From an archaeon (GTDB taxonomy: Archaea > Nanobdellota > Nanobdellia > Pacearchaeales > GW2011-AR1), in contig JABHWZ010000002.1 of the NCBI GenBank assembly GCA_018657525.1, forward strand, positions 84,590 to 148,589: DNA of 64,000 nucleotides, in the 5' to 3' direction. A model generated the notes under the pieces. It was not told where the DNA came from, did not search any database, and worked only from the letters and a program-made list of their open reading frames with translations. Of this stretch, positions 1 to 64,000 are shown piece after piece (position 1 is the first letter of the stretch; the number at the start of each line of letters is the position of its first letter). The position numbers and the translations under genes were made by a program.

Positions 1-293
1 ATAAAGAACAAGGGACCAAAAAAGTCTCAAAAGTTTTTTTGGGTGCTGACGCCATTCTTAAAAAAGGAATAATAAATAAGATTGGAAGTGAAACAATCGC
101 TAGAATTGCTAAACAAGAAAAAATCCCCCTTTACATAATTGCTGATTCTTGGAAAAAATCCCCTAAACAAGTTAAACTGGAGCAAAGATCTTTTAAGGAA
201 ATATGGAAAAAATCCCCTCGAGAAATAAAAATAAAAAACCCAGCTTTTGAGCTTGTTCCAAAAAAACTAATCACTAAAATAATTACAGAATGA
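1..293 (+). CDS. eIF-2B alpha/beta/delta family protein (ribose-1,5-bisphosphate isomerase-like), C-terminal fragment; 5' end lies off the window
   Basis: Frame 3 is open from base 3. ...KVFLGADAILKKGIINKIGSETIARIAKQEKIPLYIIADSWK resembles the conserved C-terminal core of the eIF-2B/MtnA/e2b2 family. Confidence 0.6.
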   Translation, partial: KEQGTKKVSKVFLGADAILKKGIINKIGSETIARIAKQEKIPLYIIADSWKKSPKQVKLEQRSFKEIWKKSPREIKIKNPAFELVPKKLITKIITE

Positions 294-388
294 ATAGGTT
301 TAAAAGTCCCCAAATTATCCCTTAATATGTTAAAGTTTAGGAAGGTACACAATTTAGTTCTATTTATAGAATTGTAAGGAGGATTAAT

Positions 389-640
389 ATGAAGATATAT
401 GTAGGTAACTTGCCTTGGAGTGTCGATAATGAAGGATTGAAAAAGATCTTTGAAGGTTTCGAACTTGAAGAAGCAACAATTATCCAAGATAAGTTTTCTG
501 GTCGATCAAAAGGATTTGGTTTTGCAACAATCACTGATGATGCATCAGCTCAAAAGGCTATTGAAGCACTGAACGGAAAAGAAATCGAAGGAAGAGAATT
601 GAAAGTTTCAGAGGCCAAACCAATGGAAAACTCTCGATAA
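389..640 (+). CDS. RRM-domain RNA-binding protein (83 aa)
   Basis: RNP-2 (KIYVGNL) and RNP-1 (KGFGFATI) motifs at canonical spacing. Strong SD AAGGAGG lies 8 nt upstream of the ATG. Confidence 0.85.
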   Translation: MKIYVGNLPWSVDNEGLKKIFEGFELEEATIIQDKFSGRSKGFGFATITDDASAQKAIEALNGKEIEGRELKVSEAKPMENSR

Positions 641-690
641 ATCAAAACTTTTAAGTTTTGATAACATTTTATTTTTTATTGTTTTTATTA
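641..690 (+). terminator. hairpin plus T-tract downstream of the RRM gene
   Basis: Perfect inverted repeat ATCAAAACTT/AAGTTTTGAT (641-662) followed by T-rich runs. Confidence 0.45.
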
Positions 691-727
691 TAATAATCCT
701 TATTAATTAGTTCTAATTCATCTTTTG

Positions 728-1207
728 ATGAAAGAACTAATTAGAAATTTATTCCCTGTCAAACAAGCCGGTGCAATGAATTATCTTTGGGAAGATGACC
801 CTGCCTTGAGATTATCTGTTGCCAAGTCTGTGGGAACAAAATTATTAAGCAAAGAGGCAATTTATTCTGATGCCCCTTCCCAAGTTATGGCCCTAATGTC
901 TTTAGCGAGTTTTGCTAATTCAGACCAAGAATGTATTCATGTTGCTGGTGCAATAAATAAATTAGTAACCTCTCGCGACCCGCTCCCATTAGTTTCCGTC
1001 CATAGGGGTTATGCTTTAGCATCAAGATGTTTAATTTCATTAGGAATGTTTTACAAAGGAATCGAGCATCGCCATAAATACCATGGAGCTCCCAATCCCT
1101 CGTTTTATCGTAAAATAGGAAAACAAACTTTTGATACAATTGGACAAAAAGGAATAGCAGGAAATTTTGAAAAATGGGAAACTTTCCTACAAGAAATTTT
1201 TATATAA
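728..1207 (+). CDS. hypothetical protein (159 aa)
   Basis: Long ORF in AT-rich DNA; first ATG at 728 (the track start at 725 is TTG). No recognisable motif. Confidence 0.5.
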   Translation: MKELIRNLFPVKQAGAMNYLWEDDPALRLSVAKSVGTKLLSKEAIYSDAPSQVMALMSLASFANSDQECIHVAGAINKLVTSRDPLPLVSVHRGYALASRCLISLGMFYKGIEHRHKYHGAPNPSFYRKIGKQTFDTIGQKGIAGNFEKWETFLQEIFI

Positions 1208-1609
1208 TTATTGACTCTCCCTAAATTTTTCAACTAAACCAGTCATTTCTTTATTAATTTGTTCTAGAGTTTTTTCCAACTCAACTTTGGCAACTTCTAA
1301 TTTTTCCAGTTGTCCTTGAATAATTTCATTTGTGCCATCAATATCTTTTTTAACTAAATTTTTATTTCCAACATCTACAATTAATTCTTCCGAAATAATC
1401 TTGGCTTTAACAAAAATTCCTTTTCCAATCTGCGCCAAAATTTCTGAATCTTTTTTTCCTTTTAATTCAGTTATTCCTTTGATTAAATCATCCATATCTA
1501 CCCTCGCATTTTCAACCGCTTGAATTTGTTGATGAATGTTCTGAATCTGTTGTTCATACATTTGCAATTTATAAATCAGCTCTTGTTGATTTGCATTTGG
1601 TTGTTCCAT
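1208..1609 (-). CDS. pfdA: prefoldin alpha subunit
   Basis: Two coiled-coil arms flanking a central beta-hairpin region (GKGIFVKAKI...LIVDVG). ATG at 1609 overlaps the upstream stop as TAATG; the track start at 1636 is TTG. Confidence 0.7.
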   Translation of the reverse strand: MEQPNANQQELIYKLQMYEQQIQNIHQQIQAVENARVDMDDLIKGITELKGKKDSEILAQIGKGIFVKAKIISEELIVDVGNKNLVKKDIDGTNEIIQGQLEKLEVAKVELEKTLEQINKEMTGLVEKFRESQ

Positions 1610-2091
1610 TATTCTTGCTCCTCCTTGTCTTCCCAAAAACTTTCAAATTTTTTGTGGTATTTTTTCATGATTTCTGAAAATTCTCCCCTATCAAATTCAG
1701 TCAACTCATCAATAAATTTTCCTTCTTCAGAAGTTTCTTCAAATGAAAGACGCTTTGATTTTCTCACAAAATACATAATTTTCGCAATTAACTGATAAAT
1801 CTCTTGCTTTTCTTCTTGACTCAGTTTTTTAGCTTCTGCAGAATAAATCATATCTTGAGGATTTGGCATAATCCATGAATGCAAAACTGACACCCAAGAA
1901 TAAACTTTCTCACTAATTCGATTAATCAGCTGTCTTGAAAAGTTCGGACTCACATAGCCGTCAGTCAGAATCATGTCTTCAATAAATCCAACCTTCTCCA
2001 AATCTTCATAACTTGATTTAAACCCTAAATCCTTTTTCAATTTTGCAAATTCAGTTTTCAATTCTTCTAATAATTTTTCTTTTCTTTCCAT
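1609..2091 (-). CDS. hypothetical protein (160 aa), translationally coupled to pfdA
   Basis: Long ORF whose stop overlaps the pfdA start by 1 nt. Confidence 0.55.
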   Translation of the reverse strand: MERKEKLLEELKTEFAKLKKDLGFKSSYEDLEKVGFIEDMILTDGYVSPNFSRQLINRISEKVYSWVSVLHSWIMPNPQDMIYSAEAKKLSQEEKQEIYQLIAKIMYFVRKSKRLSFEETSEEGKFIDELTEFDRGEFSEIMKKYHKKFESFWEDKEEQE

Positions 2092-2125
2092 AAATATTCG
2101 AGAATTAATTAGTTTAAAAGTCTTA

Positions 2126-2683
2126 CTACGCTGCCTTCATCCACTTTCTTAAGAATCCACTAAATATCATTACAAAAATTAAGTAATACCAGAACCAAGT
2201 CATAAATCCAAAAAATCTGAAATCTGGAATTGCCGAAAAATAATCCATGAACCATCTAAATAATAATATAAACGGAATAATTGTGAAAACACTCCCCTTC
2301 ATTGTAATACTCATAATCTTCCCAGTAATCTCTAAATTTTTGGACATATTTTTCTTATTCATTTCCATCATCTTTTGAGGATCGTCTTTATACTGTTTTA
2401 ATTCTTGTTGCAGTTCTTTCTGCTCTTTTTTCAATTCCCGTAGAGCATCTTGATCTGTTGCATATTTTTGAACTGCAGTAGTAATAGCCGCGATAAAGAA
2501 AACTAAAATTGTCATTCCCCATGCAAGATTCCAATTTAATAAAGACCCAATAGTCGGATCAAGAACAGCATGCACCCCGTTTTTTATATACGGTACACTT
2601 TGCCAAAGACTAGCAAGAACCAACGCTAAAACCATTAATCCAAACATCATTCCAAAAGCCTTTGCCATCCCTTTGTCGTCCAT
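2126..2683 (-). CDS. DUF106 / EMC3-TMCO1-like membrane protein (archaeal YidC/Oxa1-like insertase)
   Basis: TM helix, then a charged coiled coil (ELKKEQKELQQELKQYKDDPQKMMEMNKK), then two TM helices. This is the typical DUF106 layout, and the family is usually near secY in archaea. Confidence 0.65.
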   Translation of the reverse strand: MDDKGMAKAFGMMFGLMVLALVLASLWQSVPYIKNGVHAVLDPTIGSLLNWNLAWGMTILVFFIAAITTAVQKYATDQDALRELKKEQKELQQELKQYKDDPQKMMEMNKKNMSKNLEITGKIMSITMKGSVFTIIPFILLFRWFMDYFSAIPDFRFFGFMTWFWYYLIFVMIFSGFLRKWMKAA

Positions 2684-2728
2684 CTTTGTTTAAAATTAAT
2701 TTACTTTATAAGTTTACCTCTTAAAGAA

Positions 2729-3325
2729 TTATCTTAATGGTTTAGCAAGTCTTAACCCAATATGGCACCCACCATATGAACATAACTCCAAATCAATTTT
2801 TCTATTATTGTGTGATTGGAAAACTGCCACACTTCCATCAGAGGGGGCATGATATCTCAGATTCCCCTTTCCAATATTTTCTCTGGGTAGTCCTTGACTT
2901 GTCGGATTACTTGTCCACTCTTCCAAGTTAATCCCTTCAAATCTGTGCTCTCTTAACCCATCAATAATTTTTTCTTTTGGACATGTGCCATCAGGGAATT
3001 TCTGATTATCTGTATACATATATAATCCATTAGAAGCTCGCTCAAATCTAGCATCAATTGCTTCAAAGTGATAAGCTTTTGGTTTTAAAATTTTCCCATA
3101 AATTCCCTCATTTTCTGAATCTTCTGATGTTTTTAAAAAATCTAAAAATTTTGCAAATTCATAAAGAGTCAGCATCCGCCCTTCTTCTGGATGAAAAAGA
3201 GTTTCCCATTGACACCCCCACCAATTTTTATCTTCTCCCCCCAAGCTTAATTCTTTTGCGATAGCTAATCCTAATTGCGGAACTTCAATGTACGGTTCTG
3301 AAATAACTTCTACTTTTGGCTTCAT
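2729..3325 (-). CDS. hypothetical protein (198 aa)
   Basis: Long ORF with an ATG start. There is only a weak resemblance of the C-terminus (GGCHIGLRLAKPL) to FGE/SUMF1-like folds, which is not enough to call. Confidence 0.5.
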   Translation of the reverse strand: MKPKVEVISEPYIEVPQLGLAIAKELSLGGEDKNWWGCQWETLFHPEEGRMLTLYEFAKFLDFLKTSEDSENEGIYGKILKPKAYHFEAIDARFERASNGLYMYTDNQKFPDGTCPKEKIIDGLREHRFEGINLEEWTSNPTSQGLPRENIGKGNLRYHAPSDGSVAVFQSHNNRKIDLELCSYGGCHIGLRLAKPLR

Positions 3326-3387
3326 AATTTAATAATAATCTCTTTGCTTTTAAATATTTATCTTTAAAATTTCCCCATTTCATAACG

Positions 3388-3395
3388 TTTATAAA
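3388..3395 (+). promoter_or_regulatory. TATA box candidate for secY
   Basis: TTTATAAA lies 22-29 nt upstream of the secY ATG, suggesting a leaderless or short-leader layout. Confidence 0.4.
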
Positions 3396-3416
3396 ACATA
3401 ATTCGCATACTTTATA

Positions 3417-4865
3417 ATGGTAGATTTACGTAAAATATTCAATCTAATTCCCGAAGTGAGAAAACCAGAAGAAAAGAAATTGGACTTTAATACAAAGTTA
3501 AAATGGACTTTGGTTATTTTGGGATTCTTTTTTGTTTTAGCAAACATCCCGCTTTTTGGTTTATCAAATAATGCTCTTGAACGATTTCAGTACCTTGCAA
3601 TCATCATGGGGACAGATTTTGGTTCAATTATTTCATTAGGTATCGGACCAATTGTAATGGCGTCGATTATTCTTCAATTATTAAGTGGAGCAGGAATAAT
3701 TAACATTGACCAATCAACAACCGAGGGAAAACGATTTTTCCAAGGAGTTCAAAAATTATTAGTTTTATTCTTTATTATTTTTGAAGCATTAGTTTATGTT
3801 TTAATGGGTGGACTTCAGGCCATGCCTGGTTTGGCCTGGCTACTAATAGCCCAATTAATTTTGGGTGGCTTAGCCATATTTTTTATGGACGAAGTTTGTC
3901 AGAAGTGGGGATTCGGATCAGGAATTAGTTTATTCATCGCAGCAGGAGTTTCATGGAGATTGTTTACTTCTGCTTTCCAGTTCGTCAATGCTCAAGGTGC
4001 AAACTGCCTACTTAGCTTTAAATCAACTCCTTGCGCAGGGAAAATTCTAGTTTTAATCCAGTCACTTATGAATGGAGATCAAATGCAATTCGGGGTCGCT
4101 CTTGCTGCTCTTCTAGCCACAATAATTATTTTCTTAGTGGTTGTCTGGGCTCAATCTTTGAAGGTAGAAATTCCATTAAGTTTCGGAAAAATTCGAGGCT
4201 ACGGAGTTAAGTGGCCATTATCTTTCTTTTACGCTTCAGTTCTTCCAGTAATTCTAGTTGCAGCTTTAATAGCAAACATCCAATTATTTGGAGGAATGTT
4301 AGAAAATGCAGCAGCACCATGCGTGACAGAAGGACTCGAGGCATCATGTACTTTCTTGCCTAAAGTGGCCTCTTATTTTGGATGGTTGGGACATTTTGTC
4401 AACGGACAAGCTGTATCTGGTTTAGCTTTCTGGTTAGGTTCCAGTCCAATTCTCGAACTAGCAATTAGGGGAAGTTTGCTGCCAATTCAAATACTTCAAG
4501 GTCTAATCCATGTTCTAGCGTTTGTAATTTTATGTTCAGTTTTCTCAGTCTTCTGGGTGAAAACTTCTGGAATGGACTCACGAGCACAAGCCGAAAAAAT
4601 AGCCGCTTCAGGATTACAAGTCGCAGGTTTCAGACAAGACACAAGAATCTTAGAAAGTATTTTGGACAGATATATTATGCCTTTGACAATTATGGGCGGA
4701 GCAGCAATTGGACTTTTAGCCTCGCTGACAAATCTTTTAGGAGCTTTAGTTTCAGGAACTGCAATACTATTAGTAATCATGATTATGTTCCAGTTCTACC
4801 AAAACATTGCACAGCAACATATGTCCGACATGAATCCAGCATTCAGAAAGTTCATGGGTCAATAA
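3417..4865 (+). CDS. secY: preprotein translocase subunit SecY
   Basis: 482 aa, about 10 TM segments. N-terminus (PEVRKPEEKKLDFNTKLKWTL...) and plug/TM2 region are typical of archaeal SecY/Sec61alpha. Confidence 0.95.
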   Translation: MVDLRKIFNLIPEVRKPEEKKLDFNTKLKWTLVILGFFFVLANIPLFGLSNNALERFQYLAIIMGTDFGSIISLGIGPIVMASIILQLLSGAGIINIDQSTTEGKRFFQGVQKLLVLFFIIFEALVYVLMGGLQAMPGLAWLLIAQLILGGLAIFFMDEVCQKWGFGSGISLFIAAGVSWRLFTSAFQFVNAQGANCLLSFKSTPCAGKILVLIQSLMNGDQMQFGVALAALLATIIIFLVVVWAQSLKVEIPLSFGKIRGYGVKWPLSFFYASVLPVILVAALIANIQLFGGMLENAAAPCVTEGLEASCTFLPKVASYFGWLGHFVNGQAVSGLAFWLGSSPILELAIRGSLLPIQILQGLIHVLAFVILCSVFSVFWVKTSGMDSRAQAEKIAASGLQVAGFRQDTRILESILDRYIMPLTIMGGAAIGLLASLTNLLGALVSGTAILLVIMIMFQFYQNIAQQHMSDMNPAFRKFMGQ

Positions 4866-4866
4866 A

Positions 4867-5139
4867 TTAAATATAGTCTCTTTCTTCTCGCCATTGTTGA
4901 ACTTTTCTTTGGCAATATTCCCTGAATCTTGGATCGCTAGTATACCAACCTTTATTCACAAGTCCCAATCCTGTTTTAACTGATCTTTTTCTTCCTGAAG
5001 AATCATAGAATAAAACTTTTCCATCTAATTCATTAATATCTAATCCAAAAAAATCTCTCATAAACAAAGTTAATGCATCCCCCTGAATTCCACAACTATC
5101 ATTATGTCCTTTTTCTTGTTGTTTTAAAATACTATTCAA
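4867..5139 (-). CDS. hypothetical protein; the 5' part is probably displaced by a frameshift (see findings)
   Basis: The ORF has no ATG (the track start is TTG). Its frame is open upstream to a TAG at 5245-5247, and an ATG at 5290 in another frame fits the operon packing. Confidence 0.4.
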   Translation of the reverse strand: MNSILKQQEKGHNDSCGIQGDALTLFMRDFFGLDINELDGKVLFYDSSGRKRSVKTGLGLVNKGWYTSDPRFREYCQRKVQQWREERDYI

Positions 5140-5289
5140 ATAATGTTTTAGAGCAGCTTTTTCTCCCCACTCGAGTTCAATTCCATAAGCTTGTTTTATT
5201 AATCTTGCTCCTTTTTCTAAATTACTTTGCAGAAAACTCTCTCTCTAGTCTAATTCCTTGAGGTTTAAATTCATCAACGAATTGGGTCA

Positions 5290-5889
5290 TTATTCAAACC
5301 TTCCATAAAATCCTGGCTTTGTCGGAGTTTCTCCCCAATGTGATTTTGTAACTAATGCAATATTGCTACCTTTCAACTCTCTCATTATAACATGTCGAAT
5401 ATATTTCTTTCCTTCTAACCTAAATCTTCCAACTTCCCAAATTTTATTTTGTATAAATGGGGCAGTTCCCAATTCCCTGATGAGGTGTGTTCCAACCCTT
5501 TTGTTTCTTTTATTTTCAACAACATCAATGAATCGAGTGTGATATCTCCAAAAATTATTTCCTTGTTTTACCCATTGTAATGCACAAATTCCAATTATCT
5601 CTCTCCCGCTTAAAGCCAAAATAGACCGGTCATATTTTTCATTTTCCAAAGTCAAATCCTCCTGCTTTTCCATGGGGGATAAATCAGCTTCGTTAAAATA
5701 GTTTGAATCATCAGTAAATCTTTCTTTAATCATCCTAGGACCCAAATATTGGAACTTAACAAACGTTGGACACCTGGAGAAAGGGTCATTCACTGAATTT
5801 TTCATATTTGACAAAATATTTTCCATCTCTAGATTATCCACAATTTTTATTTCAATTTTAGACCCGTCCTTTAGGACAGCAGAATTCAT
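5290..5889 (-). CDS. putative GNAT-family N-acetyltransferase
   Basis: IGICALQWV...VVENKRNKRVGTHLIREL resembles the GNAT motif A (Q/R-x-x-G-x-G/A) region. It abuts the upstream gene with 0 nt gap. Confidence 0.4.
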   Translation of the reverse strand: MNSAVLKDGSKIEIKIVDNLEMENILSNMKNSVNDPFSRCPTFVKFQYLGPRMIKERFTDDSNYFNEADLSPMEKQEDLTLENEKYDRSILALSGREIIGICALQWVKQGNNFWRYHTRFIDVVENKRNKRVGTHLIRELGTAPFIQNKIWEVGRFRLEGKKYIRHVIMRELKGSNIALVTKSHWGETPTKPGFYGRFE

Positions 5890-7356
5890 TTACAAATCTC
5901 CTGCCCAATAAATCTGAGCTTGTTCTCCGTCACATTCCACACAAACATCTCTTAAAACTGCACCATACTTTCTTCTTTCAACATTATTTGGAAAAGTCTG
6001 TTCTAACATTCTTATTTTAGATTGCAATCTCTGGGCATCATTTTTATTAATACCAATAACTGGATGAGAATTTTGTAATTCATGCAACGTTTGAATTAAA
6101 GATCCAAATGAATGCGTCGCTTCATGATATTTATCTCCAAAATATCTAGTAGGAACTATCATCCCTCTACATGGTTTCTTTACAAACTCTCCACATAAAT
6201 AATTAAATTTTTGATTTGTTTCCAAGCTGCCAATCTCTGTAATAAATAAAGGTAAAACAATATCTCCCTCTGAAATATCATATCCCTCAGTATCTTGGAG
6301 TACCACTAAATTGCCAGAAAATCTATCACTAACATAAGCATCTTCCATTCCAATTATTCCTCTAAGAGGCTCTTGCAATTCTACCATAATAATGTCTCTT
6401 TCTTTAGGGATAGAATATTTTCTAAGTTGATGTAAATGAGTCTCCCCTAAAGGATGGCTCAGCATACATCCCTCAATTTCAGCTTCTTCATTTCCAGTTT
6501 TTAATGATTCCAATAATCTAAAAAAAGAAAAAATATCTTCATCATAATCAAAATGCAAAGGATTACAAACATCTGCCAATAAATTTTCTCCAGGCAATCT
6601 CGAACACCATGTTTTATAATTATCATAATCATATGTTACTTGAAGAATTTGGGAGGGATCAGCTAATCTAATTATTTCTGAAACATCTTGTTTAACTCCA
6701 TTTTGTGAACTATGGAGGTAACTATCTTTTAAATTAAGGCATTTGGTTCCTTCTGGACCATTAAAAATAATTGAAACATTTTGTTGCTGAGAAATTTTTC
6801 CTACTAACGCACTTGTTAACCCTCTTGTTGAATAAATTATAGAATGATTTTTTTTAAGGTAAGTATGTGATTTAAAAACAAATCCAGTATCTTCTCCACC
6901 AAAACAAGGTTCTTGAAAATGTTGTGGCTTTCTCTCGTCATCCATCATGTAAAATTTTTCTCTTGACAGAGTATTAGCCATTACCTGACAAGCAACTCCT
7001 CCCGCTCCTGAATCTCGAACTTTCTCTATTGCTTCAATTAATTCCCCCACATATTTTTCTGGTTTTTTTGGGTCCCATAAACAGGTGTGACTTTCAAATT
7101 TTCCCGGACTCTCATTTCTATCTGAACTTCTTGCAATAATTAATTTAGGTTCCTCTGGTCCCCTAGTTAGTCTTACAGAAATTTCTTCTACTTTTCTATT
7201 ACCCTCAACCTTTTCATTTTCTGAAATTGCAAACCCCTTATCTACAACATATTTTCCTGTGTTTCTATTTATTAATTCAACTAACCCTTCTGTCTTTAAT
7301 CCAAATTCAGAAATATCTCCCTTTTCTTTAGCGAGGTCTTTTAACATTAGTGGCAT
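5890..7356 (-). CDS. hypothetical enzyme with a PPDK_N-like (PEP/pyruvate-binding, ATP-grasp) N-terminal region
   Basis: FGLKTEGLVELI...VVDKGFAIS and LIIARSSDRNESPGKFES resemble the GGK..L.EL...VP.GF and AVRSSA..ED..SFAG motifs. The gene starts 18 nt after the rpl15 stop. Confidence 0.4.
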   Translation of the reverse strand: MPLMLKDLAKEKGDISEFGLKTEGLVELINRNTGKYVVDKGFAISENEKVEGNRKVEEISVRLTRGPEEPKLIIARSSDRNESPGKFESHTCLWDPKKPEKYVGELIEAIEKVRDSGAGGVACQVMANTLSREKFYMMDDERKPQHFQEPCFGGEDTGFVFKSHTYLKKNHSIIYSTRGLTSALVGKISQQQNVSIIFNGPEGTKCLNLKDSYLHSSQNGVKQDVSEIIRLADPSQILQVTYDYDNYKTWCSRLPGENLLADVCNPLHFDYDEDIFSFFRLLESLKTGNEEAEIEGCMLSHPLGETHLHQLRKYSIPKERDIIMVELQEPLRGIIGMEDAYVSDRFSGNLVVLQDTEGYDISEGDIVLPLFITEIGSLETNQKFNYLCGEFVKKPCRGMIVPTRYFGDKYHEATHSFGSLIQTLHELQNSHPVIGINKNDAQRLQSKIRMLEQTFPNNVERRKYGAVLRDVCVECDGEQAQIYWAGDL

Positions 7357-7374
7357 TTTAATTGTAGCCCCTTT

Positions 7375-7890
7375 TTATTTTTTGTCTTTACTTTCAGATT
7401 TTTTCTTAGAATCTTTTTCAACAACTTTCTTATCTTCTTTCTTTGTTTCAGATTTCTTAATAACTTTTTCCTTTACAACTGGTAAAATTATTTTTCCACC
7501 AGCTTTCTCAATTTTTTGAATTGCTGATTTTGATGCCTGGAAAGCTGTAATTTCAAATTTATCTTTGACTTCTCCCCCACCTAGAATTTTGTGCTTTGAT
7601 AAATTTATTTTCCCTGCTTTAAAGTCTAATTGAATCTGCCCAACATTAATTCTTTTTCGAGTATCTCTAGCTGTTGCTCTACTTGTAATTCCTTGTTTCC
7701 CAAAGTAATCGTTTCCATATAATTTTGTAATTAAAGTTTTTTTGTGATCTGCTCTCTTACCTGAACCAGCCATACCAACTCCCCCTCGATGTCCGTGTCC
7801 TTTTCGTTTCTTTCTTGCTCCGCCACCATGTGTTCCCATATTCTTCCCATGCATTCTCGACGACTTTGTTCGTTTTTTTATTTTTATCAT
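7375..7890 (-). CDS. rpl15: 50S ribosomal protein uL15 with a Lys-rich C-terminal extension
   Basis: SSRMHGKNMGTHGGGARKKRKGHGHRGGVGMAGSGKR is the uL15 signature. Confidence 0.9.
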   Translation of the reverse strand: MIKIKKRTKSSRMHGKNMGTHGGGARKKRKGHGHRGGVGMAGSGKRADHKKTLITKLYGNDYFGKQGITSRATARDTRKRINVGQIQLDFKAGKINLSKHKILGGGEVKDKFEITAFQASKSAIQKIEKAGGKIILPVVKEKVIKKSETKKEDKKVVEKDSKKKSESKDKK

Positions 7891-7891
7891 T

Positions 7892-8260
7892 TTACAACAT
7901 CCTCCTAATTAATTCATTAATTTTATCTTTGTGATTTCCTAAAACTCCTTTTTTAACTCCGAAATGTTTCTTTGAGTCAATTCCTCCTCGTGCTGGATGC
8001 AATCTAAAGAAAGGTTTTAGTTTTCCATCAACATCTTTTTTCCCTCGCTTTGCAACAAGTTCTTTGTAAGTAGCGTCGTCGATTTCTCCATAAGCAACAA
8101 AATCTCTCAATGTTTTAATCATTCCCATTTGTTCCTTTGAAGGTTTTTCTAAGATCACACAAACATATTTTCTTCTAAGTCGTAATCTATCTAGAGTTTC
8201 AGCTATATCTCTATTAATTCCAATCATTCCTTTAATTCGGATTACAGCTATTTTATTCAT
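7892..8260 (-). CDS. rpl30: 50S ribosomal protein uL30 (L7e)
   Basis: IAVIRIKG...TLDRLRLRRKY...GEI...INELIRRM is the archaeal L30 pattern. The position between S5 and L15 fits. Confidence 0.85.
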   Translation of the reverse strand: MNKIAVIRIKGMIGINRDIAETLDRLRLRRKYVCVILEKPSKEQMGMIKTLRDFVAYGEIDDATYKELVAKRGKKDVDGKLKPFFRLHPARGGIDSKKHFGVKKGVLGNHKDKINELIRRML

Positions 8261-9162
8261 TGTGCTCCCTCCACATTTGTTTTCTTTAAAGCATTAATAC
8301 AAGCTTTCGCTAAATTAAAAGTTGTCCTTTGCTGCCCATCTGTTCTACTATAGACATCTTTAATTCCTGCAAGTTTTAAAATTTTCTTTAATTCATTTGC
8401 AACAGCTAATCCAGTTCCCTGCGGAGCAGGTATCAAAGTAACTTTAACACTTCCAGATTTTCCAGTAACCTTAAATGGAACAGTATGTAATTCTGCACAA
8501 GCACAATCAAACGAAGCACAAGACCGTCCAATTTTCATAACATTCAGTTTTGCCTTTCTAATCCCTTTATCCCTCGCTGGCAAAGTTTCTTGAGACTTTC
8601 CAGATCCAATTCCAATGTGCCCATTTTCATCCCCAACTACTGCCATTGTAGAAAATGTAGGAACATTTCCTTCCTTAGTTTTTCTTTGAGTTTGTCTCCA
8701 CGCTCTTCTTTTTCCACCACCAAACTTTCCTTTAGCTTGTCCAATGGCAATTAAATCAGTTTTAACAATTAGCAAACAATCAATAATTTGCGGCTCTAAT
8801 ATTTTTTTATCTGCTTCTAAAATTTCATCAATACTTTTAACTTTCCCGTCCTTAACCTCTCTACCTAATTTTGTCTTTGGCTCCCATTCTGCAACAATCT
8901 CTTCCCGAGTTTTTTCATTTCTTCTTCTTCCTCTCCGCGGCCTTCCTTTCTTTTTATCTTCCTTATCCTTTTCTTCCATTTTAACAATCTTCTTTTCTTT
9001 CTCAGCTTTAGTAGATGGATCTTCTGCTTCTTTCTTAATTTCTTTTTCAATCATTTTTTCACTAACTGTTTCAGCATTCGCTGCTTTATCTAACGCTGTT
9101 TCTTCTGAAAGAGCGCCTTGCGCTTCAACAGTTTTTTTTACTTCTTCGTCTATTTTTGCCAT
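8257..9162 (-). CDS. rps5: 30S ribosomal protein uS5 with an N-terminal Lys/Glu-rich extension of about 95 aa
   Basis: The core FSTMAVVGDENGHIGIGSGKSQE...PAPQGTGLVA is uS5. The ATG at 9162 lies 1 nt after the rpl18 stop; the track start at 9198 would overlap rpl18. Confidence 0.9.
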   Translation of the reverse strand: MAKIDEEVKKTVEAQGALSEETALDKAANAETVSEKMIEKEIKKEAEDPSTKAEKEKKIVKMEEKDKEDKKKGRPRRGRRRNEKTREEIVAEWEPKTKLGREVKDGKVKSIDEILEADKKILEPQIIDCLLIVKTDLIAIGQAKGKFGGGKRRAWRQTQRKTKEGNVPTFSTMAVVGDENGHIGIGSGKSQETLPARDKGIRKAKLNVMKIGRSCASFDCACAELHTVPFKVTGKSGSVKVTLIPAPQGTGLAVANELKKILKLAGIKDVYSRTDGQQRTTFNLAKACINALKKTNVEGAQ

Positions 9163-9163
9163 T

Positions 9164-9664
9164 TTATTTACTTCCCTCAATCTTAGATTTAATTTCACTA
9201 AATGTTTTTGAAAAATCTTCTTTTAAGTTTTTCCCTTCAATTCTTTCCTGTTCTGGAAACGCTTCTTCCTTACATTGAATTTCTAATCCTGAATCAATAA
9301 GTCCTTTAATAAAAGAATAAACTTTTGTCTTGTAACTTGTTTTTTGCATTCCTAAATCCACAATCGGCGTTTCTAATTTCTTGTCTTGAATTTTTTTACC
9401 CATCAAATATCCAGTTAAATACGACGCTGGAATTGACTTTAAACTTCCTTTTGATTTTTCAGGCCACCCGCATTTTAACAACTCTTTTGAATTAAGAGTC
9501 ATTACTATTTTATCTTGAGCAGCTTCGCTTGTAACATATTGCGCAAGAGCAAACTTGTTTGATTTTCTAAAAACTAATCTCGGTTTCCCCCCCTTCAACA
9601 ATTTAAGTCTAACTAAATAATTCGTCTTCCCTTCTCTCCTTCTTCGTTTTGCTATTCTTTTCAT
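9164..9664 (-). CDS. rpl18: 50S ribosomal protein uL18 (L5e)
   Basis: KRRRREGKTNYLVRLKLLKGGKPRLVFRKSNK is the uL18 N-terminus. The ATG at 9664 forms an ATGA overlap with the upstream ORF. Confidence 0.9.
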   Translation of the reverse strand: MKRIAKRRRREGKTNYLVRLKLLKGGKPRLVFRKSNKFALAQYVTSEAAQDKIVMTLNSKELLKCGWPEKSKGSLKSIPASYLTGYLMGKKIQDKKLETPIVDLGMQKTSYKTKVYSFIKGLIDSGLEIQCKEEAFPEQERIEGKNLKEDFSKTFSEIKSKIEGSK

Positions 9665-9981
9665 TTTCTTAATCCCTCCCATATTTTTTGTAAATCTCTA
9701 TATCCTCGACATTTTTTTGTAAAGACTGGTTGAGCGGTTCTGTTTGTTCCAGGCAAAAAAAGACCTTCTTTATCAATTTCTGAAACTTCTCCTTTGTAAA
9801 TATCAAAACTGAAGACATCATCTCCCACCAAGTTTGATCTAGTTAAAACTAATTGACCTTCTTTAGGAGCATTCCCAAAGAAAAATTTTCTAAGTTCAGG
9901 ATTTCTTTCAACTCTCCCCATAAAACCTATATAATAATAATCTACTGAAGTATCATATACTCTCCCGACTTCAGCATTCAT
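9661..9981 (-). CDS. hypothetical protein (106 aa) intercalated between rpl19e and rpl18
   Basis: The ORF fills the junction exactly, with ATGA overlaps at both ends. It has no r-protein similarity and carries the SD GGGAGGG for rpl18 in its last codons. Confidence 0.65.
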   Translation of the reverse strand: MNAEVGRVYDTSVDYYYIGFMGRVERNPELRKFFFGNAPKEGQLVLTRSNLVGDDVFSFDIYKGEVSEIDKEGLFLPGTNRTAQPVFTKKCRGYRDLQKIWEGLRK

Positions 9982-10382
9982 TTTCTTAATCCTCCAATAT
10001 ACTCTTTCAAGTTTGCTTTACTTCTAAACATTTTATTTCTTATCCTCTTCCTAATTTCATTCACTTCTTCGATATTTAAGGCTTTTTGTTTTTTCAATTC
10101 ATTAACATAGGCTCTCAACTTCCGAGTCATAATCACATATTTCTTTTTTCTATCATTGACTTTCTTTCTAATATTCCCCGTACTTCTTTTAACCTTTGTC
10201 TTAATTTTTTTTCTTCCTTGAACATTCTTAATCAAAATTGCTCCATCCTTTAATAAATCCCGAATATCTTGCTTTGTAATGGCCTCTTTAATTTCTTCTA
10301 ATCGCGCTTCTACAAAATTAATTCTTGCTTTCCCCACATTTAATGTTCTTGCTGTTAATTCTTTCTTTTTCCTTAAGTTCAT
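9978..10382 (-). CDS. rpl19e: 50S ribosomal protein eL19
   Basis: LRKKKELTARTLNVGKARI...IKEAITKQDIRDL is the L19e pattern. Confidence 0.9.
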   Translation of the reverse strand: MNLRKKKELTARTLNVGKARINFVEARLEEIKEAITKQDIRDLLKDGAILIKNVQGRKKIKTKVKRSTGNIRKKVNDRKKKYVIMTRKLRAYVNELKKQKALNIEEVNEIRKRIRNKMFRSKANLKEYIGGLRK

Positions 10383-10795
10383 TTTTTATTATCCTTCGCT
10401 TTTTTAGTTGATTCTTTTTTCTCATTCTTTTTCAAAAACTTTTTTTCATTTAAATTTAAAATTTTAATTCCTAATTCTTTTGCTTTTTTAACCAATTCAA
10501 TCTTTTTCTTTTTTCCAATACTCGCCAAAGTAATCTCCTTACTTTTAACATTTTCTAATTCTTTCATATTTTCAATTGTTTCAATTTTAATTCTATCTGC
10601 CTCGCCTTTTTTATAACCAATTGCTACAACAGCGGGATATCCTTTTTTTTGCTCTCTCATTTTATTATCTCTTCCAGTTGGTCTTCGCCATTTTTGATTT
10701 TTCTTAGTTCTCTTTCCAAGTTTAACATATCGAGCTGCATCTCTTCTCAAAAATTTCGGCTTTTTCTTTTTAATAGTTTTATTTTCTTCAACCAT
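10379..10795 (-). CDS. rpl32e: 50S ribosomal protein eL32
   Basis: KPKFLRRDAARYVKLGKRTKKNQKWRRPTGRDNKMR is the L32e signature. Confidence 0.85.
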   Translation of the reverse strand: MVEENKTIKKKKPKFLRRDAARYVKLGKRTKKNQKWRRPTGRDNKMREQKKGYPAVVAIGYKKGEADRIKIETIENMKELENVKSKEITLASIGKKKKIELVKKAKELGIKILNLNEKKFLKKNEKKESTKKAKDNKK

Positions 10796-11338
10796 TTACA
10801 TTACCTTCCCGGCTTTATTTATAATGAAAATTCCATCCTGGAAAACACGCCTATCCTTATTTGTGATTCTCGTCGCTGTTTCTAAATTAGCCGCAGCTTG
10901 TCCTGCGATTTCTTTGTCTATCGAAGTAACTGTGATAAACTCTTTGTCAACTTTTATCTCAGCTCCTTTCGGAAGTCTTGCAATCCGTGGAATTTTTTCT
11001 CCTAAGAAATTTTTAATTTCCACATCGTCTTCTCTAATCGTAACAGTCATCGGGAAATGATGGAAACAAACCTTCAAGTTATATTCAAATTTTTCTTGCA
11101 CGCCCTTAATCATATTTTCAATATGCGCCCTAAATGTGTTAATTCTTTTCTTTTCTTTTTTAGTTGATTTTTTATTTCCTAAAGTAATTTTATTATCTTT
11201 AATCTCAAAATCTATTTTAGAAAGATTAAATTTCTTTTTATTTTCTCCTTCTTTACCCTTAACAATTAATTCAGAATCTTCTAATTTAACTTCCACTCCT
11301 TCTGGAATTTCAATTGTTTGAAAAATTTCTTTACGCAT
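10796..11338 (-). CDS. rpl6: 50S ribosomal protein uL6
   Basis: IEIPEGVEVKLED..LIVKGKEG and the two-domain repeat fit uL6. The position after S8 also fits. Confidence 0.9.
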   Translation of the reverse strand: MRKEIFQTIEIPEGVEVKLEDSELIVKGKEGENKKKFNLSKIDFEIKDNKITLGNKKSTKKEKKRINTFRAHIENMIKGVQEKFEYNLKVCFHHFPMTVTIREDDVEIKNFLGEKIPRIARLPKGAEIKVDKEFITVTSIDKEIAGQAAANLETATRITNKDRRVFQDGIFIINKAGKVM

Positions 11339-11339
11339 T

Positions 11340-11573
11340 TTATTCTAAATCTCCTTTTAGATAAGTCCTAAATCTTATATTAAAATCCTCAATTTGTTCA
11401 CCGCTCAAATAACGATTACAAACATTGCTAGCTTTAATATATTCTCCAATTATTGCAGGTATTTGGCAATCAATGCTTATTCGACGATCTAAGTGGATCA
11501 TCTCGCTATGAAACTTTTCTAATTTTGCTTCCATTATACTTGCTGCAGCATCTCTAAGTCCCATTTTACACAT
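11340..11573 (-). CDS. hypothetical protein (77 aa) intercalated between rps8 and rpl6
   Basis: There are 1-nt gaps on both sides when started at the ATG at 11573. The SD AAGGAG for rpl6 sits in its last codons. Confidence 0.6.
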   Translation of the reverse strand: MCKMGLRDAAASIMEAKLEKFHSEMIHLDRRISIDCQIPAIIGEYIKASNVCNRYLSGEQIEDFNIRFRTYLKGDLE

Positions 11574-11574
11574 T

Positions 11575-11955
11575 TTAATAAAAGTATGCAATTAAGCACC
11601 CTCCAATTCCTTCTTCTTGAGCTTCTGTATGAGTCATTAAACCTTTATTTGTAGAAACAATAACTACTCCCATATTTCTCGACGGCAGATATCTTCTTCG
11701 ATAATTTTCAATCTGATCTTTATCAACAGTAAATCTCGGCTTGATTGATTTACAATCCATTAAATTACCAATTTCTATTTCCAGAGTTTTTTCCTTCGGA
11801 TTAATTTTATATTTTTTAATTGCTCCTTCTTGCTTCATAATCTTCAAAACTTCAATTAATACATTCGAAATCCGCTTCACTACAATTATATCTTTTCTAG
11901 CTTTCTTTGCATTCCTAATCATATTCAACGCATCCGCAACAGTATCATGTGACAT
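11575..11955 (-). CDS. rps8: 30S ribosomal protein uS8
   Basis: DTVADALNMIRNAKKARK...VVIVSTNKGLMTHTEA...GIGGCLIAYFY is the uS8 pattern. Confidence 0.9.
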   Translation of the reverse strand: MSHDTVADALNMIRNAKKARKDIIVVKRISNVLIEVLKIMKQEGAIKKYKINPKEKTLEIEIGNLMDCKSIKPRFTVDKDQIENYRRRYLPSRNMGVVIVSTNKGLMTHTEAQEEGIGGCLIAYFY

Positions 11956-11956
11956 T

Positions 11957-12313
11957 TTATTCTTGACCTCCTCTACTCATTTGAGTTTTTCTTGAAAGGA
12001 TATCTGCCCCCATTCTTTCATATTGTTCTTGCGGGATACCATATTTGCTTTTAGCCAGAGTTATTGCTTCATCCAATTCTCTTAATTTTCCCCTAAGCTT
12101 TGAACGATCATAACCTACTAGGTAATCTTCTAATTCTGATAGATATTTTATTTTTCCTGGTAAACTCCATCCACTAACTGTTTCTCCATTTAAATGCTCG
12201 AGTGCTTGAGTAATTACTAAGTCCTTCTGTCCGCTTAAATCTTTTGCGGTATTTGTCAATGCTGCTATGAACCTTCTATCTAATTCACTTAATTGTTTCG
12301 TTTCAGTTGTCAT
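11957..12313 (-). CDS. hypothetical protein (118 aa) intercalated between rps14 and rps8
   Basis: There are 1-nt gaps on both sides. The last codons AGA GGA GGT CAA GAA provide the SD GGAGGT for rps8. Confidence 0.65.
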   Translation of the reverse strand: MTTETKQLSELDRRFIAALTNTAKDLSGQKDLVITQALEHLNGETVSGWSLPGKIKYLSELEDYLVGYDRSKLRGKLRELDEAITLAKSKYGIPQEQYERMGADILSRKTQMSRGGQE

Positions 12314-12314
12314 T

Positions 12315-12545
12315 TTAACTATATTTTGTAAAGCCGATTTCTACTGCTAACTTTCGAAAACAGTGTCGACATAAATTTAATCCGTATGAGTTTACTCTTG
12401 CACCAAACCGACCGCAGTTCTCGCATTTTTGCGCAGCAACTCCAAACTTTCTGTCCCTTGGTTTATTATGTTTCAAAAACTTTGCTTTTATTGCTGGTTT
12501 ATTATCCAACTGCGTCATTACTTTTTTCCAATCGCTTGCTGTCAT
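12315..12545 (-). CDS. rps14: 30S ribosomal protein uS14 (zinc-binding type) with an N-terminal extension
   Basis: CENCGRFGARVNSYGLNLCRHCFR is the C-x2-C...C-x2-C uS14 core. Confidence 0.85.
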   Translation of the reverse strand: MTASDWKKVMTQLDNKPAIKAKFLKHNKPRDRKFGVAAQKCENCGRFGARVNSYGLNLCRHCFRKLAVEIGFTKYS

Positions 12546-12880
12546 TTTACTAATCTTGCCTCCCCATATTTTTTTATCAATTTTCTCCCTTCAAAAGTTT
12601 CAGAGTCAAATCTTTCTATTATAATACCCTCTTGATAATTATCTATCGCGAACCTTCCAGCGTAAGCAATTACTTCTTCAATAGGCACCATCCATTGTGT
12701 CCAATTCCTTCCACAAATCCCTTTATCTCCCAATAAAATCATTGTTCCTTCTTCATCCCTTTCTAACAACATAGCATCAAACCTTCCGTCGATGTAATCT
12801 CCTTGATCTAGTACTGGGAAGACGTCCCCGACTTGTAAATTTTTTACTTGTTCCATATTTTCTAATGTTTCATATTTCAT
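12542..12880 (-). CDS. hypothetical acidic protein (112 aa) intercalated between rpl5 and rps14
   Basis: ATGA overlaps at both ends. The SD GGGGAGG for rps14 sits in its last codons. Confidence 0.65.
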   Translation of the reverse strand: MKYETLENMEQVKNLQVGDVFPVLDQGDYIDGRFDAMLLERDEEGTMILLGDKGICGRNWTQWMVPIEEVIAYAGRFAIDNYQEGIIIERFDSETFEGRKLIKKYGEARLVK

Positions 12881-13407
12881 TTTAGTTTACCAATAAATTC
12901 GATTCCGAATTCTTTCTCCATAAATTTAATTATTTCTTCTCGAGTTATAACTTGTCTCTTTGGAATTTTTCCCCGCTTAACTTTCTTCAATTTAACTCTT
13001 CTTCCAGTTCTTTTAAAAGCTACTGTTACATCAAATCCAAGAATTCCTAAATCTCTTTGATATTCAACTCCCGGGATTTCAATATATTCTTTAATCCCAA
13101 ACGAAAAATTGTTCTCGCTGATTTGCTTTTTCTTTAGTTTGTTTTCAATAGCAATAAATAATCTTTTCAATAATTCCTCCTTACCCTTTCTAATTGTAAC
13201 AACTGCCCCAATTTCTAAACCCGGTCTAACTCCTAATGAAGGAATTCTTTTATTTGATTTCGTCTTCGCTGGTTTTCTGTTTGTAACAAGCTGTAAAAGT
13301 TTATATCCCTTCTCAAGATTATCCCCAATCCCGCCTACACTCAACACAACTTTTTCCATCTTAATCGTTCTCATTACATTTTCTGTTTTTATTTTTTCGT
13401 CTGCCAT
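12877..13407 (-). CDS. rpl5: 50S ribosomal protein uL5
   Basis: NVMRTIKMEKVVLSVGGIGD...GILGFDVTV is the uL5 pattern. Confidence 0.9.
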   Translation of the reverse strand: MADEKIKTENVMRTIKMEKVVLSVGGIGDNLEKGYKLLQLVTNRKPAKTKSNKRIPSLGVRPGLEIGAVVTIRKGKEELLKRLFIAIENKLKKKQISENNFSFGIKEYIEIPGVEYQRDLGILGFDVTVAFKRTGRRVKLKKVKRGKIPKRQVITREEIIKFMEKEFGIEFIGKLK

Positions 13408-13408
13408 T

Positions 13409-14059
13409 TTATTCTATTACAATTACCTGTTTATTTAATACTTTGATTGACTTGTCGCCTTCTGAAATTTCTACTGCTTTTCTTTCCTTATCTAGAACTT
13501 TGATAACTCCTTTTTCTCCTGCGTGCTTTCCTTGGAAAACAAGTACCTTTGATTTTTCTTTCAGAGGCAAACATTTTTCTATTTTTTTATCTTTTAAATT
13601 AATCAAAACAGAATCTCCAATATCACATTTAACCTCTGAAATAAAGTTTTTACCGTCGATTAAATTTATCTGAGTTTTTTTACCTTTCAATGTTTTTTTG
13701 TTAATTACTTTTGAAACTTTTTTCCCTGCTTCAGTTGCTTTAATCTCAACCAATTCAAATTTACCTTTGTTAGATAATTCTAATCTATAATGTTTTTTAG
13801 AAGGCACCAAACTTAAAGTATCCAATAAAACTAGTGCATTTTTATCATCTCTAACTTCTTTATTATTTCTCAAAATTAATCTTTCATTAATTGCCTTCTT
13901 AACTTCTTTTCGAGTAGCTGCAACTTTTAAAATATCCCTCAGCACAACCAGTATCGGTAAACCTAAATGTTTCTCAAAGTTAGGACAAACTACATACGCT
14001 GTTCCCTTCTTTGGAATCGGCCAGTTCTTGGGTATTGTTTGTCTCTTTAAATATGCCAT
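13409..14059 (-). CDS. rps4e: 30S ribosomal protein eS4
   Basis: MAYLKRQTIPKNWPIPKKGTAYVV... is the S4e N-terminus, followed by a KOW-like C-terminal part. Confidence 0.9.
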   Translation of the reverse strand: MAYLKRQTIPKNWPIPKKGTAYVVCPNFEKHLGLPILVVLRDILKVAATRKEVKKAINERLILRNNKEVRDDKNALVLLDTLSLVPSKKHYRLELSNKGKFELVEIKATEAGKKVSKVINKKTLKGKKTQINLIDGKNFISEVKCDIGDSVLINLKDKKIEKCLPLKEKSKVLVFQGKHAGEKGVIKVLDKERKAVEISEGDKSIKVLNKQVIVIE

Positions 14060-14407
14060 TTACAATCCTGCCTCCGTTAGTTTTGGATCTAATTTTTCAT
14101 ATTCTGCGCTTCCTTCAAGAAAGCTTCCATTTAAGATATTTTGTCCCATCCAAGAATCCTCTTTATATTCTAAAACGCTAATACTTTTCGGATAAGCAGG
14201 TATAATCCCTCCCAATATTTCAAGACTCCCTGTTGCAGGTCTTCTGACAAGGGTATATAATTTTTTCTCCTCTAAATCAACCTTTGCAACTAATTCGCGT
14301 GACGCACATGGCTTTAATAAAACATCTTTAATCATTATATCATGTAGAGTTCTATCTAAAGAATCCCTCCATGGGTCTATTATTAATTCATGCCCGTTTC
14401 GTATCAT
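14060..14407 (-). CDS. hypothetical protein (115 aa) intercalated between rpl24 and rps4e
   Basis: ATGA overlap with the rpl24 stop and 0-nt gap to the rps4e ATG. The SD GGAGG for rps4e sits in its last codons. Confidence 0.65.
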   Translation of the reverse strand: MIRNGHELIIDPWRDSLDRTLHDIMIKDVLLKPCASRELVAKVDLEEKKLYTLVRRPATGSLEILGGIIPAYPKSISVLEYKEDSWMGQNILNGSFLEGSAEYEKLDPKLTEAGL

Positions 14408-14859
14408 TTTTTCTCCTTGTTTGTTTTAGTTTTTGGATCTATTTTTTTCTCTACTTTTTCTTTCTTCTTTGTCTTTTTAGTTGTTTCTGTTGCAGTCTTT
14501 TTTGTCTTTGCGGTTCTATCTACCATCGAAACAATTTGTAAATTTGACGGTTGCATTTTAATTACAACTTTTGAGCCATCTTGTTTCTTCGCTTGAATTC
14601 CCTCAATTGTAACTTTGCCCTGCTTTGTAAAAACCTGCAAAATTTTCCCTTCTTTACCCTTGAATTTTCCACGCATAATTTTAACTTTGTCCTCTTTTCT
14701 TATTACAACATTTCTTGCTCCAACTTTCTTTCTTAAATCTTTAGCTAAATTTACTCCAAGAAGTTTTCTCTTAATATGAATCGGAGCGTTCGCTCTAAAT
14801 TTCCTCTGCTTCCGAGGCTGTTTACTTGCTTTCCACGCTGTTGAAAATTCTTTTTTCAT
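14404..14859 (-). CDS. rpl24: 50S ribosomal protein uL24 with a Lys/Thr-rich C-terminal extension
   Basis: KQPRKQRK...IRKEDKVKIMRGKFKGKEGKI is the KOW motif. The ATG at 14859 lies 1 nt after the rpl14 stop. Confidence 0.85.
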   Translation of the reverse strand: MKKEFSTAWKASKQPRKQRKFRANAPIHIKRKLLGVNLAKDLRKKVGARNVVIRKEDKVKIMRGKFKGKEGKILQVFTKQGKVTIEGIQAKKQDGSKVVIKMQPSNLQIVSMVDRTAKTKKTATETTKKTKKKEKVEKKIDPKTKTNKEKK

Positions 14860-14860
14860 T

Positions 14861-15262
14861 TTAATAAACCACTGAAGCGATTTTTGCAACTTGCGGCCAT
14901 CGCTCTAGAACCTCCCTTGCAATTGGTCCTTTAATCTGAGTTCCTTTTGGATTGCCTTTTTCATCTTTCAAAATAGCAACTGCATTATCTTCAAATGCCA
15001 CTCGCTCTCCGCTGTTTCTTCTCCATGATTTTTTCTGTCGAATTATTACTGCGTCAAAAACTTTCCCTTTCATGTCAGGCACGCCCTTCCGGATTGAAAC
15101 CTTTACCCAATCTGCAATTTTAGCACTTACCTGTTTAGATTTTTTAGCTTTAGCCTTTTTAACTGAAACAATTTTAACCATCTTCGCCCCACTATTATCT
15201 GCCGCGGGCATAATTGCACCGAGGTTAAAAGCTGAAGTTGTTCGCGCGCTTATTGCTTTCAT
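14861..15262 (-). CDS. rpl14: 50S ribosomal protein uL14
   Basis: ADNSGAKMVKIVSV...VFDAVIIRQKK..RR..G..V.FEDNA is the uL14 pattern. Confidence 0.95.
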   Translation of the reverse strand: MKAISARTTSAFNLGAIMPAADNSGAKMVKIVSVKKAKAKKSKQVSAKIADWVKVSIRKGVPDMKGKVFDAVIIRQKKSWRRNSGERVAFEDNAVAILKDEKGNPKGTQIKGPIAREVLERWPQVAKIASVVY

Positions 15263-15537
15263 TTTACATCCTCCCCTAATAATCCCTCAACTCTTAAATG
15301 ATTCCATGCTCTACTTCTTCTAATTTCTGCACTTTCACATCCTCCAATGCACCCACATCCTATTTGATATTCTCTAATGGTCACTTTTTCTCCATCCGAG
15401 TAAGCAAATATATTTGTTCCACATTGAGGATTTTGGCATCCAAATAAAACTCCTTTTTGCCCACTCACTAAAATATTCTGTGGGACATATGGATTAGATT
15501 CAAACCTGTGAATATCTTGAGGCCTTATTGCTTTCAT
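15259..15537 (-). CDS. hypothetical Cys-rich protein (92 aa) intercalated between rps17 and rpl14
   Basis: ATGA overlaps at both ends. Its first 14 nt are identical to the rpl14 start (MKAI). CQNPQCG...CGCIGGC is a possible metal site. The SD GGGGAGGA for rpl14 sits in its last codons. Confidence 0.65.
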   Translation of the reverse strand: MKAIRPQDIHRFESNPYVPQNILVSGQKGVLFGCQNPQCGTNIFAYSDGEKVTIREYQIGCGCIGGCESAEIRRSRAWNHLRVEGLLGEDVK

Positions 15538-15971
15538 TTTTTCTCTTCTCCAGATTTATCTTCTTTATTCAGTGTTTCACGATGCTCATGTGAAATGGAT
15601 TTAATAAACACAAAATGGATAATCTTACTCAAAGGTCGGCACTCTTGAATCTGAACTAAGTCCCCAATATTTACTGACGCTTCTAAGCATATTGGCAATC
15701 TAGCATGAAGTTTGGTTCTTGATTTAGTATATCTTTCATATTTTCTTACGTAAACTGTTCTTTCAAGTTCAATTACAATTCTTTTTTTAAATTTCTTGGT
15801 AACTGTTCCTTCAAAGATTCGCCCATGAGTTTTTAATTTTCCATGAATATTACAATCTATATCTTTGCATTCTTTCAGAGTCTCTGCTACTTTTGCTCCC
15901 TTCCGTGCTTCGCGATGCCTATGCGCAATGGCGCTTTCTGTTTTTTTCTTTGTCATTTTCTTTTCTGTCAT
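15534..15971 (-). CDS. rps17: 30S ribosomal protein uS17 with terminal extensions
   Basis: GRIFEGTVTKKFKKRIVIELERTVYVRKYERY...IGDLVQIQECRPLSK is uS17. The ATG at 15971 has AGGTGA 13 nt upstream; the alternative ATG at 16040 would overlap sui1 by 11 nt. Confidence 0.85.
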   Translation of the reverse strand: MTEKKMTKKKTESAIAHRHREARKGAKVAETLKECKDIDCNIHGKLKTHGRIFEGTVTKKFKKRIVIELERTVYVRKYERYTKSRTKLHARLPICLEASVNIGDLVQIQECRPLSKIIHFVFIKSISHEHRETLNKEDKSGEEKK

Positions 15972-16029
15972 TTTTGTGTATGTCACCTTTTTTTCCGGGC
16001 CACCTCGAAGAGGTTCTCGTGACCTTTGG

Positions 16030-16332
16030 TTATTCTTCATCTACGGAATCTTCATCAAATCCCATCTTTCCTAAAAGAGGTTTTATTCTCTTTCGATGAT
16101 CTCCTTGGAGTTCAATTCTGCCATCTTTGTAAGTCCCTCCACAAGCTAACTCATTTTTCAGAGCCTTTGCGGTTTTCTTTACATCGACGCTGTTGTCGAA
16201 CCCACTAACCACAGTAACAATCTTTCCGTACCTTTTCTTGTCGGTTGTTACCTTTATTCTTTGTGAACTTTTTACTATCTGCTCACACACACATGCTTGC
16301 TCAGGCAAGCCACATTTTGGACATATTTCCAT
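16030..16332 (-). CDS. sui1: translation initiation factor aIF1 / SUI1
   Basis: CPKCGLPEQACVCE zinc knuckle plus the SUI1 core (KRYGKIVTVVSGF...LKNELACGGTYKDGRIELQGDHR). Confidence 0.9.
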   Translation of the reverse strand: MEICPKCGLPEQACVCEQIVKSSQRIKVTTDKKRYGKIVTVVSGFDNSVDVKKTAKALKNELACGGTYKDGRIELQGDHRKRIKPLLGKMGFDEDSVDEE

Positions 16333-16334
16333 AT

Positions 16335-16520
16335 TTATTGTGTCCCAACTCCAGTTTTATTAGAGGTGAGTATTCTCGCAATTATTTTTCTGATTTCTTT
16401 GTTTTTAGTACTTCCTGTTTTAGTCGAGCTTGACTTTGATTTTATTAATTCCATTTTCAACTCTTTAATCTTTTTTTCCTTATCTTTCTCGCTTAGTTTT
16501 TGTACTTCTTTGAATTTCAT
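16335..16520 (-). CDS. rpl29: 50S ribosomal protein uL29
   Basis: KEVQKLSEKDKEKKIKELKMELIK...IRKIIARILT is the uL29 pattern. Confidence 0.85.
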   Translation of the reverse strand: MKFKEVQKLSEKDKEKKIKELKMELIKSKSSSTKTGSTKNKEIRKIIARILTSNKTGVGTQ

Positions 16521-16690
16521 TTTATTTCTCCTTTCATTTCTTTTTCTAACTTTGCCATTTTTAGTTGATGAGTTTTAAGGCTCTCTTCTAAAACCTTTCT
16601 ACCTCCAGAAACAGGTATTTCTCCTAAATACTTTTGACATGTCGTTATTGCATGTTTACATTGTGTATATTCTTCTTGATGGTCTTTCAT
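16517..16690 (-). CDS. hypothetical protein (57 aa, MKDHQEEYTQCKHAITTCQKYLGEIPVSGGRKVLEESLKTHQLKMAKLEKEMKGEIK) intercalated between rps3 and rpl29
   Basis: Not in the ORF track (under 60 aa). I translated it by hand: 58 codons, with ATGA overlaps to both the rps3 stop and the rpl29 start. The SD AAGGAG for rpl29 sits in its last codons. Confidence 0.55.
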   Translation of the reverse strand: MKDHQEEYTQCKHAITTCQKYLGEIPVSGGRKVLEESLKTHQLKMAKLEKEMKGEIK

Positions 16691-17394
16691 TTCTTTGCCT
16701 CCTCGACTTTTTTAGTTGCTTTCTTTCTTGTGCTCTTCTTTTTCTTAGGTTTTAAACTTACATCTTTTAGTTTCATATTTTCTTTTAACTTATTAATCAT
16801 GGCCTCATCAATAACTACTTTATCTGTCAGTTTTACATAAGGGGATAAAATTGCAACTTTAATTCCTACAACTCCTGGTTTAGTCATCGCAACTGCTTGC
16901 GCCCTATCTACTAACTTTGCACTCTCTCCCGCTTTTTTCAAATATCCCTGAGCAAATCTCCATGTTTTTGCCCTAGTGCTCGGAAGCTTTCCACTCAATT
17001 TAAGTTCTGCACCCAAGGCTCCAGCTTTCATTATTGTCTCCAATGCTCTATAAGCTATAACTTTAAATTTCAAAGGTCCAACTCTTTCCAGACCCAACGC
17101 AATTTCATCCGCCATTAATTGTGCATCAAGCTCAGGCTCAGTTATCTCCTTTATTTCCACATGAGGATTAGCTAATTTGAATTCCTTTTTCAAAAATTCA
17201 GTTAATTCTCCAATTCTCTCACCCTTTCTACCAATAACTAATCCAGGTTTATGCGTCGATACAATAATTTTTTCACCAACCGGAGTGTATTCAATTTCAA
17301 CTTTGCTGGCCTTACCCTTTCCAAGCGATGTTTTAACATATTCTTTAACTGCGAATTCTTCTTTTTTCAAAGCTACTGATTTTCTTTCTTCCAT
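16687..17394 (-). CDS. rps3: 30S ribosomal protein uS3 with a Lys-rich C-terminal tail
   Basis: KH domain (VIGRKGERIGELTEFLKKEF) plus the uS3 C-terminal domain. Confidence 0.95.
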   Translation of the reverse strand: MEERKSVALKKEEFAVKEYVKTSLGKGKASKVEIEYTPVGEKIIVSTHKPGLVIGRKGERIGELTEFLKKEFKLANPHVEIKEITEPELDAQLMADEIALGLERVGPLKFKVIAYRALETIMKAGALGAELKLSGKLPSTRAKTWRFAQGYLKKAGESAKLVDRAQAVAMTKPGVVGIKVAILSPYVKLTDKVVIDEAMINKLKENMKLKDVSLKPKKKKSTRKKATKKVEEAKK

Positions 17395-17395
17395 T

Positions 17396-17965
17396 TTATT
17401 TCTTTGCCCCCTTATTTACTTTCTTTTCTGTTACTACAATTTTAAGATGAGTTCTTTTTCTTTTTATTCGCCCAAATCTTCCAAAAGGTCGAGCCGCTTT
17501 ATTTGCAACAGCCTCGGTGATTATCGGTGCTTCAAGTCCATTAACATTTGCATTGCCTCGTAAACCCTTTAAGATTATAATAAATTCTCCTGATGCTTTT
17601 CCTGGAAATCTGCCTGACATGATTCCTTTACCCTTTCTATGTGGAATTTCCCCAATCATTGGAACTGCTTTTTTCTTCCGTATAACTAATTCCAAATCTT
17701 CCATTGCTTTTTCAATAGTTTTACCTTTAATAAATTTACAAATAAATTTTGCATCCAAAGTTGAAATTGGCACGCTAGTTGAATTAACTTCTGCTTTATC
17801 TCGCTTGACTATTTTTTGTTGAACCGGTTTCTTTGTTTCTTTTTTAACTTCTTCAACTTTCTTATCCTTTTTTATTTCTGTAACTGGAACCCTTGCCCCA
17901 GCTTTTGATTGCTTCTTCATTGTCTTCGAAGTTTTCTGTTCTGGGTTATAATTTTTTTCTGTCAT
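17396..17965 (-). CDS. rpl22: 50S ribosomal protein uL22 with an N-terminal Lys-rich extension
   Basis: AKFICKFIKGKTIEKAMEDLE...GRFPGKASGEFIIILKGLRGNA is the uL22 pattern. Confidence 0.9.
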   Translation of the reverse strand: MTEKNYNPEQKTSKTMKKQSKAGARVPVTEIKKDKKVEEVKKETKKPVQQKIVKRDKAEVNSTSVPISTLDAKFICKFIKGKTIEKAMEDLELVIRKKKAVPMIGEIPHRKGKGIMSGRFPGKASGEFIIILKGLRGNANVNGLEAPIITEAVANKAARPFGRFGRIKRKRTHLKIVVTEKKVNKGAKK

Positions 17966-18020
17966 TGTGTTTTTTGTTCTGCAAAAAATGCAGTTAAAAT
18001 GTTTGCCATTTTGTCTTTAT

Positions 18021-18416
18021 TTAGTGTTTACTTAAAGTTTTTGTCCCCTTTGTAGACCCAACTCCTGCTTTTCCATGGTTAACTCTTCCTCTTGTCGGAG
18101 AGAATTCCCCAAAATAACGTCCAAGCATTTCAATAGTTATATCAGTTGGAATAAATTTATTTCCATTATGAATTTGTATTCTCATTCCAACTAAATCTGG
18201 AACAACAATCAAATCTCTTAAATGAGTTCTGATCTGTTTACCATTTGCTACTTTTTTCTTAGCTCTTGCCACAAAATTTTCTATATCTTGGAAATTTCTC
18301 AAAACCGTTCTCCTTTCTCTCGACTTCAAAAGTTTCGCAAATTCTCTTACATCTAGAGTTTTCAGTTCTTCAATTTTCTTTCCTCGAAATGTTAATTCCT
18401 TTTTTCCTAATACCAT
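18021..18416 (-). CDS. rps19: 30S ribosomal protein uS19
   Basis: IRTHLRDLIVVPDLVGMRIQIHNGNKFIPTDITIEMLGRYFGEFSPTR is uS19. The ATG at 18416 lies 1 nt after the upstream stop; the track start at 18530 runs through the neighbouring ORF. Confidence 0.9.
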   Translation of the reverse strand: MVLGKKELTFRGKKIEELKTLDVREFAKLLKSRERRTVLRNFQDIENFVARAKKKVANGKQIRTHLRDLIVVPDLVGMRIQIHNGNKFIPTDITIEMLGRYFGEFSPTRGRVNHGKAGVGSTKGTKTLSKH

Positions 18417-18417
18417 T

Positions 18418-18669
18418 TTAATCTGTTCCTTGCCTCCAATCCTTAGCTGAGCGATAATTTCCATCATACAAACATTTTTTACATCCTTGATCACTACTAG
18501 AGTATGTGCAATAGTGAGAAATTGCTCCACTAGATTTCATATATGGGGCCCAAGTTTCTTTTCTCCCTTTTTGAGCAGGGCAATCTTTTTCAAATTCTCT
18601 TAACATTCCCATTACTTTTATTGCTTCACTATTATCTTCTTCTGTGCTTGTCGTTGTTTTTTTTACCAT
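18418..18669 (-). CDS. hypothetical Cys-containing protein (83 aa) intercalated between rpl2 and rps19
   Basis: There are 1-nt gaps on both sides. The SD GGAGG for rps19 lies near its 3' end. Confidence 0.6.
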   Translation of the reverse strand: MVKKTTTSTEEDNSEAIKVMGMLREFEKDCPAQKGRKETWAPYMKSSGAISHYCTYSSSDQGCKKCLYDGNYRSAKDWRQGTD

Positions 18670-18670
18670 T

Positions 18671-19381
18671 TTATTTTTTCTTACCTGTTCTTTTCGGCCT
18701 GATTAATCCAACTTTCTGTCCAGGTGCTGAATTTCTTTTTGCAATCCTTGATTTAGGAACCTTTCCTCTTCCCGAACCAAACGGATGATCAATTGCATTC
18801 ATTTTACAAGCAGATGTCCTCGGCCATAATTTATTTTTTGACTTTTTCATGTGATGTTTTTTACCCGCTTTCAATATCGGTTTGTCTAGTCTCCCGTGAC
18901 CTGCAACTACTCCTACAATAGCCCGACATTTTCCATTTAACTTCTTTTCCTTTTTAGAAGGCAGAAGCACATAGATTGAATCTCCCACAATTCTACTTAT
19001 CATTGCAGAACTTCCTGCACTTTTCATAAGCTTCCCACCGTCGCCAGTTCTTGATTCAATGCAATGAATTGGAGTTTTAACCGGGATATCTGCAACCTTC
19101 ATAATGTTCCCATCTTTAACTTCTTTACTTTCAAAATTAATCTTTTGCCCTTCTTGCATTCCCTTAAATGCCGGAACATAAAAATAACTTTTTTTATTTT
19201 CTTTAATATATTCAATTTTTGCTAACGGTGCAGTGTGCGCCTTCGACGCCAATAATTCAACAACAATCCCTTCTCCAGATAATCGCGGCGGATATTGAAT
19301 CTTGTAAATAAACGATTTCTTGTTTACTCTATAAGTTTTACTTCCTTTCCCACGTCTTTGCATAATAATTCTTTTTCCCAT
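18671..19381 (-). CDS. rpl2: 50S ribosomal protein uL2
   Basis: GGKLMKSAGSSA...VAGHGRLDKP..KAG...MNAIDHPFGSGRG is uL2. Confidence 0.95.
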   Translation of the reverse strand: MGKRIIMQRRGKGSKTYRVNKKSFIYKIQYPPRLSGEGIVVELLASKAHTAPLAKIEYIKENKKSYFYVPAFKGMQEGQKINFESKEVKDGNIMKVADIPVKTPIHCIESRTGDGGKLMKSAGSSAMISRIVGDSIYVLLPSKKEKKLNGKCRAIVGVVAGHGRLDKPILKAGKKHHMKKSKNKLWPRTSACKMNAIDHPFGSGRGKVPKSRIAKRNSAPGQKVGLIRPKRTGKKK

Positions 19382-19382
19382 C

Positions 19383-19655
19383 TTACATTAATCTCCTTTG
19401 CTTTATTGTTCTTGGAAATCCATATTCTCTCGCGCCTTGCCTTTTGATATATTTCACGTCTACATATTTCATCTGGCCTTCTACAGTAAATATAATCTCT
19501 CTCCGGAGTGGTGCTAAACAATGTCTTATCGGGCTATTTTGCCTACGCTCTTTTATAACAATTCCCTCTCCTACTTCCGGGATTAATACAAGAGCACCTT
19601 CTTCTTTTGCAGTTCTCATTTCAATAGTTGTCATATTTCCAATATTTTTCTCCAT
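19383..19655 (-). CDS. hypothetical Arg-rich protein (90 aa) intercalated between rpl23 and rpl2
   Basis: TAATG overlap with the rpl23 stop and a 1-nt gap to rpl2. The SD AAGGAG for rpl2 sits in its last codons. Confidence 0.6.
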   Translation of the reverse strand: MEKNIGNMTTIEMRTAKEEGALVLIPEVGEGIVIKERRQNSPIRHCLAPLRREIIFTVEGQMKYVDVKYIKRQGAREYGFPRTIKQRRLM

Positions 19656-19912
19656 TATATAATACCTATTTTAGTCGCCAGGTCAATTGCTGGAAACTCC
19701 TTTTTTAATTTAACGTAAGTGTATTTTTTATTATTTCTAATTGATGTTCTAACCTTTTCAACCTTAACTTCAAATAATTCCTCAACTGTTTTCTTAACTT
19801 CGTCTTTTGAAAATTTCGGACTGACTGTGAAAGTTATAACATTATCTTTTTCAATTAACATAACTGCTTTTTCCGTCGTTATTGGTTTAAGTTGAACTCC
19901 GATTGTTTTCAT
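19655..19912 (-). CDS. rpl23: 50S ribosomal protein uL23
   Basis: KPITTEKAVMLIEKDNVITFTVSPKFSKDEVKKTVEELFEVKVEKVRT is uL23. Confidence 0.9.
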   Translation of the reverse strand: MKTIGVQLKPITTEKAVMLIEKDNVITFTVSPKFSKDEVKKTVEELFEVKVEKVRTSIRNNKKYTYVKLKKEFPAIDLATKIGII

Positions 19913-20157
19913 TTTTTATTTTTCCCTATCTGTAAAAGACTTTTTAATTCTGATGTTCGTTCGAAAACTAAAATATCTGTCCCATGGACTTCCAAGATCC
20001 TAGAATTAAATCGATACCCGCTATCAGTTCCCTTTAATCCAAAACAATGCCAAATTGTATCTTTATATGAGTATTCTTTAAAGTATTCTGCTTCTACAAC
20101 TAAGTTTTCATGTTGAGCATCAATTAAAGTATACATTGAATCAAGACTTAATGTCAT
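19909..20157 (-). CDS. hypothetical protein (82 aa) intercalated between rpl4 and rpl23
   Basis: ATGA overlaps at both ends; no recognisable motif. Confidence 0.6.
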   Translation of the reverse strand: MTLSLDSMYTLIDAQHENLVVEAEYFKEYSYKDTIWHCFGLKGTDSGYRFNSRILEVHGTDILVFERTSELKSLLQIGKNKK

Positions 20158-20975
20158 TTCTTAGCCTCCACTTTTTTAATTCCCTTGAACTTATTATTTA
20201 ATTCTTCAACTGCTTTTTCAGTATAAACTGTTAATCTTCCAAGACCACCATTTGCTAAATTATCCACTCCCAAGTTCCCAGCTTGAACAACATCTATAAT
20301 TGTTGATTTTACTTTTTCGTCTTTACCTAAAACTAAAAGCATACCTGCAGATTTTTTGTACTTTCTTCCTCTTCGTGAACCTCTTCCTGCTCGAACTTTC
20401 TTAGTTTGAAGTGCAATTTCAAATAATGTTTCTCCCAAAATTTTCTTTAAACTATCTTTCAATTCTTTTGCTTTCAAAGAACTTAATTTTGAATCAACAA
20501 TAAACGGAACCTGTTTTTCTAATTTTTCTATTCTTTGATATTTGTGCTGGATATATTCTACATTCGCTGTCGCGCTTAACGCAGATTCTAAAGCTATTTT
20601 CATTTCCTTTTTATTTATTTTTAAAATATTAATCATTGAAGTTGGTTTTGGTGGATGGGCTCTTCGTCCTCCACGAGTATTCGGTGATGTGGCCCCAACC
20701 CAATTAAATTGTGTTCCTCGTCGTGACATTTGTTTTCTTGGAACTCTTGAAGCTCCTCGCCCGTATCCTGATTTCCAAACATGTCTTCTACGAATTAATT
20801 TTCCCGACGCCGACGCTTGAAGTCCTGCCATAGGTGATGGCCCATAAGGTTGCTTTGTTTTCTTAACTTCCAAAACTTTCGCAACAATATCTTCTCGAAC
20901 TTTTTTAGAAAAATAACTAGGACTATCCATTTCCTTTCCTTGCTTTCCGTCTATTTGATATATTTTAATTTTCAT
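20154..20975 (-). CDS. rpl4: 50S ribosomal protein uL4 (L1e)
   Basis: QPYGPSPMAGLQASA...GRGASRVPR...GGRRAHPPK is archaeal uL4. Confidence 0.9.
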   Translation of the reverse strand: MKIKIYQIDGKQGKEMDSPSYFSKKVREDIVAKVLEVKKTKQPYGPSPMAGLQASASGKLIRRRHVWKSGYGRGASRVPRKQMSRRGTQFNWVGATSPNTRGGRRAHPPKPTSMINILKINKKEMKIALESALSATANVEYIQHKYQRIEKLEKQVPFIVDSKLSSLKAKELKDSLKKILGETLFEIALQTKKVRAGRGSRRGRKYKKSAGMLLVLGKDEKVKSTIIDVVQAGNLGVDNLANGGLGRLTVYTEKAVEELNNKFKGIKKVEAKK

Positions 20976-21205
20976 TTTCTTTTAAAATCTTCTTGTTCAA
21001 GATATAAAATATCTCTAGTAACGTGAACTCCTTCACTGCAAGCAATTCCTTTTCCGTCAGAGGCCACACCTAAATAAGCACTTCTTTCCCCCTCTAATTG
21101 GGAAATTACTCCCATGCATTTTTTCATATCCCCATTTATATCAATCTCTGTTTTGTATGCAGGACAAGTTTTTGCACAACTACATAGGATTCCTGCTATT
21201 TTCAT
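20972..21205 (-). CDS. hypothetical Cys-rich protein (77 aa) intercalated between rpl3 and rpl4
   Basis: ATGA overlaps at both ends. Contains a CSCAKTCP...C...C pattern. Confidence 0.6.
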   Translation of the reverse strand: MKIAGILCSCAKTCPAYKTEIDINGDMKKCMGVISQLEGERSAYLGVASDGKGIACSEGVHVTRDILYLEQEDFKRK

Positions 21206-22155
21206 CGCAACGCCACCAGCTCAAAAGCTTTTTTATTTTGTTTTTTAGTCTCTCTCAACGGAGCAGTAATTAATAATTGTCTTTTTGCCGATCCTTGCAC
21301 ACTTCCTGCAACAACTAAATATTCATTATGAACATTTCCATAATTTTTAATATTTGCAATCGGTTTATCATCTGCTTTGGCCAAGTCAATGATTTTATTG
21401 TTGTAAACCACCCTCGTAAACATACCCAGCTGACCAGCCATCGGAGTTCTAAAAGTTACACGAGCCGGATGCCACGGAGCAATTGAACCAACTTTTCTCA
21501 GCCCTTTTTCTGATTTATGAAATCTAAGTTTAATACCAAATCTTTTTACTGGACCTGAAAAACCTTTACCTTTTGTTAAACCTCTAACATCTACCAACTT
21601 TCCTACCTCAAAAATATCTGAAACCGCAATTTCCTTTGTCAAATTTTCTTTAATCCATGCCATTTTTTCAGTGATATCTTGGCCTGTCAATCCAATTTCT
21701 ATTAAATCTGGTGTTTTTTTAATTTCAGTTTTTTTAACTTGAGAATAAGCAATCACCGCAACATCATCATACTCCTCAATTTTAACATCATCTAATTTTG
21801 CTTTATTTTGTTTAGGAATTTTAACTTTCTTTTTTAGTTCTTTATCTAAGTTTTCAGAAAGAATATCTTTCGCCACTTTTTTGTTTTTATAAAATCTTAC
21901 AGAAAAAATCTTTAATGTTGGACACTCGAGAATAGTTACCGGGACAACAATTTCCTTGCCCTTTGTCATTGAATCTTCTGTGCTGTCTTTAACATAAGCC
22001 GAAGCCATTCCAGCTTTATAACAAATGAATCCTTTAAGTCCTTTAGAATTTTCAGATGGAATCGCACTCCAGTTAACTCTAGGCAAAGCTTTTCTGGCTC
22101 GCTTCCGCGGCCAAAATTGCAAACTTCCTCTTCGTGGTCTTGATAATGTTGGCAT
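21202..22155 (-). CDS. rpl3: 50S ribosomal protein uL3
   Basis: RPRRGSLQFWPRKRA...GFICYKAGM...TKGKGFSGPVKRFG is archaeal uL3. Confidence 0.95.
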   Translation of the reverse strand: MPTLSRPRRGSLQFWPRKRARKALPRVNWSAIPSENSKGLKGFICYKAGMASAYVKDSTEDSMTKGKEIVVPVTILECPTLKIFSVRFYKNKKVAKDILSENLDKELKKKVKIPKQNKAKLDDVKIEEYDDVAVIAYSQVKKTEIKKTPDLIEIGLTGQDITEKMAWIKENLTKEIAVSDIFEVGKLVDVRGLTKGKGFSGPVKRFGIKLRFHKSEKGLRKVGSIAPWHPARVTFRTPMAGQLGMFTRVVYNNKIIDLAKADDKPIANIKNYGNVHNEYLVVAGSVQGSAKRQLLITAPLRETKKQNKKAFELVALR

Positions 22156-22289
22156 TTTCTATATTTGTTTGTGTAGCGAAGATTTTCATTTACTTACCCT
22201 GGATATAATCTAAGGGAAAAAACCCTTTAAAAGTCTTTCGTAAAAGGGTGGCAAGAAAGCTTTATAAATCAAAATTAATAAACATTTAT

Positions 22290-22628
22290 ATGACAAAAAG
22301 TTATCTAGATGAACTTCGAGGGATATTTGGTAAAGGTAGTCTCTTTGAAAATCCTAGTCTTAATAGTATGATGCATCCTCCCCAAGTTAAACCAGATTTG
22401 GGCAAAGAATATTTTTTACACGGGGACACAATTTATTTGAATCCACAATTAGATGAAACAGGAAGGCCTGTTTTAGAATTAAACTTTCCCAATAAACAAA
22501 GAGCTAGAGTACCAATTTCCAAAACTGCTTCAAAAGTAAGATATGCTTCTCCTACCGATAACGCCCCAAGAACAATCCAAGTTTTATATGTCAAAAGAAG
22601 ATGGAGTATCGCTTTACTGGCTGATTAA
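22290..22628 (+). CDS. hypothetical protein (112 aa)
   Basis: The track start at 22248 is GTG. The ATG at 22290 sits 22-29 nt downstream of TTTATAAA (22261-22268). Confidence 0.5.
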   Translation: MTKSYLDELRGIFGKGSLFENPSLNSMMHPPQVKPDLGKEYFLHGDTIYLNPQLDETGRPVLELNFPNKQRARVPISKTASKVRYASPTDNAPRTIQVLYVKRRWSIALLAD

Positions 22629-22696
22629 TTTACCTCCTTTAAATATTATTGCACTAAATTTAGTAAGTATTTTGAATTATTTTTTGAGGTTAGATT

Positions 22697-22766
22697 TAAG
22701 ATTTTATTTTACAAAGTAAAAGGGGTCTTCGAAGCGTAGTGAACTACGTGAGAAGATAAAATCTTA
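22697..22766. other. 70-nt compound hairpin between convergent genes (possible bidirectional terminator or small structured RNA)
   Basis: Outer stem TAAGATTTTAT/ATAAAATCTTA, middle stem TCTTC/GAAGA, inner stem CGTAG/CTACG with a TGAA loop. Confidence 0.35.
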
Positions 22767-22792
22767 GATATAAACCAAAAAGAAACAAAAGA

Positions 22793-23503
22793 TTAAGCAG
22801 TAAATTCAAACTCTTTCTTAACCTCTTCCTCATCAATTATCCCTTCACGAATAATTCTACCAATTCTTTTGGAGGCTTCACGAATCAAAGCAAAATCCTT
22901 GCTGTCTTTCATATCTTCTGGCATTTGGATTTTTTCTACAAAAAAATTATGCTTTAATTCTGCTTTTGTAAAATCAGGTTTTTCAAAAATAAAACTTTCC
23001 CCAATTGATTTATCATTCGTAACCAATTTACAAAAATTTGCTTTCGGCTGTTCTCCACCTTTCCCTGGTTTTCCAGATTTTGGAGCTTTCGGCTTAATTT
23101 TTAATTTTGTACTTTCGTCAGGGGTATTAAAACTCAGAGCAAAAAAAGTTTTAGGAAATTTTTCCTGTAAATTTAAAATTTCATGACCTGACATTTCAGA
23201 ATCAATTAAATATCTTTTTACTCCCTGAAATTGTTTCTTGCCTGTAAATTCAAACTCTCCTGTTAAATCTGATGTAGAAACAATTGCTCCTGTAACTTGC
23301 ACTCTTGCCTCGCCAACTTTTTTAGCAACAGCCTGAACTAATTCATTAGCAAATTCAGCAGAAGTATTAATTGTGTGTTTGTTTTTAGATTTTTTTGCTT
23401 TAATAACTGCCCGGTCTCTAAATTCTCCCTTAGAAAATTTCTGAAACTGAAGATGCGCAAAAGCATCACCTTCTCCATCAAACAACTTTTTTATAAAATT
23501 CAT
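22793..23503 (-). CDS. hypothetical protein (236 aa)
   Basis: Long ORF with no recognisable motif. Confidence 0.55.
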   Translation of the reverse strand: MNFIKKLFDGEGDAFAHLQFQKFSKGEFRDRAVIKAKKSKNKHTINTSAEFANELVQAVAKKVGEARVQVTGAIVSTSDLTGEFEFTGKKQFQGVKRYLIDSEMSGHEILNLQEKFPKTFFALSFNTPDESTKLKIKPKAPKSGKPGKGGEQPKANFCKLVTNDKSIGESFIFEKPDFTKAELKHNFFVEKIQMPEDMKDSKDFALIREASKRIGRIIREGIIDEEEVKKEFEFTA

Positions 23504-23602
23504 AGATTTAAAAAAGAATCTTTATTTTTAAACCTTTCTTCAAAAAAAGAACCCCAACATTTAAAAGTTTCAACTACTTGTTTTAAGTAATAAAAAGAGA
23601 AA

Positions 23603-24634
23603 ATGGAAAAACAAAATACCCCCAAAATTATCGACGCTGCAATTTTGCTAGCATTAGTTGTTTTGTCTTTCTTTCTACTTAAGCCAATTCTTTTATCAGT
23701 TTTGTTAGGAATAGTTTTAGCTTTCATCTTCCTTCCATCATATGAAAGACTCTATAAAAAAACTAAATCAAAAAACATTTCTGCTCTTGCTCTTTGTATT
23801 TTCCTAGCTGTTCTAGTAGTTTTACCTTTTTGGTTCCTCACTCCAATTTTTATAAGTCAGTCAGTAAAGATTTATCTTGCAATTCAACAAGCAGATTTTA
23901 TGACCCCTCTCAAATCTCTATTCCCTAAATTGTTTTCTTCAGAAGAATTCTCAATAGAATTAGGTGCAATTGTAAAAGACTTCGTTACTCGTCTAGCTAA
24001 CACAACTGTAACAACTTTTTCAAACTTAATCCTTGAAGCACCAAAATTATTTCTTCAGTCACTAGTCGTATTTTTCACCTTCTTTTTCGTTTTGAGGGAT
24101 AGGGATGAACTAATAATTTATCTAAAAAGTTTGCTACCATTTTCAGAAAACATCCAACAAAAATTATTTAAACAATCAAAAGAAATAACTCGCTCAGTCC
24201 TTTATGGTCAAATTATTATTGGAATTTTACAAGGGTTATTAGTGGGGGTAGGTTTCTTTTTATTCGGAGTTTCTAATGCATTGTTTATGACTCTTTTAGC
24301 AGTTATCTCCGGTGTTTTCCCAATTATTGGGACAACCATTGTTTGGTTCCCCTTGGTGATTTATCTTTTCATTAAAGGCCACATGCTTGCCGTCGTCGGA
24401 ATTACTTTCTTCGGAATTATTTCCTATTTATTAGATAACTGGATAAAACCAATTTTAGTTTCACGAAGAATCGAAATGCATTCCTCTGTTGTATTATTTG
24501 GAATGATTGGAGGATTATTTTTGTTCGGAATTATGGGATTCATTTTAGGACCACTAATTTTAGCATATCTTTTAATTTTATTGGAGATTCATAGAAACAA
24601 AAAATCTCAAGGAATATTTTTTAAAAAAGGGTAG
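23603..24634 (+). CDS. AI-2E family transporter (PerM/UPF0118-type permease)
   Basis: About 8 TM segments. The loop region (LPFSENIQQKLFKQSKEITRSVLYGQIIIGILQGLLVG) and C-terminal layout are typical of UPF0118. Confidence 0.7.
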   Translation: MEKQNTPKIIDAAILLALVVLSFFLLKPILLSVLLGIVLAFIFLPSYERLYKKTKSKNISALALCIFLAVLVVLPFWFLTPIFISQSVKIYLAIQQADFMTPLKSLFPKLFSSEEFSIELGAIVKDFVTRLANTTVTTFSNLILEAPKLFLQSLVVFFTFFFVLRDRDELIIYLKSLLPFSENIQQKLFKQSKEITRSVLYGQIIIGILQGLLVGVGFFLFGVSNALFMTLLAVISGVFPIIGTTIVWFPLVIYLFIKGHMLAVVGITFFGIISYLLDNWIKPILVSRRIEMHSSVVLFGMIGGLFLFGIMGFILGPLILAYLLILLEIHRNKKSQGIFFKKG

Positions 24635-26116
24635 ATGGAATTAAAAACTAAACTTCTAAAATGGTCTGCAGGGTTGCCTGTAGCTATGCTTAACGAGACA
24701 ACAGCAAATAAAATCGGAGTCCATGCCCAAGAAAGAATTCTTTTACAAACTACTTCAAGGCCCCCTAAATCTTTGGCAACAATAGTAGATATTGTGGGAG
24801 ACTTAGTAAAAAAGAAAGAGGTTTTAGTTTCATCAGAATTAAAAACAAGACTTGGATTAAAAATTGGGCAAAAAGTAGAAGTGTTTTTAGCCCCTTCCCC
24901 CCAGAGCATGATTTATATTCAAAAAAAATTGAACAAGCATACCTTAAATAAAAAAGAAATAAAATCAATAATCTCTGATGTAGTTAACAATTCGCTTTCC
25001 GACGCTGAGATTTCTTTATTTGTATCTGCAATGTATGAAGAGGGAATGTCCCTGAAAGAAACAATCTTTTTAGTTGAGGCAATATTAGAAACCGGAAATA
25101 AATTAAAATTAAAACAAAATCTTATTGTAGATAAACATAGCATTGGAGGTATTCCCGGCAATAGAACAACTCCCCTAGTTGTTGCAATTTGTGCAACAGC
25201 CGGTTTAATAATGCCAAAAACTTCTTCACGAGCAATTACTTCTGCAGCAGGAACTGCCGATGTTATAGAAACAATTGCAAGAGTGGATTTTTCAATAGAT
25301 GAGTTGGAAAAAATTATTAAAAAAACAAACGCTTGTATGGTTTGGGGCGGAGCACTAGGATTAGTCCCAGCGGATTCAAGAATAATTCATGTGGAAAAAT
25401 TATTAAAAATAGATCCAGAATCTCAACTATTGGCCTCAATAATGTCCAAAAAATTAGCAGTAGGAAGTAAATACGTTTTAATTGATATTCCTTATGGAAA
25501 GGGAGCGAAAGTAGACAAACAAAAGGCATTGAAATTAAAAAGAAAATTTGAATTACTCGGCAAACATTTTAAGATAAAAATAAAAGTGGTGTTAACAAAG
25601 GGTTTCCAACCAATTGGGAATGGTATTGGTCCTGCTTTAGAATTAAAAGACATACTTAAGATATTAGATCCAGAACAATCTGGGCCAAGAGATTTAGAGG
25701 ACAAATCAATTTTTTTAGCTGGCCAAATTTTTGAATTAGTTGGAAAAACTAAAAAAGGCAAGGGATCTGCAATGGCAATGGATATTTTAGATTCTGGAAA
25801 GGCGTACGAAAAGTTTAAGGAAATTATTCGAGAACAAAAAGGAATGCTTTGCGAAATTCCATTAGCTAAATATAAAAAAGACATTTTTGTGAAAAAGGCA
25901 GGAAAAATAACTGAAATTAATAATAAAAAAATAGCTTCCTTAGCCAAAATAGCTGGATGCCCCACAGATAAGGCCGCAGGTCTCTACTTGTACTCTCACG
26001 TTGGAGCAGAGGTCACAAAAAAACAAAAATTATTAACAATTTACGCAGACTCCCTCCCAAGATTAAAAGAAGCCATTAAATTCCTAAAATGTTCTAACCC
26101 AATAAAGATTGTTTGA
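24635..26116 (+). CDS. deoA: AMP phosphorylase (archaeal thymidine-phosphorylase family, with the extra N-terminal domain)
   Basis: 493 aa. DKHSIGGIPGNRTTPLVVAI and SSRAITSAAGTADVIE are glycosyltransferase family 3 motifs. The length and N-terminal domain fit the archaeal AMPpase type. Confidence 0.75.
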   Translation: MELKTKLLKWSAGLPVAMLNETTANKIGVHAQERILLQTTSRPPKSLATIVDIVGDLVKKKEVLVSSELKTRLGLKIGQKVEVFLAPSPQSMIYIQKKLNKHTLNKKEIKSIISDVVNNSLSDAEISLFVSAMYEEGMSLKETIFLVEAILETGNKLKLKQNLIVDKHSIGGIPGNRTTPLVVAICATAGLIMPKTSSRAITSAAGTADVIETIARVDFSIDELEKIIKKTNACMVWGGALGLVPADSRIIHVEKLLKIDPESQLLASIMSKKLAVGSKYVLIDIPYGKGAKVDKQKALKLKRKFELLGKHFKIKIKVVLTKGFQPIGNGIGPALELKDILKILDPEQSGPRDLEDKSIFLAGQIFELVGKTKKGKGSAMAMDILDSGKAYEKFKEIIREQKGMLCEIPLAKYKKDIFVKKAGKITEINNKKIASLAKIAGCPTDKAAGLYLYSHVGAEVTKKQKLLTIYADSLPRLKEAIKFLKCSNPIKIV

Positions 26117-26157
26117 ATCACAACTAATCTTTTAAACTATTTCTCCCTAAAATTTAT

Positions 26158-26424
26158 ATGAGAGAATCAGAACAAAGAAAAAAAATAGTAGAATACCTTA
26201 AAAGAAATCTGAAAAAAGGTTATACTCTGGACTCACTTCGTTGGGCATTAATCAATCAAGATTATTCAAAAGTTTTAATTGAAAATGCAATTGACAAAGT
26301 GCACCAAGAATTAGCAGAAAAAGCCCCAATCTTAAAAGAAAAACCAAAGATTACATATCAGATTATGGATGAAGAAGATAATCCGGTAAATTTTAAAAAA
26401 CCATGGTGGAAGTTTTTTTCATAA
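26158..26424 (+). CDS. hypothetical protein (88 aa)
   Basis: ORF with a TATA-like CTTTTAAAC about 25 nt upstream. Confidence 0.5.
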   Translation: MRESEQRKKIVEYLKRNLKKGYTLDSLRWALINQDYSKVLIENAIDKVHQELAEKAPILKEKPKITYQIMDEEDNPVNFKKPWWKFFS

Positions 26425-26462
26425 AACAAAACCTTTAAAACTCTTTCATTTCTATTTTTAAT

Positions 26463-26478
26463 ATGCCGCCATCGCATA
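26463..26478 (+). repeat. direct repeat copy 1 of ATGCCGCCATCGCATA (the tRNA-Ser 5' acceptor/D segment)
   Basis: 16/16 identical to 26538-26553, 75 bp upstream of it. Confidence 0.9.
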
Positions 26479-26539
26479 GTTCCTTTGGTCTCGCTAACGC
26501 GAACACGATGGTTAAGATAAAAGAACCAAAGAGACACAT

Positions 26540-26620
26540 GCCGCCATCGCATAATGGTATTGCATCCGGCTTGAGACCGGAGCCCTTTTGGGCGTCCCCG
26601 TTCGATTCGGGGTGGCGGCG
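26540..26620 (+). tRNA. tRNA-Ser (anticodon UGA), class II with a 14-nt variable arm; no encoded CCA
   Basis: Hand-folded cloverleaf. Acceptor GCCGCCA/TGGCGGC, D stem GCA/TGC, anticodon stem TCCGG/CCGGA with loop CTTGAGA, variable arm GCCC-TTTT-GGGC, T arm CCCCG-TTCGATT-CGGGG, discriminator G. Confidence 0.85.
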
Positions 26621-26703
26621 TTCTGGAGAATCGAACTTCGATTTCGAGCGATTTCGTGGTAGCAGGATAATCCCAAAAAAACTGCGAGCGAGATCGGGAG
26701 TCA

Positions 26704-26733
26704 GGGTGGCGGCGTTTTGTGGGAGAATCGAAC
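26704..26733 (+). repeat. direct repeat copy 2 of the tRNA-Ser 3' end plus trailer (GGGTGGCGGCGTT..GGAGAATCGAAC)
   Basis: GGGTGGCGGCGTT (26704-26716) equals 26610-26622, and GGAGAATCGAAC (26722-26733) equals 26625-26636. The copies are 94-97 bp apart. Confidence 0.85.
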
Positions 26734-26854
26734 TGGTTAAACACAGATATTTTTCTGCAATCTTTGATGTTGGGCTCTTTAATTTAATACTAAGTCAGAG
26801 CAGAATGTTTATAACTATTAATGATTAGTAGGTATAGTAAAAGGAGGTAAAAAA

Positions 26855-27052
26855 ATGTTTGAAAAAAAAATGAAAAATCTTGATCTACATGATATAGCAT
26901 TAACAAAACTAACAGTCTTTGCTCTGACTCTTTTCTTGATTACAGTATGGCCTGCCGCATTAACTTTAGCGCTTAGTATTCATTGGGGTTGGTTTTTAGG
27001 TGTAGGAATCTTAGCTATGTTAAGACCGATGTATAGATTTTATCTTAAATAA
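26855..27052 (+). CDS. small membrane protein (65 aa, 2 TM)
   Basis: SD AAGGAGGT lies 8 nt upstream; two hydrophobic helices. Confidence 0.5.
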   Translation: MFEKKMKNLDLHDIALTKLTVFALTLFLITVWPAALTLALSIHWGWFLGVGILAMLRPMYRFYLK

Positions 27053-27148
27053 TAATCTATTTTTTAATTTTTATTTTTTTAGTTATGTGGGCACAACTTA
27101 TTAAAATTCCACATATGCCCTTTTCAATAATAAGCAGAGGCGTTTCTT

Positions 27149-27535
27149 TTATTTTGGGATATTTTCTTTTTTCTGTTTCTTCAAAAATTTATTTAATCTA
27201 GCATTAATCACTGGCAACTCTCTTTTTATTTGAGCCATTTTTTCTTTATATTTCTTCATACGGATATTATAAATTAACCCAGAAATTTTCCCTTCCTTGA
27301 ACCTTTCTTTTTGAGTCTTTTTTATCAGGAAAATTAATGAAGATTGTTTTGCTAAATATTCTGCAACTTTGTTGCGCAATAATCTCACCCTAAATTTTTT
27401 ATAACCAAAATAAGCTCCAATGGAAATGAAAATTAAAAATATTAAAACATAAAACCAATTCCTTCCTATAAAATTTGCAACATTTTTTTTGAGGCTACTA
27501 GTTATGGATGCTTCTGTGCTAATCTCTTCCATCAA
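27149..27535 (-). CDS. membrane-anchored Lys-rich coiled-coil protein (128 aa)
   Basis: One TM helix (WFYVLIFLIFISIGAYFGY) followed by a basic helical tail. It is the last gene of a three-gene operon. Confidence 0.5.
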   Translation of the reverse strand: MMEEISTEASITSSLKKNVANFIGRNWFYVLIFLIFISIGAYFGYKKFRVRLLRNKVAEYLAKQSSLIFLIKKTQKERFKEGKISGLIYNIRMKKYKEKMAQIKRELPVINARLNKFLKKQKKENIPK

Positions 27536-27541
27536 CTTTTT

Positions 27542-28114
27542 TTATTCTTGAAGCAATTCTTCTCCATCATTATATCTCTCCTCTCTTAACGCAATTTGCA
27601 CTTCTTTCAATAAATTTTCTACAACACTCAGATTAAGATTAGGATAGTTTTCAATTCTCAACTCCACTACCATAATTCCATCCCTCAAATTAATGGCTCT
27701 ATTCTTAAGACTTTCAATTTCACCAGTGTAAACTAAAATATCCGTGTATTCAATTTTATTCCAATCAATAAGTTGTAGAGCTTGTCTTGCTTCGAATCTT
27801 TGCGCATTACTTGCCTGAATTTGTCCCCTTAAGATTTCTGCATAATTTACTTGCTCCAACAATTTTTCTGCTAGTAATAATCTATCCTTCAAATAAATAT
27901 TGGAAAAATTATTTTCCTCCATCCAAATAATTATACCCTTTGCTTCTTCAATGCTAATCAACGCGTCTTCGTGAGTGAATACAGAGCCATTCTCAATGTC
28001 AGATTCTAAGACTACTTGGCCGGTAAATCTGATAAAATTTATGTTAAAAAATAAATAAGAGATTCCTAAAATAAATAATGCACTTATCAAAACAATTTTT
28101 ATTTCATCTTTCAT
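27542..28114 (-). CDS. membrane-anchored protein (190 aa)
   Basis: N-terminal TM/signal anchor; ATGA overlap with the upstream 652-aa gene. Confidence 0.5.
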   Translation of the reverse strand: MKDEIKIVLISALFILGISYLFFNINFIRFTGQVVLESDIENGSVFTHEDALISIEEAKGIIIWMEENNFSNIYLKDRLLLAEKLLEQVNYAEILRGQIQASNAQRFEARQALQLIDWNKIEYTDILVYTGEIESLKNRAINLRDGIMVVELRIENYPNLNLSVVENLLKEVQIALREERYNDGEELLQE

Positions 28115-30069
28115 TTTTGCCCCTCCGATTTGTTATTAGGTGTATGTTGGGCAGCCCTTCCCTTTGCATTATCTAATGTTTCTTTTATTCTTTTCATAAT
28201 CTTTTCTTTTTCTAATTTTCTTTTTCTTTCTTTTCTTCCCCTAAATTTTTCCCATGCTTCCTTAACCTTTGCTTTAATTTTATTCCAAATGCCCTCTTGA
28301 GGGACAATTTCTTTTTTTTCTTTTAAGTTGATTTTATGAGCTGTCTTTCCCTTTATCTTAAACTTTTTTTGCCTAATCTTTTTATCTTGCATCAAAGCAA
28401 GAGTAGTTCTCTCTTCTTCTATTTCTGCCAACCTTTCGTTAAGTATATGGAATTGATATTTGTATGCTCTTTCAGAAACCTTTTTATTAATATAATAGGC
28501 TCTTTGGATTATTTTCAATTCAGTTTCAATTTGCATAGACTCAATTTTTAAGTCAGTTCTAATTTGTGATGGCGCAATTAATTTAATTCGTTTATTCCTC
28601 AAACTGATCCTTGATTTTCTTAATATTGCCAGTCTTTTTTCATTGCCCCTAATTGATTCATTATAATCACTAATACTCATTTTTCCAGAATAATATTTAT
28701 TTTGATTATTTGCAATTATTTGCATAACATTACTTTCTTCTTTATTGGTGTCCTCGATATTTTCACTAAGATTAACTTTTTGGTATTTCCTATAACCAAT
28801 TATCCCTGAAATAGAAATTAAGAATATCCCTATGAAAATTAAATGCCAGTACAAGTATAGGAATAATAAAAAATTTCCTTTTCTTTCTAACAATAATAAT
28901 GTCCGCGCTTCTTTCGCTCGTTCAAGAGAAGTAGTATAGTCCCCTCTCCCAAAAGAGATAATTCCCAAATCAACTATTTCTTCAATTGAATCACTTGCAA
29001 ACACCGTGCTTCCTGTGAGCATATTTTTCAAAGGGGTTTTTTTGTCATAATCCCCAAAATTATTTATAACATTTCCCACAAGAAGATTAATTTTTCTAGG
29101 AGTTTCCAATGCAGCAATGACTCTTCTTAACAAATCATCCGATTCAATAGCCGAGTTTTTTATCTTAATAATATTTTGAGACATTTCCCAAGATTCTTTA
29201 TTTTTCCTCTCTACATTCAATAACATTTCCGCTTCTTTAAGTAATTTTTCGGCTTCATCAAAATTAAATCCTTTCTCTTGCATTTCCTTCACAGCACTTC
29301 GTGCCTCTAATAGACTAAGATTAGAGGTTTCAAAAGAAATTTCCTGGATAATTAATCTAATTGTTTGAATCTCTTTATAATTTTGGATTTTGATTTCTTC
29401 TCCCACCATTTGCCCAGTAATTATCCCTTTAATTTCATATTCTTGATAACCACTATAATTCGGAGCACTTAATTGAAGAGTAAAATATGCTGTCTCATTA
29501 TATTCTAATGTTGAAATTATTGCAGGAGATATTGAAATATATGTTTCTAAAAATCCTGTTATATTTAACCTTAAGTTTTTGAGCACTTGCGATTTATATT
29601 GATTATGAACTGGAATCTGGAAGCTTTCATCAAAACCTCGCACAATTTCTATGGTTCTATCATATGTAATTATTTTATTTGTTGCTCCTCCTATACTTGA
29701 CCCAGATCCTCCTCCCGCTCCTCCTCCCGTGGAAACTACTGCTACCCTGGGTAGTTGAAGAATTGTAATATTTTCAGTATCTGATACTTCTGTCAAATTT
29801 GTCCCTGTCGCAGTAGCTGTTATACTTGCATTTTCAACTGTTGCTCCACTATTTACCGAAATTGTTAAAGTATTTGTCCCGCTAGCCCCAATAGCTAAAG
29901 TTCCCAGATTCCTACTTTCATTACCATTAGTTATCGTAAAGTAATCTGGGAGCGACCAGTTTAGATAAACGCTCGTTCCTTCCTTTGTTCCTAAATTCGT
30001 AACTCGGGCAATTAAACTAACGTCGCTATCTCCTTGCGTAACACTTGTTGGAAAAGTCTCAATATCCAC
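28111..30069 (-). CDS. large membrane protein: CARDB-like N-terminal domain, Gly/Ser linker, helical region, TM helix, Lys-rich cytoplasmic tail; N-terminus probably truncated
   Basis: SLIARVTNLGTKEGTSVYLNW is CARDB-like, with a TM helix at LLFLYLYWHLIFIGIFLISISGIIGY. The track start is GTG, and there is no ATG or signal peptide in the open upstream frame. Confidence 0.55.
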   Translation of the reverse strand: MDIETFPTSVTQGDSDVSLIARVTNLGTKEGTSVYLNWSLPDYFTITNGNESRNLGTLAIGASGTNTLTISVNSGATVENASITATATGTNLTEVSDTENITILQLPRVAVVSTGGGAGGGSGSSIGGATNKIITYDRTIEIVRGFDESFQIPVHNQYKSQVLKNLRLNITGFLETYISISPAIISTLEYNETAYFTLQLSAPNYSGYQEYEIKGIITGQMVGEEIKIQNYKEIQTIRLIIQEISFETSNLSLLEARSAVKEMQEKGFNFDEAEKLLKEAEMLLNVERKNKESWEMSQNIIKIKNSAIESDDLLRRVIAALETPRKINLLVGNVINNFGDYDKKTPLKNMLTGSTVFASDSIEEIVDLGIISFGRGDYTTSLERAKEARTLLLLERKGNFLLFLYLYWHLIFIGIFLISISGIIGYRKYQKVNLSENIEDTNKEESNVMQIIANNQNKYYSGKMSISDYNESIRGNEKRLAILRKSRISLRNKRIKLIAPSQIRTDLKIESMQIETELKIIQRAYYINKKVSERAYKYQFHILNERLAEIEEERTTLALMQDKKIRQKKFKIKGKTAHKINLKEKKEIVPQEGIWNKIKAKVKEAWEKFRGRKERKRKLEKEKIMKRIKETLDNAKGRAAQHTPNNKSEGQK

Positions 30070-30203
30070 TGATAAAAATGCATCCGCTGAAGTTTGAATA
30101 TTAAATTGTTTATTATAACTTGATATCCTTCTTTTTCTAAAACCGTTTTTACAGTTGTTCTAATATCTGCTTCGTCATCAACTATTAATATTTTCTTAGC
30201 CAT
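30012..30203 (-). pseudogene. remnant of a second receiver (REC) domain gene
   Basis: The first 29 aa (MAKKILIVDDEADIRTTVKTVLEKEGYQV) form a good REC beta1-alpha1-beta2. The rest is non-REC sequence read through the start of the 652-aa gene in another frame. Confidence 0.55.
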
Positions 30204-30547
30204 TAAATTAGTGCCTCCGTTTTTTGAATCAATGTTTCTTGAGAAAATGGTTTTTGGATAAACCCATCTACCGCATCCATATTAACTTCATTCTTTGGAA
30301 TTATAGAAACATAAACCATTTTTGAAGTTCCATCTACTTTCTCTCTTAATAATCTTAATAAGTCATATCCTGAGAGAGTTGGCATTTTAATATCAATAAA
30401 TATTAGATCAAATTTAGATTCATCAATAGCATCAATTGCTTCTGCACCATTATTCTCCACGAGCACTTCATAACCCTTTGCTTCCAAAATAGATTTCATG
30501 CTATCTGAATCTTTTTGATCATCATCCACAATTAGAATTTTTTTCAT
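30203..30547 (-). CDS. stand-alone response-regulator receiver domain (CheY-like)
   Basis: KILIVDDD, phospho-acceptor context LIFIDIKMP, then ...SIIPK. 114 aa with no output domain. Confidence 0.85.
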   Translation of the reverse strand: MKKILIVDDDQKDSDSMKSILEAKGYEVLVENNGAEAIDAIDESKFDLIFIDIKMPTLSGYDLLRLLREKVDGTSKMVYVSIIPKNEVNMDAVDGFIQKPFSQETLIQKTEALI

Positions 30548-30584
30548 TTTCCCTCTCTTTAATATTTATACAGAAACTTATTAT

Positions 30585-32612
30585 TTAAACTTTCTCTTTT
30601 TCAAACGCATCTAAAACTCTTGAATCAGGACTTAAAACTTCAACTTTATCTTCTTTAAATCTTAACCCTCGATAAACTTTTTGCCAAAGCTCACGCTTTG
30701 CTTTATCTCGATAAAATTCCCAATAATATTGCGGCTGGGTTTTATTTAGAATTTTCCAAAAAGCATCCTTAACATTTGGATTTGGATATTTAGTAAAAAT
30801 AATCGAATTACATTGCTCCCCCGGAAAATCAATCCCCCGCGAACATTTTGTAGAAAATAAAACATCCATTTGACCATCTTTAAATTTTTCAATTATTTTC
30901 CCGGTTTTATCTTTTTCTTGCAATTCTAAAAATTTCTCTCTAGAAATTAAATTGTCTATATCACAATTTTCTAATTCAACTTCCGTGGGCAAATCACTAA
31001 AAGCATTTACATGAATCAGCGTTGGTTTTTTAGCAACTTCCACACATTTACTGAACGCTTTCAAATAATCTTCTCGAGTATATAATCCAGAAGAAAAATT
31101 AGAATATTTACAATCCATTTCCAACCCAGTTCTCTTAACTTCAATTTCCCCTTGCTGTTCAATTTCAGCATCTATTTTTTTAAATTCCTCTATCCCAAAA
31201 ATATCCCTCAACACTTGATCCGAATGAAGTGTACCCGACATTAAAACCAACGCTTTATTTTTATCAATTAATTGTTTAAACATTTTTGCCAAATTTGTAG
31301 TAACCACACTAATAACTAAAGACTCATTTTTTTTGCTAACAGTAATAAAACTATCTAAAATAAAACTTTCAAACATCCTCGCTGTTTCCTCAAAATCAAA
31401 TAGGTAATTTTCTTCATCAATTGCATATAACATTCCCTGGTTTTTCAAAAGTAACCTAAACAAATCATAAATTCCGGTTTCTCTTAACGGAATAATTATA
31501 TCTTTATCCATGGCATTTAGAATTCTTTCATCCCGTTTTATATACGAAATAATCTCCCCCATTTCTTTAATGACCTCTACAAAATCTTCTGCCAGCCAAG
31601 AAGCATTAACTAATGAATTCTGCAATCTATCTAAATTTATCTCTCTCGAATTTGAAAATTTATCTAAAAACTCATCACACTCGTCAATTATTTCAACTTC
31701 AGTTAGAGGTTTTCTATTCAACAAAGTTTCAAGTTTATATTTTAAGGAATTGAAAACAAGCACATCGGCCTCGACATATGCATTAAATTGTTCATAAAAA
31801 GAACAACCTGGTTTGCCCTGATAAAAAATATATTTCTCATTATTTAATCCCATATAAGATTTCTTTTTTGAATCTGAAAAACATTTTAATTCATATCTAT
31901 CTGGAAGAACCGGACTCCAATACGGACAAACCGCCGCCACTGACGCCCGTTTAACATCTTTAATATCATCAAAATCTTTTAAATTAACATTTTTATTTTG
32001 ATTAATATATCTTTTAATTTTTTGCCAATTCTTTTCTCGAATCTCAATCTTGCACGGAATATTAAAATTATTTGCACTCTCATCTTTTCCAATTAATTCT
32101 TTTGCTTCCTCTTTTTTCCCCTCAAAAATATCATGTAGCTTTGCATTAATCTCTTGTTTTATCCTCGGAATTGCAGATTGATTGTCCTTCAAAAATTTAC
32201 AAACATGATTTTTTCTCCCAGTCATTACAGAAATTTTTAGTCGATCCCCATTTTCTTTCAATAAATATTTATTTCCTTCATAGTCTTTTTTATATTGCGC
32301 TTGCAAACCCTTCACTGGAACAACTACTGAAGTCTTGCCTAATTTTCGAGCCACATTTAATGCAATCGCTGATTTCCCCGTACCACAAACTCCGTGCACA
32401 AAAATAATTTTATGTCCTTCTTCAATCGCGTTTAAAATCTCTTTAACAACATCCTGTTGAGTTTTTCCATTACAAAAAGTGAGCGGTTTCAACTCGCGAT
32501 GCTTTTCTTCTTCAGAATTCTCATCAACTTCGTAAAGTGACCATGTCATGAAGTAACGAAATCTATTCCAATTAAAAGTATTTTGGTGATATAATAGATT
32601 CAGATTTTTCAA
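30585..32612 (-). CDS. XPD/Rad3-DinG-like superfamily 2 DNA helicase
   Basis: Walker A HGVCGTGKS, DEAH-like IIDECDEF, LMSGTL, C-terminal FSTKCSRGIDFPGE...YRGLRF. Four Cys between motifs I and II (VCKF, PCKI, VCPYW, GCSFY) could form the Fe-S cluster. Confidence 0.65.
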   Translation of the reverse strand: MKNLNLLYHQNTFNWNRFRYFMTWSLYEVDENSEEEKHRELKPLTFCNGKTQQDVVKEILNAIEEGHKIIFVHGVCGTGKSAIALNVARKLGKTSVVVPVKGLQAQYKKDYEGNKYLLKENGDRLKISVMTGRKNHVCKFLKDNQSAIPRIKQEINAKLHDIFEGKKEEAKELIGKDESANNFNIPCKIEIREKNWQKIKRYINQNKNVNLKDFDDIKDVKRASVAAVCPYWSPVLPDRYELKCFSDSKKKSYMGLNNEKYIFYQGKPGCSFYEQFNAYVEADVLVFNSLKYKLETLLNRKPLTEVEIIDECDEFLDKFSNSREINLDRLQNSLVNASWLAEDFVEVIKEMGEIISYIKRDERILNAMDKDIIIPLRETGIYDLFRLLLKNQGMLYAIDEENYLFDFEETARMFESFILDSFITVSKKNESLVISVVTTNLAKMFKQLIDKNKALVLMSGTLHSDQVLRDIFGIEEFKKIDAEIEQQGEIEVKRTGLEMDCKYSNFSSGLYTREDYLKAFSKCVEVAKKPTLIHVNAFSDLPTEVELENCDIDNLISREKFLELQEKDKTGKIIEKFKDGQMDVLFSTKCSRGIDFPGEQCNSIIFTKYPNPNVKDAFWKILNKTQPQYYWEFYRDKAKRELWQKVYRGLRFKEDKVEVLSPDSRVLDAFEKEKV

Positions 32613-32718
32613 AAATTATTGCAAGTAATTATTAGATAACTTAATTCAGCGAAGTGCATTGGGCTTGCTCTGGCACGTAGCAAGGGAGGATTTGAATGAA
32701 AAAATTACAGAGCAAAAG

Positions 32719-32743
32719 AGGTAATTATTATAAATCTTTATTA
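32719..32743 (+). repeat. direct repeat AGGTAATTATTATAAATCTTTATTA, left copy
   Basis: Identical to 33894-33919 except for a 1-nt indel. The two copies bracket the convergent toxin-like/Panacea-like gene pair. Confidence 0.85.
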
Positions 32744-32856
32744 CTATTTATGATTAAATCCAGAATAGAAATAATACCAAATAAAACTAGCTTTATTTTA
32801 ATTATATAATTTAGTTCATAATATATTTAAACTTGCTTTTTATATATTAATTTTAT

Positions 32857-33234
32857 ATGGAAAGTGGTGAAAAGCCTAAAATAAAATATGTTAATGAATT
32901 TGAGAAAGATATTCATAAACTAAAGAAGTATAGGTCAATAGTAAGTGATGTTGAAGTTTTTATAAAAGCTCTATTGGGATATTTTCCCAATTTAGAACAT
33001 TCAACTTTTCATGTAAAAAAGTTAACAGATTTTGGAGAAGGATTTCACTTCATATATAAGGCAAGAAAAGTTCGTTGTAAATATCTTAAAAGTACAAGGG
33101 ATTTAAGAATTATTTACACTTATAATCCTTACGAAAATAAAATAATCTTAATCGCAATTTATGCAAAAAATAAACAGGCAAATCATGATGTCAATAGAAT
33201 AAAACCTTATTTGGTAAAAAAAATTAACAACTAA
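32857..33234 (+). CDS. RelE/ParE-superfamily toxin-like protein (125 aa)
   Basis: EFEKDIHKLKK... and C-terminal LRIIYTYNPYENKIILIAIYAKN resemble the RelE/ParE/HigB pattern (RiiY...i.l..i..k). Confidence 0.45.
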   Translation: MESGEKPKIKYVNEFEKDIHKLKKYRSIVSDVEVFIKALLGYFPNLEHSTFHVKKLTDFGEGFHFIYKARKVRCKYLKSTRDLRIIYTYNPYENKIILIAIYAKNKQANHDVNRIKPYLVKKINN

Positions 33235-33766
33235 TTTCGAGACCATTTTTTACAGAAAATTTATCATCCCTATAAAACACTAATTCATAATCTATTTCTT
33301 TCCCACTTTCTGTAGCTTTCCAGGGAATATCTTCATGAGAATATGCGCTCGCTCCACTGCCAGACATAGATGAAAGTTTTTGTATAGCTTTATCTATAAT
33401 TCTAAGTTCGTCCCCATTAAGTAAATTTAAGCTAGGTTCAGAGAATGATATAGCCTTTATTTGATTAAATGAGCCATATTTCGTGTTGATAACTTTAACT
33501 TTCTTTTTTGACTGAAGTTTTGTTATTCCCGTCTCGAAATGTGATGGAGCAGGTCCAAGGGGCAATTTAAAATAGCTTTCTCCACTAATAGATTTATCAC
33601 ATAATTCATAGAAATCAAAGTCTGAAAAATACATTATTTTGTAGAGTACAACTTTACCTACATTTTGCAATCCCGATGTTTTATAAATAACATAATGTAA
33701 CATTTGTAGGAACTTTTGTTCATCAAAGACATTATTATCGTCTACCATAATAACCTCTTTTTTCAT
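33224..33766 (-). CDS. DUF4065 / Panacea (SocA-like) domain protein, putative antitoxin
   Basis: VVLYKIMYFSDFDFYELCDKSISGESYFKLPLGPAP matches the KL.KLLYf.D......G.pi.g..y.....GPv core of DUF4065. Confidence 0.55.
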   Translation of the reverse strand: MKKEVIMVDDNNVFDEQKFLQMLHYVIYKTSGLQNVGKVVLYKIMYFSDFDFYELCDKSISGESYFKLPLGPAPSHFETGITKLQSKKKVKVINTKYGSFNQIKAISFSEPSLNLLNGDELRIIDKAIQKLSSMSGSGASAYSHEDIPWKATESGKEIDYELVFYRDDKFSVKNGLEISC

Positions 33767-33893
33767 AGGTTTAAATAGTTTTTCGAGTTTAAATATTTTT
33801 AGTATACTTTGGAGTAGTTCTACTTTTTATTATTACAAATTAATGATGATGCTTTGTAAAAAAAGGAAGAGTTCAAGTCAGCATATCCCGGCG

Positions 33894-33919
33894 AGGTAAT
33901 TGATTATAAATCTTTATTA
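33894..33919 (+). repeat. direct repeat AGGTAATTGATTATAAATCTTTATTA, right copy
   Basis: See 32719-32743. Confidence 0.85.
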
Positions 33920-33979
33920 TTGAATATGAAGAATCTCATCAATCACAAATTATTTAAATTAAATAATTAGATTATTCAT

Positions 33980-34156
33980 ATGGCAAATCCTTCAAAAGTA
34001 TCTTTTATAATCGGAGCAATAATCCTATTATCCGGATTTTTATTTCAAAGTTCCGCAAGCGCAAATTTAATTGTTCAGATTTATTCTAAATGGATATTTG
34101 CCCTCGGAGGATTATTCATTTTAATCGGGCTTCTAAATTTAGCATTGGGAAAATAA
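33980..34156 (+). CDS. small membrane protein (58 aa, MANPSKVSFIIGAIILLSGF...)
   Basis: Hand-translated and not in the track. Two hydrophobic helices. Confidence 0.35.
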   Translation: MANPSKVSFIIGAIILLSGFLFQSSASANLIVQIYSKWIFALGGLFILIGLLNLALGK

Positions 34157-34201
34157 TCTTTTTAAGAAAGTTATCTGATTTAATAATCTAAATAGAGGGG
34201 A

Positions 34202-34762
34202 TTAAACTTTTTTAATTATTAAAACAAAATCCCTTTTTTTTACAGATTTAATATCCTCAAAGTCTTTTTCTAGAAACCTCTTTATATAAGCATTTTTTTG
34301 CCCAGAACTTTTTTCAAAATTAAGCATGTATATTACTAATTTCTTAAATTTTTTGTTATACTCCCTTAATTGTCTATTTAGTCTATCTCTAATTCTCTTC
34401 ACTCCACCCTCTTTACATAGTTTTATTTCAATGCCAATTTTTTTATAACTCATATCCACTATTCCATTACTTTTCTTAATCTGACTTTTAATCCCCTTTA
34501 ACTTAACTCCCAAAGCTCCAAATAGTATATTTTCAATATCTTTTTCATTTTTCTTTTTGAGCGTGTGAGGACTTAAAACTTCTTTTGGATTAAAAGACAT
34601 TAATATTTTTTTAATCTTTTTAAAATCATTATTTATTCTTGTGCTAGATAGTGAACTTTGTTGGTTTGATTTTTTATTAATTGTCTTTTTCTTAACTTTC
34701 TTTTTTATAGATCTTTTTTTTCTCTTTGGAGCTTCTCCCCAAAAATCTTCAAATAACCCCAT
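34202..34762 (-). CDS. hypothetical protein with a basic N-terminus and a possible PD-(D/E)xK nuclease-like core
   Basis: IVDMSYKKIGIEIKL fits a D...E-x-K spacing. This is weak. Confidence 0.3.
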   Translation of the reverse strand: MGLFEDFWGEAPKRKKRSIKKKVKKKTINKKSNQQSSLSSTRINNDFKKIKKILMSFNPKEVLSPHTLKKKNEKDIENILFGALGVKLKGIKSQIKKSNGIVDMSYKKIGIEIKLCKEGGVKRIRDRLNRQLREYNKKFKKLVIYMLNFEKSSGQKNAYIKRFLEKDFEDIKSVKKRDFVLIIKKV

Positions 34763-34916
34763 TTTATATCTACTATAAAAATCTCTAACTTATAAATTTA
34801 TCCCTCTCCAAATTCATTCTAACTCTCGCTACGCTCGTCTCTTGTTACTTTCTTATTTAGAAGTTCAAACTAATGTGTTTGAGGGTAGATGATATTTGAA
34901 TTAAAATAAATTAAAT

Positions 34917-35222
34917 TTATCCAAATAGAGCACCTAGCCCTTCTGCTGCAGCTTCTTTCTTTTCTTCTTTTGGCTTCTCAGCTTTTGCTTCTCCACCTTC
35001 AGCTCCACCCGCAGGTGCGCTTCCAGCAGCAGGAGCACTAGCAACTAAACTAGCACTTGCTAATTCAGCTTCGATATCCACGTCCTTCAAACTAGCAACA
35101 AGAGACTTGATTTTACTCTCGTCCACGTCGATGCCAGCGGCTGCAACAACACTTTTGATTCCTTCTTCATTAACTTCCTTTCCTGCCTTATGCAGTAAAA
35201 GTGCTGCGTATACGTTTTCCAT
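34917..35222 (-). CDS. rpl12: 50S ribosomal stalk protein P1 (archaeal L12)
   Basis: MENVYAALLLHKAGKEVNEEGIK..., an Ala/Gly hinge, and the C-terminal EKKEAAAEGLGALFG. Confidence 0.9.
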   Translation of the reverse strand: MENVYAALLLHKAGKEVNEEGIKSVVAAAGIDVDESKIKSLVASLKDVDIEAELASASLVASAPAAGSAPAGGAEGGEAKAEKPKEEKKEAAAEGLGALFG

Positions 35223-35237
35223 TTTATTGTTTTCCTC
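35219..35237. repeat. 19-nt perfect direct repeat (CCATTTTATTGTTTTCCTC on the plus strand) spanning the stop/start junction, copy 1
   Basis: Identical to 35430-35448. On the coding strand it reads GAGGAAAACAATAAAATGG, i.e. -GKQ stop, A, ATG G. Confidence 0.9.
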
Positions 35238-35433
35238 TCCCAGAATTTAGTTCTGTTTGAGTTGAATATCTATTACAAATTTGATAATCATTTGGACAAC
35301 TCATTGCCCAGAATCGATCTATTTCACTTGCGCAGGGACTACCATCATATAAAAACGGACACATCTTTCCTTCTTCTTTCAAATTTTCAAGTCTTTGAGT
35401 AATTTCTTCTGACATTATTAAATTTTCTGCCAT
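35224..35433 (-). CDS. hypothetical Cys-rich protein (69 aa) intercalated upstream of rpl12
   Basis: There are 1-nt gaps on both sides when started at the ATG at 35433. Contains a CPF...C...C...C pattern and is flanked by the 19-nt perfect repeat. Confidence 0.6.
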   Translation of the reverse strand: MAENLIMSEEITQRLENLKEEGKMCPFLYDGSPCASEIDRFWAMSCPNDYQICNRYSTQTELNSGRGKQ

Positions 35434-35448
35434 TTTATTGTTTTCCTC
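35430..35448. repeat. 19-nt perfect direct repeat, copy 2
   Basis: See 35219-35237. Confidence 0.9.
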
Positions 35449-35764
35449 CATTTAAATTTGGAGTTTGAACTTGGTAAGCTCTTACCCAAAATTTATTTGA
35501 AAAGTCAACTTCATCCATTCCTTCTGAAATAAGTACTCCTGCTAATAAACCTTCTACAATTCCTTGTCCGTCCGGAGCACATCTTCTCCCTATTTTATTC
35601 CAAGAATTATCTGGATCTCTCCTAACATCACGAAACCGGATGTTTTTACAACCCTGTGAATGATATACCTCTATTTTTACCATTAGAGTCTCTCCAGTAG
35701 ATGGTGCAGGATATTGATAAATTTCATCCAACATCCCTTGTGGGATAGAATCTCTTTCTGTCAT
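35435..35764 (-). CDS. hypothetical protein (109 aa) intercalated downstream of rpl10
   Basis: The ATG at 35764 lies 1 nt after the rpl10 stop; the track start at 35857 overlaps rpl10. Confidence 0.6.
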   Translation of the reverse strand: MTERDSIPQGMLDEIYQYPAPSTGETLMVKIEVYHSQGCKNIRFRDVRRDPDNSWNKIGRRCAPDGQGIVEGLLAGVLISEGMDEVDFSNKFWVRAYQVQTPNLNGGKQ

Positions 35765-35765
35765 T

Positions 35766-36722
35766 TTATCCAAACAGTGCACCAAGACCTTCAGCTGCTG
35801 CTTCTTTCTTGGGCTCCTCCTTTTTTTCTGGTTTTGATTCTTCTGCTGGTGCTTCAACTGCCACTGGCTCTGGTTCCCCAGTCATTATTCTATGAACTTT
35901 AGTTCCATGTGCATTTGCTTTTGCTAACAAGTGAGAAATTGTATCTTTTGAGACATATCCCATAGAAACTGCAAAAGACAATGCCTTCCCATAATCTGCC
36001 TTCAAATTTTCAAGAGCCCCTTCAATATCAATTTTAATTTCTGCATAAAATTTATTCTCTTTAGTATCAAGCGCACTCAAAGGTAAGAACCCAATTGAAA
36101 ACGGTTTAATATCTAACTTACTCATCATCGCCGCTGCCCCCGAAGAAATCTCTTCGCCTTCTTTAACTAAAACTTTATCTTCCTTAATTGCAATTTTCCC
36201 ATCTTTAATCTGAATCTGAATTCCCAAAGCACCCAATTCTGAAATTGCTGGACCTGGAACTAAATCTGTTGGACCTGCTGAAACAATAATGTCCAACGGA
36301 GCAATTTGTCCAACTTTTGCTTTTGCAGGACTTTTGTTTCTTAATAAATCCAGAGATAAATCAAATGCATCACTTTCTGAAAATAATATTGCAACAGCTT
36401 CGCCAATCGAACCCTTTAATTTTTCTCCTTCTTTTGTTTCCGCTTCATCGATCGCTCTAAGAATTAAATTTTTCTTTGGAACTTTTACAACTGCTTGTCC
36501 TCGAAGTTTCTTAACAATTTCTTGAAATTGTGAGCCAGGCAAATTCTTAATTGAAGCAATTAAAACTGTTTTACTCCCACTAACTAAATCCTTTAACTCT
36601 GTAACAGTTTCCAATTTCCACTTTGGTGGATCAGTTCTTGCCGAGCGTTTTTGCGAACCTTTCGCGTCGCCCTTGATGTGAGCGGGAGCGCGAGTTTGAG
36701 CTGGTTTTTTTATTTCTGCCAT
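35766..36722 (-). CDS. rpl10: 50S ribosomal stalk protein uL10 (P0)
   Basis: PKWKLETVTELKDLV...VLIASIKNLPGSQFQEI and the C-terminal KKEAAAEGLGALFG. Confidence 0.9.
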   Translation of the reverse strand: MAEIKKPAQTRAPAHIKGDAKGSQKRSARTDPPKWKLETVTELKDLVSGSKTVLIASIKNLPGSQFQEIVKKLRGQAVVKVPKKNLILRAIDEAETKEGEKLKGSIGEAVAILFSESDAFDLSLDLLRNKSPAKAKVGQIAPLDIIVSAGPTDLVPGPAISELGALGIQIQIKDGKIAIKEDKVLVKEGEEISSGAAAMMSKLDIKPFSIGFLPLSALDTKENKFYAEIKIDIEGALENLKADYGKALSFAVSMGYVSKDTISHLLAKANAHGTKVHRIMTGEPEPVAVEAPAEESKPEKKEEPKKEAAAEGLGALFG

Positions 36723-36723
36723 T

Positions 36724-36972
36724 TTATTCTATCACCTTCCTTTTTAATTTTCCGTTAATTATTTCATATGTTCTGGAAAATTCTTCCTCTGTCCCATAAT
36801 TAGTATAAACTCGACTTCCTTCCTCTCCCCAAATAAAAACATAGTTCTCTTCTATTGATCCAGATAAATTATGAACTATTTGTTTCGCCTCTCTTCCATT
36901 TAAAACTTCTAAAAGTCCTTTTCGTCCATCATCAACTTCTCTTCCAATCCATTGTTTCCAATTATTTTCCAT
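36724..36972 (-). CDS. hypothetical protein (82 aa) intercalated between rpl1 and rpl10
   Basis: There are 1-nt gaps on both sides. Its last codons encode GGAAGGTGAT, the SD for rpl10. Confidence 0.6.
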   Translation of the reverse strand: MENNWKQWIGREVDDGRKGLLEVLNGREAKQIVHNLSGSIEENYVFIWGEEGSRVYTNYGTEEEFSRTYEIINGKLKRKVIE

Positions 36973-36973
36973 T

Positions 36974-37606
36974 TTATCTTATCGAAATTTTCTGCGGTTT
37001 AGTCATTGTGAATTTAACTTCAACATTCTTTACATTTTCTTTTTCTCGCGGTAAATGTTTCAGAACAGTTTTGTAAATTGTATTAATATTCTCAATTATG
37101 TCTTCATCTTTCATACTCTGTTTCCCAATCGCAAGTTTAATACTAGCCTCTTTAACTTTAATTTTTATACTATTACTAATTTTTGCTTTCACTTCATTTA
37201 TTGCTTTATCATCTGCATTTAGAATTATTCCTAACTGGGGAGAAGGCATTTTTCCTGCTGGTCCTAACGCTCTACCAAAGGTTGTTGCAATTTTTGGCAT
37301 TAAACTTCCTTGCGCAAGAAAAAAATCATAACTCTCTACTAATTTTTTTAATTTCTTCTTATCATTATATTTCTTAAATTGCTCTGGAGTAATCGTATCC
37401 ACATTTTTATTGTCTGATTCTAAGAAACCTGCAATTTTTTTCTCTTTTACTTGATGCGGAACATTCACAATAACATTAAGTGTTGTTTTTTTCAAATCAA
37501 CTTTTTGCAAATTTATAATTAAATCAACTGTTTGGTCAAACTTCCGTTCCTTCCCTTTACGTAACTCTTCCAGAGCTTTTTTTAAATCGGTTTTCAAATC
37601 TGCCAT
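36974..37606 (-). CDS. rpl1: 50S ribosomal protein uL1
   Basis: RKFDQTVDLIINLQKVDLKK...LGPAGKMPSPQLG is uL1. Confidence 0.9.
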   Translation of the reverse strand: MADLKTDLKKALEELRKGKERKFDQTVDLIINLQKVDLKKTTLNVIVNVPHQVKEKKIAGFLESDNKNVDTITPEQFKKYNDKKKLKKLVESYDFFLAQGSLMPKIATTFGRALGPAGKMPSPQLGIILNADDKAINEVKAKISNSIKIKVKEASIKLAIGKQSMKDEDIIENINTIYKTVLKHLPREKENVKNVEVKFTMTKPQKISIR

Positions 37607-37720
37607 TTTATTATATGTATCTCCTATATCACGCGTCTCAAACCTAGAGTGTATTTTGAAACGATATAGTCAAGCAATACAAAAACTTTAGATAATTTGA
37701 GTTTATAAATTATTCGGTAG

Positions 37721-38197
37721 TTAATCTGTTACAGGATCACCCATAATATTTGTATGCCCATATTGTTCCAATTCTTTGAGGTTTTGAAGACCAACCAATC
37801 CCATCATACCTATAGAAGTATTACTTATTCTTACCATGCCCAACTTTAATCTTTCATCAATGTCTGAATTGTTCTCTTTTTTTAAGAAAATTTTCTTCAA
37901 CCTTTCATAGTCAGCTTCTGTCAGGTGAATGTCTTCTAAATCTCCTTTCCTTTCTTGTTTTGGAAGTACAACTGCATCAACAAAAACATCTGCCTTTGTG
38001 TTTGTAGGGCAAATAAAATAAATCGCGTCTCCCCGTTTAAAAATTCCCTCATAAATGTCAAACTTTTCTCTTAAACCTCGGACTATTTTCTGACGGTAAT
38101 CAGCATTCAATTTTCCTTTTGCTGATTCATACATTTCAATCCAAGGAGCTTTAAATTCCGCAACACTTACTTCGTTTAACATATCTTTTTGCCACAA
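37721..38197 (-). CDS. hypothetical protein (158 aa)
   Basis: Long ORF with no recognisable motif. Confidence 0.5.
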   Translation of the reverse strand: MWQKDMLNEVSVAEFKAPWIEMYESAKGKLNADYRQKIVRGLREKFDIYEGIFKRGDAIYFICPTNTKADVFVDAVVLPKQERKGDLEDIHLTEADYERLKKIFLKKENNSDIDERLKLGMVRISNTSIGMMGLVGLQNLKELEQYGHTNIMGDPVTD

Positions 38198-38283
38198 TTT
38201 TACTTTATATTCTTTATGGTTTTCGAATATATTATGTTTTCTAGAATATAAAACATTAAAAAGAAATCTATCTCTCTTATTTC

Positions 38284-38634
38284 ATGGAATTAATTTGTTT
38301 ACTATCTTCAGGCAAGGGAACATGGGCGCAGGTTTCTGGTTTAATGAAGCATGGCGAATGGGAAAAAATAATTTTAATCGGTGACGATTTTGCAAAAGAT
38401 TTCAAACACGAAAAAGAATTCGAATTTATTAAAATTGATTTAAGTCAAAGAATTAAAGATTTGAAAGAAGATTTATCTCAAAAATTAAAGGGCAAAATTC
38501 ACGGACTTGAAGTCGCACTCACGCTAGCTTCTGGCGACGGAAAAGAACATATGGCATTACTTTCTGCATTAATCAATTTGCCAGTCGGAGTTAGATTCGC
38601 AGCTCTAACAAAAGAGGGAGTAATTGATTTATAG
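38284..38634 (+). CDS. hypothetical protein (116 aa)
   Basis: ORF of possible small Rossmann-like alpha/beta type. No firm motif. Confidence 0.5.
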   Translation: MELICLLSSGKGTWAQVSGLMKHGEWEKIILIGDDFAKDFKHEKEFEFIKIDLSQRIKDLKEDLSQKLKGKIHGLEVALTLASGDGKEHMALLSALINLPVGVRFAALTKEGVIDL

Positions 38635-38711
38635 GATGAATCTTTCTGAACAATTACAAGAATATCAAGAACAACTTGAACGCAGAGAATTAACTTCTTA
38701 CCCCCTTTGCT

Positions 38712-39032
38712 ATGACTGAATTGCCTAGAGAATTATTTACTGAAGAAAATTGGAGCGAAGAAGAACTAGCAGATTTTGAAACAGCTAGAAAATTAGAATC
38801 AAAAGGTTTTGGATTATTAACCAAATTAGAAAAATCAGAAACAACTACAGTTATTCCAAACAGAGAAAATCCCTGGATAATTAATGCTCAAGGAAGGGTA
38901 ATGGCTCCAGAACAATTGGAAAAAATTCCGCCTTTAAAAATAGGGGATTCAAACAGCGAAGAATTAAGAGACGCTTGTTCTTATTTCACCATTTATCAAA
39001 GATATAAAGAATTTATTTCTCTTGATGGTTAA
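38712..39032 (+). CDS. hypothetical acidic protein (106 aa)
   Basis: ORF preceded by a coupled 27-codon mini-ORF (38636-38719). Confidence 0.5.
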   Translation: MTELPRELFTEENWSEEELADFETARKLESKGFGLLTKLEKSETTTVIPNRENPWIINAQGRVMAPEQLEKIPPLKIGDSNSEELRDACSYFTIYQRYKEFISLDG

Positions 39033-39072
39033 TTTTCCTAAAATTTAAATAGGTGTAAAACATTTTAATCTC

Positions 39073-39261
39073 ATGAAATATGAACTATACTATCCTGGTG
39101 AATCAATGCCTGAGATATGTGATACTGCTACAAGACCATTGCCCGAAAAAGATAGGCAGTATCGTTCTTCAAAGAGAAAAGAATCATTTGTTTTAAGTTA
39201 TATAGATGATTCTAAAATTCCTTGCAAAGTTTATTTTTGTAATAATTGGAACAAAAGATAA
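39073..39261 (+). CDS. hypothetical protein (62 aa)
   Basis: Short ORF with a TATA-like AATTTAAATA about 25 nt upstream. Confidence 0.35.
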   Translation: MKYELYYPGESMPEICDTATRPLPEKDRQYRSSKRKESFVLSYIDDSKIPCKVYFCNNWNKR

Positions 39262-39330
39262 ATTCAACCTCCTCATCTCCATCTTTCACCAAAACAATAA
39301 TTTTTTAAATAAACTCGGTTTGATTATTAA

Positions 39331-39699
39331 ATGAATGGACAATATCAAGAAGGATTCCCAATAATTTCTAAATCAAGAATAAATTCTATGCTTCAACAGA
39401 GAAATTTATTTCCCGGGGAATTAGACAAGGATCATTTAATTTTTAATAAAGGAGATATCGCTGCTAACATAACCTTTGATCACATCGAAGGAAGGCCCAT
39501 TGATCCCAAAACTGTGTTTAAGCTTGTGAGCCATTTGGGAATTAACACCTCCGATAGATATTATCTTTTTGATTATAATAGGCAACAATGGAAACTAGAT
39601 GGAGATTCTCATTTTGGGGGCGATTTCACAAGAATTACTTTAAGATGGCTGGAAGTGGAAGAAAAGGATTGTACCCTCGCCGGATTAGCCGGTGATTAA
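39331..39699 (+). CDS. hypothetical protein (122 aa)
   Basis: ORF whose 3' end overlaps the convergent taw1 by 4 nt. Confidence 0.5.
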   Translation: MNGQYQEGFPIISKSRINSMLQQRNLFPGELDKDHLIFNKGDIAANITFDHIEGRPIDPKTVFKLVSHLGINTSDRYYLFDYNRQQWKLDGDSHFGGDFTRITLRWLEVEEKDCTLAGLAGD

Positions 39700-40691
39700 T
39701 TCCACTTAATTTTTAATTCTTTTTTATCCTTCCCCAAAACAATTGCCCTTGACACTTCGTGCTCGTCGAGGATTTTCCATTTTCCACCCAAGTTCTCAAC
39801 AAGTTCCTTGGCGAATTTTTGCATATCCTTGTGCCAAGGCATTTTATCATAACCCAATCTTGCGCGCGCAAATCCCACGCTCATAAAACCTTTCAATTCA
39901 ATAAACTTTGGATTTGCCTCTTTAATTAATTCAGCAAATTCCAAAATATTTTTCTGCGACATATTTTTTGTTTTAATCAGATTAATTCTAAAAACACTTC
40001 TAGGAAATTGACTCATTAAACTCAAACTTTCATTTAGTTTTTCCCACGCATTTTTTATAGAACTTTTATGGAATTTTGTATAATCTTTTTCATTCGAAGT
40101 ATTAACTGAAATATAAAGTTGCGTAGGCTTTTGTCCTTTTGCTAAAAGTTCTTTCAACTTTTGTGGATAAAGTCCATTAGTGACTAAAAAAGAAGTTTTC
40201 TTTCTTTTTCTCAGCTCTTCAATTAAACTTCCAATTTTCGGATACAGCGTCGGTTCCCCACTCAATGAAATTGCAAATTGCATTGGCTCTTGTGCCTCTT
40301 CAAATTTTTCCATATTTGTATCTTGCCTAACTTGCCGTTTGAATTTACTTGGATCTCCTGACGATTTTTTAAATCCCTCCAAAAGTTTTTTCTGTGCCTC
40401 AATACATCCATCAATAATTGCAGAAGGAGAATTAATTTCATTTCCTAATTTATCCCCAAGATTTAATTCAATTGCTCTCCAACAATGTTCACATTGGTTC
40501 GGACACCACATAACCGCCGGCGTCATTTGGCAACATCTATGGCTTTTTATTCCGTAAAACTTTTCTTTGTAACAAACTCCTTGATCTCGCAAAGACTTTT
40601 TCGTCCAATGACAAACTTGCACTGCTGAATGTTTCCCTACAATTTCATAATGTTGCTTTTTCAAAACTTCCTTAACTTTTTCAGGTATCAT
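39696..40691 (-). CDS. taw1: tRNA 4-demethylwyosine synthase (Taw1/TYW1, radical SAM)
   Basis: N-terminal Cys cluster region (VCHWTKKSL...GVCYK..FYGI.SHRC.QMTP) and the radical-SAM motif CPNQCEHC. Confidence 0.8.
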   Translation of the reverse strand: MIPEKVKEVLKKQHYEIVGKHSAVQVCHWTKKSLRDQGVCYKEKFYGIKSHRCCQMTPAVMWCPNQCEHCWRAIELNLGDKLGNEINSPSAIIDGCIEAQKKLLEGFKKSSGDPSKFKRQVRQDTNMEKFEEAQEPMQFAISLSGEPTLYPKIGSLIEELRKRKKTSFLVTNGLYPQKLKELLAKGQKPTQLYISVNTSNEKDYTKFHKSSIKNAWEKLNESLSLMSQFPRSVFRINLIKTKNMSQKNILEFAELIKEANPKFIELKGFMSVGFARARLGYDKMPWHKDMQKFAKELVENLGGKWKILDEHEVSRAIVLGKDKKELKIKWN

Positions 40692-40723
40692 AAAACTTCA
40701 GAGAAACCATCAATTAAAAATCT

Positions 40724-42115
40724 TTAGAAAAAACTCTTGACCCAGAAAATCATCAAAACTAACAATAATAATAGGAAAAACTGGGTTAATATTGCAAAAC
40801 TTCTTCTTGCAATTTTTTTGCTTCCAGTAATGCCTAAGACGGTTAGATAAAAGAATCTTCCTCCGTCGAAGATCCCAACTGGCAACATATTAATTAGAGC
40901 TACACTTATTGAGATTAAAATTAACCACCATAATAAATTATAAATGAAAACACTTGCTCCATCCCAACGCGGTTTGTAATAAACATTTGGCTTTTTGTAA
41001 CGCATAAAAATCTTAGTAATTTTTTCAGCAAGTCCCGAACTTTCTTGATTGATAAATACAATCTCTGGATGCTGTCCCAAACTAATTTCCGAAGTCCTCA
41101 GCACATCTCTCTCAATACTAGTCAAGGTTATCGTTTCCCCTGCAGAATATTTATTTAATTCTTTCCCAAGTTTTTCTCTATCTAAAATCTCAACTCCATT
41201 AACTTTTGTTATTATCCCCCCAAGGAGATTATTAATCGCTGGAGCATCGTAATATAGTAAAGCATATTCTTCTCCTACAAATTGTTTAACCCCGACGAAT
41301 ACTTCCCCGTTGTATGTTATTTCATTTAATTCTCCGCTATTTAATAATTCTACAACTTGTGGGACGTTTGGATTTTCTAACTGAATTCCATTCACATTTG
41401 CTATCCCGCTAACATTTGCAATTTCATAAGCATAACTATCAAACTGAACTCCGCCAGGTACGAATGCCATAGAAAAAAATACAGACAAAATAATTCCGAA
41501 GAAAATCGCAACTAAAATATTTGCAAAAGTTCCAGCAGAAAGAATTGCCATTTGTTCTGTTTTTTTGTGCTTCTGCATATTCTCTTCGTCGAGCTCAACA
41601 AAGGCCGCTAAAAATACTGGAAGGAAGAATGGAAAGAATCCAAATCCTGTAGATTTGATTTTAATTTTATGGTACGCTGCAAAAATACCGTGGGCAAATT
41701 CATGGGAAATTGCGATTACTGCCAAGATAACAATCCAATAAATAAAAAAGAACGGAGGCAGAAAATCCAATTTAAACGCTTGAGGTAAGTAAGGAATCAA
41801 AGGCATTATCGGCGGAATTTTAATCGCTCGAACAATATCTGGAGCAAAAGCGTAAATCCAAACAATCCGCCCCAAAAACCACAACATCGTAGCCATCAGC
41901 ACATAGCCTAGAGCAATAGAAACATAACTCAAAACTTTCAAAGTTTTAGTGTATTTATTCCCAACATAATTAATAAGTTTAATTCCCCAACCAGCTTTAT
42001 ATAAAAATAGCAAACCTTCTTTTTTTAAATTCTTACGATTCTTATATAAAAATAACGAAACGAAAATTGCAAATAAAGCTAACAATACCAAATCATAAAC
42101 AATAAATTCAACCAT
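40724..42115 (-). CDS. M50-family site-2 protease with an inserted PDZ-like region
   Basis: HEFAHG (HExxH) in a TM helix and NMLPVGIFDGGR (the NxxPxxxLDG motif); multiple TM segments. Confidence 0.8.
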   Translation of the reverse strand: MVEFIVYDLVLLALFAIFVSLFLYKNRKNLKKEGLLFLYKAGWGIKLINYVGNKYTKTLKVLSYVSIALGYVLMATMLWFLGRIVWIYAFAPDIVRAIKIPPIMPLIPYLPQAFKLDFLPPFFFIYWIVILAVIAISHEFAHGIFAAYHKIKIKSTGFGFFPFFLPVFLAAFVELDEENMQKHKKTEQMAILSAGTFANILVAIFFGIILSVFFSMAFVPGGVQFDSYAYEIANVSGIANVNGIQLENPNVPQVVELLNSGELNEITYNGEVFVGVKQFVGEEYALLYYDAPAINNLLGGIITKVNGVEILDREKLGKELNKYSAGETITLTSIERDVLRTSEISLGQHPEIVFINQESSGLAEKITKIFMRYKKPNVYYKPRWDGASVFIYNLLWWLILISISVALINMLPVGIFDGGRFFYLTVLGITGSKKIARRSFAILTQFFLLLLLVLMIFWVKSFF

Positions 42116-42162
42116 CTTTTTACCTAATAATTAAGAAAGTGAAAAAGGGTTTTTAAAATGAA

Positions 42163-42531
42163 CTAATCAAAAAAGGATTCATATTCACGTATAGCCCAAA
42201 ATGTATCTTCTGCTGGAATACCTTTTTCAGTAGCATTTTCTATTGTTTTTAGACCATTCGAGACAGCAATAAATTTTGCTTCCCCTCTTTCAACTCTTTC
42301 CTTTACTTGAGGTAAATTCCAAATAGTTTCAGAAGGTGTAACATCTGGGCTTCCACTATGCCCAAAATTAGCATCCATTAAATATCTATCATAATCTTTT
42401 GCTTGAGCCTGGGCTTCCATTTCCTCAAAAGTATCTATTACCTTAACATAATAACCTCGAATCTCAGCTAATGCTTCCACATTCTCTTTAAGAACATAAT
42501 CATGCAATCCTATTAAAGCTGTTTTTGTCAT
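42163..42531 (-). CDS. hypothetical protein (122 aa)
   Basis: ORF with a possible flavodoxin/CheY-like alpha/beta pattern. Not callable. Confidence 0.5.
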   Translation of the reverse strand: MTKTALIGLHDYVLKENVEALAEIRGYYVKVIDTFEEMEAQAQAKDYDRYLMDANFGHSGSPDVTPSETIWNLPQVKERVERGEAKFIAVSNGLKTIENATEKGIPAEDTFWAIREYESFFD

Positions 42532-42573
42532 AGAATTTCTTTTATTTATTGACTTTTAAACTTTCCGAAAGAA

Positions 42574-42738
42574 TCATTTCTTCTTCAAAGGTCTAAATGC
42601 TCTTTTGTTACATTTCCGACATTTTTCTTTGCCCTCTAGAACTTTAAGCGAAGTCGACTTTTTTTTAGTCTGACAATTCTTACACACAAATACATTCTTG
42701 AACAATCGCGCTTGCGCTTCAGGTATTTTTGTTGCCAT
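42574..42738 (-). CDS. rpl40e: 50S ribosomal protein eL40 (54 aa, MATKIPEAQARLFKNVFVCKNCQTKKKSTSLKVLEGKEKCRKCNKRAFRPLKKK)
   Basis: Hand-translated and not in the track. FPEAxARxF-like N-terminus and the C-x2-C...C-x2-C zinc ribbon are typical of archaeal L40e. Confidence 0.75.
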   Translation of the reverse strand: MATKIPEAQARLFKNVFVCKNCQTKKKSTSLKVLEGKEKCRKCNKRAFRPLKKK

Positions 42739-42793
42739 ATTAATTAAGAATAAATTTGGTTTTTAAATGTTGGGATTTATTGTGAGATAATCC

Positions 42794-43021
42794 TTAAAGA
42801 ACTGGAGTCAAAAGTTTCAACGTAAGTTTACCAAATTCTCTTTGTTTATCTTTATATTCTTGGAGCACATCTGCTTCTTCTAGAAAAGCCATGGGGTCTC
42901 CTCGATATCCCTCTTCACTTAATCCACTAGACATTTTTCTTCTCAGAGGAAATCTTCTAGTTGGCTCTTTTCCTAAATGAGCAAAAACTTCTTTATATTC
43001 TGGTTGGTTTTTTTCTGTCAT
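42794..43021 (-). CDS. hypothetical protein (75 aa)
   Basis: Short ORF with no motif. Confidence 0.4.
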   Translation of the reverse strand: MTEKNQPEYKEVFAHLGKEPTRRFPLRRKMSSGLSEEGYRGDPMAFLEEADVLQEYKDKQREFGKLTLKLLTPVL

Positions 43022-43063
43022 ATTTTTACATAGAAATTTAGTTTTTAAAAATATCTATTCAGG

Positions 43064-43082
43064 ATCATAGTTTCCGTTTAAT
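43064..43082. repeat. 19-nt perfect direct repeat ATCATAGTTTCCGTTTAAT (duplicate of the aIF5A stop region), distal copy
   Basis: Identical to 43131-43149, which contains the last 5 codons plus the stop of aIF5A. The copies are separated by 48 bp containing a hairpin. Confidence 0.9.
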
Positions 43083-43131
43083 TATTTTCGTTCCTTGTCT
43101 GCTGATTTTTCAGCAAGGATAGGTGCAAAAA

Positions 43132-43524
43132 TCATAGTTTCCGTTTAATGATTTTTGTACCTTCAATATCCCAGTATTCGCAATTTCCACTTTCTTCTAA
43201 AGAATCACAAACTTCTTTTTCTGGGCAATCAATATCTAAAGTTTCAAAAGATTCCATATCCATAACGCTGGCCTTTCCTTCGCTTTTTGAAAGAACCTGG
43301 CCCTTTCGTTTGTCTACCATTGGCACCTCTAGTCTATCGTGTCCAGGCACAACAAAAACTTTTTTGTTTCCAGTAATCAAACCAACAGCCTCGATTCTCG
43401 CCTTTGCATGTCCATGTTTACCTGTCTTAGAAATATCAATTTTTTTCACAACACATGGGTGTCCATCCACAATAATATTCGTCCCAACTTTTGCTTCAGT
43501 AGCGTTAATAATTTTTAATACCAT
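43132..43524 (-). CDS. eif5a: translation initiation factor 5A (aIF5A)
   Basis: Hypusination loop SKTGKHGHAKARIE. Confidence 0.9.
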   Translation of the reverse strand: MVLKIINATEAKVGTNIIVDGHPCVVKKIDISKTGKHGHAKARIEAVGLITGNKKVFVVPGHDRLEVPMVDKRKGQVLSKSEGKASVMDMESFETLDIDCPEKEVCDSLEESGNCEYWDIEGTKIIKRKL

Positions 43525-43572
43525 CTTTCAAAGAAAATTTCCTTATTTATAAAAGTTTGTATGATTTTTTAC

Positions 43573-43974
43573 TTAATCTGATTTTATTTGTTCAAGTAAT
43601 GAACTTAAAACCTTTCTATAAACTTCTGCTTCATAAACCTCAACAGGTAAAATGCGCGATGACCTAAGAACAAATGGCTTGGAATAATCCTTCCCTCCGG
43701 CAATCTTGAAAGCATCCCCCAGGGAGTGGGTAGTATGGAAAATTAATTGACTAGCAATTGAATTGGAATTTGGGCTATCAAAATTTTTGTATTCTACTTT
43801 TACTTCCAAATTTCTTGGAAGATTAATGGAACAGCTATGAAAACATGAATTTTCAAATAACATTTGAGATAGTTCCCTACTAAAATCTTCTAAAGTCTGT
43901 GCGTCTTGAGGAGATCGACCTGGAAAAAAGTCAGGCATAATTTTCCCATATTCTAAACTTAAAATTTTACCCAT
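43573..43974 (-). CDS. hypothetical protein (133 aa)
   Basis: ORF with no motif. Confidence 0.5.
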   Translation of the reverse strand: MGKILSLEYGKIMPDFFPGRSPQDAQTLEDFSRELSQMLFENSCFHSCSINLPRNLEVKVEYKNFDSPNSNSIASQLIFHTTHSLGDAFKIAGGKDYSKPFVLRSSRILPVEVYEAEVYRKVLSSLLEQIKSD

Positions 43975-44085
43975 AAACTACAATCCCTTTCAAACTTCTT
44001 AAATCTTTAGACGCTTTAAAATTTATCAAAAACATAACTTCTATATTTCAATTAATTTTATAAACACTCTAACTAACTTACAATT

Positions 44086-44808
44086 ATGGCACTTCAAGAA
44101 AAAGACTTTATTGAAATTGAATTCACTGGCAGAATAAAAGACACCGGAGAAATTTTCGATTCAAACATCCAAGCTGACTTAGACACGGCAGGTTTACAAA
44201 AACAAGAAGTAAAACCATTTGCATTCGCGTTAGGTCAAGGAATGTTTCTAAAAGGTATCGACGAATTTTTAATCGGCAAAGAACAAGGAGAGTATAATAT
44301 TGAACTCTCGCCAGAAAAAGCCTTCGGCCTCAGATCATCTGAACTAGTTCAATTAATGCCAATAAAAGTTTTTGCCCAACAAAAAATAAATCCTGTACCA
44401 GGAGCAGTATTTAATTTCGACGGAAGAATGGGAAAAGTTCTGTCTGCATCGGGCGGTAGAGTAATGATCGATTTCAATCACCCAATGGCAGGAAAGACAG
44501 TAATTTACGATGTCAAAATTTTAAGAAAAATAGAAGATATGAACGAAAAAATTGGTGCCTTTGTAAATTTCTTATTTAGAAAAGATTTCAACTTCGAGGT
44601 TAAATCAAATAAAATAGTTTTGGAAGTTGAAAAAGCAATGTCTAAATTCGCACAAATGTTTGAAGAAAAGTTCAAAGAACTTTTCGGTTTAGGTTTAGAA
44701 ATAAAAGAAATTGCAGAACAAGCTGAAAAAATAGTTGAAAAAGCAGTCAGTGAAAAAAATCTAGATAAAGCGAAAGACATATCAGAAGAAGCAGACCCTT
44801 CTGAATAA
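44086..44808 (+). CDS. FKBP-type peptidyl-prolyl cis-trans isomerase (long archaeal/SlyD-like type)
   Basis: DFIEIEFTGRIKDTGEIFDSN...LGQGMFLKGIDEFLIGK...HPMAGKTVIYDVKIL. Confidence 0.85.
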   Translation: MALQEKDFIEIEFTGRIKDTGEIFDSNIQADLDTAGLQKQEVKPFAFALGQGMFLKGIDEFLIGKEQGEYNIELSPEKAFGLRSSELVQLMPIKVFAQQKINPVPGAVFNFDGRMGKVLSASGGRVMIDFNHPMAGKTVIYDVKILRKIEDMNEKIGAFVNFLFRKDFNFEVKSNKIVLEVEKAMSKFAQMFEEKFKELFGLGLEIKEIAEQAEKIVEKAVSEKNLDKAKDISEEADPSE

Positions 44809-44861
44809 TCATTCTACCTCTCAACAATCCTCTCGAATAATTATCTTTTAGCCCAACAATA

Positions 44862-44870
44862 CTTATAAAT
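44862..44870 (+). promoter_or_regulatory. TATA box candidate for ftsZ, preceded by CCAACAAT
   Basis: CTTATAAAT lies 21-29 nt upstream of the ftsZ ATG. The same CAACAAT-plus-TATA architecture occurs at 46431-47154. Confidence 0.4.
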
Positions 44871-44890
44871 CTAAAAACTATTTTTTAAAC

Positions 44891-46030
44891 ATGGATAGTT
44901 TTAATCAAGAGGGGGGAGAGCAAAATTCTACACAATCTGTCCCTCGCGAAGAAATGCCTTCACGCGGAGTTTCTAATGAAGTTCGAGAAATAGATAGAGA
45001 ACTCGAAGAATTATTAAAACAACAAACTGCAAAAATTAAAGTAATTGGAATCGGAGGCGGAGGAAATAATTCTTTGTCTCGAATGAAAGAAATAGGAATC
45101 AAAGGTGGAGAATTAATTGCAATAAACACCGACGCGCAAGATTTACTTTACGCCCAGGCAGACCAAAAAATTCTAATTGGAAAAGAATTAACTCAAGGAC
45201 TTGGTGCAGGAAGCAATCCCAAAATAGGTGAGGAATCAGCAAAAGAATCTGAATCAGAAATCAAGAAAAAAATTGCAGGTGCAGATATGATTTTCATAAC
45301 TTGTGGTTTGGGTGGAGGAACAGGTACCGGAGCCGCTCCTGAAGTCGCAAGAATCGCAAAAAAGCAAGGTGCTTTAACAATTGGCGTCGTTACACAACCA
45401 TTTGCCATCGAGGGTAAAAAAAGATTGGAAAATGCAACAGAAGGTTTAGAAAAAATGGAGTCAATGGTAGACACTTTAATAGTCATCCCCAACGACAGAC
45501 TTTTAGATTTAGCCCCAGAATTGCCACTTCACACCGCCTTCAAAATCTCAGACGAAATTTTAACCAACGCAGTTAAAGGAGTTACAGAGTTAGTAACAAC
45601 TTCTGGACTAGTAAACTTAGACTTCGCAGATATCAAAGCAGTAATGTCAAACGGAGGAGTTTCTTTAATCGGAATGGGAGAATCAGACACCGAAAACAGA
45701 GCAATTGACGCAATCCAAAAAGCAATAGAAAATCCACTTTTAGATGTCGATATAAATAACGCTGGAGGCGCTTTAGTAAATATTGTTGGAGGACCAGACA
45801 TGAGTTTAGATGAGTGCAAATCAATAATTGAGTTAATCGGCAATAAACTTAGCCCCGACGCAAAACTAATCTGGGGGTCACAAATTTCTGCTGACATGGA
45901 AAAATCAATAAGAGTAATGATAATTATAACCGGTGTCAAAAGTAATCAAATAATCGGACACGGAAAAACAATCGACCAATTAAAACACGACGAAATCGAG
46001 GACGAACTCGGGATTGAATTTTTTGAATAA
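44891..46030 (+). CDS. ftsZ: cell division GTPase FtsZ
   Basis: IGIGGGGNN, tubulin signature GLGGGTGTGAAPEVA, NTDAQ. Confidence 0.95.
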   Translation: MDSFNQEGGEQNSTQSVPREEMPSRGVSNEVREIDRELEELLKQQTAKIKVIGIGGGGNNSLSRMKEIGIKGGELIAINTDAQDLLYAQADQKILIGKELTQGLGAGSNPKIGEESAKESESEIKKKIAGADMIFITCGLGGGTGTGAAPEVARIAKKQGALTIGVVTQPFAIEGKKRLENATEGLEKMESMVDTLIVIPNDRLLDLAPELPLHTAFKISDEILTNAVKGVTELVTTSGLVNLDFADIKAVMSNGGVSLIGMGESDTENRAIDAIQKAIENPLLDVDINNAGGALVNIVGGPDMSLDECKSIIELIGNKLSPDAKLIWGSQISADMEKSIRVMIIITGVKSNQIIGHGKTIDQLKHDEIEDELGIEFFE

Positions 46031-46031
46031 A

Positions 46032-46427
46032 ATGAAAAGTTTAAGGCAGCAAATGGAATCAAATGGATATGAAATAAGAATTTTAACTAAAGGTAACTTT
46101 GCAGATTTTTTAGCATCATCTGCAGTTGCGTTGGCAAAAGCTAATTATTTAGATCTTCAAATTTTTGATTCTAAAAGAGCATTTGAGGGAGAGGATAGAA
46201 TCTTAGTTGAGAGACAGAGGGTTGCATTTATTTATCCTTCTAAGGCATATGATGATTGTAGATTTAACACTCCAAATAAAGGGTTTCCGATGGGACAACA
46301 ATACTATAATCTTTCTTGGAAAGATGCTACAACTGGGGAAGTAGATGATCTGATGCCCTTTCAATCTGATTTTATAGGTCCCTTGAGAGTCAGAAAGGAA
46401 AAAGACTATAATTGGAATAAAGATTAA
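46032..46427 (+). CDS. hypothetical protein (131 aa) tightly coupled to ftsZ
   Basis: The ATG at 46032 lies 1 nt after the ftsZ stop; the track start at 46014 overlaps ftsZ. Confidence 0.55.
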   Translation: MKSLRQQMESNGYEIRILTKGNFADFLASSAVALAKANYLDLQIFDSKRAFEGEDRILVERQRVAFIYPSKAYDDCRFNTPNKGFPMGQQYYNLSWKDATTGEVDDLMPFQSDFIGPLRVRKEKDYNWNKD

Positions 46428-46430
46428 ACC

Positions 46431-46448
46431 ACAACAATTATTAAAAAC
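46431..46448 (+). promoter_or_regulatory. promoter cassette ACAACAATTATTAAAAAC
   Basis: Copy 1 of a repeated CAACAATT-N-TTAAAAAC(C) motif. Its TATA part lies about 21-28 nt upstream of the ATG at 46469. Confidence 0.45.
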
Positions 46449-46468
46449 TACTTTTCTTATTAAATAAA

Positions 46469-46738
46469 ATGGATAAACAATATCGCGACAGAGACCCTCA
46501 ATTAGTTCGTCTCTCTAAGCTAAGAATGTATTGCGGAATTTCTTTTCATAATTTAAAAGCAAAATGTCTTGGAACTGAAGACAATTCTTGCGGTCCTGAA
46601 AATTGTCCTTTGGCTAGAAAAGCAACTTCAGATGATTTAAGAGAACATAAACCCGAACCAATCTCCGAAGATGAACTTGAAACAGGCAATCCTTATCAAG
46701 TTTGGATGGTTCAAACAAGAGAAGTAATTAGGAAGTAA
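46469..46738 (+). CDS. hypothetical protein (89 aa)
   Basis: ORF with its own promoter cassette. Confidence 0.5.
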   Translation: MDKQYRDRDPQLVRLSKLRMYCGISFHNLKAKCLGTEDNSCGPENCPLARKATSDDLREHKPEPISEDELETGNPYQVWMVQTREVIRK

Positions 46739-46755
46739 AATTTAGACAAGGCCCC

Positions 46756-46804
46756 ACAACAATTTTAAAAACCTTTCAGCAGACTACAACAATTCTTAAA
46801 AACC
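46756..46804 (+). promoter_or_regulatory. two tandem promoter cassettes (ACAACAATTTTAAAAACC and ACAACAATTCTTAAAAACC)
   Basis: The copies are 30 nt apart. The second is 21-28 nt upstream of the ATG at 46824. Confidence 0.45.
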
Positions 46805-46823
46805 ATTTTCCTTTTTGAATAAA

Positions 46824-47105
46824 ATGAGCGAAGAATCCCCTTCAGAAGGAAGACAATATTCTAAGGACCAAGTACAACAAATTAGGAACATTGATAGTCA
46901 ACAGAGAGATTTAACTGAAGGATTAAAGAAAAATAAAAACCCTCCTCTTCCAGAAGTTTATTCTCAGGTTTTAATATTGAGAGAAAAAATGGATGAGTAT
47001 CTTGAATTTTATGGAGAAAGAATTATTCCAGAGCAGGAAATAGGTAAAACTCTCTTAACTTTTCTAGGATCCAAACAGGGGGATCTTGATGATATTCCGT
47101 TCTAA
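46824..47105 (+). CDS. hypothetical protein (93 aa)
   Basis: First ATG at 46824; the track start at 46815 is TTG. Confidence 0.5.
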   Translation: MSEESPSEGRQYSKDQVQQIRNIDSQQRDLTEGLKKNKNPPLPEVYSQVLILREKMDEYLEFYGERIIPEQEIGKTLLTFLGSKQGDLDDIPF

Positions 47106-47137
47106 TCAATATCAACTTAAAACACCTTAATGTAATC

Positions 47138-47154
47138 CAACAATTTTAAAAACC
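47138..47154 (+). promoter_or_regulatory. promoter cassette CAACAATTTTAAAAACC upstream of secE
   Basis: The same motif, 19-28 nt upstream of the secE ATG at 47173. Confidence 0.45.
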
Positions 47155-47172
47155 CTTTATCTCTATTTATTT

Positions 47173-47346
47173 ATGGTAACTCAAAAACTAAAATCATTTT
47201 TCGTTCAATGCAAACGAGTTTGGACTGCATTAAAAAAACCATCCAAAAAAGAATTTAATCAAACCGCAAAAGTTGCAGCAATCGGAATTTTAATCTTGGG
47301 CGCTTTAGGGTTTTTAATCTCAATTGCAATGAAAATTTTTGTATAA
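47173..47346 (+). CDS. secE: preprotein translocase subunit SecE / Sec61gamma (57 aa, MVTQKLKSFFVQCKRVWTALKKPSKKEFNQTAKVAAIGILILGALGFLISIAMKIFV)
   Basis: Hand-translated and not in the track. An amphipathic basic N-terminus plus a single C-terminal TM helix. The position upstream of spt5-rpl11 is the conserved archaeal context. Confidence 0.7.
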   Translation: MVTQKLKSFFVQCKRVWTALKKPSKKEFNQTAKVAAIGILILGALGFLISIAMKIFV

Positions 47347-47362
47347 AAAGATTTAAAAGGTT

Positions 47363-47869
47363 ATGACCATTAATCATTTTATGACGTTGATAAAAGGTTA
47401 TTTAAAATTTCTAAAATATTTTGTTCCAATAGTTATCGGATTGTTTTTGATATTTATTCTTTTTGTTTCATTTATTGCTAAGCAATTTCCCGATGGATTC
47501 GCGATGATGGGTTTATTATTATTAATTGGAGGATTAGGGGTAATTTTATTTCTTGTGGGGGTAATTTTAGCTTTAATTGATTATTTTTTTGGAAAAGGCG
47601 AAGAGGAAATCAAAACAATTGAAAGTAATCCTCAAAATAAACCAAAAACAATTCTCTCTGTTCCAAATGAATCAAAAAAATTTCCTCTTCCCCTTCTGGG
47701 AGGTTTAATAGGAATTTTATTTGGTCTTTTAACAAGTTTAACTTATCTTGGAAAGGATTACGCAGATTTTGGATATATTGCTTTAAATGTTGGGGCAGCA
47801 ACTTTTTTTGCCTATCTCCCTTTAGGAGTTTTTATTGGATGGCTAATTGCTAAATTCAAAAAAGATTAA
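47363..47869 (+). CDS. hypothetical membrane protein (168 aa, about 4 TM) inserted between secE and spt5
   Basis: Hydrophobic helices; starts 16 nt after the secE stop. Confidence 0.55.
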   Translation: MTINHFMTLIKGYLKFLKYFVPIVIGLFLIFILFVSFIAKQFPDGFAMMGLLLLIGGLGVILFLVGVILALIDYFFGKGEEEIKTIESNPQNKPKTILSVPNESKKFPLPLLGGLIGILFGLLTSLTYLGKDYADFGYIALNVGAATFFAYLPLGVFIGWLIAKFKKD

Positions 47870-47946
47870 TCATAAAAAGATTTAAATACCCCTAATTTTA
47901 ATTAATTATATCTACTTCTTTGAAGTTAAGAAGTAGTGGACACAAA

Positions 47947-48399
47947 ATGATTTTCATTATAAAAGTAACAACAAACAAAGAAGAACGATCCGTCGACATG
48001 ATTGCTGAGAAAGCTCAGAAAAAAAATCTAAATGTTTTTTCAGTTTCAAGACCTTTCGGACTTCGAGGATACATCTTACTAGAAGCTGAGGACAGAGATT
48101 CTGCAGAAGAATCAGTTTTTAATTTACCTTATGTAAAGGGAATAATTGGGAAAACAATTCCTTATGAAGAAATTCAAAACATGGTTGAACCATCAGCGAC
48201 GACAATTTCAATTCAAGAAGGTGACATCGTTGAAATTATTGGAGCAACTCTAAAAGGCGAAAAAGCCAAAGTTACAAGAATCGACAAACAAAAAGAAGAA
48301 GTCGTTGTAAATTTATTAGGAGCAGTAGTTCCATTACCAGTCTCAATTAAATTGGATAGCGTAAAGGTTATAAGGCGTGAATCTGAGGAAGAAGAGTAA
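47947..48399 (+). CDS. spt5: transcription elongation factor Spt5 (archaeal NusG)
   Basis: NGN domain (IFIIKVTTNKEERSV...GYILLEAEDRD) plus a KOW motif (EGDIVEIIGATLKGEKAKVTRID). ATG at 47947. Confidence 0.85.
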   Translation: MIFIIKVTTNKEERSVDMIAEKAQKKNLNVFSVSRPFGLRGYILLEAEDRDSAEESVFNLPYVKGIIGKTIPYEEIQNMVEPSATTISIQEGDIVEIIGATLKGEKAKVTRIDKQKEEVVVNLLGAVVPLPVSIKLDSVKVIRRESEEEE

Positions 48400-48833
48400 T
48401 GGAAATAAAAGATTTATTAGAATTAGGGAGGGGAAAAATTAGAGACTTTAAAAGCAAAGTTATGCCTAAAGGATATTTTGAAGAATCTGTTAGGGTTTGT
48501 TTAAATTTAAAAGGAAAAGACCCCGCTTCAGATAAATTTGCAGAAGCATTCGAAGAATTTTGGTTATTCAATATTAGACAAGCTACCTATCAAGAAACGC
48601 TTCATGATAGAATGAAAGCAATTGTTGAATCTAGTAGGAATGTCGAGGGGGGGAAAGATCTCGTTGAGTATCTTGGACGAACCTCTTTAGAGTTTAGAGC
48701 AAGGTCAGACGCAATCACCCAAGTAAGAACTAATTATAGACTTTGGAGAGAAGGTCAACAAGATTATTCTGTTTTTGAAGATTCTTTAAGAGGAGCATTA
48801 ACTTTAAATAAACAAATCGGAGTAACTCAATAA
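48399..48833 (+). CDS. hypothetical protein (144 aa) intercalated between spt5 and rpl11
   Basis: TAATG overlaps at both ends. Its first 4 codons (MEIK) and 14 nt are identical to the rpl11 start. Confidence 0.65.
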   Translation: MEIKDLLELGRGKIRDFKSKVMPKGYFEESVRVCLNLKGKDPASDKFAEAFEEFWLFNIRQATYQETLHDRMKAIVESSRNVEGGKDLVEYLGRTSLEFRARSDAITQVRTNYRLWREGQQDYSVFEDSLRGALTLNKQIGVTQ

Positions 48834-49531
48834 TGGAAATAAAATTATTAGTTGAAGGTGGAGCAATGAAACCCGGACCAGCAATCAGTCAACAGCTTGG
48901 GCCAGCCGGAATCAATATGGGCAAAGTCATTTCTGATGTTAACGACGCTACTTCAGGTTTCAAAGGATTAAAAGTTCCAGTAACTTTAGAAGTTGATACA
49001 AAATTAAAAACATTTGAAATTAAAGTATTCTCCCCACCAGTTTCAGAATTATTAAAAAAACAATTAGGATTAGAAAAAGGCGCCGGAGAACAGAAAAAAA
49101 TTCAGGCAGGAAACGCCTCTATTGAAGATATAATTTCTGTTGCAAAAACAAAATTACCCAATTTATTATGTAAGGACTTGAAAGCTGCAGTTAAAACAAT
49201 TGCAGGAACTTGCGTTAGTTTAGGATTATTAATTGAAAATCAACCAGCTGTTAAAATTGCAAGCGAAGTAGAGGCAGGAAAATATGATAATGAAATTCAA
49301 GAACAAAAAACAGAAACAGATGCAGAAAAAAGAAAACAATTAGATTCATACTTTAAGGATTTACATTCAGCTCAAGAAAAGCAGAAGAAAGAAGAAGAAG
49401 AAGCTGCTGCTGAAGCTGAAAAGGAAGCAGCTGCTGCCGCTGAACCAAAAGAAGGAGAAGCAGCTCCAACAGCACCAACAGCAGAAGGCGAGGCTCCAGC
49501 ACCACCCGCAGCAACAGAGGAAAAGAAATAA
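48833..49531 (+). CDS. rpl11: 50S ribosomal protein uL11 with a Glu/Ala/Pro-rich C-terminal tail of about 70 aa
   Basis: The core KLLVEGGAMKPGPAISQQLGPAGINMGKV... is uL11. The tail is KKEEEEAAAEAEKEAAAAAEPKEGEAAPTAPTAEGEAPAPPAATEEKK. Confidence 0.9.
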   Translation: MEIKLLVEGGAMKPGPAISQQLGPAGINMGKVISDVNDATSGFKGLKVPVTLEVDTKLKTFEIKVFSPPVSELLKKQLGLEKGAGEQKKIQAGNASIEDIISVAKTKLPNLLCKDLKAAVKTIAGTCVSLGLLIENQPAVKIASEVEAGKYDNEIQEQKTETDAEKRKQLDSYFKDLHSAQEKQKKEEEEAAAEAEKEAAAAAEPKEGEAAPTAPTAEGEAPAPPAATEEKK

Positions 49532-49557
49532 AAACCCTCTGTAATTATAAAAATCAT

Positions 49558-49630
49558 GGGGCGGTAGTATAGCCTGGTAGTATTTCAGGTTTGGGACCTG
49601 ACGACCGCGGTTCAAATCCGCGCCGTCCCA
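49558..49630 (+). tRNA. tRNA-Pro (anticodon UGG); no encoded CCA
   Basis: Hand-folded. Acceptor GGGGCGG/CCGTCCC (one G-U pair), D loop AGCCTGGTA, anticodon stem TCAGG/CCTGA with loop TTTGGGA, T arm CGCGG-TTCAAAT-CCGCG, discriminator A. Confidence 0.85.
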
Positions 49631-49673
49631 TTCGGTGTTATAAACACCGTGGGTTTGAATTAAGTAAAATAAA

Positions 49674-49898
49674 ATGGCAACAAAATTAAAAAAAACAAAG
49701 TCAGCAGGAAGGTTTGGAGCTAGATATGGGAGTACCCTAAAAGCTAAACTTACTAACGTGGAAGAAAAACAAAGAAAAAGACAAACCTGCCCAATTTGCC
49801 AAAAGGCAGGCGCAAAAAGATTATCTAACGGAATCTGGCAATGTTCAAAATGCAACAAAAAATTTGCATCAAATACATATCACTTACAGGAGGATTAA
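49674..49898 (+). CDS. rpl37ae: 50S ribosomal protein eL43 (L37Ae)
   Basis: GRFGARYGSTLK... and the zinc ribbon CPICQ...WQCSKCNKKFA. Confidence 0.9.
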   Translation: MATKLKKTKSAGRFGARYGSTLKAKLTNVEEKQRKRQTCPICQKAGAKRLSNGIWQCSKCNKKFASNTYHLQED

Positions 49899-50036
49899 AT
49901 GGTAGAATACAAATGCTTCAAATGCGGGCACAAAATTGAATCAGAAGATCTTAACAAGAGATTTGTCTGTCCAGAATGTGGTTCAAAGATTTTCAACAAA
50001 CCGCGAACTAAAGTAAAAAAAATAAAAGCAATTTAA
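49899..50036 (+). CDS. rpoP: DNA-directed RNA polymerase subunit Rpo12 (RpoP) (45 aa, MVEYKCFKCGHKIESEDLNKRFVCPECGSKIFNKPRTKVKKIKAI)
   Basis: Hand-translated and not in the track. C-x2-C...C-x2-C zinc ribbon. It abuts rpl37ae and pfdB with 0-nt gaps, which is the conserved archaeal neighbourhood. Confidence 0.75.
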   Translation: MVEYKCFKCGHKIESEDLNKRFVCPECGSKIFNKPRTKVKKIKAI

Positions 50037-50354
50037 ATGGAATCTCAAGAAAACATACAAGAATTACAATTATTAGAACAAAATATGCAAAACATTCTTT
50101 TTCAAAAACAAGCCTTTCAAATGGAGGTTGTAGAAAACGAATCCGCATTAAACGAGATTGAAAAAGCCGGAGACGACGTTTTCAAAATAATTGGACAATT
50201 AATGATTAAATCAGATAAAGAAAAAATAAAAAAAGAATTAGATGAAAAACAGCAACTTCTAAACTTAAGATTAAAATCTTTAGAAAAACAAGAATCCGAG
50301 TTCAAGGAACAATTAGAAAGCTTAAGAAAAGAAGTAATTGACACTAAAAAGTAA
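50037..50354 (+). CDS. pfdB: prefoldin beta subunit
   Basis: 105 aa: coiled coil, beta hairpin (VFKIIGQLMIKSDK), coiled coil. Confidence 0.8.
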   Translation: MESQENIQELQLLEQNMQNILFQKQAFQMEVVENESALNEIEKAGDDVFKIIGQLMIKSDKEKIKKELDEKQQLLNLRLKSLEKQESEFKEQLESLRKEVIDTKK

Positions 50355-50432
50355 TTCTTTCCCTCTAAGTAAACTAAATAATATATCTTAAACTTACGAA
50401 ATCTTTATAAATATCCACAATATAATTTTTCT

Positions 50433-50831
50433 ATGGTTTTCGATAAAATAAAAAGAGCATTCTCAAGTTCACTTGATGGAGAGGGAACAGACAACGAATA
50501 TTTAGAGATTGATTTAGATTCAGAAGAAAAAGAAACTAAGAAAGTTTTAGTTAAACTTTTTGTCTTAAAAGATTACAATGAGGTTAACGCGATTTTAAAT
50601 GTATTGAGGGAAGGTTATACGATTGCAGTAATTGACATTTCAGTTCTAAAGAAAAAAGACCCAATTGAATTAAAGCGGGCAATTTCTAAAATAAAAAAGA
50701 CAACTGAAGCTCTTGAAGGAAACATAGCAGGATTTTTAGAAAATACAGTAATAGTAACGCCGGCCTTCGCAAAAATTTCTAGAGAAGTCTTAACAGAAGT
50801 TTCTGAAGAGTCTAAAGATAGATTTAGATAA
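50433..50831 (+). CDS. sepF: SepF-like cell division protein (DUF552)
   Basis: An N-terminal amphipathic helix (MVFDKIKRAF), a linker, then the SepF core (KLFVLKDYNEVNAILNVLREGYTIAVIDIS...LEGNIAGFLENTVIVTP). Confidence 0.75.
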   Translation: MVFDKIKRAFSSSLDGEGTDNEYLEIDLDSEEKETKKVLVKLFVLKDYNEVNAILNVLREGYTIAVIDISVLKKKDPIELKRAISKIKKTTEALEGNIAGFLENTVIVTPAFAKISREVLTEVSEESKDRFR

Positions 50832-50836
50832 TTATA

Positions 50837-51325
50837 TTAATCCTTTTTATTCCATTTCACTAAGTATTTTGAATCTGCCTCTAATTTAAAAGAATCACAC
50901 CAAAGATGATAATCCGTTTTTACTATTGGAATTGAACATTCTCTATCTAAATCTCTATAGAGTGAATCAAATCTAGCCTCAATGAATTGCCTCAACTCTA
51001 AACTTGTCATATCAAGCTCTGCCGCACGTAATCCCATTAAAAATTTTTGATCTTGGAATCCAATTGAATCATATAATTTTTGATAATTTAATTCTCCTGA
51101 AGGAAGAGTTAAACATTCTCTTGCAACTTTCCCTAAATTACTGTAGCCCTTAATTTGATTCTTGAACCAGTCTACTTGAGACATATCTGAAAAACCAAAA
51201 CAAATTTGCCACCCTCCTCTTCCAACATATTGAACTTCCATTTTTCTTTGTCTTTTAATTTTACCTTCTTGAATTTGCCTAGCTATTTCTTCAGTTAATG
51301 TTGTTCCATTTTTTCGCTTTTCCAT
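50837..51325 (-). CDS. hypothetical protein (162 aa)
   Basis: ORF with no motif. Confidence 0.5.
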   Translation of the reverse strand: MEKRKNGTTLTEEIARQIQEGKIKRQRKMEVQYVGRGGWQICFGFSDMSQVDWFKNQIKGYSNLGKVARECLTLPSGELNYQKLYDSIGFQDQKFLMGLRAAELDMTSLELRQFIEARFDSLYRDLDRECSIPIVKTDYHLWCDSFKLEADSKYLVKWNKKD

Positions 51326-51385
51326 AAAATTCTCATCAGGTTTGGCTTTAAAAAACTTTATAATTCCCTCTTTCTTATTTTCTAC

Positions 51386-52006
51386 ATGAAAACATTGTTT
51401 ATTTCAGCAAAATCTAAAGCAAAGTTCAAACTTCCCAAATTTGAAAAACTTCCAAAAAATTTGGCAATTGCTTATTCAATTCAGTTTCAAAAACAAGCTC
51501 AAGAAATAAAAAAAATTCTAGAAAAAAATCACAAAATTACTTTTTTTAATCAAGTTCTCGGTTGCTCACTTCTTAATTTTTCCCAAAACACCGAAGGTGT
51601 TTTATTAATCGGACAAGGAAAATTCCATGCAACTGGTTTAGCAATTGAAACCAAATTGCCAGTTTATATTTTAGAGCAAAATAAAATTTCAAAAATTTCA
51701 AAAAAGGAAATTGAAATTTTATCCAAAAAACAAAAAGGAGCATATTTAAAATTCCTTCATGCCGAAAAGATCGGAATTTTAGTTTCAACAAAACCTGGTC
51801 AGCAAAACTTAAAAGCCGCAATTAAATTTCAAAATAAATTGCAAAGTTCTGGGGCAAAAAAAGATTCCTATTTGTTTATCGCTAACGACCTTGACATCGC
51901 TGAATTTGAAAACTTTCCGCAAATACGATCATGGGTAAATACTTCTTGTAGACGAATGGACATGGCGAGTTCTTCAATTATTAATCTAGATAAAATTCCA
52001 AAATAA
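51386..52006 (+). CDS. dph2: Dph2-like diphthamide synthesis protein, N-terminally truncated (domains 2-3 only)
   Basis: QVLGC, LLIGQGKFHATGLA, KIGILVSTKPGQ and NTSCRR align from memory with the QVLGC / LFIGSGIFHPLGLA / KFGVIVSIKKGQ / ACPR blocks of Pyrococcus Dph2. It is only 206 aa versus about 340. Confidence 0.6.
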   Translation: MKTLFISAKSKAKFKLPKFEKLPKNLAIAYSIQFQKQAQEIKKILEKNHKITFFNQVLGCSLLNFSQNTEGVLLIGQGKFHATGLAIETKLPVYILEQNKISKISKKEIEILSKKQKGAYLKFLHAEKIGILVSTKPGQQNLKAAIKFQNKLQSSGAKKDSYLFIANDLDIAEFENFPQIRSWVNTSCRRMDMASSSIINLDKIPK

Positions 52007-52043
52007 AGAAAGACTTAAAAACATCTAATTCAAAATTTTTTTT

Positions 52044-52427
52044 ATGAATGTTTTAATATTAGATAGAAGATTAGACCCAGCAAAGAATAGTAATGGCGAA
52101 ATAGAAAAACGTCAAGAATGGATTTCAGATGTATTTCACCGTTTGATTGAGGGAGAATATTCAATTAAGAGAACATATTCATTACATCAATTAGAAGAAG
52201 AACCACCTCATTCTTTAGAAAATTATCAAGCAATTATAGCTCATCCCTATGCAAGAGATTATCGTTCATTATTCAGGGTAGCTAAGAGTAATCCTCTTTT
52301 AAAAGTAATAATGTATGGGGATTATACGTTCGAAGATCAAATTGATGCAGAGGAATATTCCCCAAATATCACTCTATTATTGGAAGGAGTTTGGTCGGAT
52401 GAATTATTGGAGATATTAGAAAAATAG
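52044..52427 (+). CDS. hypothetical protein (127 aa)
   Basis: ORF with no motif. Confidence 0.5.
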   Translation: MNVLILDRRLDPAKNSNGEIEKRQEWISDVFHRLIEGEYSIKRTYSLHQLEEEPPHSLENYQAIIAHPYARDYRSLFRVAKSNPLLKVIMYGDYTFEDQIDAEEYSPNITLLLEGVWSDELLEILEK

Positions 52428-52469
52428 AATAATCAAAAACTTTTTAAATGTCTTTTTTCAAAAAATTAT

Positions 52470-52691
52470 ATGGCACACATCAAAGACGCGCGAACCCCAA
52501 AACATTTGGTTTGTTATATTATAGAAAGGGAACCTTACAAAATTCAAACTACTTATGGGAGTTTAAATTTGCCAGAGGATTTAGTACCGAGCGAGTTAAG
52601 AGAAAATCAAGATAAAGACAATTTCAGAGCGAAAGTTACTGCTGATCTAAAAGCAAAAGAAATCACATCACTTATTTTCGAAAGTTTTTGA
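52470..52691 (+). CDS. hypothetical protein (73 aa)
   Basis: Short ORF with its own TATA-like element. Confidence 0.4.
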   Translation: MAHIKDARTPKHLVCYIIEREPYKIQTTYGSLNLPEDLVPSELRENQDKDNFRAKVTADLKAKEITSLIFESF

Positions 52692-52717
52692 AAAATATTA
52701 ATTCTTTAATTTCATCT

Positions 52718-53104
52718 CTAAATATTAGCAATATTGAAAACTGTTTTCAAAGCTACTATTATTGTAGCCGGAACAAATAATGCTAAAAGCGCACCAAAGA
52801 TAGAACTAACGATTCCTCCAACTCCAATGCCGATTAATGAACCCTGCACACTGTCCATACCAAATCTACTAACAATAACTAAAATAGTTCCAGCAATTAA
52901 AAAGTTCTGTGACTCGCGCCCTCCAACATTCATGAATCCCACAACAAGCCCCAATAAAACAAGCACTCCATAAACCTGCGCACTATAACGCGTCAAAAAC
53001 GGAATAGAAACAAGCGAACTCGAAAGCCCAATTACAATTGCAAGAATCACACCCAGCAAAAACGCCCATGCACCAATAACATTTTCCCGCGCTCTAATCA
53101 CCAT
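52718..53104 (-). CDS. hypothetical integral membrane protein (128 aa, 4 TM)
   Basis: Four Gly/Val/Ile-rich hydrophobic helices. Confidence 0.55.
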   Translation of the reverse strand: MVIRARENVIGAWAFLLGVILAIVIGLSSSLVSIPFLTRYSAQVYGVLVLLGLVVGFMNVGGRESQNFLIAGTILVIVSRFGMDSVQGSLIGIGVGGIVSSIFGALLALFVPATIIVALKTVFNIANI

Positions 53105-53212
53105 TTTCCTCGACCAAATAAAATCTACTAATTATATAAATGTTTCTTTTATTTTCAAGATTATGACTTTTTTAATATAAACATTTAAATATCTGAACCT
53201 AATCGCTTTTTT

Positions 53213-53863
53213 ATGGCCCAAAAAACTTTAGCATATAATGAACCCAGATTTGGAATGTTTGGAGTGAAAGAAGCAGCAGTTAGAGAGTTTATTCTTAATG
53301 GCAATAGCCAAGCAGAAAATTCTGAGCTAGATTTATTTGTGGGTGATGCTATGGATTCAAAAAAGGTAGATCCAGATGCTTTAGAAAGGGATTTTGACAG
53401 AGTCAATCAAAGATTTGGAAAAATATTAGTCGCAGTTCGAGATTTGAATCCTGATACGTTCAGAAAGGACAGATATAATTTCATTAATACTTTATATCAA
53501 AAACATCCAAATAATGAATTCAGATTAGTTTATGCTCAAGATAGTTTTGAGGTTACTCCACATCTTCCAAAATTACCCAATTTCGAAGCTTGCTTTGAAC
53601 AAGATTCACGCTCATGGGCAAAATGCTGGTTAGAGCAACAGGAAATAGTAAAGATACCTTCTGCATTATTACATTTTTCTTATCAACGTGGAGCAGATGA
53701 AACATCCAGACAGGGTGCAGCAAATGTTTGGCATGGACTCCTAGATTGCGTTCCATCTTTACCTGAAGTATTTATAAGATACTTTTCTCCAGGTTGGAAG
53801 GATGCAGATCACGAACACCCTCTGGCTAAAATGACCGTAGAGGATTGGATAGAATTCATGTAA
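53213..53863 (+). CDS. hypothetical protein (216 aa)
   Basis: ORF with no motif. Confidence 0.5.
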   Translation: MAQKTLAYNEPRFGMFGVKEAAVREFILNGNSQAENSELDLFVGDAMDSKKVDPDALERDFDRVNQRFGKILVAVRDLNPDTFRKDRYNFINTLYQKHPNNEFRLVYAQDSFEVTPHLPKLPNFEACFEQDSRSWAKCWLEQQEIVKIPSALLHFSYQRGADETSRQGAANVWHGLLDCVPSLPEVFIRYFSPGWKDADHEHPLAKMTVEDWIEFM

Positions 53864-53965
53864 TAATCCTTTCTGTATAATATAACCGCGCTCTTTTACT
53901 CATAACCTATATTCTAAAAAACAGAAATCTTTATAAACCATTAGTAACTCCGAAATTACAACAAG

Positions 53966-55918
53966 ATGAAAAACAAAATATTCAACTTAATGTTCGTGAG
54001 CGTTTTCGCAGTAATTCTTTTAGCTGGAATGGCTAGTGCAGCGGGGTTAAATTTTGTGGATGTTGAGTATTCTTCAACAGGAGACCACAATTCAGATTTA
54101 GAAGTTAAATTTAAATTACAAAATGAAATTTCAAATGGTTATGATATTTCAAATATTATTTTAGACTTTGATTTAGTTGCAGATGGAACATGGTCTCTGC
54201 CTTCTACAAGCGGATTAGATTTGGCTTCTGGAGAAGAGTCTTCATTATTAACTGCCACTCTTACTATACCAGAGAATAAAAATGCAGGAGACTATTCAGG
54301 AGAGTTAGGAGGAACATGTGAATATTCATCTTCAACAGGAAGTTCTAGAACAATTAATGATCATACTATTGATATCTCAATAAACCCCGCACCTTCTTTA
54401 ACAATCTCAAACGGAGAAGACGCATTAACAGAAGCAGACAAGGATACAACAATCACAATAACAAATGATGGAAACGTAGACTTAACAGGAATTGAATTAA
54501 TAGCATCAACAGAAGATTTCGATGTTACATTTAATTTAAATGATTTTGATTTAGCTGCTGGAGCAACAAAAGATGTAACAGTAACATTAAACGAAGACTA
54601 CGACGAAATATTTGGAGGCTCAGTTTCAATCACAGCTGAAGAATCAACAAACAACTTATCAGATACAGGCTCAGTTAATTATCAAGGAGACTTCTGCGAA
54701 GAAGTTGCAAATTTAGAAGACTTAGGAATAACAATCGAAGAAATAAATATTAAAGAAGGATTCGGAGAGGATGACGAATATGTTTACCCTTTCGACGAAG
54801 TAGAAGTTGAAATCACAATTGAACCAGGAAGATATGACATTCAAAAAATCGAAGTTGAGTGGGAATTATACACATTAGACGGAGAAAAAATCGCAGACGA
54901 TACTGAATCAAAATTCAACTTAGATGAAGATGACAGTGACAAAGAAATGATTATAAGATTCAAATTAGACGAAAGCTTAAATGATTTAGAAGGACAAGAC
55001 AAATTAAGACTTTTCGTAAGAGCAAAAGGTAAAGTCGACGACTCAGATTCAAGCAACGATAACGAAGATACTTGTGTTTCAGCTTACGAAGATATAGATG
55101 TTATCACAGACGACACTTTCATGGTTTTAGATAACATAGAATTTAGTGCAGATTCAGTTTCATGTGGAACAGACTTAACAATCACAGCAGAGTTATGGAA
55201 CATTGGAGATGAAAAACAAGAAGACATAACAGTTTTAATTTACAACTCAGAATTAGGAATAAGCAAAGAAGTTGAATTTGATGACGTAAGCGCATTTGAC
55301 AGCGAAGATTTAAACGCAGTAATCACAATACCTGAAAACGCAGTCGGAAAAATTTACGAATTGCAATTCAGAATATACGATGAAGACAATGACATTTACG
55401 AAACAAGCGAAGAGGAAGACACAGCAATATTCAAAGAACTTTTAACAGTTTCAGGAAGTTGCGCTTTATCTTCAACTCCAACTATTTCAGCAAGTTTAGA
55501 ATCAGATGCTCAAGCAGGAAAATCTTTGGTAGTTAAAACTACAATTGTAAATCCTGGAACAGAATTAGCAACTTACATTATCAAAGCAGCAGGTTACGCT
55601 GACTGGGCTGAATCAGCTGAGTTCGATTCTTCAACAGTTGTTTTAGAAGCCGGAGCAACTAAAGAATTAGAATTAACTTTCGAAGTAAAGAAAGACGCCG
55701 CAGGCGATGAAACTTTCGAGATCGAAGTTTATTCAGGAACAGATTTAGTATTAAAACAACCAGTTTCAATCACAATTACAAAAGCATCAGGATTTTTCGC
55801 TAGAATAACAGGCAACGTGGTCGGCGGAAACAGCTGGTACTTATGGGCAATCGGAGCACTAAATGTAGTCTTAGTTCTAGTAATAATCATAGTAGCTCTA
55901 AGAATCGCAAAGAGTTAA
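53966..55918 (+). CDS. very acidic secreted surface protein with repeated CARDB-like domains and a C-terminal TM anchor
   Basis: Signal peptide (MKNKIFNLMFVSVFAVILLAGMASA). Repeated x-I-T-N-x-G-type beta-sandwich signatures (ITITNDGNVDLTG, AELWNIGDEKQED, TIVNPGTELAT). C-terminal WYLWAIGALNVVLVLVIIIVALRIAKS. Confidence 0.7.
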   Translation: MKNKIFNLMFVSVFAVILLAGMASAAGLNFVDVEYSSTGDHNSDLEVKFKLQNEISNGYDISNIILDFDLVADGTWSLPSTSGLDLASGEESSLLTATLTIPENKNAGDYSGELGGTCEYSSSTGSSRTINDHTIDISINPAPSLTISNGEDALTEADKDTTITITNDGNVDLTGIELIASTEDFDVTFNLNDFDLAAGATKDVTVTLNEDYDEIFGGSVSITAEESTNNLSDTGSVNYQGDFCEEVANLEDLGITIEEINIKEGFGEDDEYVYPFDEVEVEITIEPGRYDIQKIEVEWELYTLDGEKIADDTESKFNLDEDDSDKEMIIRFKLDESLNDLEGQDKLRLFVRAKGKVDDSDSSNDNEDTCVSAYEDIDVITDDTFMVLDNIEFSADSVSCGTDLTITAELWNIGDEKQEDITVLIYNSELGISKEVEFDDVSAFDSEDLNAVITIPENAVGKIYELQFRIYDEDNDIYETSEEEDTAIFKELLTVSGSCALSSTPTISASLESDAQAGKSLVVKTTIVNPGTELATYIIKAAGYADWAESAEFDSSTVVLEAGATKELELTFEVKKDAAGDETFEIEVYSGTDLVLKQPVSITITKASGFFARITGNVVGGNSWYLWAIGALNVVLVLVIIIVALRIAKS

Positions 55919-55919
55919 A

Positions 55920-56285
55920 ATGGCATTTTTTCTACCTAAATGTATTCCTGATTATCGATTTTCAGATAAGTGGGTTCAATATTTACCTTTAATTGGAATT
56001 CCTGCAGAACTAAGGGGAAGGAGGAAAAAGAGAAATAGAATTGCAACTGATGTACAATCAGTTTCAGGAATTGCTGGGATGTTTGGAGCAGTATTGCTAT
56101 TGACTTCTTCTTTAAAAATGCCACAGACAAATCAACAATACAATCAAGCAATCACAGAAGGTTTACCTCCTGCAACTTATGAGGAAGTTCAATCTATCTC
56201 TCGAGAAAGATGGGTAAGAAAACTTGACGAATCAGATTATACTGCAGATGAAATTAGAGAATTCGTTAAAGGAGAAAGAGATTAA
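55920..56285 (+). CDS. small single-TM protein, paralog 1 of a tandem triplet (121 aa)
   Basis: Shares the C-terminal block NQQYNQ..EGLPPATYEEVQSISRERWVRKL.ESDYTADEIRE with the next two genes. It starts 1 nt after the surface-protein gene. Confidence 0.65.
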   Translation: MAFFLPKCIPDYRFSDKWVQYLPLIGIPAELRGRRKKRNRIATDVQSVSGIAGMFGAVLLLTSSLKMPQTNQQYNQAITEGLPPATYEEVQSISRERWVRKLDESDYTADEIREFVKGERD

Positions 56286-56286
56286 A

Positions 56287-56661
56287 ATGAAATCACTCCA
56301 TAATTTTATAACAAAAAAATTTCCAGATGAATGGGCACAATTGGTCCCAATTTATGGGATTCCAGCAGCGACTAGGGTTGGTGATTCATTGACTGTGAAA
56401 AGTGTTCTTACCTCAGTAATCCAATTGGCTTCAGTAGTTACAGGGGTTATTGGTTTAACTTTAACTAGTTTTGCGATTAATGATATGCCTAAGACAAATC
56501 AACAATACAATCAACTCCTCCAAGAAGGTTTACCTCCCGCTCCTTACGAACAAGTCCAATCTATCTCTCGAGAAAGATGGGTAAGAAAACTTAATGAATC
56601 AGATTATACAACTGAAGAAATTAGAGAACTAGTTAGAGGCAAATATGGAGAAAAGGAATAA
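56287..56661 (+). CDS. small single-TM protein, paralog 2 (124 aa)
   Basis: ATG at 56287, 1 nt after the paralog 1 stop. The N-terminal FPDEWAQLVPIYGIPAA block is shared with paralog 3. Confidence 0.65.
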   Translation: MKSLHNFITKKFPDEWAQLVPIYGIPAATRVGDSLTVKSVLTSVIQLASVVTGVIGLTLTSFAINDMPKTNQQYNQLLQEGLPPAPYEQVQSISRERWVRKLNESDYTTEEIRELVRGKYGEKE

Positions 56662-56662
56662 A

Positions 56663-57028
56663 ATGAAATTATACAATTTTCTAACAAAAAAAGTTCCAGA
56701 TGAATGGGCACAATTGGTCCCAATTTATGGGATTCCAGCAGCGAATAAGGTTGGTAGTGCATTGACTGTGAAAAGTGTTCTTGCCCCAGTAATCCAAATT
56801 TGTTCAGTAGTTACAGGGGTTATTGGTTTAAGTTTAATGTTAACTGGTTTTGTGCTTAATGATAGACCTAAAGATAATCAAAGATATAATCAACTTTTGA
56901 ATGAAGGTTTACCTCCTGCAACTTATGAAGAAGTTCAATCTATCTCTCGAGAAAGATGGTTAAAAAAACTTAACGAATCAGATTATTCCGCAGATGAAAT
57001 TAGAGAACTAGTTAGAGAAAGAGATTAA
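56663..57028 (+). CDS. small single-TM protein, paralog 3 (121 aa)
   Basis: ATG at 56663, 1 nt after the paralog 2 stop. Confidence 0.65.
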   Translation: MKLYNFLTKKVPDEWAQLVPIYGIPAANKVGSALTVKSVLAPVIQICSVVTGVIGLSLMLTGFVLNDRPKDNQRYNQLLNEGLPPATYEEVQSISRERWLKKLNESDYSADEIRELVRERD

Positions 57029-57029
57029 A

Positions 57030-57356
57030 ATGACATTATATAAATCTTTAAAAAACACAGGAAGAGCATTGGCCTTAAGTGGATTAATTACTTTGGCTGG
57101 TTGCAGTAAACCAGAAACTCCTGAAGAAGAACCAGACAGATTAACTCGAACTTTGGAAGTTGGAAAGAAAACTTTTAAAGGAGTAAGTTATAATGGGCTG
57201 ACACGAGATAATACCTTTTCAGTGAGTGAGAACACACATAATACTACTATCTTTCTTCCAAGAGATACAAATAATTTTCAATACAGGCACCAAAAATTTA
57301 AAGTTTTAAAATTAACCCCCAAATCAATAACTTTAAGATTAATAGAACCTTACTAA
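57030..57356 (+). CDS. putative lipoprotein (108 aa)
   Basis: Signal sequence ending in the lipobox-like LAGC; 1-nt gap after paralog 3. Confidence 0.5.
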   Translation: MTLYKSLKNTGRALALSGLITLAGCSKPETPEEEPDRLTRTLEVGKKTFKGVSYNGLTRDNTFSVSENTHNTTIFLPRDTNNFQYRHQKFKVLKLTPKSITLRLIEPY

Positions 57357-57400
57357 CCAAACTTCCCAAATTATTTAAACCTTTCAAAGTTTATTTTTCT

Positions 57401-57916
57401 ATGAAAAAACAAATCACAAATATTTTCATTAGATATTTAATTTTACTTTTAGTTGCAATCCCAAACCTTTATTTATTTTATAAAATTTTCACCCCTCTAA
57501 CTCTTTATTCAGTTTATTTTATCTTAGACATTTTCTTTGAACCCGGTTTAATTTTAAATATGATTTACCTCCCTTTTCTTAAACTTCCTGTCGTTTTAAT
57601 TCCTGCTTGCATAGCTGGCTCAGCCTACTATCTTTTATTAATCCTAAATCTTTCAATTTCAAATATAAAAATAAAAAAAAGAATCACCATGATTCTTTAC
57701 GCATTTGCCGCACTTTTAATTTTCAATATTTTAAGAATTTTCTTTTTAATTCTCCTAGCAGATTCTTCAATGTTCGAAATAACTCATAAGTTTTTTTGGT
57801 ATTTTCTTAGCACAATTTTCGTAGTTTTAATTTGGTTCTCTGAAGTTAAACTTTTTAAAATAAAACAAATCCCATTTTACTCAGATTTTAAATTTTTATA
57901 TAAACAAACAAAATGA
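57401..57916 (+). CDS. exosortase/archaeosortase-family membrane protein (short form)
   Basis: Polytopic, with candidate catalytic residues in the family-typical order: Cys in IPACIAGS, Arg in FNILRIFF, His in EITHKFFW. Confidence 0.5.
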   Translation: MKKQITNIFIRYLILLLVAIPNLYLFYKIFTPLTLYSVYFILDIFFEPGLILNMIYLPFLKLPVVLIPACIAGSAYYLLLILNLSISNIKIKKRITMILYAFAALLIFNILRIFFLILLADSSMFEITHKFFWYFLSTIFVVLIWFSEVKLFKIKQIPFYSDFKFLYKQTK

Positions 57917-58539
57917 TCTTTGATTTATTTTATAGCTTCATTGCAACAATTGTTTCCTTAGTGCAAAGCTCAGGTTATCTAGGAATATTTTTAGGAATGA
58001 CAATTGAAAGTTCTTTTATTCCCTTCCCGAGCGAGGTTATATTAATTCCGGCCGGAGCCTTAAGTGCAAGTGGACAAATGTCTTTCAGTTTAGTTTTGCT
58101 AGCAGGAATCTTCGGAAGTTTACTTGGAGCTCTCATTAATTATTTTTTAGCACTTTATCTTGGTAGAAATACAATTGATTTTTTAATTTCAAAATACGGA
58201 AAGTTAATGCTTTTAGATAATAAAAAATTAAAAAAAACAGATACTTTCTTCAACAAGCATGGAGATATAACAACTTTTACTGGAAGACTCATCCCTGTGA
58301 TTCGTCAGTTAATCTCACTTCCCGCAGGTTTCTCTAAAATGAATCTCACAAAATTCATATTCTTTACCTCACTCGGCGCAGGAATATGGTCGTTTATTTT
58401 AGTTTACATTGGATATTTATTTGGAAATAATTTAGAATGGTTACATGCAAACAAAAATTTATTAACTATCTCAATGATTTTATTATCCGGAATAATTATA
58501 ATTGGATATTTAGTTTACAAAAGAAAAATTAAATTATGA
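57913..58539 (+). CDS. DedA/VTT-domain (SNARE-associated) membrane protein
   Basis: GYLGIFLGMTIESSFIPFPSEVILIPAGAL and ...TGRLIPVIRQLISLPAG are DedA signatures. Confidence 0.85.
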   Translation: MIFDLFYSFIATIVSLVQSSGYLGIFLGMTIESSFIPFPSEVILIPAGALSASGQMSFSLVLLAGIFGSLLGALINYFLALYLGRNTIDFLISKYGKLMLLDNKKLKKTDTFFNKHGDITTFTGRLIPVIRQLISLPAGFSKMNLTKFIFFTSLGAGIWSFILVYIGYLFGNNLEWLHANKNLLTISMILLSGIIIIGYLVYKRKIKL

Positions 58540-58554
58540 TTTTAGAATTTTTAA

Positions 58555-59283
58555 TTAAATTATAGAAAGAGCTTCAGTAATAAATTTTTCAGTTACTTCT
58601 AAAATTTCACAATCACTTACATGAAATGTGTAACAACTAATGCCATTTTGTTCTATCTTACTTTCTTCCCCTTCAACAATATTTATGAAAGTGTACCGAT
58701 TTTCCTCGTCGCAAATTGCTTCTGGATCTTCCATAATTGTTGCTCCTAGATATGTAAAAAATTCATTGAACACATGATTTGCAAGAACTCCCTTCCCTTC
58801 ACATTGAAAATCTCCAGTGCTATTCAAAACAATCGCTTTATCGACGACTAACTCTCCACTAAATGGAATATCAATTTCATTTTTCCGTGGATCATTTCTT
58901 AAATAAAGATTATAATTCACAAGTTTTCCTTGATAAGATATTGGGAAACTTGTATGATAAAACTTAATCCCTTTTTCATCAAGAATTTCAAAATCTCTTT
59001 CTTGGTATTCAAAATGTTTAATCGCTTGCATCGAAAAATAAGTAATTAAAAAAATACCAATTATCCCCCCAATAATTATTAAAACCCCCCAAAGAATTTT
59101 ATTCTCTTTTTGAATTTGCCCTTTATTTACCTCTGGAATTTCCTGTTCACCACAAGCTTTTTCTAATTTTTCTTTTCCGCCTTTTTTAACCTCAAAAGTT
59201 TCACAAACCTTTGCCCCAGAATTCAGATTTTTGGGGTACACCGAGCGGTGAGTTTTTTCTTCACTTTCTTTCTTTTTTACCAT
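58555..59283 (-). CDS. hypothetical membrane-anchored extracytoplasmic protein (242 aa)
   Basis: A basic N-terminus, one TM helix (ILWGVLIIIGGIIGIFLITYF), then a Cys-containing globular domain. Confidence 0.5.
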   Translation of the reverse strand: MVKKKESEEKTHRSVYPKNLNSGAKVCETFEVKKGGKEKLEKACGEQEIPEVNKGQIQKENKILWGVLIIIGGIIGIFLITYFSMQAIKHFEYQERDFEILDEKGIKFYHTSFPISYQGKLVNYNLYLRNDPRKNEIDIPFSGELVVDKAIVLNSTGDFQCEGKGVLANHVFNEFFTYLGATIMEDPEAICDEENRYTFINIVEGEESKIEQNGISCYTFHVSDCEILEVTEKFITEALSII

Positions 59284-59370
59284 TTTAATTTATTGTATTC
59301 CGGGTTTTTAAACTTTATTCATTTTATCTAATAAAATGAATAAAGAGAAATTATATTTAAGAATTTCACT

Positions 59371-59946
59371 TTATTTAATTCCAATTATTTTCAATAAAAA
59401 TTCATCAACCAGCTTTACTAAATCTGAACTATTCCCCTCAATAAACACACAATTTTCTTCTTGCTTAATTGAATTCTCTTCTGTTTCAGAAATTATAATA
59501 AAATTATTCGAACAATTTTTTATGGGCAAATCTTCTTCACATTCTGTTCCTTCCAGACAAGCAAGTTGAATTCTTTGGGCCACATTATTCATATTAATAT
59601 AAACTTCTGAAAGAGCATCATTTTCTGAAGATGAAATGTATAAGGGTTTATTTTCATAGACTCCAATGGAATTCAACAATGAATTCTCTAGACCAGATAT
59701 TTCATTAGGATTTGTCTTAAAGCCAAATTGTCTACCTTCTTTCTCAACAATCCATAAACCATTATTTAAAATAAATTCATGTCCCCCATAATTTATTTGT
59801 GTTTGAATAGAAGAATCTTCCCCCTTATCATAAAAACTATATCCAATCGTCCCAAGAAACATTATTGAAATAAGCACGACCCCAATAATCAAATTGTTCC
59901 GCTCTTGTTTTTTCGCCCGGTTCTCTTTACTAATTAATTTTCTCAT
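59371..59946 (-). CDS. hypothetical membrane-anchored extracytoplasmic protein (191 aa)
   Basis: An N-terminal signal anchor (LIIGVVLISIMFLGTIGY) followed by a soluble domain. Confidence 0.5.
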   Translation of the reverse strand: MRKLISKENRAKKQERNNLIIGVVLISIMFLGTIGYSFYDKGEDSSIQTQINYGGHEFILNNGLWIVEKEGRQFGFKTNPNEISGLENSLLNSIGVYENKPLYISSSENDALSEVYINMNNVAQRIQLACLEGTECEEDLPIKNCSNNFIIISETEENSIKQEENCVFIEGNSSDLVKLVDEFLLKIIGIK

Positions 59947-59980
59947 AAATAAACAATTCTATAAATCTTTTTAAATACTT

Positions 59981-60223
59981 TTATTGTTGTTTTTTGTGGT
60001 ACAATCCCAAGATATAGATTAAATCTTTATTAATAATTAAATAAGAAAGTCTAAATGGTTTAATGTAAAGTTCTCTTGTCCCTTTTCTAACATTTCTCAT
60101 TGGTTTTCCAACTTCAGGATTATCTGATATTTTTTTAATTTGCTTTTGAATTTTTGTTCTAATAAAATTGTCTAACTTAGAAAAAATTTCAACAAATTTT
60201 TTATCAAAACGTATTTCTACCAT
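59981..60223 (-). CDS. RelE/ParE-family toxin
   Basis: 80 aa. ...ISDNPEVGKPMRNVRKGTRELYIKPFRLSYLI...IYILGLYHK is the RelE/ParE pattern. It overlaps the upstream antitoxin by 7 nt. Confidence 0.7.
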   Translation of the reverse strand: MVEIRFDKKFVEIFSKLDNFIRTKIQKQIKKISDNPEVGKPMRNVRKGTRELYIKPFRLSYLIINKDLIYILGLYHKKQQ

Positions 60224-60477
60224 TTTAACATTTCATCAAGATTTTCAGAATCAATACTAACAAACTCCCCAGTTTCAATTCTCTTGTGTGCTTCTTCAGT
60301 TCTTTTTGCAAATTCCAAATCTTCCTCGATATTATCTGCAAAATCCTCTACTTTTTTAAGAATTATCTGCTTATCATTTCTTATCACAATTAATTTGTCT
60401 CCTTCATTAAAATCTTTTCTAAGTGATTGAGGGATAACAACCTGCCCCCTTGAACTTACTTTTGTAATTTCTATCAT
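60217..60477 (-). CDS. AbrB/SpoVT (MazE-like) family antitoxin
   Basis: ITKVSSRGQVVIPQSLRKDF is the swapped-hairpin AbrB motif. Confidence 0.75.
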   Translation of the reverse strand: MIEITKVSSRGQVVIPQSLRKDFNEGDKLIVIRNDKQIILKKVEDFADNIEEDLEFAKRTEEAHKRIETGEFVSIDSENLDEMLKW

Positions 60478-60496
60478 AGTAAGATTAATCTTACTA
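60477..60496. promoter_or_regulatory. perfect 20-bp palindrome TAGTAAGATTAATCTTACTA abutting the antitoxin start codon (candidate operator)
   Basis: The sequence is exactly self-complementary. It lies between a TATA-like ATTTAAATA and the ATG. Confidence 0.5.
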
Positions 60497-60616
60497 ACTA
60501 TTTAAATCCTCCTACTTTAAAATATCTTTACTAACAATTGAATAAGATAATATCTAAGGCTACCGCCATAACCTTAAAAAAAAAGAAAAATAAAAAAATA
60601 AAAAATTTGTGTGTGT

Positions 60617-63061
60617 TTACATTTCTGTTAGAGTAGATGTTCCTGTAGCTCCAACAACTCCTAGGTAAGATTTACCAGCAGTTGTGTCAACTGTAGCAGG
60701 CATAGTAACTAATCTACTTGCAGCAGCAGCCGTGTCATCTTTTTCATAACCAGCAACAACTAATGCAATTTTTCCAGATGTGAAAGCTCCATCAACACTC
60801 TTAATTAAGTATTGACCTGCTCCAACTCCAGTAGCATCAGTAAATGCAGATCCACAAGTTCCACTAGTAACACCTAATGCAGTCGCAGTAGCCGAGTTAA
60901 TACATGATCCACCAACTAAAACAACATTCTTGGCTTGCCAAGATGCTTTTTCAGCGTCAGTAAATACCATGCTTCCTCCGTTTACAGCAGTACCTGTAGA
61001 ACCAGTTTCAGTTAAGTATACTTTAGCAGATGTTTCCGATGTTCCTGTAGGATAATACACTTCAGCATAATCCTCATCTGGATTAGTGTAATGTAATACT
61101 CTAGGAGCAACTTCTCCTTGCGTAACAACCATATAAGCCTCGTAAGTACTTGTTTCATCTATTTCTAGACCAGTACCTCCACCAGAACCTGCATGATTAA
61201 CCTGAGAAACTTGTAATGCTCCAGTACTTGTATCATCAATAGTTAAATTGAAAATACCTTTACCTAAGTTGTCATCTTTATCTTCATAATCGAAGCTTAA
61301 GAACCAACTAGCTGCACTATATCCTGCAACTGTTCCATTAGTAACGTTTATTGCACCAGGTACTGTCGCAGTATCAACTCCTTCGATAGGCAAGTAAATT
61401 CCCATTCCACCAGCAGTATATAATCTATTAAAGACTACATTTGTACCAGCTGCAATATCTATTGATTCTAAACCTCCTGAAGTGTAATTAACTGCGTTAA
61501 TAGTTAATGTAACATCTCCGATGTCACATGTATCAGCTGCAATTTTTTCCTTACAAACTGTTGTCCATGTCCCATCAACATTCTTTTCAATATCTGTTTC
61601 ATTTCTAGCATTAGTACTATCTTCACTAATTTTAGCTCTCAATAGATAAGATTCTCCTTCAGCAGTCACATTATATGAAGCAACAAAGTACGAGTGATAA
61701 TCATCACCAGTAGAGTTTTTCTCTTGGAATACAAGAGTACTTCCACTTGTAGTAAGCAATCTATCATCCACAGCTTTACCAAGACCAGTAAATTCACCAC
61801 TTGCGTTAGAGAATAATAAGTTTAGACTAACTGTTCCATCTTTGATAGGAGCTGTTAATTCCATACTTGTATCACTATCTTTTGCAACAATGATTTTCTC
61901 CTCTTCACTTCTTTCAAGTTCATTCATAGTAAATTTAACTGCTTCAAAACCAGGCATAACCATCTCTAATTCAGGACTTAAGTAAATCTCTTCGTCAGTC
62001 TTCCACTCTAAAACAATTTTATTGATTTTAGTAGCAGTAGTAGTACCACCCGAAGTTTTATAGACATAACCTTTAATACCTCCGACATTTTCGTCGTTTA
62101 GTTCAATTTCTGAACCATGAGTTATTTCAAGTTTACCTGAACCAATACTAAATGCAGTATTACCTGTTTCACCAGATACTTCTAATTTACTAATATCTCT
62201 TACCCCAATGTAATCTCCGTTGTTAAGTTTATAGCTACTACCCGCTGTAAGTTTTCCACTTGCAGGAGCTCTTTCACCATCAACCATGTAAACAACTTCG
62301 TCAGCATCAATATAACTGATAGAAACTTGATGTCCACTAACTGTAACTGTTTCACCTTCTGAAACTTCACCAACAGCAGCTGAATCTAATAGAGTTAATT
62401 TACCCCATTCAGTAGCAGCAGTTCCGTTTAATAGTTCTGATACGTAATAGCTTCTACCCATTAAAGGAATATCACTTCCTTCAATATCATCAGCACGCGC
62501 ATTAGAATCGATTGATGATTCAGCATCTTGAGTAAAATCAAGAGTATAGTTCATAACATATGTACTCGAACCTAATTTAAAACCAACAGTAGGTGTTTTT
62601 TCATTCAATCCTGCTGCACTTTCATAATCAGAGTCTCTGAAATGTTCAAGTGTAGGAGCACCTAATTCGATTTTTTGTTCATAACTAAATTCGTCGTTAT
62701 CATCTGCAATATATGTACCTTCTGCTAAAAGAGTCGATAATTCATCTTCGTCGATTGTTCCAGTAAAAGTTCCACTCCACGTGTCTCCAATGTTCAAGGC
62801 ATCACTTGGCTTTGCAAGTAATACACTGTCTCCAGAAGGAGCACCTGTAGTAGGCATCTGACTAGCTAAGTAACTAGCAATACTATTTGCTTGAGTTGCG
62901 TCCATAGCATCTGCACCAGCACCATAAACAACAGCAGTACCCGAAGTACCAGCAGCCTTAAATGGAGCAGGGAAAGATCCTGCAGCAGCAACACCCATAG
63001 TCATACCAGTTAATAAAACACTAGAAGCGATTGCACTTATTTTTTTGAAATTAAATTTCAT
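60617..63061 (-). CDS. S-layer protein candidate (814 aa)
   Basis: Signal peptide. N-terminal VVYGAGADAMDATQANSIASYL and C-terminal GKIALVVAGYEKDDTAAAASRL resemble the S_layer_N / S_layer_C blocks of Methanococcales-type S-layer proteins. The protein is Thr/Gly/Ser/Asp-rich, with a codon composition distinct from its neighbours. Confidence 0.65.
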   Translation of the reverse strand: MKFNFKKISAIASSVLLTGMTMGVAAAGSFPAPFKAAGTSGTAVVYGAGADAMDATQANSIASYLASQMPTTGAPSGDSVLLAKPSDALNIGDTWSGTFTGTIDEDELSTLLAEGTYIADDNDEFSYEQKIELGAPTLEHFRDSDYESAAGLNEKTPTVGFKLGSSTYVMNYTLDFTQDAESSIDSNARADDIEGSDIPLMGRSYYVSELLNGTAATEWGKLTLLDSAAVGEVSEGETVTVSGHQVSISYIDADEVVYMVDGERAPASGKLTAGSSYKLNNGDYIGVRDISKLEVSGETGNTAFSIGSGKLEITHGSEIELNDENVGGIKGYVYKTSGGTTTATKINKIVLEWKTDEEIYLSPELEMVMPGFEAVKFTMNELERSEEEKIIVAKDSDTSMELTAPIKDGTVSLNLLFSNASGEFTGLGKAVDDRLLTTSGSTLVFQEKNSTGDDYHSYFVASYNVTAEGESYLLRAKISEDSTNARNETDIEKNVDGTWTTVCKEKIAADTCDIGDVTLTINAVNYTSGGLESIDIAAGTNVVFNRLYTAGGMGIYLPIEGVDTATVPGAINVTNGTVAGYSAASWFLSFDYEDKDDNLGKGIFNLTIDDTSTGALQVSQVNHAGSGGGTGLEIDETSTYEAYMVVTQGEVAPRVLHYTNPDEDYAEVYYPTGTSETSAKVYLTETGSTGTAVNGGSMVFTDAEKASWQAKNVVLVGGSCINSATATALGVTSGTCGSAFTDATGVGAGQYLIKSVDGAFTSGKIALVVAGYEKDDTAAAASRLVTMPATVDTTAGKSYLGVVGATGTSTLTEM

Positions 63062-63240
63062 TCTTTTTTATTTATAACCTCCTTTCACCTCTATCAACTA
63101 TAAGTTGCCTAAGGCAACTCAACCTCAACTCGACCGTTATAGGGCTAAACTTTCCAGTTGAGATGAACATAATCTAACGCCCTATTAGATAACTCAAGGT
63201 GTGAGTTAATTAATAAAATTCATTTTTCTTTATAAAGCTT
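63062..63240 (-). promoter_or_regulatory. long structured 5' leader and TATA box of the S-layer gene
   Basis: TTTATAAA at about 63229-63236, which is about 170 nt upstream of the ATG. There is a GGAGGT SD, a hairpin GTTGCC-TAA-GGCAAC, and two interleaved 7-bp helices. Confidence 0.4.
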
Positions 63241-63517
63241 ATTCAAAGTTTTTTCGGTTCATAGGTAAATCTCTGTCATACTATAAGATTTACTTATAAA
63301 GGTTGCGTTATCACTTCTTAAACAAAACACTATTTATCCTATATAAAATTTTACCTAAACCAAACCTTTATTAACATGTATATCATAAACTTAATATATA
63401 TTATTTAATAATAGATAAGTTTAAAATATATATTGCACATATATATTAGAAAAAAACATATATACTACATCGACGATAAAAAAATAAAACTAAAATAAAA
63501 ATTATCCAGCATATTCA

Positions 63518-63871
63518 ATGGCCAAACAAAAAATAAGAGAAATCACAATAAATGAATCAGGAGGAACTTTTGCAATCCTTAAAAAACCAAAAATTGCAAA
63601 ATCAGATTACGATTTTGAAGGCCTATTATCTTTAAGACAGTTATTGAATAATGAAAAAGCAAGAATTTTACACACTATCAAAGTTGCAAAACCTTCTTCA
63701 ATTTATGCTTTGGCTAAGAAATTAGATCGTAATTTTAAGGCAGTTTTTGATGACATTAAACTTTTGGAGAGATTTGGGTTCATTGAATTATTAGAAGAAA
63801 AAACAAAGAATCGAACTCGCCATAGGCCAGTAGTAATTGTAGATTCTTTGATAATTCAATTTAATGTTTAA
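63518..63871 (+). CDS. putative winged-helix transcriptional regulator (117 aa)
   Basis: KPSSIYALAKKLDRNFKAVFDDIKLLERFGFIEL looks like an HTH plus wing. This is weak. Confidence 0.4.
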   Translation: MAKQKIREITINESGGTFAILKKPKIAKSDYDFEGLLSLRQLLNNEKARILHTIKVAKPSSIYALAKKLDRNFKAVFDDIKLLERFGFIELLEEKTKNRTRHRPVVIVDSLIIQFNV

Positions 63872-64000
63872 TAATAAGCTCTAAATAAAATTTGAACTGA
63901 TCTTCCAGATTGAGTAAAATCTTGCACAGCACCCTTATAATTTTTAGTTAGATTGCCTTTGAAAATCGAAGGAATTAATTCTTGTCCATCCACCTCAATT
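63868..64000 (-). CDS. C-terminal fragment of an unidentified ORF running off the window (...IEVDGQELIPSIFKGNLTKNYKGAVQDFTQSGRSVQILFRAYY)
   Basis: Hand-translated; open to the window edge. Confidence 0.35.
   Translation of the reverse strand, partial: IEVDGQELIPSIFKGNLTKNYKGAVQDFTQSGRSVQILFRAYY

Follow-up and report, generated by a model that had tools for sequence, protein, structure and literature searches.

In the tiny archaeal genome analysed here, the junction between spt5 and rpl11 is present twice, once on either side of a small gene, ORF144, and the two copies co-vary across the genomes that carry this gene. The window, by which we mean the whole 64-kb stretch of DNA under analysis, contains exactly two copies of the 14-mer TAATGGAAATAAAA when both strands are scanned. 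The first copy (J1, 48397–48410, plus strand) comprises the stop codon of spt5, the ATG of ORF144 and codons 2–4 (E-I-K) of the latter. The second (J2, 48831–48844, plus strand) comprises the stop codon of ORF144 together with the ATG and codons 2–4 (E-I-K) of rpl11. At both junctions, the TAA of the upstream gene overlaps the following ATG by 1 nt. These positions and letters had been given by the first-pass annotation and proved exact. The comparisons described below suggest that the doubled junction is a real and maintained footprint of how ORF144 fits into the operon.

All three genes lie on the plus strand. The upstream gene spt5 (47947–48399) encodes the transcription elongation factor Spt5 with NGN and KOW domains (TIGR00405, E = 2.3e-40; PF03439 and PF00467), and rpl11 (48833–49531) encodes uL11 (NF002232, E = 1.3e-51; PF03946 and PF00298 for the N- and C-terminal domains), with a long acidic/Ala-rich C-terminal tail. 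Between them, ORF144 (48399–48833) codes for a protein of 144 aa from a rare family that is always located between spt5 and rpl11. A repeat search recovered J1 and J2 as a direct repeat (D3) of 26 nt with 81% ungapped identity and a spacing of 434. Downstream of the 14-mer, J1 continues with GAT TTATTAG and J2 with TTATTAG. This was also noticed in the first-pass annotation; the letters are as described, but GAT and TTATTAG do not belong to the copied tract. The residues D5-L6-L7 are conserved in most members of the ORF144 family, and the Leu-Leu codons show no co-variation with rpl11 in other genomes. Since TTA makes up 50% of the Leu codons in the window and Leu-Leu is conserved independently in the ORF144 family and in L11, TTATTAG adds little to the match.

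The remaining match exceeds chance. Among all pairs of gene starts, 4 of 5565 are identical for 12 nt or more counted from the ATG, two of them belonging to adjacent genes. When start contexts were scanned by local alignment, the J1/J2 pair scored 16, a value reached by only 1 of 5910 non-adjacent pairs; 2 of 85 adjacent pairs attained it, compared to 0.014 expected (P ~ 1e-4). The second adjacent pair belongs to S17|ORF91|L14 and bears out the earlier statement that the same footprint occurs in a minus-strand operon of the window; searches for homologues of this second orphan, ORF91, returned none beyond an identical protein. Adjacent starts were also compared in the flanks of 160 related loci; sharing was weak there and driven by the spt5/rpl11 slot, and start calling in this comparison was crude. 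A general bias towards MEIK starts, raised at the outset as an argument against copying, was not seen: starts with ME are found in 18–19 of 106 ORFs, and those with MEIK in ORF144 and rpl11 only (2/106).

Some of the similarity would nevertheless be expected without any copying, if an A-rich, unstructured and favoured start context and a stop overlap that forces codons had produced similar starts by coincidence. The frequent ME starts fit this explanation, as do GAA, AAA and TTA being major codons, and non-adjacent ribosomal-protein genes share up to 18 nt around their starts (for example ATAGAATAAAATGGCAGA). Moreover, part of the similarity is forced where genes overlap by 11 nt, because this geometry fixes NTT AAN and thus requires ATG NNN NTT AAN, leaving I, V, L or F for codon 3 and K or N for codon 4. 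Coincidence under shared constraint also accounts for the TTATTAG part. It does not account for the excess of extreme adjacent pairs, nor for the identity in the window: with I3-K4 taken as fixed by the family, the chance of finding the same GAA/ATA/AAA codons and the same −1 overlap at both junctions is ~0.0016. Together with the co-variation within genomes presented below, this makes coincidence an unlikely explanation.

To place the two copies in context, we compared the junctions of related loci, as had been proposed with the original observation. In all 168 analysable loci, rpl11 follows spt5, as part of the archaeal secE-spt5-rpl11 cluster, from which the window departs solely by the ORF set between the two genes; the identity of Spt5 to 160 related loci is 76–91%. 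The two genes overlap or are separated by 1 nt in about half of the 168 loci, and in the majority of the 91 junctions with tight spacing (55 overlap by 11 nt with ATGCARATTAA, 12 overlap by 4 nt and 17 are 1 nt apart). The −1 TAATG geometry of the window was found at no spt5/rpl11 junction elsewhere among the related loci. As spt5 and rpl11 overlap directly in many relatives, ORF144 occupies a former junction. The start of ORF144 had been described as a copy of the rpl11 start, and this direction agrees with the comparison: MxIKLLxxGG is the native L11 N-terminus in ~165 related loci (MEIKLLVEGG in the window, M-x-[IV]-K-[LI]-L-x-x-G-G in relatives).

Homologues of ORF144 were detected in 8 distinct genomes by exhaustive phmmer and family HMM searches, all of them in the spt5-rpl11 slot and tightly abutting both genes. 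Their similarity extends over the full length. The phmmer E-values for P0002–P0007 range from 6.5e-32 to 1e-4, and the member in L134 was recognized by the family HMM (E = 6e-19). Pairwise identities are 20–48% in global alignments, at lengths of 144–172 aa. The N-terminus follows M-x-I-K-D-L-L-K-I-G, with D5-L6-L7 kept in most members, and M1, D16, S44, F47, W55, R110 and Y113 are invariant. Judged from these sequences, ORF144 is a genuine, lineage-restricted gene. The suggestion of a recent insertion private to the genome of the window had to be abandoned, given the divergence of the family and its presence in eight genomes at always the same site.

The AlphaFold model of ORF144 (pLDDT 80.5, pTM 0.70) contains only helices, five in number, and its product is thus predicted to be an all-alpha protein. 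A Foldseek search of this model against PDB and BFVD gave no hit at E ≤ 0.001, the matches being generic helical bundles, and ORF144 and its family had no meaningful match in Pfam, NCBIfam, PHROG or PADLOC. A k-mer-indexed protein search with ORF144 found its self cluster alone, the homologues having come from exhaustive phmmer. A JGI metagenome scan by ORF144-derived patterns gave no relatives; the 7-sequence profile was too diverged for the derivation of patterns. Searches of the literature turned up neither the ORF144 family nor any case of a junction being duplicated where a gene has entered an operon. From its fixed place between an elongation factor and a ribosomal protein of the GTPase centre, one might speculate that the ORF144 product is a candidate accessory factor.

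A shared start could also arise if ORF144 had come from rpl11 by partial tandem duplication and divergence, or by overprinting of one of its frames; the start would then be all that is still recognizable of a whole-gene duplication. The sizes are alike (144–172 aa against an L11 core of ~140–160 aa), and MxIK-D-LL-x-x-G-x-A loosely parallels the MxIK-LL-x-x-G-G-A of L11 over ~12 residues. The purely helical predicted fold (pLDDT 80) speaks against such an origin, as does the lack of an L11 signal from Pfam or NCBIfam in any member of the family, where both Pfam L11 domains are found in the rpl11 product. In addition, searches of 172 loci with the family HMM gave no match to rpl11 or spt5 in any frame. 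Based on the all-helical model and the six-frame HMM search, we rejected ORF144 as a uL11 paralog or overprint, an origin that we regard as highly improbable.

The two junctions co-vary between genomes. Junctions of the same genome are more alike than junctions of different genomes (P = 0.001 by exact permutation with 7 genomes, P = 0.0008 with 8 genomes), a signal that rests on 8 genomes and is driven by ~5 of them. When 40 unrelated short ORFs from this slot were used as a negative control, no same-genome excess appeared (P = 0.43), so that the co-variation is not explained by genome composition. This difference is also what coincidence does not predict. Rare start variants are common to both junctions within one genome, for example ATGCCGGTTAA/ATGCGGGTTAA. 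Both junctions read ACAAAATGCAAATTAAAT in L083, AATAAAATGCAAA in L086, and ATGCAAATTA in L091 and L134. In L084, the junctions are AGAAGATGCCGGTTAA and AGAAGATGCGGGTTAA, sharing CCG/CGG GTT; the L11 of this locus starts with MRVK, which is unique among the loci, and EDAG ends both upstream proteins. Like the −1 TAATG of the window, such shared rarities are not expected from coincidence. Seven of the 8 genomes have the same overlap geometry at their two junctions (P ~ 0.012). The resemblance is not universal: the junctions of L082 and L089 are clearly less similar. Members of the family without the shared start, which were named beforehand as evidence against copying, thus exist in part, with MKLRD beside an L11 starting with MEIK in L082, the closest relative bearing an ORF144 homologue, and MMIKD beside MQIK in L089.

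We consider it somewhat probable that a duplicated coupling module brackets ORF144, that its two copies are kept alike and that the resulting relay preserves the expression of rpl11. According to this proposal, ORF144 would have been set where spt5 and rpl11 ancestrally join in a short overlap. The module would consist of an SD-like GAGG/GGAG ~10 nt upstream, the stop codon of the upstream gene fused to an ATG, and the initial three to four rpl11 codons. ORF144 would begin with the MEIK of rpl11 because the upstream copy supplies its start, and the downstream copy would keep the own start of rpl11. In a termination-reinitiation relay, ribosomes ending spt5 would restart on ORF144, and those ending ORF144 would restart on rpl11, so that the expression of rpl11 would survive the insertion. 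The most likely homogenizer appears to be gene conversion over short tracts, or slipped pairing, between the 14–18-nt direct repeats. The same repeats would permit a precise loss of ORF144, and such repeat-mediated loss would explain its patchy distribution. We infer translational coupling, conversion as the homogenizing process and repeat-mediated loss; short-tract conversion, repeated re-insertion and easy loss by repeat-mediated deletion all stand as candidate mechanisms.

Putative translation signals are arranged alike at the two junctions. An SD-like GAGGA (48385–48389, plus strand) is located in the tail of spt5, its GAGG ending 10 nt before the ATG of ORF144, and an SD-like GGAG (48819–48822, plus strand) in the tail of ORF144 ends 10 nt before the ATG of rpl11. 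The spacing is therefore equal at J1 and J2, and the function of both motifs is presumed from their sequence and position. A TATA-box-like octamer, TTTAAATA, is found in the 3′ end of ORF144 (48803–48810, plus strand), starting 30 nt before the ATG of rpl11; the octamer also occurs 27–29 nt upstream of four other genes of the window and might serve rpl11 as an internal promoter. Since rpl11 may thus be transcribed alone in this genome, the argument for coupling at J2 is weaker. An internal TATA box before rpl11 was rejected as a general feature, being present in only 5 of 51 gap loci. Likewise, an RNA hairpin of an upstream “anti-J” (48326–48337) with J1 was not significant (z = −1.19).

The slot itself accommodates more than the ORF144 family, as ~35 BLAST-unrelated ORF clusters fill it in 60 of 168 loci, a behavior resembling that of an insertion hotspot. 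All gap ORFs begin within ~25 nt of the spt5 stop, and their ends lie no more than ~12 nt from the start of rpl11 or, where ORFs form a chain, from the next ORF, which fits a coupling relay. The hotspot-like slot also fits repeated independent insertion, in which a mobile or horizontally exchanged cassette would duplicate ~11–18 nt of local target at each entry, as in a target-site duplication or when a circle integrates at a short att-like site, and the copies would be alike since they are young. The distribution of ORF144 is in line with this rival. Empty sites occur in L092, the nearest relative of the window (Spt5 91%), and in L002 and L006, the nearest relatives of L082. The ORF-bearing genomes are scattered in a poorly resolved Spt5+L11 tree (310 aa, NJ), and a Mantel test of ORF144 against host divergence gave r = 0.29 (P = 0.11). 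Furthermore, the junctions match rare L11 variants of the host, GAA ATA in the clade of the window and CGG GTT in L084.

Other findings speak against repeated insertion. Integrase, transposase or nuclease motifs were found neither in nor beside ORF144, no fold match pointed to such an enzyme, and the ends of ORF144 lack terminal inverted repeats. Six-frame translations searched with the family HMM contained no second copy in the 64-kb window or in any fetched locus, leaving a single copy per locus. At 20–48% identity, the family is old relative to its hosts, which are 70–88% identical in Spt5, and the M-x-I-K-D N-terminus is conserved in all lineages. A search for population variants, likewise proposed with the original observation, found no presence/absence polymorphism: none of 24 contigs with an exact Spt5 carried an ORF-less allele, and all had the same neighbours. 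The locus L001 is 99% identical and has the same junctions. Repeated insertion is a reading that we consider rather doubtful, and we prefer the duplicated coupling module.

In transposon target-site or att-site duplications, the insert lies between short direct repeats of host sequence, of which the empty site has a single copy. The arrangement around ORF144 is similar in both respects, with the single copy seen in L092, L002 and L006. Unlike a transposon or IS element, it comprises one small ORF devoid of the hallmarks of mobility, its repeat has functions of its own (as a stop, a start and the first codons), and its family is old and diverged. The pattern also resembles concerted evolution by gene conversion, in which copies resemble each other more within one genome than between genomes; J1 and J2 behave in this manner, unlike the control ORFs. 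Very short homology requirements are on record for Sulfolobus recombination. In contrast to classical conversion substrates, the repeats considered here are far shorter (only ~14–18 nt, 420–520 nt apart), and conversion would have to act on these.

Termination-reinitiation coupling at overlapping gene pairs, also treated in PMC10666635, has been shown experimentally in archaea (Huber et al. 2019, PMC6728339). As in those coupled pairs, the genes studied here are co-directional and overlap (−1, −4 or longer), and the gene upstream contains a putative SD-like motif. The pairs in the literature are single junctions, whereas the module proposed here would be duplicated and bracket an inserted gene, with coupling as its presumed function. 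The dominant geometry of the clade is the 11-nt overlap (ATGCARATTAA) and not ATGA or TGATG; the junctions of relatives are −11, −4 or +1. How genes get inserted into operons “remains unclear” according to Price, Arkin & Alm (2006, PMC1480536), who described no junction footprint. ORF144 is similar to the ORFans inserted into operons in that study, being a lineage-restricted gene without wider homologues that lies within a conserved operon, follows a native gene and presumably uses native expression signals. It differs from them by its location exactly in an overlapping stop/start junction, between two co-varying copies of that junction.

The entry of new genes into packed, coupled essential operons without breakage is an acknowledged gap (PMC1480536), to which this locus offers a concrete answer that can be read from the sequence: with the module present twice, neither the inserted gene nor the essential gene behind it would lose its working start. 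The co-variation of J1 and J2 suggests a process that is still under way, be it conversion, re-insertion or repeat-mediated loss, and not a frozen accident. Since the spt5|rpl11 slot houses dozens of small, unrelated ORFs in the relatives, it is a natural system for studying the birth and turnover of genes. A broader generalization, which we put forward tentatively and consider doubtful at present, is that these small-genome archaea (DPANN, Pacearchaeota/Woesearchaeota-like) recurrently gain small ORFs exactly at overlapping junctions of essential operons by duplication of the module, the copies being kept by conversion and mediating loss. The sites would be spt5|rpl11, S17|L14 and possibly L1|L10|L12. 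If this were true, operon junctions would be “gene nurseries” with a readable footprint.

At a window-wide G+C of ~33%, the region of interest carries secE (47173-47346), a predicted membrane ORF of 168 aa without family match (47363-47869), spt5 (47947-48399), the 144-aa ORF144 (48399-48833) and rpl11 (48833-49531), followed downstream by L37ae, rpoP and a prefoldin gene. The membrane ORF is also found on near-identical contigs. The first-pass annotation had described the start of ORF144 as a copy of the rpl11 start, and both coordinates and sequence proved exact: TAATGGAAATAAAA is present at the spt5/ORF junction (J1, 48397-48410) and at the ORF/rpl11 junction (J2, 48831-48844), these being its only exact copies in the window. 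At both sites the last A of the TAA stop is the first base of the next ATG, and the repeat continues as GAT-TTATTAG in the first copy vs TTATTAG in the second. The rpl11 product ends in an acidic, Ala/Pro-rich extension of ~75 aa (49290-49531) with GAAGCTGCT-type repeats, outside the L11 domains, which stop near residue 160.

Such sharing is rare among the 106 ATG-ORFs called in the window. At least 12 nt from the ATG are common to just 4 of the 5565 start pairs, and two of these are adjacent genes, namely ORF144/rpl11 and the minus-strand pair 15537/15262. A gapped local-alignment scan of the start contexts (-9 to +27) gave the two adjacent pairs scores of 17 and 16, with 16 attained by 1 of 5910 non-adjacent pairs; across 85 same-strand adjacent pairs, 0.014 were expected and 2 observed (P about 1e-4). 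A general MEIK start bias, named earlier as a possible trivial explanation, does not account for the likeness: ME starts are frequent (18-19 of the 106 ORFs), yet MEIK is confined to ORF144 and rpl11. The TTATTAG extension adds little weight, since TTA makes up half of the Leu codons in the window.

The minus-strand pair bears out the claim that the same footprint occurs in a minus-strand operon. Here, the Pfam-less, Cys-rich (CxxxxC...CxCxxxC) ORF91 (92 aa; 15259-15537) lies between S17 (15534-16040) and L14 (14861-15262), and its start, AAAATGAAAGCAATAAG, equals that of L14 over 17 nt (MKAIR vs MKAIS). Its only database match was the identical “hypothetical protein HN832_02175” on 33 contigs. 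The neighboring S17 has 167-168 aa, of which the Pfam S17 domain covers only residues 79-145, leaving a basic N-terminal extension of ~75 aa. Also on the minus strand, the L1-L10-L12 cluster (34917-37606) is broken by three small Pfam-less ORFs, one of 82 aa between L1 and L10 (36724-36972) and two between L10 and L12 (109 aa, 35435-35764; 75 aa, 35224-35451). The 75-aa ORF starts with ATGGA(GGA)AAAC vs ATGGAAAAC in L12, and the context of its second ATG, AACAATAAAATGG, recurs at L12.

Spt5 scans yielded 80 genome and 80 metagenome loci from Pacearchaeota, Woesearchaeota and Nanoarchaeota MAGs (Spt5 identity 76-91%), and spt5 was followed by rpl11 in all analysable loci. The L11 N-terminus follows the pattern M-x-[IV]-K-[LI]-L-x-[ED]-G-G throughout these relatives, and MEIKLLVEGG is therefore the native L11 start. 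The most frequent layout is an 11-nt overlap, ATGCARATTAA (55 loci), in which the same bases encode the Spt5 end N-A-N or N-A-D and L11 M-Q-I-K; next in frequency, the two genes are 1 nt apart in 17 loci and overlap by 4 nt in 12. The 1-nt TAATG overlap of the window was absent from all other spt5/rpl11 junctions examined. The nearest relatives, L092 (Spt5 91%), L006 and L002, are ORF-less with a single junction, and their L11 also starts with MEIK.

Comparison of the ORF-bearing relatives, for which a shared start had been anticipated, upheld that view in four and showed a weaker likeness in two. As in the window, J1 and J2 are identical within L083 (ACAAAATGCAAATTAAAT), L086 (AATAAAATGCAAA), L091 (AAAATGCAAATTA) and L134 (ATGCAAATTAAA). 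In L084, J1 is AGAAGATGCCGGTTAA and J2 AGAAGATGCGGGTTAA (MPVN vs MRVK); the L11 start MRVK was found at no other locus, and both Spt5 and the ORF end in EDAG. The weaker cases are L082 (GAAAAATGAAATTAA vs GAAAATGGAAATTAA; MKLRD vs MEIK) and L089 (MMIKD vs MQIK). Exact permutation across seven genomes supported same-genome J1/J2 similarity (P=0.001 for -12 to +15; P=0.002 for codons 2-4), as did the test with eight genomes (P=0.0008). Part of the similarity is forced: wherever the overlap is 11 nt, the downstream gene has to read ATG NNN NTT AAN. As a control for genome composition, 40 unrelated short ORFs in the same slot of other genomes showed no same-genome excess (P=0.43). J1 and J2 had the same overlap geometry in all but one of the 8 genomes (P about 0.012). 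The extra GAT followed by TTATTAG had also been read as a longer copy, which we do not retain, because D-L-L after MxIK is kept in most family members and, outside the window, the Leu-Leu codons show no co-variation with rpl11.

One ancient duplication with independent drift predicts equal similarity within and between genomes. The same-genome excess therefore means that the copies were homogenised, that duplication recurred, or that a constraint specific to each genome acts unseen by the control. Short-tract conversion or slippage between the copies most likely keeps J1 and J2 alike.

ORF144 itself is a real gene, and its family is rare and tied to the spt5|rpl11 slot. While an indexed protein search returned only its own cluster, exhaustive phmmer identified six homologs (146-172 aa) and a family HMM added L134, every member lying between spt5 and rpl11. 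The alignment has invariant M1, D16, S44, F47, W55, R110 and Y113 and the N-terminal consensus M-x-I-K-D-L-L-K-L-G-x-A-K-I-x-D. An AlphaFold model from a shallow alignment has five helices (pLDDT 80.5, pTM 0.70), with no significant Foldseek match in PDB or BFVD and no ORF144 match in four HMM libraries. Neither in the window nor in 172 loci did the family HMM match elsewhere or in another frame. On these results, ORF144 is neither an L11 paralog nor an overprinted frame. In L084, a perfect 9-nt tandem duplication (3013-3030; TTAATCCGT twice; LIR-LIR) just past the family member's start is a sign of slippage near the ORF start. L086, L087 and L088, from the genome of homolog P0005, carry a reverse-transcriptase (RVT_1) gene (at about 1.7-2.2 kb of each locus), placed two genes upstream of spt5.

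With identities of 20-48% among its members vs 70-88% for host Spt5, the family is old or fast-evolving, and ORF144 is not a recent arrival confined to this genome. Nor did a population-variant search reveal an ORF-less allele among 24 contigs with the exact Spt5 sequence, all with the same neighbors. An Spt5+L11 NJ tree, itself weakly resolved, disperses ORF-bearing genomes among ORF-less ones. Within the MEIK clade, the closest relatives are ORF-less both for the window (L092) and for L082 (L002 and L006). Several precise losses or several gains are thus needed. Direct repeats around the ORF would ease precise loss. The J1/J2 likeness could also stem from re-insertion, independently and with a target-site-like duplication, the main rival to conversion or slippage. 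Target-site duplications are a known phenomenon, but the enzymes and terminal structures that define transposable elements were looked for at ORF144 and not found. ORF and host divergence correlated weakly (Mantel r=0.29, P=0.11).

The slot is often occupied. A gap of at least 100 nt separates spt5 and rpl11 in 60 of 168 related loci (L002-L171), each filled by one ORF or two (plus strand, 43-172 aa, closely abutting) that fall into about 35 BLAST-unrelated clusters; the slot thus acts like a nursery or hotspot of small ORFs. Most have the N-terminus MN[KER]L because the ATG sits within the final Spt5 codons (GAAAATGAATAA), and many terminate in ...NAN or ...NAD owing to the 11-nt overlap with the L11 M-Q-I-K bases. 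In L120, an unrelated 83-aa ORF (2443-2694; rpl11 from 2699) starts with AAAATGCAAATTAAA (MQIKL...), equal to the same genome's rpl11 start over 15 nt, which is the same footprint in another ORF family. The final ~35 nt before rpl11 in the window (48795-48832, …AAATAAACAAAT…TAACTCAATAA) resemble their counterparts in L050 and L042, and the C-termini of these otherwise unrelated short ORFs (…LNKQICLTQ and …LNQGISQ) are like that of ORF144 (…LNKQIGVTQ), which suggests a common rpl11-proximal segment and mosaic ORFs.

At each junction, an SD-like GAGG/GGAG (48385-48388, 48819-48822) ends 10 nt ahead of the ATG, the stop is fused with the start codon, and the first codons are the same. No slot ORF in any relative begins more than about 25 nt from the spt5 stop or ends more than about 12 nt from the start of rpl11 or of the next chained ORF, and at 33% G+C chance alone is unlikely to produce open frames of such length. 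Termination-reinitiation coupling has been experimentally demonstrated in archaea (PMC6728339), and this anatomy and spacing fit a relay of such coupling from spt5 through the ORF to rpl11. As a caveat, rpl11 may also own a promoter: TTTAAATA (48803-48810), within the ORF144 3' end, begins 30 nt before the rpl11 ATG, and the same octamer lies 27-29 nt upstream of four other window genes, a placement consistent with archaeal TATA boxes of leaderless or near-leaderless mRNAs. A comparable box precedes rpl11 in only 5 of 51 gap loci of relatives and is not general. The 12-nt segment TAGTTCCATTAC in the spt5 3' region (48326-48337) is complementary to both junction copies (48396-48407, 48831-48841), probably by chance, because the fold of 48315-48425 does not surpass that of shuffled sequence (z=-1.19).

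Coupled overlapping gene pairs are already known (PMC6728339), as is ORFan insertion into operons, for which the mechanism was stated to be unclear and no junction footprint was given (PMC1480536); the ORF144 locus differs by its duplicated, co-varying junctions. Our literature searches found no description of such junctions or of the ORF144 family. Copying the junction module would be the simplest route to express an insert without uncoupling the essential downstream gene.

Follow-up and report, generated by a model that had tools for sequence, protein, structure and literature searches.

The locus described here raises the question of whether a short polytopic protein, encoded downstream of a run of surface-protein genes in a tiny archaeal genome (0.83 Mb), is an archaeosortase, and whether the large acidic protein at the head of that run is its substrate. 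Both ideas had been put forward in an earlier note made from the sequence alone. After analysis of the window (the whole stretch of DNA studied, 64,000 nucleotides), we consider it very likely that this is where a marine DPANN archaeon of the Pacearchaeota type encodes its pacearchaeosortase / PACE-CTERM system, with predicted cleavage of the substrate tail and with orphan genes inserted between substrate and enzyme. This system is already catalogued in NCBIfam and annotation of the locus is routine, the NCBI pipeline being expected to name both proteins; what goes beyond the catalogue is an S_layer_C-type protein close to the sortase in many genomes and the lack of the PssA/PssD pathway in most of the order. 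The stretch is 100 % identical in contigs of four marine metagenome runs (2012-2017), which indicates that it is not an assembly artefact. A literature search returned no paper naming either pacearchaeosortase or PACE-CTERM, and the one paper found to mention archaeosortase as well as Pacearchaeota, a review, states that nothing is known of S-layers in these phyla.

Family assignment of the enzyme and its predicted substrate

The features on which the assignment rests are the following:
57401..57916, + strand, pacearchaeosortase, polytopic protein of 171 aa (NF033505, TIGR04178)
53966..55918, + strand, PACE-CTERM protein of 650 aa, predicted substrate (NF033506)
55781..55915, + strand, C-terminal sorting signal of the PACE-CTERM protein, aa 606-650, KASGFFARITGNVVGGNSWYLWAIGALNVVLVLVIIIVALRIAKS (alignment of 31 orthologue tails)

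The 171-aa protein matches NF033505 ("pacearchaeosortase") with 199.7 bits against a cut-off of 80, its residues 6-170 covering profile positions 2-166 of 167, and it also passes the exosortase/archaeosortase signature TIGR04178 (28.6 bits over residues 69-146, cut-off 23), so that the profile check proposed for this protein bears out its reading as an archaeosortase. A six-frame search of the genome with NF033505 gave 199 bits. The protein carries the motifs IPACIAGS, NILRIF and THKFFW, and, being a polytopic membrane protein whose Cys, Arg and His are conserved, it fits the exosortase/archaeosortase superfamily: 21 sortases all share C70, R94, N109, R112 and H129, and C70, R112, R94 and H129 are likewise invariant in a 19-sequence alignment (A3). 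The AF2 model shows five long helices (pLDDT 90.3). No solved relative of the sortase turned up when PDB sequences were searched with a profile, and Foldseek of its model against the PDB returned nothing with E < 1. Other archaeosortase types scored far under their cut-offs (ArtD, E = 0.9).

NF033506 ("PACE-CTERM-PROT, putative S-layer protein") aligns through its profile positions 2-626 of 627 to residues 4-649 of the 650-aa protein, with 453.6 bits (cut-off 110), which agrees with the role of archaeosortase substrate predicted from its architecture. The protein is strongly acidic (pI 4.05, D+E 20.6 %). Its signal peptide (aa 1-25) precedes about five beta-sandwich domains, after which the AF2 model (mean pLDDT 82) has a disordered linker at aa 611-623 and then a TM helix at aa 624-649, and the protein ends in a basic tail; hydropathy maxima lie at residues 5-23 and 626-644. 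The six open reading frames of the earlier note, together with the signal peptide, the C-terminal TM helix with its basic tail, the acidity of this protein and the LAGC lipobox of a smaller one, were all recovered at their positions. Its CARDB repeats fared less well, since the Pfam match (PF07705) stays below the gathering score (20.2 vs 22.7 bits, E = 6.9e-4), but about five beta-sandwich domains do appear in the AlphaFold model. Foldseek matches of the substrate model were generic beta-sandwich/Ig-like strings only, with TM-scores of 0.15-0.24 (alpha-2-macroglobulin, complement proteins and ciliary central-apparatus proteins), and they are uninformative on S-layer identity.

The three-part C-terminal signal accompanies an N-terminal signal peptide, as in PACE-CTERM proteins, and the aligned tails of 31 orthologues agree in three features: the helix opens with a Trp, an (I/V)(N/D) pair follows inside it within a few residues, and the end is basic, here reading RIAKS after the TM helix. 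The motif differs considerably between families of the order in that alignment. Raw sequence is enough, without tools, to recognize the three parts of the tail and the order of Cys, Arg and His in the enzyme. That the tail is not PGF-CTERM was correctly seen beforehand, as it lacks the PGF motif and no ArtA model was among the matches listed; however, the signal was not a nameless one, being already known as PACE-CTERM. With a tail HMM, the 650-aa protein was the sole match in the genome, and no further protein with a PACE-CTERM tail was found there. A 416-aa paralogue on another contig (C10) shares the beta-sandwich domains and has a C-terminal helix but lacks the Trp/Asn motif, which makes it an uncertain candidate for a second substrate.

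Distribution and linkage of the pair

In a sample of 101 genomes of the order, 93 have a protein above the NF033505 cut-off and 97 have one above that of NF033506, and neither family was found in 14 control genomes. These counts come from the checks on co-occurrence and on a shared C-terminal signal that had been suggested for the locus, and both came out in favor of the pairing, with the qualification that the proteins sharing the signal are orthologues, one per genome here. The present genome has one sortase gene and one substrate gene. In the loci of this family (f1), the two genes usually adjoin or lie at most about 1 kb apart, and many relatives have no gene between them; in the same-genus genome G166, the order is substrate, 30 nt, sortase. 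The genes are unlinked in family f4 (e.g. G044, G011). Family membership, conserved residues, co-occurrence and linkage are all observed here, and NCBIfam pairs the families of the two proteins by name. That tiny Pacearchaeota genomes, mostly without PssA, nearly all keep the pair suggests that it is central to the cell envelope.

Neighboring envelope genes

Downstream of the sortase, the window contains other genes for membrane or secreted proteins:
57913..58539, + strand, DedA/VTT-family membrane protein, UptA-like, overlapping the sortase gene by 4 nt
58555..59946, - strand, two conserved N-terminally anchored proteins of 242 and 191 aa, with homologues occupying this position in G166 and G035
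60617..63061, - strand, S_layer_C-type secreted protein of 814 aa without C-terminal anchor (PF05124)

The DedA/UptA-like protein scores 137.7 bits with NF052604, under the cut-off of 250, and 85.9 bits with Pfam VTT_dom, and the same sortase/DedA overlap occurs in L023, L026, L028, L030 and L065. The 242-aa and 191-aa proteins belong to the same envelope locus. The 814-aa protein matches PF05124 with 29.1 bits (cut-off 23.9) and is a candidate second S-layer protein.

The presence of this candidate bears on what the PACE-CTERM protein is. Rather than forming the lattice itself, it might be a membrane-anchored stalk for the S_layer_C-type protein 2.7 kb away, a possibility that deserves attention even if we lean against it. 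It is consistent with the Pfam S_layer_C match of the 814-aa protein, with the lack of a C-terminal anchor in that protein and with its occurrence in 89 of 101 genomes of the order, a few kb from the sortase in those checked; the generic Ig-like Foldseek matches of the PACE-CTERM protein and its NCBIfam name of putative S-layer protein speak against it. A comparable arrangement exists in Sulfolobales, where an anchorless lattice protein, SlaA, has a partner with a C-terminal TM anchor, SlaB, encoded close by. SlaB is not known to be a sortase target, and the likeness of these proteins to the PACE-CTERM and S_layer_C-type pair is an analogy only.

Predicted processing and comparison with known systems

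For the pacearchaeosortase / PACE-CTERM system as we read it, the 650-aa protein would be exported via its signal peptide and would at first stay membrane-bound through the C-terminal TM helix and the basic tail. The 171-aa enzyme is predicted to recognize the tail and to cut in or beside the flexible linker ahead of the helix, and the new C-terminus would then be handed to an acceptor, as ArtA does with PGF-CTERM proteins in Haloferax. Both the cleavage of the tail and the acceptor are steps that we infer. The pairing would be a dedicated one, with one enzyme for one substrate.

An unlikely reading, in our judgment, is that the C-terminal helix is a permanent anchor and that the neighboring sortase is inactive or acts on something else. 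A 95 %-complete relative, G035, would fit it, having lost the sortase gene while keeping an intact substrate with its TM tail and with DedA directly after it, which implies that processing is not always needed, and so would the missing Haloferax-type lipid-acceptor pathway. Permanent anchoring is harder to reconcile with the presence of both enzyme and substrate in almost all genomes of the order, with the adjoining position of the two genes in this family, with the invariance of the sortase Cys, Arg and His, with a tail conservation that goes past hydrophobicity (Trp, (I/V)(N/D)) and with the pairing of the two families by name in NCBIfam.

Predicted processing by the pacearchaeosortase can be compared with several known systems. 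With respect to the NF033505/NF033506 system nothing essential differs: in both proteins the match covers the full length, and neither the pairing nor the taxonomic range departs from that of the families. What sets this locus apart is the insertion of four species-specific genes between substrate and enzyme. Some bacterial exosortase subfamilies (Haft, NCBIfam/TIGRFAM) also pair one enzyme with one substrate, using other motifs, and in such dedicated systems a minimal sortase is likewise encoded beside its single target. Maturation of ArtA substrates depends on the PssA/PssD lipid pathway. The PssA and PssD families were not found in this genome, only 13 of the order's 60 high-quality genomes examined have PssA-type enzymes, and the pathway is missing from most of its genomes, which makes an ArtA-like lipid acceptor produced by the cell itself unlikely and raises the question of which acceptor the pacearchaeosortase uses. 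Tentatively, and with considerable doubt, we propose that the enzyme differs from ArtA in joining its substrate to host lipids or to a non-lipid acceptor, and that the processed protein is the membrane-proximal partner of the S_layer_C-type protein; if true, this would be a two-component DPANN cell envelope built by a minimal sortase.

In other respects, the system resembles that of Haloferax volcanii, where ArtA is likewise a polytopic exosortase/archaeosortase-family enzyme whose Cys and Arg are conserved and where the PGF-CTERM S-layer glycoprotein is a major surface protein carrying a motif, a TM helix and a basic tail (PMC9263693; PMC5744192). The Cys and Arg residues of ArtA are essential (PMC9263693). 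Unlike ArtA, which has many substrates, the pacearchaeosortase has one predicted substrate and is much shorter, with 171 aa and about five helices, and unlike the PGF-CTERM signal, that of PACE-CTERM lacks the PGF motif and has its Trp and (I/V)(N/D) pair inside the helix.

Small genes between substrate and sortase

The genes and promoter elements between and upstream of the pair are as follows:
53930..53937, + strand, TATA box of the substrate gene, TTTATAAA (aligned upstream of orthologues in 13 relatives)
55920..56285, + strand, single-TM gene, copy A, 121 aa (species-restricted; not in the same-genus genome)
56287..56661, + strand, single-TM gene, copy B, 124 aa (species-restricted; 76 % identical to copy C)
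56663..57028, + strand, single-TM gene, copy C, 121 aa (species-restricted)
57030..57356, + strand, lipobox protein, 108 aa, LAGC (this species only)
57370..57379, + strand, TATA-like box of the sortase gene itself, ATTATTTAAA (about 25 nt upstream of its ATG)

As had been described, three paralogous single-TM genes and a lipobox gene each follow after exactly 1 nt, the four tight junctions from the substrate through the lipobox gene all reading TAA-A-ATG, and the gap ahead of the sortase gene, given as about 45 nt, measures 44 nt. The 1-nt spacing was ruled out as a trait specific to this operon, since 67 of the genome's 77 one-nucleotide junctions (ORFs of at least 60 aa) read TAAAATG, which is the standard junction genome-wide. 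After the substrate TATA box comes a leader of about 28 nt (CCATnnGTAACTCC...ATTACA), which is conserved together with the box in 13 relatives, and a (T)ATTTAAA box stands at a comparable distance from the sortase gene in most of 19 relatives. The conserved TATA box of the sortase argues for two transcription units. The claim of a tightly spaced surface-protein operon beside an archaeosortase gene is thus sound as to spacing, but the sortase has its own promoter and is not in the same operon. As each of the four inserts is joined by the standard TAAAATG junction, their transcription probably starts at the strong promoter of the substrate gene; this operon structure is read from promoters alone, and all ten runs covering the stretch are marked as probable DNA.

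The three TM paralogues and the lipobox gene are species-specific orphans and not components of the sorting system, and they were inserted between the stop codon of the substrate gene and the promoter of the sortase. Among 150 further genomes of the family, the same genus included, none gave a match to the lipobox protein. An exhaustive HMM search of 1.84 billion representative proteins with the TM family matched only the family itself, and this search, together with a word-based one, ruled out that the small TM genes belong to a wider family. A role of the TM paralogues and the lipoprotein as accessory parts of the sorting machinery, such as adaptors or an anchor complex for the surface protein, is very improbable: the small genes are translationally coupled to the substrate gene, the C-terminal halves of the paralogues are under purifying selection (dN < dS, with dN/dS about 0.25-0.55) and some relatives hold unrelated small genes at the same position, among them another lipobox protein in L025, but the genes are found neither in the same-genus genome nor in any other genome searched, nothing lies between substrate and sortase in many relatives, and a fourth TM paralogue sits in an unrelated gene context on contig C6. 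Copies A, B and C have one hydrophobic segment each; copies A and C are 54 % identical, and P0003, a strain variant, is a chimera of A and C.

Gene organization of the locus

The earlier note described an acidic surface-protein gene, four small genes and an archaeosortase-like gene in close succession, and all of these were present as placed in the ORF list and in our own translation.

53930-53937, TATA box TTTATAAA upstream of the substrate gene; box and leader conserved across genera
53966-55918 (+), predicted substrate, 650 aa, pI 4.05, Asp+Glu 20.6 %
55920-56285 (+), TM paralogue copy A, one hydrophobic segment
56287-56661 (+), TM paralogue copy B, one hydrophobic segment
56663-57028 (+), TM paralogue copy C, one hydrophobic segment
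57030-57356 (+), lipobox gene (LAGC), fourth small gene after the substrate
57370-57379, the sortase's own TATA-like box ATTATTTAAA, upstream of it and conserved
57401-57916 (+), sortase, 171 aa, polytopic, 44 nt after the lipobox gene
57913-58539 (+), DedA/VTT-family gene, 4-nt overlap with the sortase
58555-59283 (-), conserved N-terminally anchored protein, 242 aa, downstream of the sortase locus
59371-59946 (-), conserved N-terminally anchored protein, 191 aa, downstream of the sortase locus
60617-63061 (-), 814-aa secreted protein, Pfam S_layer_C 29.1 bits (cut-off 23.9), no C-terminal anchor

The reported 1-nt spacing is exact, a single A separating each small gene from its predecessor (TAA-A-ATG), and TAAAATG is the usual junction of this genome (67 of 77 one-nucleotide junctions). 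In four marine metagenome runs of 2012, 2016 and 2017, contigs carry the stretch at 100 % identity. They cover the junction of the substrate with the first paralogue as well as everything between the third paralogue and DedA, lipobox gene and sortase included, so the gene arrangement is real. The genome (0.83 Mb, 14 contigs, 84 % complete, ~33 % GC, from marine metagenomes) is consistent with a Pacearchaeota-type DPANN archaeon.

Identity of the enzyme and its predicted substrate

The 171-aa protein matched the NCBIfam model NF033505 'pacearchaeosortase' over the whole profile (199.7 bits, cut-off 80) and the exosortase/archaeosortase signature TIGR04178 (28.6 bits, cut-off 23), while the 650-aa protein reached 453.6 bits (cut-off 110) with NF033506 'PACE-CTERM-PROT, putative S-layer protein', the match covering 625 of 627 profile positions. 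Because of these matches, the interpretation of an archaeosortase beside a predicted substrate with a C-terminal sorting signal is correct, except that the signal taken to be unnamed already bears the name PACE-CTERM; the system is catalogued as NF033505 plus NF033506. The proposed CARDB repeats gave a sub-threshold match (Pfam CARDB 20.2 bits, under the cut-off of 22.7), and the Pfam search returned no domain above threshold for either protein.

The Cys/Arg/His order that had drawn attention to the enzyme was borne out in 21 sortases, in which Cys70 (IPACIAGS), Arg94, Asn109 and Arg112 (NILRIF), and His129 and Trp133 (THKFFW) are invariant. The ArtA enzyme of Haloferax cannot function without Cys173, Arg214 and Arg253 (PMC9263693). 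AlphaFold modelled the sortase with confidence (pLDDT 90.3) as five long helices plus a small beta-hairpin (residues 49-65), and comparison with the PDB by sequence and by fold gave no resembling entry.

The substrate has the expected hydrophobic segments, one in the signal peptide at residues 5-23 (...GMASA/AG) and one near the C-terminus at 626-644, and its sequence ends in RIAKS. In its model (pLDDT 82), some five beta-sandwich domains precede a disordered linker (611-623) and a helix (624-649), and Foldseek matches were limited to generic proteins of multiple Ig-like domains. An alignment of 31 orthologues showed a conserved tail made of a last beta-strand, a linker of 12-20 residues, a Trp at the helix start with an (I/V)(N/D) pair a few residues further in, and a basic end; the linker reads ...ITG...GDNWYLW in this organism's family and is an amphipathic SWxDQLxFELKR in other families. 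Cysteines 400 and 499 are invariant in the 31 orthologues and 244 and 370 nearly so, and the four probably form extracellular disulfide bonds.

Distribution and pairing

The genome contains exactly one sortase and one substrate. Applying the NCBIfam cut-offs to 101 genomes of the same order and 14 control genomes, we found the sortase in 93 and the substrate in 97 of the former, confirming co-occurrence, and neither family above cut-off in any control. Members of this organism's family have the substrate immediately upstream of the sortase or no more than ~1 kb from it, and in other families (for example, in genomes G044 and G011) the two genes are widely separated. Searched against the six-frame ORFs of this genome, a profile made from the tails of 14 orthologues matched the 650-aa protein alone (E = 1.2e-19; next E = 0.24); the system is thus one enzyme and one substrate. 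The relative G035 (95 % complete) represents a natural loss of the sortase, which is cleanly missing, the substrate being followed directly by DedA. Because the substrate is kept there, its processing can be dispensable. At this locus (G035:C1:377900-384000) the PACE-CTERM protein has 649 aa and a TM tail, with DedA 43 nt on.

Contig C10 (37113-38360, -) encodes a secreted 416-aa protein paralogous to the C-terminal half of the substrate; it has its own C-terminal TM helix and a tail (...LLGKKPSQ) in which the Trp/Asn motif is missing. Many genomes of the order encode comparable ~440-aa proteins that score under the NF033506 cut-off, and all of these are possible additional substrates.

Proposed mechanism and acceptor

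With family membership, invariant catalytic-type residues, dedicated pairing and signal architecture established, analogy with ArtA (PMC5744192; PMC9263693) suggests that the substrate would be exported by Sec and retained in the membrane by its C-terminal helix, that Cys70 would attack near the linker/helix boundary, releasing the helix and basic tail, and that the new C-terminus would be transferred to an acceptor. In an ArtA-like mechanism for pacearchaeosortase, the weak point is this acceptor. ArtA substrates in Haloferax require PssA and PssD (PMC9263693), whereas neither family had a match in this genome, in which neither a PS decarboxylase nor a CDP-alcohol phosphatidyltransferase was detected. 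Moreover, when 60 high-quality genomes of the order were compared, only 13 had any CDP-alcohol phosphatidyltransferase, against 54 of 56 for the sortase. The acceptor is therefore unlikely to be a lipid head group of the cell's own making; host-derived lipids, water or a protein are possible acceptors.

Small genes between substrate and sortase

The three single-TM proteins are paralogous, as noted, copies B and A being 76 % and 54 % identical to copy C, and they look like real genes because dN is well below dS in their C-terminal halves. They and the lipobox gene are inserts and not components of the sorting system. In the same-genus genome G166, with the same flanking genes, the substrate (634 aa) is followed after 30 nt by the sortase and then DedA, with nothing between, and in other relatives this interval is empty or holds unrelated small ORFs. 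Homologues outside the species were also missing: nothing matching the lipobox protein turned up in 150 other genomes of this organism's family, a set of 5.8 billion proteins contains four entries of the TM family, each from this species, and a profile search run exhaustively over 1.84 billion representative proteins gave nothing beyond the family itself. Since a conserved TATA-like box precedes the sortase itself, the inserts are located between the substrate stop codon and the sortase promoter, and they probably ride on the substrate transcript, judging from the promoters.

Strains seem to differ in the copy number of the array, because one database entry of the TM family (P0003) is a chimera of copies A and C. 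A distant fourth paralogue lies on contig C6 in an unrelated context. In metagenome assembly graphs, the array (56196-56744) splits into short unitigs with raised depth.

Envelope neighbourhood

The 814-aa S_layer_C-type protein was found in 89 of the 101 genomes of the order, its gene lying a few kb from the sortase in many genomes compared, and it is a candidate for a second, perhaps main, S-layer protein. As this widespread protein and the two anchored proteins neighbour the sortase, the locus looks like a conserved envelope island. Speculatively, the PACE-CTERM protein may not form the lattice itself but serve as an anchored partner to the 814-aa protein.

Insertions have hit this conserved locus repeatedly. 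Relative to G166, extra ORFs of 127, 73 and 216 aa (52044-52691 and 53213-53863, +) lie between Dph2, a 128-aa membrane protein and the substrate, and a toxin-antitoxin-like pair (59981-60477, -) separates the gene of the 191-aa protein from that of the S_layer_C type.

The DedA/VTT protein scored 137.7 bits against the model of UptA (undecaprenyl-phosphate transporter), below the cut-off of 250, and may relate to polyprenyl-phosphate carrier recycling for surface glycosylation; its linkage to the sortase is conserved in several genera. The Dph2 homologue (51386-52006, +; 206 aa) covers profile positions 75-275 of 308 only, and its orthologues in relatives are of about the same short length (196-217 aa).
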